This document shows positions 1 to 63,856 of a DNA stretch of 63,856 nucleotides, piece after piece. The stretch lies in contig OZ024761.1 of NCBI GenBank assembly GCA_964016885.1, forward strand, positions 28,458,001 to 28,521,856, written 5' to 3'. How positions within the stretch are numbered: position 1 is the first letter of the stretch; every line of letters begins with the position of its first letter. The position numbers were made by a program, and so were the translations under genes. The stretch is from Eledone cirrhosa (taxonomy: Eukaryota). The notes below the pieces were generated by a model, which was not told the DNA's origin, did no database searches, and worked only from the letters and a program-made list of their open reading frames with translations.

Positions 1-34
1 TATGTGTATATATGTATATATATATATATATAAT

Positions 35-372
35 GGAGGCACATGGCTTAGTGGTTAGAGCATTGTCCTTGCAATCAAAATGTTGTGAGTTCAATTCTCA
101 GACCGGGTGATGTGTTGTTTCCTTGAGCAAGACACTTTATTTCACATAGCTCCAGTTTACTCAGCTGTAGAAATGAGATGATAGGGACTGGGGTCCCTAT
201 CATTCCACTGCAAAGTGGACGTGGAGGTGCCACGGCAAAAAGCACCAAGCACTCACTGTAAATGCGGTTGGTGTTAGGAAGAGCAGCCAGCTGTAGAAAT
301 CAAGCCAGAATCAGTTCCCCTCCCACCCTTGCAAGCAGGGAAAAGCGGACGTAAAGTGATGATGATGATGAT
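35..372 (+). mobile_element. SINE family A (tRNA head + central domain + hairpin + RTE-derived tail)
   Basis: Box A-like TGGCTTAGTGG, box B-like GTGAGTTCAATTC, internal hairpin ATGATAGGGAC-TGGG-GTCCCTATCAT, RTE-type tail CCCTTGCAAGC..CGGACGTAAA(TGA)n; at least 6 similar copies in the window; flanked by (TA)n. Confidence 0.88.
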
Positions 373-476
373 ATATATATATATATCATATTTTATTAGA
401 ACATTAGAACAGAATAAAAGTTTAAGCTAGGAATTTCTACTTTCCTGCTGAGTGGAATCATCTGAAACTTGAGTCC

Positions 477-513
<37 letters not shown>

Positions 514-589
514 TTCTCCAAAATGGCCAACTGAATACGCATGCATTTTTCTCAGAAAAATGTCTTTTTCTGTTCCTTTCTCTTCCTTG

Positions 590-1380
590 CGTTGTCTCGA
601 TCAGAGACACCATTGTTTTTTTCATTTATATTAGTATATCTGTTAAATCATCAATGTGGATATTGTAGCATTGTAGAAATATAAAATGACTATCAATTTA
701 CAGTGAAATAGAACATTCATTAGAGGTTAAAATACCTTGGTATATCTGTTAAATCTCCTATGTGGATATTTATTGTAGCATTGTAGAAATATGTAATGAC
801 TTTATCAATTTACAGTGAAGTATAAATGTCATTGGATCTTAAAATCATGCAAAACCATTTTGCTGGTTCAAGGGCTGATGACAGTGAAGCTGTGTGTGTA
901 AATTTGTCTTGTACATTGCCCCACTTTATCTTTTGTTCTGGTCACTTCTGTGTGCCGATACACTTCTCCTTGTTCTCCTACTCTTTCAATCTTTTCTATA
1001 TTTCATCTTTCTGTCACCCACCTTGTGGATTGTCTCTCTGTTGACCACTGGCCTCTGGTCTCTGACCTTTGAGGCATTTTTGCCCATCACTTTCTTTGAC
1101 AACATTTGGCTGTTTTAACTGCTGTTCTAACGACGAGTTTTCTCATTTTTATATATATTCAAATACACTCTCGCTTCGTCTCAATCAGAGACAACATTGT
1201 TTTTTATTCATTTATCTTCATATATCTGTTAAATCTCCTTTGTGGATATCGTAGCATTGTAGAAAGATAAAATGACTATCTATTTACAGTGAAGTTGAAC
1301 ATTCATTAGAGGTTAAAATACCTTGGTTTATCTGTTAAATCTCATACGTGGATATTTATTGTATCATTGTGGAAATATGG
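590..1380 (+). repeat. ~210-bp direct repeat pair (about 590-800 and 1177-1380), each with an internal ~105-bp subrepeat, flanking a ~350-bp spacer
   Basis: Shared GTCTC.ATCAGAGAC...TATATCTGTTAAATC...GAACATTCATTAGAGGTTAAAATACCTTGG in both copies. Confidence 0.8.
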
Positions 1381-1749
1381 AATCAACTCGTTTGTAAAGA
1401 GAAGAAGTGAAATATGGCAGTGGATTGGCTGCAGAGGAGTTGAGAACATCAGACAGAATGTTGTGTGACAATTCTTCCAGATCTCTGAACTTCGAGTTCA
1501 AATTGTGCTAAGGTCAACTTTGCTTTTATCCTTTTGAGATAGATAAAATATCAATTGACATCATTGCTGTTGATGCCATTCTTCTTATTGCTGGTGCCAT
1601 TGTTGTTGTTGTTGCCATTATTGTTGTTGTAATAGTAATTTAACCCACAGTTCAGATCTGATTGAGTAGATATGTGATCAAAGATTTCAAAGCTGTGAGC
1701 ATTCAATATCTGTTTTCAAGAATGTTAAAATGTTCACTACCTCATGTGC

Positions 1750-2463
1750 CTAGCCTACACTGTAATGTGGTAGTGTTATTGACACATTAAAATGTACCGA
1801 GCCCACACTGTAAAGAGGTAGTGTTGGTGCTTCAATACAAAACATCAAGCCTACACTGTAATGTGGTACTGTTGGTGCTACATTAAAATGTACACAGCCT
1901 GCACTATACTGTGGTAGTGTTGGTGCTACATTAAAATATACACAGCCTGCACTATACTGTGGTAGTGTTGGTGCTACAATAAAATGAACCCAGCCCACAC
2001 TGTAATGTGGTACAATTGGTGATACAACAAAATACACTCAGCACATACTGTAATGGAGATAGTACCACACTAAAATACACCCAGCCCCCTCTGTTACATG
2101 GTACAGTTGGTACTATGATAAAATGCACCTAGCCCACACTGTAATATGGTAGTGCTGGTGCCACAATAAAATGTACCCAGCCAACACCCTAATGGTGATG
2201 GTCCCACAATAAAATATAGTCAGTACACACTGTAAAGAAGTAGTGCTGGTACCAAGTGAATCCTGTCAGGTGTTAGTAATGGTGGCACATAAAAACAAAC
2301 TAGGTATATACTGTGAAATGGTTGGGGGTTAGAAAAGGGTGTACACGGCTGTAGAGAAGATGACAACCATGGAACATATGAGTAAGTTCAGAATTTGACG
2401 ACCCATCTAACCCATGCAACCATGGAAAATAAATAAACATAAAACAATGATGAACATGATGAT
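1750..2463 (+). repeat. Diverged 48-bp minisatellite (~10 units, 1750-2250) running into an old RTE-type 3' tail (2280-2463)
   Basis: Unit CAGCCCACACTGTAA.GTGGTAGTGTTGGTGCTACA.TAAAAT..AC; 16-aa periodicity in ORF 1750..2037; ends with CCATCTAACCCATGC...ATGATGA like the RTE tail at 58740-58810. Confidence 0.75.
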
Positions 2464-2519
2464 ATATATAAATTAGGAATTTATCAATGTTGTATTCACA
2501 CGATAGCAACATGAGTGAA

Positions 2520-2524
<5 letters not shown>

Positions 2525-2574
<50 letters not shown>

Positions 2575-3097
2575 TGTGAGTGTGTCTGTATGTGTGAGTG
2601 TCTGTGAATGTATGTATGAATGTGTCTGTGAGTGTGTGTGTCTGTGAGTGTGTCTGTATGTGTGAGTGTCTGTGAATGTATGTATCAATGTGTCTGTGAG
2701 TGTGTGTGTTTGTGAGTGTGTCTGCTTGTGTGAGTGCCTGTGAATGTATGTATGAATGTGTCTGTGAGTGTGTGTGTGTCTGTGAGTGTGTCTGTATGTG
2801 TGAGTGTCCGTGTGTGTGTTTTTGTGTGTATGAGAGCGTGTGTGTATGTGAGTGTGTGTCTGTGAGTGTGTCTGTGTATGTATGTGTAAGTGTATCTGTG
2901 TGTGTATGTGTGTGTAAGTGTGTCTCGGTGTGTGTGTGAGTGTATGTGACTGTCTGTGCATATCTGTGTGTGTCTGTGAGTGTGTGTGTGTATGTGTGTG
3001 TATGTGTGTGTAAGTGTGTCTTGGTGTGTGTGTGAGTGTATGTGACTGTCTGTGCATATCTGTGTGTGTGTATGAGTGTGTCTGCCTGTGTGTGTGA
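2525..3097. repeat. (TG)n and degenerate TG-rich satellite
   Basis: Direct inspection. Confidence 0.9.
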
Positions 3098-3160
3098 ATA
3101 TATTGACATATATTTTCTCTTTGAAATCTAAACTGTATCAAACATCAATTTCCATGTCTC

Positions 3161-4325
3161 CACTACAACACCACAGAAACTCCTAACTACTACACCACAT
3201 AAACTCCCCACTACTACACCATAGAAACTCCTCACTACTACACCACAGAAACTCCTCACTACAACACCACAGAAACTCCCCACTACTACACCACAGAAAC
3301 TCCCCACTACTACACCACAGAAACTCCTCACTACTACACCACAGAAACTCCCCACTACTACACCACAGAAACTCCTCACTACTACACCACAGAAACTCCC
3401 CACTACTACACCACAGAAACTCCTCACTACTACACCACAGAAACTCCCCACTACTACACCACAGAAACTCCTCACTACTACACCACAGAAACTCCTCACT
3501 ACTACACCACAGAAACTCCCCACTACAACACCACAGAAACTCCTCACTACTACACCACAGAAACTCCTCACTATTACACCACAGACACTCCTCACTACTA
3601 CACCACAGAAACTCCTCACTACTACACCACAGAAACTCCCTACTACTACACCACAGAAACTCCCCACTACAACACCACAGAAACTCCTCACTACTACACC
3701 ACAGAAACTCCTCACTACTAGACCACAGAAACTCCTCACTACTACACCACAGAAACTCCCCACTACTACACCACAGAAACTCCCCATTACTACACCACAG
3801 AAACTCCTCACTACTACACCACAGAAACTCCTCACTACTACACCACAGAAACTCCTCACTACTACACCACAGAAACTCCTCACTACAACACCACAGAAAC
3901 TCCCCACTACTACACCACAGAAACTCCCCACTACTACACCACAGAAACTCCCCACTACTACACCACAGAAACTCCTCACTACAACACCACAGAAACTCCC
4001 CACTACTACACCACAGAAACTCCTCACTACAACACCACAGAAACTCCTCACTACTACACCACAGAAACTCCTCACTACTACACCACAGAAACTCCTCACT
4101 ACTACACCACAGAAACTCCTCACTACAACACCACAGAAACTCCTCACTACTACACCACAGACACTCTTCGCTACTACACCACAGAAACACCCCACTACAA
4201 CACCACAGAAACTCCTCACTATTACACCACAGAAACTCCTCACTACTACACCACAGAAACTCCTCACTACTACACCACAGAAACTCCTCACTACAACACC
4301 ACAGAAACTCCCCACTACTACACCA
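3161..4325. repeat. 24-bp minisatellite, ~48 copies (CACTACTACACCACAGAAACTCCY)
   Basis: Direct inspection; 8-aa periodicity (CGVVVRSF) in ORF track. Confidence 0.97.
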
Positions 4326-4640
4326 TAATCGAGTAAAAGGCAAAAATAAAAAAAATATAACAATACAAATTCCCTAATTGGGGCAAGAACCACCCAGAAG
4401 TGACTCACACAAGAACCCCACCAATCCTGAACCACCCGATACTCTGAGAGCACCCCAGGAGGGCACATCTCTCCTCTTCAAATCAACCAGCATACAAGCA
4501 CATGCTGAGAGCAGGTTCATTCACACAGGCCATTCTCATAACATTCACCCACCCTCTAGCAAATGTACTGGGGGGGGGGGGGGGACACAGCACTTCCCTC
4601 TCTACCCTCAGCTTCCTTTCCAAGTGAAACTTGAAAAAGT

Positions 4641-4830
4641 AATAATTGTTTCTACGTTAGGCACAAGGCCAGCAAATACCCAGTGCATTACTGGTACTTT
4701 ATTTTATCGACCCCGTAAGGATGAAAGGCAAAGTTAACCTTGGCGGGATTTGAACTCAGAATGGCAAGGGCCGTAACTCTATATGTCAAAGCATGGCATC
4801 CGACCCTCTACCGATACTGCCAATCCACCG
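4641..4830 (-). mobile_element. SINE family B copy
   Basis: On minus strand: TTGGCAGTATCGGTAGAG head, box B-like GAGTTCAAATC, GTTAACTTTGCCTTTCATCC..GGGGTCGATAAAATAAAGTACCAG body, (ATT)n tail; near-identical to 48183-48358. Confidence 0.85.
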
Positions 4831-5661
4831 ATAATAGACGACAATATATCTTCCAAGGAAACTCTCCAAATATAAAGATCTAGAGATAGAAAAATTCCCC
4901 AAATGGGGGGAGACTTCTGAGGGCCATCGAAAGCCCATTAAAAAAAACCCATGGAGACCCTGACCATCAGGGCAAGTGCCCTCTCCCAGTTTTCCACCTT
5001 CAATTTACAGGCATATACTCAGAGTAGGTCCATTCACTCAGGCCATTCTTGCCTCTCTCAGCCATCTTTCAACAAAATGCTGGGAAAAATAATAATAATA
5101 ATAATACAAAAATTAAGAAAATAAAAAGAATGAAATAAATAAATATAAAAAATATTTAAAAATAATAGAAACAAATAAAATTTTTTTTGAATGGCTGGAT
5201 ATGTGTTGGATTGCGTGGATAGGGAGGGATAGTTGGAGGGAGAGGGTTAGTGGAATGGAGGGGGGGGGTCTACATTTTTGGATATCTTTATTCATGTTGT
5301 TTGTTCGTTCTTTCTTCTTTGCCACATTCGTCAGATATTCCATGCATAACAAATATAGAATAAATAGCTATTTTAGAAATAATATTTATAAGAGAAATAT
5401 TAATACAAGTGTACATATGTGTGTATGTGTGTGTGTGTGTATATATATATGTATGTATATGTATATATATAATTCAGGTGAAAAACCAAAGATAACATTT
5501 CAAATCATTATATATATATATATATCTAGGAGTGTTATATAGATGCTATACACATACGTAATAAATGTATACATGTTATATATATAGAATACATATGTAG
5601 CAATATATCCTATTTTTCATATATATATGTGTGTGTGTATATATATATGTATATATATGTA

Positions 5662-6553
5662 TCATCATCATCATCATCATCATTTTACGTCCGCTTTTCC
5701 ATGCTTGCAAGGGTGGGACGGGTCTTATTCAGCACAGCATCTCTCCACTCGTCACGGTCCCTCGTCATCTCCACCGTGAGCTTCAATGATCTGAGGTCTG
5801 TTCTCACCACCTCCGCCCATGTTTTTCGTGGTCTACCTCTACCACGTCTTCCTTCCACTGGCATTTCCTGGCACTTCTTCACCCATCGGTCATCCTCCAT
5901 GCGCATCACATGTCCATACCATCTCAGTCTCCTCTCCCGTACACTACATTCTATCCCTCTCAGACACAGTCTCTCTCTCAACACATTTATGCTGGGTCGT
6001 TCACGCACATTTACACTGCACATCCAACGGAGCATGCTTGCCTCATTTCTCTCCAGCCGTCGCATATCCTCTGCAGTTGCTGCCCATGTCTCACTACCAT
6101 GCAGCATCGCGCTCCTCACACAGGCATCATACAACCGGCCTTTCGTAAGCAGGGAGAAACCCTTCTTCGTCAACAGAGGAAGCAGCTCCCTAAACTTCTT
6201 CCAACCTGTCCTTATTCTAGATACTATGGCCTCGGAACAGCCTCCTCCCATGCTAATCTGATCTCCTAGGTACCGGAAGCTATCCACCACTTCTATAGTG
6301 CCCTCTTGCATTTGAAAAATGTGTCTATCAGTGCGACTTCTACTGTCTAATTTCCCTGTACATCTACTGCATACATATTTCTCCCTACCTGTTAGTTTGC
6401 CTGCTATCCCGCTACATCTCTTGTGTACCCAGGATCTGCACTGTGTGCATTTTATAGAATTTATGCCAGTTCCTTTTCTGCATATCGAACATGGCCATTT
6501 CCCTGACGGAATCAGGGTTTTGTCCTCTTTTCTACTCATCAACACTTTTGTCT
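5662..6553 (-). mobile_element. RTE-clade LINE family A, 5'-truncated 3' fragment (PHD-like finger + RT thumb/C-terminus, (TGA)n tail)
   Basis: ORF 5685..6545: C4HC3 finger [52 protein letters not shown]; tail (TGA)n; flanked by (TA)n. Confidence 0.95.
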
Positions 6554-6568
6554 TAGCTAGATATATAT

Positions 6569-6693
<125 letters not shown>

Positions 6694-6849
6694 TATATAC
6701 AGTATTTTCCGTTGTGTTGTAATATAAATATTACACACAGTAGATTATCAGCTCACGTAGAGTTTGCTCGACGGTTCCAGTTGTAGTTCCAAAAGTAATC
6801 CGGAGAAAAATAGAAAGATTTGAATGGATACAGTTTAGTTGAAAGGAAT

Positions 6850-6966
6850 TTATTGACACGTGTTTCTATAACAGTTACATAACCTAAAACAGCTATCTAC
6901 AAACTTTTAGTTATGCAGACATTCAATATTTCAATGTTATTATTTACTGTCATTTCATCAGAATAA
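6850..6966 (-). ncRNA. Hammerhead ribozyme-like motif with long stem II (putative Penelope-like pLTR)
   Basis: Minus strand: TTATT-CTGATGA-A-ATGACAGT...ACTGTTAT-A-GAAAC-ACGT-GTC-AATAA; stem I TTATT/AATAA, palindromic stem III, GUC cleavage triplet. Confidence 0.65.
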
Positions 6967-7556
6967 TATTACTGAGGACCTATTTAGTTTTTATAGAGAA
7001 TATTAGGAGGAAGGGGTGAAGTTGTTAGAAGAATAGTTGAAGGAGTGGTTTTTCGATAGCAGTGAGAATTCTTGGTGGCAGTGATTAATTAGATTCCCAT
7101 CTGTTGTTTTGACATTTTTTATAGAATATATTATTGGTTATTTTTCTAAATCTATAGAAGGATTAGAGATAGTAAAGATATGCGTGGTTGGTTTTGTGTT
7201 TGCACTTAACATTCAGACTTAAATTTTTCTTTCAAGTGTACGTATTCTTTCACCCACGCATTCACACACAAATATATTTGCACACCTCTACAAAATATAT
7301 ATACTCACAATTCACATATTCATACTTACATATATATACACATGCATACACATATATATACACAGATGTATTCATGTACATACATACGCGCTCATGTGTA
7401 TACATTTTCATACTCAACTTATCTTTATATATACACACGTATAGACACACACATATATACATACATACTCTAGTCCATGTGTACACACATACACATACAT
7501 ACACATCCATATACACATACATACATACACATATATATATACATATATACATATAC

Positions 7557-7589
<33 letters not shown>

Positions 7590-7612
7590 CACATACATAT
7601 ATACACACATAT

Positions 7613-7645
<33 letters not shown>

Positions 7646-8037
7646 AGCACTTTAATACATGAATACACTTACATCTAACTATACACATCAAACATATATA
7701 TATATTTACTTATTTATATACATTTTCACATATATATACATACTTATGGACGTTTTTAGACACATTCATTATCGCATATTTGTACCTATTCTCATCAGCA
7801 TATCTTTTCATTATTAGTATGGTAATTTAAGGTTATTAATATATGTTGAAAAGAGATTGTTTTTATATTTTTCTAACTAGATTAAGGTTTATATAGTTGG
7901 GGGATGTCCCTCTTTTATGTAATATTCGGCTTGTAGTGGGAAAAAAGGGTTTTAGTTCTGTGACGGCAGAATAATGTTCGTTCAATTCTGTTATTCAGCA
8001 GTTTCTTCTTGTGTGTGATTATGTAATAAATCTCAAG

Positions 8038-8069
<32 letters not shown>

Positions 8070-8098
8070 ATATTTATATGTATATATATATGTATGTG

Positions 8099-8130
<32 letters not shown>

Positions 8131-8133
8131 TGT

Positions 8134-8436
8134 GGAGACACATGGCTTAGTGGTTAGAGCATTGGCCTTGCAATCGAAAGGTTGTGAGTTCATTTCTCAG
8201 ACCGAGTGATGTGCTGTTTCCTTGAGCAGGACACTTTATTTCACATTGCTCCAGTTTACTCAGCTGTAGAAATGAGATGATAGGGACTGGGGTCCCTATC
8301 ATTCCACTGCAAAGTGGTCATGTAGGTGCCATGGCAAAAAAGCACCCAGCACTGACTGTAAATGAGGTTGGTCTTAGGAAGCGCATCCAGCTGTAGAAAT
8401 CAATCCAGAATCAGTTTCCGTCCCACCCTTGCAAGC
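8134..8436 (+). mobile_element. SINE family A copy (tail truncated)
   Basis: Aligns by eye to 35-372. Confidence 0.87.
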
Positions 8437-8750
8437 ATATATATATATCAAATTAGGTAGTAACATGTCCTTACTAACTAGAATTATCTCACATAATATC
8501 GAATATACGAGATTTTGATATTACCTATGTTGAGAACAATACCTTAACATAAATATGAGCAGCTGGTTTGAAAAGTAAAAGGTGAGAGAATTCTGGCTGG
8601 AAATGGCCAGTTTAAATGCTAAAGGGTTAAAAGTTCTGGATAGAGTGCTTAGCTCAGAGATCAGGGTGTCACTCCAAATAGAGCTGCTGCATCTGTCCAT
8701 CAAGAGAACACAGTGATAGTACTACAGATATGCAGTTAGAATGTCTAAGG

Positions 8751-9134
8751 CAATGGTTCCTAAAGTGGGTTTTGCAGAACACAAGGATTCCGCAAAGGAA
8801 TGTCTGGGGTTCCATGAAAAAAGATGGAGGAGTATATTTATATAACTGTTTCTAATTTTGGCACAATGCCAGCAATTATCCAGTATATTACTGGTACTTT
8901 ATTTTATCGACCCCATAAGGATGAAAGGCCAAGTTAACCTCAGCGGGATTTGAACTCAGATCATAAAGGGACGTAACTATGCTGGAAAGCATATCCAACC
9001 CTCTACCGATACTGCCAATTTACTGCCCTTTTATATTTATATAACGACCATATAACAGTATTAGACTTTGGGGTTCCCCCAAAAGTTTCTGAACCAATAG
9101 AGGTTGCATGTTTGAAAAATTTTAGGAAACCCTG
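8751..9134. mobile_element. hAT-type MITE interrupted by a SINE B insertion
   Basis: Imperfect TIRs CAATGGTTCCTAAA / TTTAGGAAACCCTG; 8-bp TSD GTCTAAGG at 8743-8750 and 9135-9142. Confidence 0.85.
8847..9031 (-). mobile_element. SINE family B copy with 14-bp TSD
   Basis: SINE B sequence; TSD TATATTTATATAAC at 8833-8846 and 9032-9045. Confidence 0.88.
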
Positions 9135-9433
9135 GTCTAAGGAAAGAATTGCAGGAGAGATTTTATAGGAGAAATAAAGTCAATCTATAATTTCTATCCA
9201 TTAGCTACTTCCTGTATTGTCTTTACTCATCCTTCTTGTTAAAAAGACAACAGGGTGTAATGATGTGTTGGTTTATTTACTTATAGTAAAACTGTTACAT
9301 TGTGTAATCTACCAGGGTGAGCTAACATGTTTTCACAGTATGTGTGTGCGAATAGATGTGTATACATATATATATATAAAATAAAGTAATTAAGTCAAAT
9401 ATTTAAGATTTGGCTTCGTTTATTAAAGATGTA

Positions 9434-9486
9434 CTGCTATATATATTTTGGTGACAGCCATCATTGGCTGTGACCTCTTCAGGCAG
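9434..9486 (-). ncRNA. Degenerate hammerhead ribozyme motif (GAAA mutated to AAAA)
   Basis: Minus strand: CTGC-CTGAAGA-GGTcACAGCCA-ATGA-TGGCTGTcACC-AAAA-TATATA-TA-GCAG; stem I CTGC/GCAG. Confidence 0.6.
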
Positions 9487-10029
9487 TTCGAATTGGTGTG
9501 CAAGAGACAGGTACACATGTTGTTAAAGTGTTTTACTCCATCAATACTCCGATATGTCCAGCTCCTGGTTGGGTTGTTATTTCTCTGAGGAACTGGAATC
9601 AAACCAACCTGCGTACTTCGTCGAGTGCTCCAATCTGCACACTGAGGTGTCGGTAAACAACCAACATATACTCAAAATTTATATTATATATATATATATA
9701 TACACCTAAATACTGTCTATTTCTCTCACTTTCTATGATGTGCATATATATATCTATATATATATGGCAATGTGCGTATGCAGCTGTGAGTTTGTAATAG
9801 AATTACACAGAAACATTGTCATCACATGCTGGTAGTTTGCTGGCTCTAATAAGGTTTCTTTGTAAGACAAAACAGATTAACTATTTCTTAATTACAATGG
9901 AACATACATGCAGGAACTAATATATATATACACACACACACACCGGAACAAATACATACACACAGAGTAACAAATACATACACACATACAGGAACAAATA
10001 CACATGCACACATGCATGTGTGGTGATGG

Positions 10030-10176
10030 ATACATATATATATATATATACATATATTCATATATATATATATATATATGCATATATATATATGCATATA
10101 TATATATATATGCATATATATATATATATATGCATATATATGTATATATACATATATATATATATACATACATATA

Positions 10177-10214
<38 letters not shown>

Positions 10215-10264
10215 TATATATATACATATATATATATATGCATATATATATATATATATATATA

Positions 10265-10298
<34 letters not shown>

Positions 10299-10312
10299 TA
10301 TATATATATATA

Positions 10313-10350
<38 letters not shown>

Positions 10351-10446
10351 TATATATATTTATATATATATATGCATATATATATATATATATATGCATA
10401 TATATATATATATATATATATATGCATATATATATATATATATATA

Positions 10447-10528
<82 letters not shown>

Positions 10529-10544
10529 TATATATATATATATA

Positions 10545-10600
<56 letters not shown>

Positions 10601-10636
10601 TATATATATATATATATGCATATATATATATATATA

Positions 10637-10698
<62 letters not shown>

Positions 10699-10734
10699 TA
10701 TATATATATATATATGCATATATATATATATATA

Positions 10735-10787
<53 letters not shown>
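10030..10787. repeat. Long (TA)n microsatellite punctuated by TGCA
   Basis: Direct inspection. Confidence 0.95.
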
Positions 10788-10789
<2 letters not shown>

Positions 10790-11999
10790 TACATACAGCA
10801 AAGGGTAAATTGCAAAATACAAACTGAAATATACTTTAATTTCCCAAGTCAGGTAGAACAAATTGACAAATTACTTTATATATACATATATTTATACACA
10901 TGTATCCATACATACATACATGTGTATGCATGTATATATGCATGTATGTGTGTATGTATGTAATTATGAATGATATAAAAAAAAATTGGTATGGAAGACA
11001 TGAACGTGAATATTACTAAAAGTTCAAATTAAACATGCATGTGAATGAAAATAGAAACTTTATAGTTAATAGAGAATGAATCCTGCATGGTAACAGTCTA
11101 GTGAAATTATTAATATACTGAGCAGAAAAATATTGAGACAATAATTCTAGGCCAAAGTTTCGTATTGGATTAATCAAACAATCTCTCGGCTTATCTTTAC
11201 CTGTATAAACATTCTTTTATCAACCCTGATATAAAAAAAATATATTTATTATATATATTCATTGCAGCACTATTCAAATATAGTTGGTTCTTGAGGGAGA
11301 CTAAACCTACAAAAATTCCATACCCCATGCACTGTACTTGACTATGAATCTTCACATCCCCAGCATAGAATCTTTCAGCCATAACTGAGTTGTCAATTTT
11401 TTCTAACTTGAAAAAATATATACACTTTGATTTGTTTTTCCCTGCCAAATACTCAATATAAAATCAGAGCTTTCATCAGCCTGTAAACACACTCCCCAAA
11501 ACATACTTTACAACTATGAATCTCCAAAGAGATAATCCATCAAATGCTTAGAAATTGTTGCAGTTTGATTTCGGTGTCACCTTTTATAATTTGTTATCTG
11601 CATTTCTAGAATCTCCTCTTCTTTGAAACAATTTTATTCCTTTAAATGTGAATAATTTATTCACTTTTAACCATAAATTTCCATCATTCAATACACTGAT
11701 ACATATATTTAAACACCTGACTTTCTATACCCATTTATTTTCATTTCTGCCTATTTTGATGTTAGACCTGTGTTCTTACATAAGATTATAATGCAAACAT
11801 TTTAGATATATATATAAGCACTTTAAAATAAACAGTTTTATATCATAGAACCAGGGGCAGTTTTAGACAGTTTGATATCAAAAGAGTTAAGCTGGTGTTT
11901 GGAGCATGACTTAAAGGTAGGTTCTTACATAAAATTATAAAGTGTTTTAGATAAATACAAGCACTTTAAAATATACAGTTTTGTATCATAGAACAGAGG

Positions 12000-12212
12000 G
12001 GTGGTGTGTTATGGTTTTGAGTAAAACACTTTATTTTACGGTGCTCCAGTACACTCAGCTGAAAATAATACCAGCAATAGCCGGGGAGTCAACTCAGTGA
12101 TGAACTGGCATCCTGTCCAGGGAAAAGCCTTGTATTCTCCATCAGTTAACACCAGAGAGGCCAGAATAAACACTGACTTGATGAGCCTCTAGACTTGTGA
12201 CAGACTTTAACT
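12000..12212 (+). mobile_element. Old SINE fragment sharing the family A central domain but with a different tail
   Basis: TTGAGTAAAACACTTTATTTTACGGTGCTCCAGTACACTCAGCTG resembles the SINE A core; distinct 3' end GATGAGCC...AGACTTTAAC. Confidence 0.5.
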
Positions 12213-12246
12213 ATTGTTTATGTAGTTATTATTATCACTATCACTA

Positions 12247-12443
12247 GGGTGGTAGATTGGCAGTATCGGTAGAGTGTCAGACAGCATATTTTGCAGCATA
12301 GAGTTATGGCCCTTTGCGTTCTGAGTTCAAAATCCCACCAAGGTTAACTTTGCATTTCATCCTTACGAGGTCGATAAAATAAAGCACCAGTGATGCACTG
12401 GGGTAATTGCAAGCCTTGTGTCTAAAGTAGAAACAATTATTAT
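12247..12443 (+). mobile_element. SINE family B copy
   Basis: Full head-to-(ATT)n tail match to other B copies. Confidence 0.85.
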
Positions 12444-12718
12444 CACAATCACTCCATAGCAAATGTATAACAATCATATTGGACTCATTACTTGTAAAAC
12501 GGCAGCAACACACACTAACATCACTCCACCCAGAAGATGAGACTGACAAGATCAAGTAATGCTGATGATGGATTTGAAAGCTTTACTGTTCCAGAACATA
12601 TTGCAAGTAATTCATGTGAAAATATGATAGAACTGTGATAAAACAATGAACACAGAACTTAAATGCATTGTTAATATGACAGAACTAAATGAAAAGCTGC
12701 CCCCCATATATTATATAC

Positions 12719-12749
<31 letters not shown>

Positions 12750-12751
12750 GG

Positions 12752-12804
<53 letters not shown>

Positions 12805-12894
12805 ACCTCTCTCTCTCTATATATATATGTGTGTGTGCGTATATATCTATATCTATATATATCTATCTATCTATATATATATATATATATGCAC

Positions 12895-12947
<53 letters not shown>

Positions 12948-27568: not shown

Positions 27569-28349
27569 AAGAGGAGTTTGATGAGGTTGCTGTGTTGTTT
27601 ATAGATCAGTGAGATATGTTAAGTTTTAATCTTCTATGTAGACAATTGTGAGAAATTAAATGCATGTGCTTCTTTTATCTAACTCTTTCATTTCCATATT
27701 TCTAATGAAAAATACACTGACCATGTGTTTTAATTAATTTCGAAAATAACCAACCATTTGGAGGAATTTAATAAAATTCAATAAACATTTTTCATTAGTA
27801 GGCTGATATTTAGAACATTACTTAAGAAAAATTGCTAAATTTGCATCAAGATGAAAGGTTTTAATATAAGTGTAAGCATTTTAAAATGAGCAATTTTCTA
27901 TCATAAATCCATACTGGCTTCTGGCAGTTTCGTATCAAAAAGCTTTCAGTTTTTCTATGTGCATAATTATTGAAATTTTTTTTTAATATGCAGAAGTGAC
28001 AAAAGTTAATGGATTGTTAATAAGAGTTACCAAAATTTAAGAGATACCACAGGATGTTACAAGTTAACCTTTTCCTGTTTTAAACCCCAAATAACTATTG
28101 CTAATGAAGTACCACATTTTCTCGATCTTTAACAGAAAGCGTAGTTATGTTAATTGAATCTAAGTTTAAATGGATTGGCACATAGCCTTATGTACGCAAT
28201 GTCATTAGGATATATTTTCAGTTTCACAGCCACTAATTACGTGCTGCATTTCAGTTGACAATTCTCACAAACGAGACAAAAACTAATTGGATATAAGACA
28301 ATTACTGTTTTGGGTTTTGCTAATTGTGGAATTAGAAGAGTTCATTTTG

Positions 28350-28393
<44 letters not shown>

Positions 28394-28867
28394 CATCATC
28401 ACCATCATGCTGGATTGGCAGAATTTTTAGATTGTCGGAAAAAACTCTTTGCAGCATTTATTTTGTCTCTTTATATGCTGAGTTCAAATTCTGTGATAGT
28501 CAGTTTTGCCTCTCATTTTTTTCAGGGTGATAAAATAAAATACCAGTCAGATACTCTGGTTTATGTAATCACCTTTCTCTTCCCAAAAAATTGTTGGCCT
28601 TATGCCTAAATTAGAAATGATCATCATCAGCATTATTATTATTACTAGATGAGGGTAAAGTCTTTTCCCTCTTTCTGTCACACACACACACACTCTCTCT
28701 CTCGAAACAAATGGCTTTCCGTTTCTCTCTCTATTTATGTACATCTCTTTTGCTTGGCACTCCCCCTTTCTCTATGTAGATGAGGGGGACATCATAACTT
28801 TCTGCCCAGCAAGCTTTTTCTGTCACCTCAAAAACACACAGTGTTCCTTCTTCTCTCTCTATCTATG

Positions 28868-29245
28868 TATTTCATACACTGCCCGGGCGTCACTGACCTG
28901 TGGGGCTATGTAGAACGACTATTGTCGCGGGTGGGACCAATCCAGTTGACCACCGAGTCCATTGTCATGATCAAACCGCCACCCTCCTTCAAAAACGAAG
29001 GAGAGGCGGTTTTCCTTTGTGTGATAGCTATGGCGAAAGAGGTTGTATGGTGGACAAGGTTGAAAGGGCTGAGGTCAGACACCTTTCTCTCCGGCCAACA
29101 ACTGATTCTTTTTTTCAAATACCACTTTGGAAGAAGAATCAGGATGGAGAGAGAGGTGCTGTACCCCAGCAAGTTTTATGAAAGGTGGGTGAAAGTGGCG
29201 AGAATGGCCCGAGTGAATGGGCCATCTCTCTATATCAGCCTGTAG
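28868..29245 (+). mobile_element. L1/Tx1-clade LINE ORF2 C-terminal fragment
   Basis: GC-richer island; YFIHCP....LW and AKEVVWWTR resemble the H.F..C.....W and AK..IW..R motifs after the L1/Tx1 zinc knuckle; recognised from memory, not by search. Confidence 0.6.
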
Positions 29246-29371
29246 GTTGTATGTATATATCTCTTGCTTGTCGCTCCACCTCTCTGTATAAAGGGAACAT
29301 GAAAGACGGTTGGATGATTGGACAGATAGACAACGCTCTTATTATAATATAGATTATTATTATTATTATTA

Positions 29372-29568
29372 AGGGTGGTGGATTGGCAGTACCGGTAGAG
29401 GGTCAGACACCCTGCTTTGCAGCATAGAGTTACAGCCCTTTATGGTCTGAGGTCAAATCCCGTCGAGGTTAACTTTGCCTTCATCCTTACGGGGGTCGAT
29501 AAAATAAAGTACCAGTAATACACTGGGATAATTGCTGGCCTTGTGCCAAAAGTAGAAACAATTATTAT
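29372..29568 (+). mobile_element. SINE family B copy
   Basis: Matches other B copies. Confidence 0.85.
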
Positions 29569-29580
29569 TGGAGTTACAGG

Positions 29581-29611
<31 letters not shown>

Positions 29612-29696
29612 CCAACCAGCCTTGACCCGTGTCATGTGGACGCATGTACCAGTAATGCATAATGGGATGATTGCTGGCGTTGTGCCAGAAGTAGAA

Positions 29697-29909
29697 ATCA
29701 TCATCACACCCACCACCACCACCACCACCAACACCACCATCATCATCATCATCACAATCATCACCATCATCATCATCATCACAATCATCATCACCACCAC
29801 CACCACCACCACCACCATCATCATCACAATCATCACCATCATCACCATTATCATCATCACAATCATCACCACCACCACCACCACCACCACCATCATCATC
29901 CCAATCACC

Positions 29910-29940
<31 letters not shown>

Positions 29941-30075
29941 CAATCATCACCATCATCACAATCATCATCATCATCACCACCACCACCATCATCATCATCA
30001 ATCATCACAATCATCACCACCACCACCACCACCACCACCACCACCACCATCATCACCATCACCACCATCATCATT
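29697..30075. repeat. Compound (CAT)/(CAC) trinucleotide repeat
   Basis: Direct inspection. Confidence 0.92.
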
Positions 30076-30545
30076 GCTAACACGATTCTAGTGAAACGAC
30101 ATGGATAATAAAGAAAGGTTCTTCTATCATATATCGTATCTATGGTCTTTGTATCATAAAGCCAGGAGGAGGAGGTGATGGGGGTTGGGGGGTTCAGGTA
30201 TATTTGGTATCAAAAGGGTTAAGTAATTAACTGAAGGCCATAAAAAACAACCGTCAGGGCAGCACAAGTCGAACTGAACGTTTACAATCAATTGGGCAGA
30301 TACAGAGCAACATGTTCAACTTTACAATGGTATCTGTGCTATCATATCTAACAACATTATGTCCGTCGTTAGATTTACTACCAACACCACCACTACAACC
30401 ATCAAAGCCAGCACTAGAACTAAACACCATTATCATCATCCTCGTCATCAACATTATCATCAAAATCACTGTCGCCATTATCAATCTGTCTCCTTGCCAT
30501 CAAGATTATTATAATGAGCAACCAGCCAATCATTAAGAAAAATGA

Positions 30546-30599
<54 letters not shown>

Positions 30600-30915
30600 G
30601 TATATATATATATGTGTATATATATATACATACACACACACACATATAGATATAGATATATACATACATACATACACAATTATAAACACATATATAGATA
30701 TACACATAAATTCCCACATACACATATACATAAATTAAAACATACATATATATATATAAATATATATATAAATATATATATTATATATATATATTATATA
30801 TATATATATGTGTGTGTATATATATATATAATTTATATATATATCTATATATATATATATATATATATATAGATGTGTGTGTATGTATATATAATATATA
30901 TATATATATATATAA

Positions 30916-30949
<34 letters not shown>

Positions 30950-30991
30950 TGTGTGTGTATGTATATATAATATATATATATATATATATAA

Positions 30992-31036
<45 letters not shown>

Positions 31037-31125
31037 ATATATATATATAATATATATATATATATAATTAATATATATATATATGTGTATATATATATAA
31101 TATATATATATATATATAATTAATA

Positions 31126-31476
31126 TGGCGTCACGCAGTAATACAGGGTACCCGACCTCCCATGGGTACATGCTGAAGCATATAAACAATATGCCCCCCC
31201 CCACCGCAAGGTGGTCGTGGAGGTGCCACGGCAAAAAAGCACCCAGCCCACACTGTAAAGTGGACGTGTAGGCGCCACGAAAAAGCACCCAGCACTCACT
31301 GTAAATGAGGTTGGTGTTGTGAAGGGCATCCAGCTGTAGAAATCAAGCCAGATCAGTTCCTGTATGAGCAAGGCATGGTCAGCCGACCAGACACTGCCCA
31401 CAACAGGACAACCCGTCTAACCCATGCTAGCGTGGAAGAACGGACGTAAAACGGTGATGATGATGATGATGATGAT
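31126..31476 (+). mobile_element. RTE family B, short 5'-truncated copy (ORF end + 3' UTR)
   Basis: Nearly identical to 58454-58810; inserted in a TA-rich array. Confidence 0.93.
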
Positions 31477-31505
31477 ATATAATTAATATATATTTATATA
31501 TGTGT

Positions 31506-31539
<34 letters not shown>

Positions 31540-32850
31540 ATTAATATATATATATGTGTATATATATATAATATATATATAATTTATATATATATATATA
31601 TACATACACATATACACACATATACACACATATACACATACATACATAGATACATATATATCTTTCATTTATATATATATATATATACACATATATACGC
31701 ACATATATGCTTACACATAAATTCATATGTGTGAAAAAAATAAAAGAAACTATATTTTAGAATTAAAAAAAAAAAAAGGGGCTGTGTAAAACTACCTCAG
31801 AGCTGGAGGCTGTAACTGACGTATTTTTTTGTCTTATTTCTCGGAAAAAAAATTTTTCTTTTCTTTTTTCAAAAGACATTTCTTTTTTTCTTCTTCCACA
31901 ATTTTAACTTTCCTTTTCATTTTTCAGTGAAAGTAAAAGAAAAATATCTTTGTTGTGATAGTTAAGTATCAGTGGTGGTAGTTACTAAAGCTCTTCCTTT
32001 AGATGATCATTTGTGAAATAGCACTACAAAGATTACCAACTCTGTGTGTGAATATATGTGTGTGTGTATGGCTGCTGTGTGGCTGTGTGTGTGTGTGTCT
32101 GTGAGGTTGTGTGTGTGTGTGTGAGTGCGCGTCTGTGTTTGTCTCGGTGTGTGAGTGTGTGTGCGTGTCTGTGTATGTCTGTCTGTGTGTGTGTCTGTGT
32201 ATGTCGGTGTGTGTGTCTGTGTATGTCGGTGTGTGTGAGTGTGTGTATGTGTGTATTTGTGTGGCTGTGTGTGTCTGTGTGAGTGCGTGCGTCTGTGTAT
32301 GTCTCAGTATGTGTGAGTGTGTGTATGTGTGAGGTTGTGTGTGTGTGTGTGAGTGTGTGTGTTTTGTGTATGTCTCAGTGTGTGTGTGTGTGAGAGCCTG
32401 TGTATGTTTCAGTGTGTGTGAGTGTGTGTGTATGTGTGAGGCTGTGTGAGGCTGTGTGTGGCTGTGTGTGTGAATGTGTGTCTGTGCAGCTGGGTGTATG
32501 TGAATGTGTGTGTCTGTGTATGTCTCAGTGTGTGTGAGTGTGTGTGTCTGTGTATGTCTCAGTGTGTGTATGTGTGTATGTGGCTATGTGTGTGTACATT
32601 AGTGTGTGTATGTGTGTGTGTGTCTCTGTGGCTGTGTATTTGTATGGTGTAGAAGTGTGTATGTATGTGTGTGTATTATATGGTGTATATGTGTGTATAT
32701 AGACGTGTGTATGTAGACATGTGTATGTATGTGTGTGTATATATATGGTGTAGATGTGTGTATGTATGTGTGTGTATGTATGTAAGTGTATAGAGAAGGA
32801 ATAGTTTATGTGCACAGTACGGTTTACAAGAGTGTATATATCTGTATGTA

Positions 32851-32894
<44 letters not shown>

Positions 32895-32897
<3 letters not shown>

Positions 32898-32938
32898 GTG
32901 TGTCTGTATATATATATATATATATATATAATAGTGTG

Positions 32939-33007
<69 letters not shown>

Positions 33008-33050
33008 GTGTGTCTGTATATATATATATATATATATATATAATAGTGTG

Positions 33051-33087
<37 letters not shown>

Positions 33088-33130
33088 GTGTGTCTGTATA
33101 TATATATATATATATATATATAATAGTGTG

Positions 33131-33167
<37 letters not shown>

Positions 33168-33208
33168 GTGTGTCTGTATATATATATATATATATATATA
33201 ATAGTGTG

Positions 33209-33243
<35 letters not shown>

Positions 33244-33284
33244 GTGTGTCTGTATATATATATATATATATATATAATAGTGTG

Positions 33285-33321
<37 letters not shown>

Positions 33322-33365
33322 GTGTGTCTGTATATATATATATATATATATATAATAGTGTGTGT
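32895..33365. repeat. AATAGTGTGTCTG motif x~12 separated by variable (TA)n
   Basis: Direct inspection. Confidence 0.92.
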
Positions 33366-34064
33366 GTATATGATATGATATGCAAGTATGTATGTTGAAT
33401 AATGAAGGGGTGACCATATATACATAGAATTTCCCATTCTTTCTCTCTTTCTCTACCCATTCTTTTAAACTCAATACTAAGCTAACCTGTTGCATTGCAT
33501 TTTGTATGTAAGAGGCAAATGTCTTTGTTTGTGTGCAGCATAAAGGAAGGGTTGGAATGCATGACGGATGCATAATTGGTGCATGTGCGAGATCAGTTGC
33601 TGTATACGCGTATATATTTACTCTCTCTATATATAAATATAATTATATAAATATATACATATATATATGTGTGTGTGTGTGTATGCATGTGTGTGCATAT
33701 GTATATATATATATATATATATATGTATCAGAGTTTTGTAGATTATACTTTGAAAAGTCAAACTAAACATTGCTAACTATATTATATTTTAATTTACATA
33801 TGTTTCATCCTTAATATTGAGAGCTCAATATTAGAAAATCCTCAGAATTAAATAGGATATAAATACTTTAACCAGAAAATTGTCAAAAAATATATCGTAG
33901 CAGAGCATTTTGTTTACATTTAAAAAAAAACGCAGCATCAAAATTAGGAAATAGTACTTACACCGAGTAGCACAGGAATAATTATATTTACATGGGCACT
34001 CAAACGTATAGGCAAGGATTATATGAATATCGTAATCATAGTTATATGTAATACATCTTTTTTG

Positions 34065-34880
34065 CACACCACCACCACCATCACGACCACACCACCAACA
34101 CCAACACCACCCACCATAAACAACATCACCACAACCAACACAACCACCAACACCACACCCCATCCCACCACCAACAACACACCACCAACACCACACCACC
34201 ACAAACAACATCACCACCACCAACACAACCACCACCACCACCACACAACAACCACACCACCAACACAACCACCACCACCACCACCACACAACTAACACAT
34301 CACCAACACAACCACCACCACCACACAACAGCCACACCACCACCACTAACGCCACACCACCAACACCACAAACATCACACCACCAGCACAACACCACCAA
34401 CGCCACACCACCAACACCACACCACCACCACTAACACCACACCACCAACACCACACCACACCACAAACATCACACCACCAGCACACCACCACCAACGCCA
34501 CACCACGAACACCACCAATGCCACACCACCAACGCCACACCATCAACACCACACCACAAACACCACACCACCAACACCACACCCCACCAACGCCACACCA
34601 CCAACACCACACCACAAACACCACACCACCAACAGCACAAACATCACACCACCAACACGACACCACCAACACGACACCACCAACACAACACCACCAACAC
34701 GACACCACAAACACCACCCCACCAACACCACAAACACCACACCACCAACAGCACAAACATCACACCACCAACACGACACCACCACCAACACAACACCACC
34801 AACACCACACCACCACACCCCACCAACACCACCACACCCCACCAACACCACCAACACCACCACACCGCCACCACCACCAC
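34065..34880. repeat. CAC/CAA-rich degenerate repeat
   Basis: Direct inspection. Confidence 0.9.
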
Positions 34881-35399
34881 TGTTGTTATCAAACTGTGTT
34901 GTTGTTAACAGAACAACAACAACAACAACAACAACAGAAGAAACAGCAACAGGTTCCACCAGAAGAAGATTCTGTTAGTTTATACCTATATTCAATAATC
35001 TAAGTCAGTTCTTTTATTATTCTGGAATGGAAGTAAGAGTTAAGTGGACAAACTCCACCTCCCACCATCACCACATACACAGACATATACACATACATAC
35101 ATATACACACATACACATACACATTATTGTCATACATATATAGACAGACAGACAGATGGATAGATGGACAGTCAGGCAGACGGGATGGCAGAGAGCAAGT
35201 TAGAGAACAGTAACAGATGTTAAACTTCAAAACATTCATACTGATTATATATATATATGTATGTATGTATGTATATAATATATATATATATAGATATATA
35301 TATATATATGTATGTATATTGGAAGTCCACAGGGTAAAACTATATATAAATACACACACACACATATATATTTATATGTCTATATATATGTATATATAT

Positions 35400-35472
<73 letters not shown>

Positions 35473-35484
35473 GTATATATATAC

Positions 35485-35536
<52 letters not shown>

Positions 35537-36169
35537 GTATATATATATATATATATAAAACACATATACACACACTTCAGTATTCCTCTCGGGCTGTACG
35601 ATCTGGCTCCGATCTTGTTAACGCTAATAGAAATAAATTATCTAATAGACCATAGAACATTGTTCAGCCATCTTAACAACAATAACAACAACAACAACAA
35701 TAACAACAATAATAATAATAATAATAATAATAATAGTAATAATAATGAAGGAACAGAAGACACGTCAATTACAACAAAAAGAAAAGCAACACAAGTGAAA
35801 AACATTAAATAAAAGAGAAAAAGTAGAAGTAAATGAAGAATTGTTCATTGTCTGTGAATTAGCTGTGAAGAATTGATAAATTCCAGAGAGAGACAGAACG
35901 AGATATTTATATATAGAGAGAGAAAGAGAGCAAAGTCACACAAGACTTTAAATTTTTGATCAGATTGGTCTCCATCTATTGATCCAGTTTTTTTTTTGTT
36001 TGGGTGTCTAACGGTTTGACACGAACAAAACTTTGGGTTTTCGAAGTTTTATATATATAAGTGTGGGTGTGTGTGTGTCAACATGAATGGACCTGTTAAT
36101 TTTATCTAGAGACATTTTTTTCCAATTCCATCCCGCCCGTCCCTTCAATCTATCTTATTTCTCACTCTT

Positions 36170-36205
36170 TCTTCTGATGAAGGACTAGCATCCGAAACGT
36201 TAAGA
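36170..36205 (+). ncRNA. Minimal hammerhead ribozyme (Penelope-like type)
   Basis: TCTT-CTGATGA-A-GGA-CTAGCA-TCC-GAAAC-GT-T-AAGA; stem I TCTT/AAGA, palindromic ACGT stem III, GUU triplet. Confidence 0.7.
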
Positions 36206-36289
36206 CTCTCTGCCGGTTATTTCAAGTGTTAACCTAATATATTCCTTCCATATACTGTACCGATTCGGTTGTTATTTCTGTTTATCTTT

Positions 36290-36363
<74 letters not shown>

Positions 36364-36527
36364 AACAGTATTTACGTATCGAGAGAGAGAAAAAAAGGGG
36401 AGGATAGGTGATACATATAGTTATTTGCCAAGTAGCGTATGCCAAAGGTGCTCGATACTAGTGCCGGCAGTATTAAATATTCGAAGTGTTAATATTTAGT
36501 GAGCTAGAGAGTTAGCAGAGCGTAAGC

Positions 36528-36684
36528 ACGTGGGAAAGTAAGAAATCGGAGAATAGACCGTTAAAACATGTTTATTTAAAACACCACCTACATACGTTTA
36601 TTTAAAACAGCACGTACATACGTAGGTGCTGTTTTAAATAAACATGTTTTAACGGTCTATTCTCCGATTTCTTACTTCCCACGT
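36528..36684. repeat. Inverted repeat (~60-bp arms) with an internal direct duplication
   Basis: ACGTGGGAA(A)GTAAGAAATCGGAGAATAGACCGTTAAAACATGTTTATTTAAAACA.CACCTAC and its reverse complement. Confidence 0.85.
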
Positions 36685-36689
36685 ATATA

Positions 36690-36748
<59 letters not shown>

Positions 36749-36865
36749 ATATATATGTATATATAAGTATATATATGTATTTTTCTATTTCTTTTCCTTA
36801 TATATATATATATATAAGGAAAGGAAATCGAAAAATACATATATATACATATATACATATATATA

Positions 36866-37204
36866 CATCATCATCATCATCATTTCATTTTACGTCCGCT
36901 TTTTCCCTGCTTGCAAGGGTGGGACGGGAACTGATGCTGGCTTGATTTCTACAGCTGGATGCCCTTCCTAACACCAACCTCATTTACAGTGAGTGCTTTT
37001 TTTCCGTGGCACCTCCACGACCACTTTGCAGTGGAATGATAGGGACCCCAGTCCCTATCATCTCATTTCTACAGCTGAGTAAACTGAAGCAATGTGAAAT
37101 AAAGTGTCTTGCTCAAGGAAACAACACATCACCCGGTCTGAGAATTGAACTCACAACCTTTCGATTGCAAGGCCAATGCTCTAACCACTAAGCCATGTGC
37201 CTCC
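36866..37204 (-). mobile_element. SINE family A copy
   Basis: Reverse complement of 35-372. Confidence 0.88.
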
Positions 37205-37333
37205 ATCATATATATATATATATATATATATACAGGCATGGAGGGAAGGCACTCCGTTGGTTACAGCGAACAGCGACGAGTGTTCCAGTTGATCTGATCA
37301 ACGGAACAGCCTGCTTTTGAAATTAACATGCAA

Positions 37334-38547
37334 GATGGTATCATTGTGAGAGGCTATGGTCCCTCAGATGTTAACACTATGTAAGGCTACTGTCCCTCAA
37401 AGAGATGGTACCACTGTGTGAGGCTACTGTCCCTCAGATGGTACCACTGTGTGAGGCTATTGTCCCTCAGATGGTACCACTGTGTGAGGCTACTGTCCCC
37501 CAAAGAGATGGTACCACTGTGTTAGGCTACTGTCCCTCAAAGAGATGGTACCACTGTGTGAGGCTACTGTCCCTCAAAGAGATGGTACCACTGTGTTAGG
37601 CTACTGTCCCTCAAAGAGATGGTACCACTGTGTGAGGCTACTGTCCCTCAGATGGTACCACTGTGTGAGGCTACTGTCCCTCAGATAGTACCACTGTGTG
37701 AGGCTATTGTCCCCCAAAGAGATGGTACCACTGTGTTAGGCTACTGTCCCTCAAAGAGATGGTACCACTGTGTGCGGCTATTGTCCCTCAGATGGTACCT
37801 CTGTGTGAGGCTACTGTCCCTCAGATGGTACCACTGTGTGAGGCTACTGTCCCTCAAAGAGATGGTACCACTGGGTGAGGCTACTGTCCCTCAGATGGTA
37901 CCACTGTGTGAGGCTATTGTCCCCCAAAGAGATGGTACCACTGTGTGCGGCTATTGTCCCTCAGATGGTACCACTGTGTGAGGCTACTGTCCCTCAGATA
38001 GTACCACTGTGTGAGGCTATTGTCCCCCAAAGAGATGGTACCACTGTGTTAGGCTACTGTCCCTCAAAGAGATGGTACCTCTGGGTGAGGCTACTGTCCC
38101 TCAGATGGTACCACTGTGTGAGGCTATTGTCCCCCAAAGAGATGGTACCACTGTGTGCGGCTATTGTCCCTCAGATGGTACCACTGTGTGAGGCTACTGT
38201 CCCTCAGATAGTACCACTGTGTGAGGCTATTGTCCCCCAAAGAGATGGTACCACTGTGTTAGGCTACTGTCCCTCAAAGAGATGGTACCTCTGGGTGAGG
38301 CTACTGTCCCTCAAATGGTACCACTGTGTGAGGCTATTGTCCCCCAAAGAGATGGTACCACTGTGTGCGGCTATTGTCCCTCAGATGGTACCTCTGTGTG
38401 AGGTTACTGTCCCCCAAAGAGATGGTACCATTGTCTGAGGCTATTTTCCCCCGAAGAGATGGTACTATTGTGTGAGGCTATTGTCCCTCAGATGGTACCA
38501 CTGTGTGAGGCTACTGTCCCTCAAAGAAATGGTACCACTGTGTGAGG
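37334..38547. repeat. 33/37-bp minisatellite with a 210-bp higher-order repeat
   Basis: Monomer GATGGTACCACTGTGTGAGGCTACTGTCCCTCA(+AAGA); identical blocks at 37921, 38131, 38341. Confidence 0.95.
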
Positions 38548-39024
38548 AAAGACTGTGCACTGAGCCAATCCCACTCTGAGCAACAGTAGCTATAACCAGA
38601 AAAGAAGAAAAGGTCAACATCATCGGTAACTACTGAGCCACAGGTTTTATGTCGGAGTTATTCCAGTTTCATAGAAGAATGCCCTGACAAAGGCTAGGGG
38701 TCCTTCACTCTCAGTGGTTTAACCGTGTGATTGGGTATCCAGCCCGATTATTTCTATGTCTATGCATATATACATATATACATACATATATGCATATATA
38801 CAGAATATAGAGTTTGTTTTCCACAGATTCAGAAGAAGGTGTATAAGAATGGAAGGAATGAATGAAGGAAGTAAGGAAGGTAGAGAATATTGAGGGAGGA
38901 ATAAATGTACCAAGTCATGTGATTATTCCATCCTTAATCCACCTCTAATCCACCCAGTCCACCCCATATATTCTTGAGGTGATTCTGAGGTAGATAGGAG
39001 ATATATTTGGCACTCTTGTATACA

Positions 39025-40113
39025 GGTAGTGGTGGTGGTGGTGGTAGTGGTGGTTGTGATGGAGTGGTGGTAGTGGTGGTGGTGATGATGGGGTCGTAGT
39101 GTCGTTACTGTGGTGGTGGTGGAGTGGTGGTGTCGTTACTAAAGTGGTGGTGATGAAATGGTGGTAGTGGTAGTGGTGTCGTTACTGAAGTGGTGGTGGT
39201 GATGGAGTGGTGGTAGTGGTGGTGGTGATGATGGAGTGGTGGTAGTGGTGGTGGTGATGATGGAGTGGTAGTGTCGTTACTGAAGTGGTGGTGGTGATGG
39301 AGTGGTAGTGTCGTTACTGAAGTGGTGGTGATGATGGAGTGGTAGTGTCGTTACTGAAGTGGTGGTGGTGATGGAGTGGTAGTGTCGTTACTGAAGTGGT
39401 GGTGGTGATGGAGTGGTGGTGTCGTTACTGAAGTGGTGGTGGTTGTGGTGGTAGTGGTGGTGGTGATAATGGAGTGGTAGTGTCGTTACTGAAGTGGTGG
39501 TGGTGATGGAGTGGTAGTGTCGTTACTGAAGTGGTGGTGGTGATGGAGTGGTGGTGTCGTTACTGAAGTGGTGGTGGTGGTTGTGATGGAGTAGTGGTGT
39601 GGTGATGATGGAATGGCAGTGTCGTTACTGAAGTGGTGGTGGTTATGGAGTGGTGGTGTCGTTACTGAAGTGGTGGTAGTGGTAGTTGTGATGTAGTGGT
39701 GGTGGTGATGATGATGGAGTGGTAGTGTCGTTACTGAAGTGCTGGTGGTGGTGGTGATGGAGTGGTGGTGTCGTTACTGAAGTGGTGGTGGTGGTAGTTG
39801 TGATGGAGTGGTGGTAGTGGTGGTGGTGATGATGGAGTGGCAGTGTCGTTACTGAAGTGCTGGTGGTGGTGGTGATGGAGTGGTGGTGTCGTTACTGAAG
39901 TGGTGGTGGTGGTAGTTGTGATGGAGTGGTGGTAGTAGTGGTGGTGATGATGGAGTGGCAGTGTCGTTACTGAAGTGCTGGTGGTGGTGGTGATGGAGTG
40001 GTGGTGTCGTTACTGAAGTGGTGGTGGTGGTGAGGGAGTGGTGGTGTCGTTACTGAAGTGGTGGTGGTGATGGAGTGGTGGTGTCGTTACTGAAGTGGTG
40101 GTGGTGGTGGTGG
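39025..40113. repeat. GTG-rich minisatellite, core GTGTCGTTACTGAAGTGG, ~37-bp base unit
   Basis: Direct inspection. Confidence 0.92.
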
Positions 40114-40303
40114 AGATGCTAGGATTCTGTGGAAACAGTGTGTAGTGATGTTTTTGTAATCTAGAACACCTAACTAAATGTTCACAAAGATTACATCACA
40201 CCTAGTACATACATAACCAATGTTATGAATACAAAATATGGGAAGGATTCTGAAATATATGTTGACTGTGTATATGGCATGTGTTTGTGTGAGTGTGTGT
40301 GAC

Positions 40304-40338
<35 letters not shown>

Positions 40339-40557
40339 ATATAGATGTATATATATATGTGTGTATATGTTTATATATGTATATATATATGTATGTGTGT
40401 ATATATATATGTATGTGTGTATATATATATATGTACGTATGTATGTATGCACACATATATGCTAGCGGGGAAAGCAGATGTATGATGATTATGATATACA
40501 TACATATATATATATCATCATCATCATCACCGTTTAACATCCATTTATCCTTGCTGG

Positions 40558-40631
<74 letters not shown>

Positions 40632-40713
40632 TATATATATACATCCATTATCATAAAGCTGTTTTTCAGCTAATGTGTGCTAGAGATGATATATGCATAT
40701 ACATTTGTGTGTA

Positions 40714-40751
<38 letters not shown>

Positions 40752-40763
40752 TACATACATATG

Positions 40764-40850
<87 letters not shown>

Positions 40851-40873
40851 ATACATACATATGTATGTATATG

Positions 40874-40904
<31 letters not shown>

Positions 40905-40925
40905 GTATGTATATACATACATATG

Positions 40926-40961
<36 letters not shown>

Positions 40962-41481
40962 TATATATGCATATCTGGTGTATATTATATATAATAAAAT
41001 CTTGTATATATGTTTAACTATAGAAGGCTCATTTCTCTTCATTTCAAAAATAGTGAATATGTTTGTAAGCTCTGCAGTGACTATACACATCATCATCACC
41101 ATCATCATCAACATTTATACATCAACTTTACCATGCTGACATGGGTCGCAGAGGAATTTGTGAGGCAATGTTTTACAGCCCTTGCTGACACCAACCCTTT
41201 CAATCACGTCTTACAACTAGCAGGAATAGTGTACTTATTCTGAACTGAATACATATGGATATGTATGTATATAATATTGTATGTGCATGATTATATTTTT
41301 AATATTTATGTAAATATATATGTATACATATATTATTGTATGTATATACATCATCTACATCATGATTATCATGTTTATGTCAACTTTTCCATGGTAGCAT
41401 GGGTTGGAGGGAATTGTGCGAGGCAATGTTTTGCATACATACATACATAACATTTTCGTACATATATGCAAAGAGACAATG

Positions 41482-41535
<54 letters not shown>

Positions 41536-41730
41536 GTGCACAAATATACATACATATCGACACACATAAAGACAGACAGACATTAATGCACACATAATAA
41601 TTAGTATAACCACCAAAATATACATATATACGTACATACAAACACACGCATACAATCACACACACATTTATATCAACACACATACACACACAAATATACA
41701 GACAGGCACACTTAAGAATTAGTATGACCA

Positions 41731-41769
<39 letters not shown>

Positions 41770-41775
<6 letters not shown>

Positions 41776-42131
41776 GTTTGTATATGTATAATAAAGCCAA
41801 AACAATGCAGGTATGGACATAGAATAAAGAATGCAAATGCAAAAGATATTGTTGACAATTAGTCTTTTAACTTAGATTTATTTAAATGTCCTTAATTTTC
41901 GAGATAATATCTCTTCTTCAGAGGGAAGTATGACTTGGCAAGCTATTTAGAACACTGGTTTAACCGCTTTACTTCCCTCCGAAGAAAAGATATTATCTCG
42001 AACATTAAGGACATTTAAATAAATCTAAGGTAAAAGACTAATTGTCAACAATATCTTTTGCAATTGCATTCTTTATTCTATGTCCATACCTGCATTGTTT
42101 TGGCTTTAATATACATATACAAACGTTTATA
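41770..42131. repeat. Palindrome (~160-bp arms, ~40-bp spacer) with a hammerhead motif in each arm
   Basis: Left arm minus strand 41889-41925: CCT-CTGAAGA-A-GAGAT-ATT-ATCTC-GAAA-ATT-A-AGG; right-arm copy is mutated (CCGAAGA, GAAC). Confidence 0.8.
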
Positions 42132-42169
42132 CCTCATTACACAATGCTTCAAGTGAACTATAACTTCCT

Positions 42170-42235
<66 letters not shown>

Positions 42236-57043: not shown

Positions 57044-58504
57044 GGTAAAGGCGATGCACTAGATAGAGGAAACTATAGAGGTATAAAGTTGATGGACCAG
57101 GTCATGAAAGTAACAGAAAGAGTTATAGCACAGCTGATTAGGGACCGGGTGAATATAGACGAGATGCAATTTGGGTTTGTTCCAGGGAAAGGCACCACTG
57201 ATGCGCTCTTCCTTGTGAGGCAATTACAGGAAAAGTACCTAGCTAAAAGTAAGCCACTCTACTTGGCATTTGTCGACCTTGAGAAAGCCTTTGACAGAGT
57301 TCCACGTGCAGTAATCTGGTGGGCTCTTAGAAAACTAGGAGTAGATGAATGGCTTGTGAAAGCGGTACAAGCCATGTATAGGGGAGCAGTCAGCAAAGTT
57401 AGGATTGGCAATGAGTATAGCGAGGAATTTAGCGTACAGGTTGGGGTCCACCAGGGCTCTGTTCTTAGCCCTCTCCTGTTCATCATAGTCCTGCAGGCAA
57501 TAACGGAGGAGTTTAAGACCGGATGCCCATGGGAACTCCTGTATGCTGATGACCTCGCACTCATAGCTGAATCTATGGTAGAACTAGAGAATAAATTCCA
57601 AACCTGGAAGCAGGGACTAGAGAGAAAGGGCCTCAAAGTCAACATGACAAAGACTAAGGTCCTTATAAGTAGACGAGAAAACAGAACCCAGATCCCCTCA
57701 GGGAAATGGCCTTGCTCAGTATGTAGGAAAGGTGTAGGTAGGAACTCCATTCTTTGCCCCAAATGCAAACAATGGGTACACAAGAGATGTAGCGGGATCT
57801 CAGGAAGCTTAATTAAGAATGTAGGATTCACATGCAGCAGCTGTGCTGAAACAGCAAGCAAACAGCCACAGGAAACAAGTACCACCAATCTCTGGGAGGG
57901 CCCTGTAGAAACAGTAGACAGCTTCTGCTACCTAGGTGACCGAATTAGCAACGGAGGTGGGTGCTCAGAAAGTACAATAACTAGGGTAAGAACGGGATGG
58001 AAGAAGTTTAGGGAACTACTACCACTGCTAGCTGCAAAAGGCTTCTCCCTCAGAATGAAAGGCAGACTGTATGATGCGTGTATCCGAACAGCGATGTTGC
58101 ATGGTAGTGAGACCTGGGCGCTGAAGGTGGAAGACTTACGTAGATTAGAGAGAAACGAAGCCTGCATGCTCCGATGGATGTGTAACAGTAATATACGTGA
58201 ACGACAAAGCATAAATGAATTGAGAGAGAGACTGAGCATAAGAGGAATCAAATGCTGCGTGCAGGAGAGGCGGTTACGCTGGTATGGACATGTGATGCGT
58301 ATGAAGGATGACAGCTGCATAAAAAGGTGCAGAGCACTAGAAGTTGATGGAAACCGCGGAGTGGGGAGACCCAAGATGACTTGGGATGAGGTGATAAAAG
58401 CCGACCTTACCCAACTACACCTCTCAAAGTCAATGACACACGACCGTGACTTCTGGCGTCACGCAGTAATACAGGGTACCCGACCTCCCATGGGTACATG
58501 CTGA
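57044..58504 (+). CDS. RTE-clade LINE ORF remnant: reverse transcriptase + PHD-like finger + C-terminus (5'-truncated, no endonuclease domain)
   Basis: Open frame from GKGDALDRGNYRGIKL; QFGF, FVDLEKAFD, GVHQGSVLSPLLF, YADD, C4HC3 finger, [22 protein letters not shown]. Confidence 0.96.
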   Translation, partial: GKGDALDRGNYRGIKLMDQVMKVTERVIAQLIRDRVNIDEMQFGFVPGKGTTDALFLVRQLQEKYLAKSKPLYLAFVDLEKAFDRVPRAVIWWALRKLGVDEWLVKAVQAMYRGAVSKVRIGNEYSEEFSVQVGVHQGSVLSPLLFIIVLQAITEEFKTGCPWELLYADDLALIAESMVELENKFQTWKQGLERKGLKVNMTKTKVLISRRENRTQIPSGKWPCSVCRKGVGRNSILCPKCKQWVHKRCSGISGSLIKNVGFTCSSCAETASKQPQETSTTNLWEGPVETVDSFCYLGDRISNGGGCSESTITRVRTGWKKFRELLPLLAAKGFSLRMKGRLYDACIRTAMLHGSETWALKVEDLRRLERNEACMLRWMCNSNIRERQSINELRERLSIRGIKCCVQERRLRWYGHVMRMKDDSCIKRCRALEVDGNRGVGRPKMTWDEVIKADLTQLHLSKSMTHDRDFWRHAVIQGTRPPMGTC

Positions 58505-58810
58505 AGCATATAAACAATATGCCCCCCCCCCCCCACCGCAAGGTGGTCGTGGAGGTGCCACGGCAAAAAAGCACCCAGCCCACACTGTAAAGTGGACGTG
58601 TAGGCGCCACGAAAAAGCACCCAGCACTCACTGTAAATGAGGTTGGTGTTAGGAAGGGCATCCAGCTGTAGAAATCAAGCCAGATCAGTTCCTGTATGAG
58701 CAAGGCATGGTCAGCCGACCAGACACTGCCCACAACAGGACAACCCGTCTAACCCATGCTAGCGTGGAAGAACGGACGTAAAACGGTGATGATGATGATG
58801 ATGATGATGA
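57044..58810 (+). mobile_element. RTE family B LINE, 5'-truncated, with ~300-bp 3' UTR and (GAT)n tail
   Basis: ORF above; starts abruptly after (TA)n; 3' UTR has a duplicated AAAAAGCACCCAGC.C.CACTGTAAA unit. Confidence 0.95.
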
Positions 58811-58882
58811 TATATGTGTGTGAAGTAATTCCGTCGGAAAAGTCCAGGAAAAAAGAGTGCTCTATGTAGGTAACAGAGCTTA

Positions 58883-59108
58883 ATAGTTATGTAATAAACA
58901 ACATAAGGCAATTATTCCATTTACCAGTGGTTTCTTAAAAGCAAAAGATTTTGCTTTCAATCCTCAGAATGAAAAAACCTGGTCTGTTTATTGAATTTGG
59001 ATTTCAATAAACAGACCAGGTTTTTTCATTCTGAGGATTGAAAGCAAAATCTTTTGCTTTTAAGAAACCACTGGTAAATGGAATAATTGCCTTATGTTGT
59101 TTATTACA

Positions 59109-59115
<7 letters not shown>
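58883..59115. repeat. Perfect palindrome (~113-bp arms, ~7-nt spacer) carrying two head-to-head hammerheads
   Basis: Arms are exact reverse complements by eye. Confidence 0.95.
59025..59082 (+). ncRNA. Hammerhead ribozyme (mirror copy at 58916-58973 on minus)
   Basis: TTCATT-CTGAGGA-TTGAAAGCAAAA-TC-TTTTGCTTTTAA-GAAA-CC-ACT-GG-TA-AATGGA; all three stems pair; GUA triplet, predicted cut after 59076; U-A rather than G-C at 10.1-11.1. Confidence 0.78.
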
Positions 59116-59145
<30 letters not shown>

Positions 59146-59247
59146 TTGTGTATATATATATACATATATCTTTTATACTTGAATTATTATAGCTCTGGAC
59201 AAAGTCTATTGAACTGGTTTATTGACAAGCACAAAAATCAAACAGTA

Positions 59248-59423
59248 GAGAAAGACCATGAAAAACATGGGTGGAGGTGGTGAGAGCTGATCTCAGATCA
59301 CTGAAGCTCATGGAGGAGATGATGAAGGTCCGTGACGAATGGAAAGATGCTGTGCGGAATAGGACCTGTTCCACCCTTGCAAGCAGGGAAAAGCGGACGT
59401 AAAGTGATGATGGTGATGATGAT
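59248..59423 (+). mobile_element. RTE family A short 3' fragment
   Basis: KTWVEVVRADLRSLKL...RDEWKDAV plus tail matching 5662-5830 (minus). Confidence 0.88.
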
Positions 59424-59651
59424 TTGTTATGTTTACATTCCTCATGTTTGTATATATATATTTATATTTATTTAATATGATTTTTCGCTCTGCTTATAAT
59501 ACAATTGTTAAACTATCTGTTTTTCTATCTACTCGCATGGCTCACTAGTCACACAATCTATATGTATTGAGCAGACTAACCTTCTCTCTATTGACTTGTA
59601 ATATGCATAACTAATCACTTTTCTCTTCTCCTGATTAGCTTACTTGCATTT

Positions 59652-59685
<34 letters not shown>

Positions 59686-60353
59686 TGTTGGCTTCTTGCT
59701 CACATTAATTTCTCTATTTTCATTTATATTTATACTGGGAATTTTTCCTAGAGTGCTTAAAATTATTTGTGACTAATCCCGGTCTTTTAAAAAAAAAAAC
59801 CGCAATAATATTGCTATTTTGCTGAACTCCTTACATTTTATAGAGTTTTTTTGGAATGTTTTTGACTGCTGTTTCTTGTAAATAGACATTCGTCTTATTC
59901 TGACGTCACCAACCATGTCTCTCCATGTGTGTTTATTTTCATAATTCCGCACGAGGTGAACTAGCCTGCTTTTAAATTCCCTTTTTTGCATATTTTGGCA
60001 GTGAGATTTTTGGTTATTGCGTTGAGCTCTACTGAGGAATGACTCCAACCGTGACTAATCCCACTGAAAGGTTTCGTGAAATAGTCTTTTTAAGACTATA
60101 TAGAGCATTTGTAGTTTTTCCAAATTGAAGGATGAGTATTTAAACTTTATTTTATTCTGAGTTAAGACTCTATTGGGTTTTTTCCCTGGATTTCACAAAA
60201 TCTGTGGATAAAATCTCTGTCTTGATTTTTTCTTAATTGAGTTTGAATTATTTTCCCATATCTTACGTTAATTATTTTCCATGTTGACGTTATAGTCACT
60301 TATATATTATGAAATACTGTTGGCTTCTTGCTCACATTAATTTCTCTATTTTC

Positions 60354-60406
<53 letters not shown>

Positions 60407-60564
60407 AAGGAAATGTGGTAAGGAACCAGGTGGACCATAACGCACCAAAGTACTCAATACTTAGGGTAGTAGAGTGGGTAATATATATAAATAAATGTTT
60501 CTCCAAATTTAAACAAATGTTGCCTATTTTTTTCTGATATCTTGTTCATATTATATATGTATAT

Positions 60565-60950
60565 ATCATCATCATCATCATTTCATTTTACGTCCGCTTT
60601 TCCCTACTTGCAAGGGTGGGACGGGAACTGATTCTGGCTTGATTTCTACAGCTGGATGCCCTTCCTAACACCAACCTCATTTACAGTTAGTGCTGGGTGC
60701 TTTTTTCCGTGGCGCCTACACATCCACTTTACAGTGTGGGCTGGGCGCTTTTTTGCCGTGCCACCTCCACGATCACTTCGCAGTGGAATGATAGGGACCC
60801 CAGTCCCTATCATCTCATTTCTACAGCTGAGTAAACTGGTGCAATGTGAAATAAAGCGTCTTGTTCAAGGAAACAACACGTCACCCGGTCTGAGAATTTA
60901 ACTCACAACCTTTCGATTGCAAGGCTCTAACTACTAAGCCATGTACCTCC
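60565..60950 (-). mobile_element. SINE family A copy retaining both RTE-B 3' UTR repeat units
   Basis: Reverse complement of 35-372 with an extra CCCAGCCCACACTGTAAAGTGGA.GTGTAGGCGCCAC unit as at 58573-58610. Confidence 0.88.
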
Positions 60951-60963
60951 ATATATATATATA

Positions 60964-61351
60964 AAATAATTGGTGAGTGAAATTACAGTGTAACAGATGT
61001 TTAGTTGCATGACATATGTTTCATGCTTTTTTTCAACAACGCAATGCCAATTACAATTACATAACACATTCTACTATTAGTTCTAGAATGGATATAATAG
61101 CAATGTTCGTACAAACATCTGATTTAGCAAATTATATCTGAGTCAAGGCCACATGATTACATTATAGTGGATTATGTTATGTAATTGAAATTAGCTCTGA
61201 GCCATTCAGTATATGAAACATCTGTCATGCAAATAAGTATGCGTTAAACTGTAATTGGCTTTGAGCTGTTTAAACAAAAAGTGTAGAGGTTGGCCAAGTG
61301 TCATGTGAATAAATATCTGTTAAACTATAATTTTCACTCCCCAATTATTTG
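60964..61351. repeat. Diverged nested inverted repeat with hammerhead-like 3' halves (GAAACATATGTC minus, GAAACATCTGTC plus)
   Basis: AAATAATTGG.GAGTGAAA.TTA.AGT.TAACAGAT vs its reverse complement at 61315-61351. Confidence 0.6.
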
Positions 61352-61536
61352 ATAAACATACGCTGTGGTCTATGTTGATAACAAACGGGTGCTAGTACGA
61401 ACTCCTACAAATGTTCATGCTAAATATGTATGGAGTGTTAAACATAAAAATATCACCGTTTATTACTTAACAACCAGAAGAAAAAAATGCTCTCTATATA
61501 TATACACACATATAAAATATATAATCTCTCTCTCCC

Positions 61537-61558
<22 letters not shown>

Positions 61559-61567
<9 letters not shown>

Positions 61568-62093
61568 GAGTTAAACAAGATTCAATGAGTACATCAAAGA
61601 ATGAGTTTTACAGTAGATTGGAAGCACTCTACAGTAAAATATTTTCCTGAGTTATTAATATTAAATTCAAATATTAACAAAATAGATGTTCTTGTGATCA
61701 ATTAAATTTTATTATACATATTTCAGAGGTACTTGAATCAGGTACAACAGTACGTCCTCATCAGATAAAATAAAATGATACATGACATACCCTGACATGT
61801 TAGATGGTTAAGATTTAATCAAGGTAGTGATTAAATCTTAGCCATCTAACATGTCAGGGTATGTCATGTATCATTTTATTTTATCTGATGAGGACGTACT
61901 GTTGTACCTGATTCAAGTACCTCTGAAATATGTATAATAAAATTTAATTGATCACAAGAACATCTATTTTGTTAATATTTGAATTTAATATTAATAACTC
62001 TGGAAAATATTTTTTTACTGTAGAGTGCTTCCAATCTACTGTAAAACTCATTCTTTGATGTATTCATTGAATCTTGTTTAACTCTTTAATATA
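61559..62093. repeat. Near-perfect 535-bp palindrome (~263-bp arms, 6-nt spacer AGGTAG at 61822-61827) with a hammerhead in each arm
   Basis: Right arm 61879-61942: TTTTAT-CTGATGA-GGACGTAC...GTACCTCT-GAAATATGTATA-ATAAAA; mirror at 61707-61770; only a handful of arm mismatches; flanked by TA-rich sequence. Confidence 0.93.
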
Positions 62094-62177
62094 GACATAT
62101 ATATATATATACTAGTAGAACACTGGAGGGTTATATCCATAGTAGTAGAGCACTCAGTCCATGGGACGAGTTTGGTT

Positions 62178-62212
62178 AGCTGAAGATCCGCATATGGTGA
62201 AACATTTGTTCT
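62178..62212 (+). ncRNA. Degenerate hammerhead motif
   Basis: AG-CTGAAGA-TCCG-CATA-TGGT-GAAAC-ATTT-GTT-CT; weak stem I. Confidence 0.4.
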
Positions 62213-62277
62213 CGGTATGGTGAACTAACTGTTGTGGAACTACTTTTATATATATATATGTGTGTGTATGCATATAT

Positions 62278-62621
62278 ATCATCATCATCATCATTTCATT
62301 TTACGTCCGCTTTTCCCCTGCTTGCAAGGGTGGGACGGGAACTGATGCTGGCTTGATTTCTACAGCTGGATGCCCTTTCTAACACCAACCTCATTTACAG
62401 TGAGTGCTGGGTGCTTTTTTTGCCGTGGCACCTCCACGACCTCTTTGGAGTGGAATGATAGGGACCCCAGTCCCTATCATCTCATTTCTACAGCTGAGTA
62501 AACTGGAGCAATGTGAAATAAAGTGTCTTGCTCAAGGAAACAACACATCACCTGGTCTAAGAATTGAACTCACAACCTTTCGATTGAAAGGCCAATGCTC
62601 TAACCACTAAACATGTGCCTC
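62278..62621 (-). mobile_element. SINE family A copy
   Basis: Reverse complement of 35-372. Confidence 0.88.
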
Positions 62622-62696
62622 ATCTGTTGTATTTTTATACTTTACACACACACATATATATATGTGTGTGTGTAAAGTATATATATGTATATATAT

Positions 62697-62765
<69 letters not shown>

Positions 62766-63711
62766 AATACACACATACATATATATATGTGTGTGTGTGT
62801 AAAGTATAAAAATACAACAGATGATGAGGTTCGATGAAGATATATATTAGTTTCACACTTAATATAATAGGAGTAGTCTTATATATATAGTTTAGGTGAT
62901 TCAGTAAATTACTGGTGGTGGTATCGATAGACTTTGACAAGCTGATATATAAAACAGTTGATGCAGGATATTGGGAGTTGAATTGTCTGAAAATATACAT
63001 CGGATTAGCGGTTGTTTTAGGTGTGCTCATTTACAAATTAACAAAACACGTTTCAGTTACATAATAAATTCGATTGAGAAATTGGTGTAGTCATGTCATT
63101 TATTAATTTATATATATGATGGCTGCAGACTCTGTTAAGAGTATTGTAATCGCTTGTCAGATTACAGAAAATGGTGTACTTTTAGGCTACGGTCAACCAC
63201 ATGAACTTGTAACAGATCCTGACCAGGCAATGCCTGTGCTTTGAAGGGTTTTTTTTAAGTGAGGAAAGGCCTTGCACTCGACCAATCCAACTCTCTGAGC
63301 ATCGAAAACATTACCCAAAAAGGAGAGCTGGTCAACATCATTGAAGGCTTCGGAAGCCGCAGGTTTTTTTTTCTTTTCATAGTTTCCCTCTCTTAGAAAG
63401 GTGTTGTGAAAACAACTGGGGGCCTTTCACTTCCAGGCAAAAAAAAAAAAAGTACTATTTGGATAGCTGTTGACTACATATATATAAATATATAGATATA
63501 ATTGAATGGTTAGTACACTTTCCATCCATAGTTAATATGTTCATCACACTGGTGGTTTTAACTCCCTCATGATTGAACACATATGTACTCTCTATATGCT
63601 GATTTATAAAAAGCCTGGAATCTGTTCCTTGAGCTCATTGAATTATAGGGGATGATGTGAGCCTTTAACTCTACTAATTATTTTGATATATATATATATA
63701 TATATATATAG

Positions 63712-63856
63712 GGTGGGTAAAATTCCCAAGATCCATGGACGAGTTCTCTCCAGCGGTCTCTGTCCTTCATCATCACTGCTACGTTCTGTGTCTCCAGGAG
63801 ACCAGTGTCTGTCTTTAGGGCATCAACATATGTCAACCTCGGTCTCGCTCATCTAG
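63712..63856 (-). mobile_element. RTE-like LINE C-terminal fragment (fourth family), runs off the window end
   Basis: Minus-strand translation ARPRLTYVDALKTDTGLLETQNVAVMMKDRDRWRELV resembles the RTE C-terminus GRP..T..D....D.......M.DR..WR. Confidence 0.7.

What the first reader, a model, noticed from the sequence alone, without database searches (positions are those of the whole stretch)
61559..62093. 535-bp ORF-less palindrome family with covarying hammerhead stems
Seen: three relatives within 6 kb (55895-56045, 56700-57028, 61559-62093). The base of stem II reads GGA..TCC at 55941, AAA..TTT at 56921 and GGA..TCT at 61879, with the GTAC/GTAC helix kept and the loop varying, which looks like compensatory change. 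Palindrome centres differ between copies, so the fold-backs probably arose independently at insertion. Inference: structure was selected during element replication. A repeat annotator would probably call these MITEs and miss the ribozyme.
Basis: partly seen in the sequence, partly recalled or inferred. Interest (0 to 1): 0.72.

Follow-up and report, generated by a model that had tools for sequence, protein, structure and literature searches.

The report
Head-to-head stubs of Penelope-like retrotransposon
This mirror-image stretch is two short back-to-back copies of the front end of a very abundant Penelope-type jumping gene, each carrying a predicted self-cutting hammerhead RNA motif whose stem changes in matched pairs between subfamilies; it is a known kind of insertion, likely made when both cut ends of the target DNA primed copying of the element's RNA up to its start.

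Summary
Observation confirmed. 61559-62093 is a 96% palindrome with a type I hammerhead motif on each arm. The two neighbours belong to sister subfamilies. It is not a MITE and not a separate non-autonomous family. Longer copies run into an RT plus C-terminal GIY-YIG ORF with the motifs of Hydra-clade Penelope-like elements (PLEs), and the arm is the 5' leader of that ORF.
A tight hammerhead pattern matches 46,595 arms (control 0). Stem II covaries: 95 of 98 cells pair in recurrent variants, while 52 of 75 rare changes break pairs. Centres vary (46-5,021 bp between cores), and 35 of 40 two-arm copies have a ~100-nt tail on one arm only.
About a third of copies stop at one base, 31 nt after a TATA box. 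This is likely the RNA start, and the 535-bp copy turns there. No footprint of ribozyme cleavage and no RNA data were found.
Opposite-strand hammerhead pairs, inverted truncated copies and tails are published for PLEs, and this scan reported the same architecture on other DNA of this genome. Verdict: new member of a known kind.

The parts
61559..61828 (-). Left arm of the main palindrome: element leader from +1 (ACTACC, inferred RNA start) to about +269, with the tail
61828..62093 (+). Right arm: element leader +8 to about +269, with the tail; shares 1 nt with the left arm at the junction
61878..61943 (+). Type I hammerhead motif (stem I 7 bp, CTGATGA, stem II with a C.C mismatch, GAAA, short self-complementary stem III); predicted cut after 61936
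61706..61771 (-). Same hammerhead motif on the left arm
61984..61996 (+). AT-rich inner 3' end site, where tail-less arms of other copies join (TA)n
61990..62093 (+). About 100-nt tail; in tandem copies it continues about 55 nt further to the ORF's ATG
61537..61562 (.). (TA)n target tract, left flank
62088..62111 (.). (TA)n-like target tract, right flank
55895..55991 (-). Sister-subfamily copy: inverted tail-less arm with a hammerhead (GGA..TCC), about +59 to +175
55992..56048 (+). Same copy: direct arm holding only the last ~60 nt of the tail
56700..56902 (-). Sister-subfamily palindrome, left arm with tail; hammerhead broken by a deletion
56903..57028 (+). Same palindrome, right tail-less arm; hammerhead core at 56927 (AAA..TTT)

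Best explanation
The palindrome is two head-to-head, 5'-truncated copies of the leader of a Penelope-like retrotransposon with Hydra-clade protein motifs, likely made when the element's nuclease cut a (TA)n tract and both DNA ends primed reverse transcription that ran to the RNA's predicted start. Shown: the arm sequence lies both 1.5-2.5 kb after the ORF's stop and just before the ORF's ATG (a pLTR); there are two discrete 3' ends about 100 nt apart, both AT-rich; copies abut (TA)n; about a third stop at one base 31 nt after a TATA box; stem II covaries between subfamilies. Inferred: transcription starts at ACTACC from a TATA/initiator promoter that lies upstream, inside the pLTR. RT primes at one of two internal AT-rich sites, usually a different one for each DNA end. 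RT reads through an uncut hammerhead, and the two cDNAs join at their far ends through short microhomology. Stubs that start at +1 have lost the TATA box and would be dead on arrival, so the ribozyme fold was selected in the coding masters. The hammerhead would need a second copy to pair stem III, as proposed for PLE ribozymes.
For: 4 of 4 extended close relatives run into a GIY-YIG ORF. 11 of 30 N-terminal loci carry the hammerhead and tail in sense just upstream of the ORF start. L177 shows this for the subfamily of the 535-bp copy. Motifs RWR, SDKT, GLYRDD, CxCx5C, no CCHH and C-terminal CxxC/CxH are present, as described for Hydra (PMC8557442). 240 of 265 arms abut (TA)n; 35 of 40 head-to-head pairs have the tail on exactly one arm; gaps are 46-5,021 bp. 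The base before ACTACC is not the element's C in 606 of 1,882 exact 25-mer matches, and 29 of the first 30 such loci are truncated exactly there. A TATA word lies at -29 to -31 in 24 of 30 continuing loci, and the AAA..TTT subfamily shows the same layout. Covariation: 6 of 8 stem II pairs change on both sides, 0 of 500 shuffles reach the score; 95 of 98 cells pair in 14 recurrent variants, against 52 of 75 rare changes that break pairs.
Against: The RNA start, cap and priming sites are read from DNA copies only. The 535-bp copy has tails on both arms, a minority form (3 of 40). Its arms share a stem II change seen in no other fetched locus, which also fits fold-back of one cDNA or arm-to-arm conversion. 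A 7-bp inverted repeat straddles +1 in this subfamily. Which arm is longer is not consistent with tail state. No fully intact ORF of this subfamily was seen; the longest open stretches (636-750 aa) are truncated or have altered motifs. A G before +1 is common (39 of the first 100 listed, my count), but about 5 of 13 G loci inspected can be templated. The AAA..TTT subfamily was tied to a Hydra-type nuclease in only 2 of 77 loci. No tree with published Hydra proteins was built.
Confidence: 0.8

Rival explanations
1. Same element, but the palindrome forms by snap-back: one cDNA folds on a short inverted repeat near +1 and copies itself, and the second arm ends by annealing to (TA)n or by nuclease resolution.
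For: The 535-bp copy has equal arms and a shared private change. TTAATCA/TGATTAA flanks the centre, and L001, L023 and L028 have the predicted loop.
Against: Junctions such as L017 and L021 stop exactly at +1 and do not use the hairpin. Single-arm copies also stop at +1. The hot spot recurs in subfamilies with a different sequence there. Many copies have one arm kilobases longer than the other (L174, L186, L194).
Confidence: 0.12
2. A self-propagating non-autonomous family (retrozyme- or SINE-like) that is transcribed from the stubs and mobilised in trans.
For: Stubs far outnumber ORF-bearing copies (few of the 40 loci L178-L217 show a linked ORF). PLE-derived retrozymes exist (PMC7229834; bioRxiv 10.64898/2026.07.22.740005).
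Against: There are no short head-to-tail monomers; the one tandem array seen has a ~3.8-kb unit with an ORF remnant. Junctions differ from copy to copy. Stubs lack the TATA box. Read-through from lone pLTRs that keep the TATA box is not excluded.
Confidence: 0.06
3. MITE or fold-back DNA transposon; the covariation is quasi-palindrome correction at the DNA level.
For: ORF-less, short, inverted arms, in TA tracts.
Against: Ends are asymmetric and centres variable. There is a direct link to an RT ORF. The C.C/C.A mismatch in stem II is never corrected (14 of 14 recurrent variants). Stem I varies through G.U pairs on the sense strand.
Confidence: 0.02

Closest known systems
Hydra clade of C-terminal EN+ Penelope-like elements (Craig et al. 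2021, PMC8557442; read: sections 3 and 11, passages, supplement search hits)
   Same: RT with C-terminal GIY-YIG, DKT, RW[K/R], CxCx5C linker, no CCHH, C-terminal CxxC and CxH, 3' hammerhead, (TA)n target, inverted 5'-truncated copy, tail on one end. The supplement lists Hydra-1_Obim from an octopus and an inverted copy on Penelope-13_HM.
   Different: A different family: its hammerhead differs from that listed for Hydra-1_Obim. The tail is ~100 nt, not 30-40. The 3' UTR is 1.5-2.5 kb, so the unit exceeds the usual <3 kb. Tens of thousands of arms.
PLE hammerheads (Cervera and De la Pena 2014, PMC4209133; read: abstract, Results)
   Same: Type I motif in pLTRs, long helix II, small palindromic helix III predicted to need a dimer, families with sequence variation, and pairs 100-700 bp apart on opposite strands ascribed to truncated PLEs.
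   Different: Counts there are thousands per genome (about 9,000 in Xenopus); here 46,595 for one pattern. Stem I is longer (7-8 bp), and stem II has a fixed internal mismatch at pair 4.
Poseidon PAc of Anolis (Frangieh et al. 2024, PMC11167929; read: parts 1-2 of 4)
   Same: Two internal RT start sites that define the tail, AT-rich cleavage on both strands, predicted protein dimer, uncut RNA as the main template.
   Different: Different clade. There the ORF starts inside the hammerhead and the tail lies in the ORF; here both lie in a ~325-nt untranslated leader.
Penelope of Drosophila virilis promoter (Schostak et al. 2008, PMC2377424; read: passages)
   Same: Transcription starts in the pLTR upstream of the hammerhead region; inverted terminal repeats of variable size.
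   Different: That promoter is internal and TATA-less; here a TATA word lies 31 nt upstream of the inferred start (sequence only, untested).
Metazoan non-LTR retrozymes (PMC7229834, passages; bioRxiv 10.64898/2026.07.22.740005, part 1 of 5 and passages)
   Same: Short, ORF-less, type I hammerhead, PLE-related.
   Different: Retrozymes are head-to-tail 150-450-bp repeats with circular RNA; these are head-to-head truncations of a coding element.

Membership tests
EN+ Penelope-like element | Single ORF with RT and C-terminal GIY-YIG nuclease linked to the repeat | tested here: met
   identified by motifs and by 662 homologues of the same layout; Pfam gave no RT or GIY-YIG hit for 3 proteins
EN+ Penelope-like element | pLTR from partial tandems, and inverted 5'-truncated copies | tested here: met
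   11 of 30 N-terminal loci with an upstream pLTR; 40 head-to-head pairs
EN+ Penelope-like element | Optional 3' tail on one end | tested here: met
   35 of 40 pairs; length ~100 nt rather than 30-40
Hydra clade | CxCx5C linker, no CCHH, CxxC and CxH around the conserved E and N | tested here: met
   against the description
Hydra clade | DKT and RWK motifs, no N-terminal GxKF/Y | tested here: met
   SDKT present; RWR instead of RWK in most copies; no GxKF/Y by eye
Hydra clade | Insertion into (TA)n | tested here: met
   240 of 265 arms
Hydra clade | Generally shorter than 3 kb (descriptive) | tested here: not met
   ORF ~2.2 kb plus 1.5-2.5 kb to the hammerhead
Hydra clade | Groups with published Hydra RTs in a tree | not tested
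   Only by-eye comparison with supplement passages
Type I hammerhead ribozyme | CUGANGA / GAAA / NUH core with three helices, covarying | tested here: met
   the core was part of the search pattern, so its invariance in the alignment is partly circular; it is shared by subfamilies whose proteins are 55-71% identical
Type I hammerhead ribozyme | Self-cleavage | not testable with these tools
   Indirect test inconclusive: 2-3 junctions at the cut among 14 hits, 1 among 5 at the next base
MITE / fold-back DNA transposon | Fixed symmetric termini and centre | tested here: not met
MITE / fold-back DNA transposon | Superfamily-specific TSD | tested here: inconclusive
   Both flanks are (TA)n, so no TSD can be read; no empty site was available
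Non-LTR retrozyme | Short head-to-tail monomers, one hammerhead each | tested here: not met
Non-LTR retrozyme | Monomeric circular RNA | not testable with these tools
   No RNA holder listed

The most novel reading that the evidence does not exclude
Hydra-clade PLEs use an LTR-like upstream TATA promoter that only a tandem pLTR can restore, and they insert by priming both target ends on two RNAs at two fixed sites. The hammerhead is kept under selection mainly as a stem III pairing device that holds the two templates together, not as a cutter. The tens of thousands of stubs would then be a genome-scale map of RNA start, priming sites and junctions.
Probability: 0.22. Interest if true: 0.68.

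Novelty: new member of a known kind. Interest (0 to 1): 0.36.

Why it matters
How PLEs build tandem and inverted ends, and what their hammerheads do, is stated as open in PMC8557442 and PMC11167929. This family offers tens of thousands of natural insertion products with a sharp 5' stop, two fixed 3' ends and a covarying ribozyme. It therefore names exact templates and sites for an in vitro test. It also shows that a large class of short palindromes in this genome should be annotated as PLE stubs, not MITEs. The architecture itself is published and was already noted by this scan elsewhere in the genome.

Tried and rejected
Rfam: no hammerhead among the 150 listed of 406 whole-window matches or the 3 local ones. 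Pfam: no relevant family for 3 proteins. RNA runs: no RNA holder listed. Laying three contig sets of one sample showed the family present, but no listed piece had 31 letters on both sides of the centre, so this junction is not independently confirmed. Nearby PLE ORFs in L121-L124 belong to other elements and were dropped. A pattern for the AAA..TTT tail running into an ORF found 0. The cleavage-footprint test gave no enrichment; junctions preceded by A are invisible to it. The arm-extent measure was confounded by inverted arms, and that is unreliable for long gaps, so no rule 'tail arm is shorter' is claimed. The Fisher test printed used hand-entered family counts and is not used. The script stopped with an error after printing its tables. 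My first reading of the centre hot spot (hairpin snap-back) was demoted after earlier notes suggested the RNA start and searches supported it. Literature searches: PLE + TATA box + pLTR + transcription start, 0 papers; Penelope + twin priming + inverted, 2 papers that look unrelated from the listing; Penelope + palindrom + hairpin + tail + Adineta, 0; PLE + hammerhead + cephalopod or octopus, only PMC8557442. The library lacks many subscription papers. An octopus repeat annotation (PMC13282606, passages) has no hit for hammerhead, Hydra or palindrom.

Full report
Observation. The stretch 61559-62093 matches its own reverse complement at 96%. The arms differ by three substitutions and a 3-nt indel, and no ATG frame is longer than 35 codons. 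A motif scan of the window finds a type I hammerhead on each arm (cores at 61885 + and 61764 -) and one at 55985 (-). The copy at 56927 has the core but a mismatch in stem I. The three copies are 71-86% alike. The copy at 55895-56048 is one inverted ribozyme arm plus 60 nt of tail, and the left arm at 56700-56902 has lost part of its ribozyme. Rfam lists no hammerhead, and single-sequence folding does not return the fold; weak folding is expected for a motif with a 2-3 bp stem III.

Abundance. In the 3.0-Gb genome G000 a tight pattern matches 7,588 times and a wider one 46,595 times; reversed controls give 0. These are arms, not insertions. The 40 scored nearest relatives of the right arm are 95-98% identical apart from itself.

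What it belongs to. Four of four close relatives extended upstream run into a GIY-YIG ORF. One of them, L125, is itself a 4.2-kb palindrome with its centre inside that ORF. Copies found through the protein carry the same hammerhead 1.5-2.5 kb after the stop. In 11 of 30 loci found with an N-terminal query, the hammerhead and tail lie in sense just before the ORF, whose ATG follows the tail by about 55 nt. L177 shows this for the subfamily of the 535-bp copy. The arm is therefore a pLTR and the leader of the mRNA. The protein has RWR, SDKT, GLYRDD, a CxCx5C linker, no CCHH, and C-terminal CxxC and CxH. These match the description of the Hydra clade in PMC8557442 (section 11) and, by eye, Hydra-1_Obim in its supplement, whose hammerhead is different. 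Pfam names no domain; 662 unnamed or uncharacterised homologues were found, the best 120 at 31-39% identity. The GGA..TCC subfamily is linked to the same ORF type (L172, L310). The AAA..TTT subfamily is linked in 2 of 77 loci examined. No fully intact ORF of this subfamily was seen.

Covariation. On 22 hand-picked representatives, 94% of cells pair, 6 of 8 stem II pairs change on both sides, and 0 of 500 shuffles reach the score; slid controls pair 38-52%. That control ignores relatedness. Among 374 distinct contexts, 14 stem II variants recur at least three times (174 contexts), and 95 of their 98 cells pair. On a tree of flanks, pairs 1, 2, 3, 5 and 6 change on both strands, roughly six events. 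Rare variants break pairing in 52 of 75 changes (37 of 55). The mismatch at pair 4 is never repaired, and stem I varies through G.U on the sense strand, which argues against DNA-level palindrome correction. The core was part of the pattern, so its invariance is partly circular; it is shared by subfamilies with proteins 55-71% identical.

Ends and centres. Of 265 arms, 240 abut (TA)n. The 3' ends fall in two classes, about 50 and about 148 nt after the core. Of 40 head-to-head pairs, 35 have the tail on one arm, 3 on both (one looks misclassified) and 2 on neither; gaps between cores run from 46 to 5,021 bp. Many loci were chosen by likeness to the window copies, so this is not a random sample. 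Both end sites are AT-rich in the element itself, which fits priming by a (TA)n end. PMC11167929 (parts 1-2) showed two internal RT starts defining the tail, and cleavage of both strands, for a Poseidon element.

The hot spot. Gaps near 120 bp recur. For a 25-mer starting at ACTACC, 1,276 matches are preceded by the element's C and 606 by another base. Of the first 30 non-C loci 29 are truncated right there, while 25 of 30 C loci were flagged as continuing and the other 5 appear to. A TATA word stands at -29 to -31 in 24 of those 30, and the AAA..TTT subfamily has the same layout around ACTGCC. That spacing is typical of a Pol II start (established knowledge), so ACTACC is likely +1. G is the preceding base in 39 of the first 100 listed, which hints at a copied cap, but about 5 of 13 inspected can be templated. 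In the 535-bp copy the left arm reaches +1 and the right arm starts at +8 with one shared base. I first read this junction as hairpin snap-back. Earlier notes of this scan suggested the RNA start, and the counts above are my test of that. Snap-back remains possible for this copy, since both arms have tails and share a change found in no other fetched locus. D. virilis Penelope has an internal TATA-less promoter (PMC2377424, passages), so an upstream TATA box would differ; stubs would then be untranscribed.

Does the ribozyme cut? Copies that begin at the predicted cut are rare: 2-3 junctions among 14 hits, against 1 among 5 one base further. This is no enrichment, and junctions after an A are hidden. 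Most templates were therefore uncut, as in PMC11167929. Stem III can pair with a second copy (8 pairs, -4.2 kcal/mol), the dimer form proposed in PMC4209133 (Results). That paper also reports opposite-strand pairs 100-700 bp apart from truncated PLEs.

Verdict. What goes beyond the papers I read is the ~100-nt tail, the long 3' UTR, the copy number and the TATA-linked stop. The last was already noted by this scan on other DNA of this genome. Supplements of the bioRxiv preprint were not seen. Interest 0.36.

Noticed in passing
window 58830-59125: A second, unrelated hammerhead palindrome (arms 58883-59115, 98%; cores at 59031 + and 58967 -, 12-bp stem II) with an extra ~55 nt on the left arm, next to (TA)n; a related piece lies at 14068-14177. 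Probably a stub of another PLE family.
   Followed up: partly
window 59670-60370: A ~700-bp insert in (TA)n with a 67-bp direct repeat at both ends and a type I hammerhead with a full 7-bp stem III at 60026-60110; could be a retrozyme-like monomer or a PLE tail duplication.
   Followed up: no
window 6961 (-) and 28063-28221 (-): A weak hammerhead-like match, and a short remnant with weak similarity (E 5e-5) to the Hydra-type nuclease.
   Followed up: no
window 57043-58480: A 5'-truncated RTE-like LINE RT frame (486 codons) ending in (GAT)n, directly after the TA tract of the 56700-57028 copy; the family label is recalled, not from a call.
   Followed up: no
L169-L170 (G000:C2:391565000-391576000): Three head-to-tail ~3.8-kb units of this element, each with a nuclease remnant and (TA)n after the tail; looks like a local tandem duplication.
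   Followed up: partly
L126 and L128, about 1.6-2.6 kb upstream of the hammerhead: A ~1-kb repeat with GTCTGTCTG-type tandem units inserted in the 3' UTR, in opposite orientations in the two copies.
   Followed up: no
L318: A copy in which the sequence from the 5' strand of stem I to the predicted cut site is missing, i.e. the ribozyme core is cleanly deleted; single case.
   Followed up: no
L121-L124, L127, L176: ORFs of several other PLE lineages lie within a few kb of these stubs, consistent with shared (TA)n targets.
   Followed up: no
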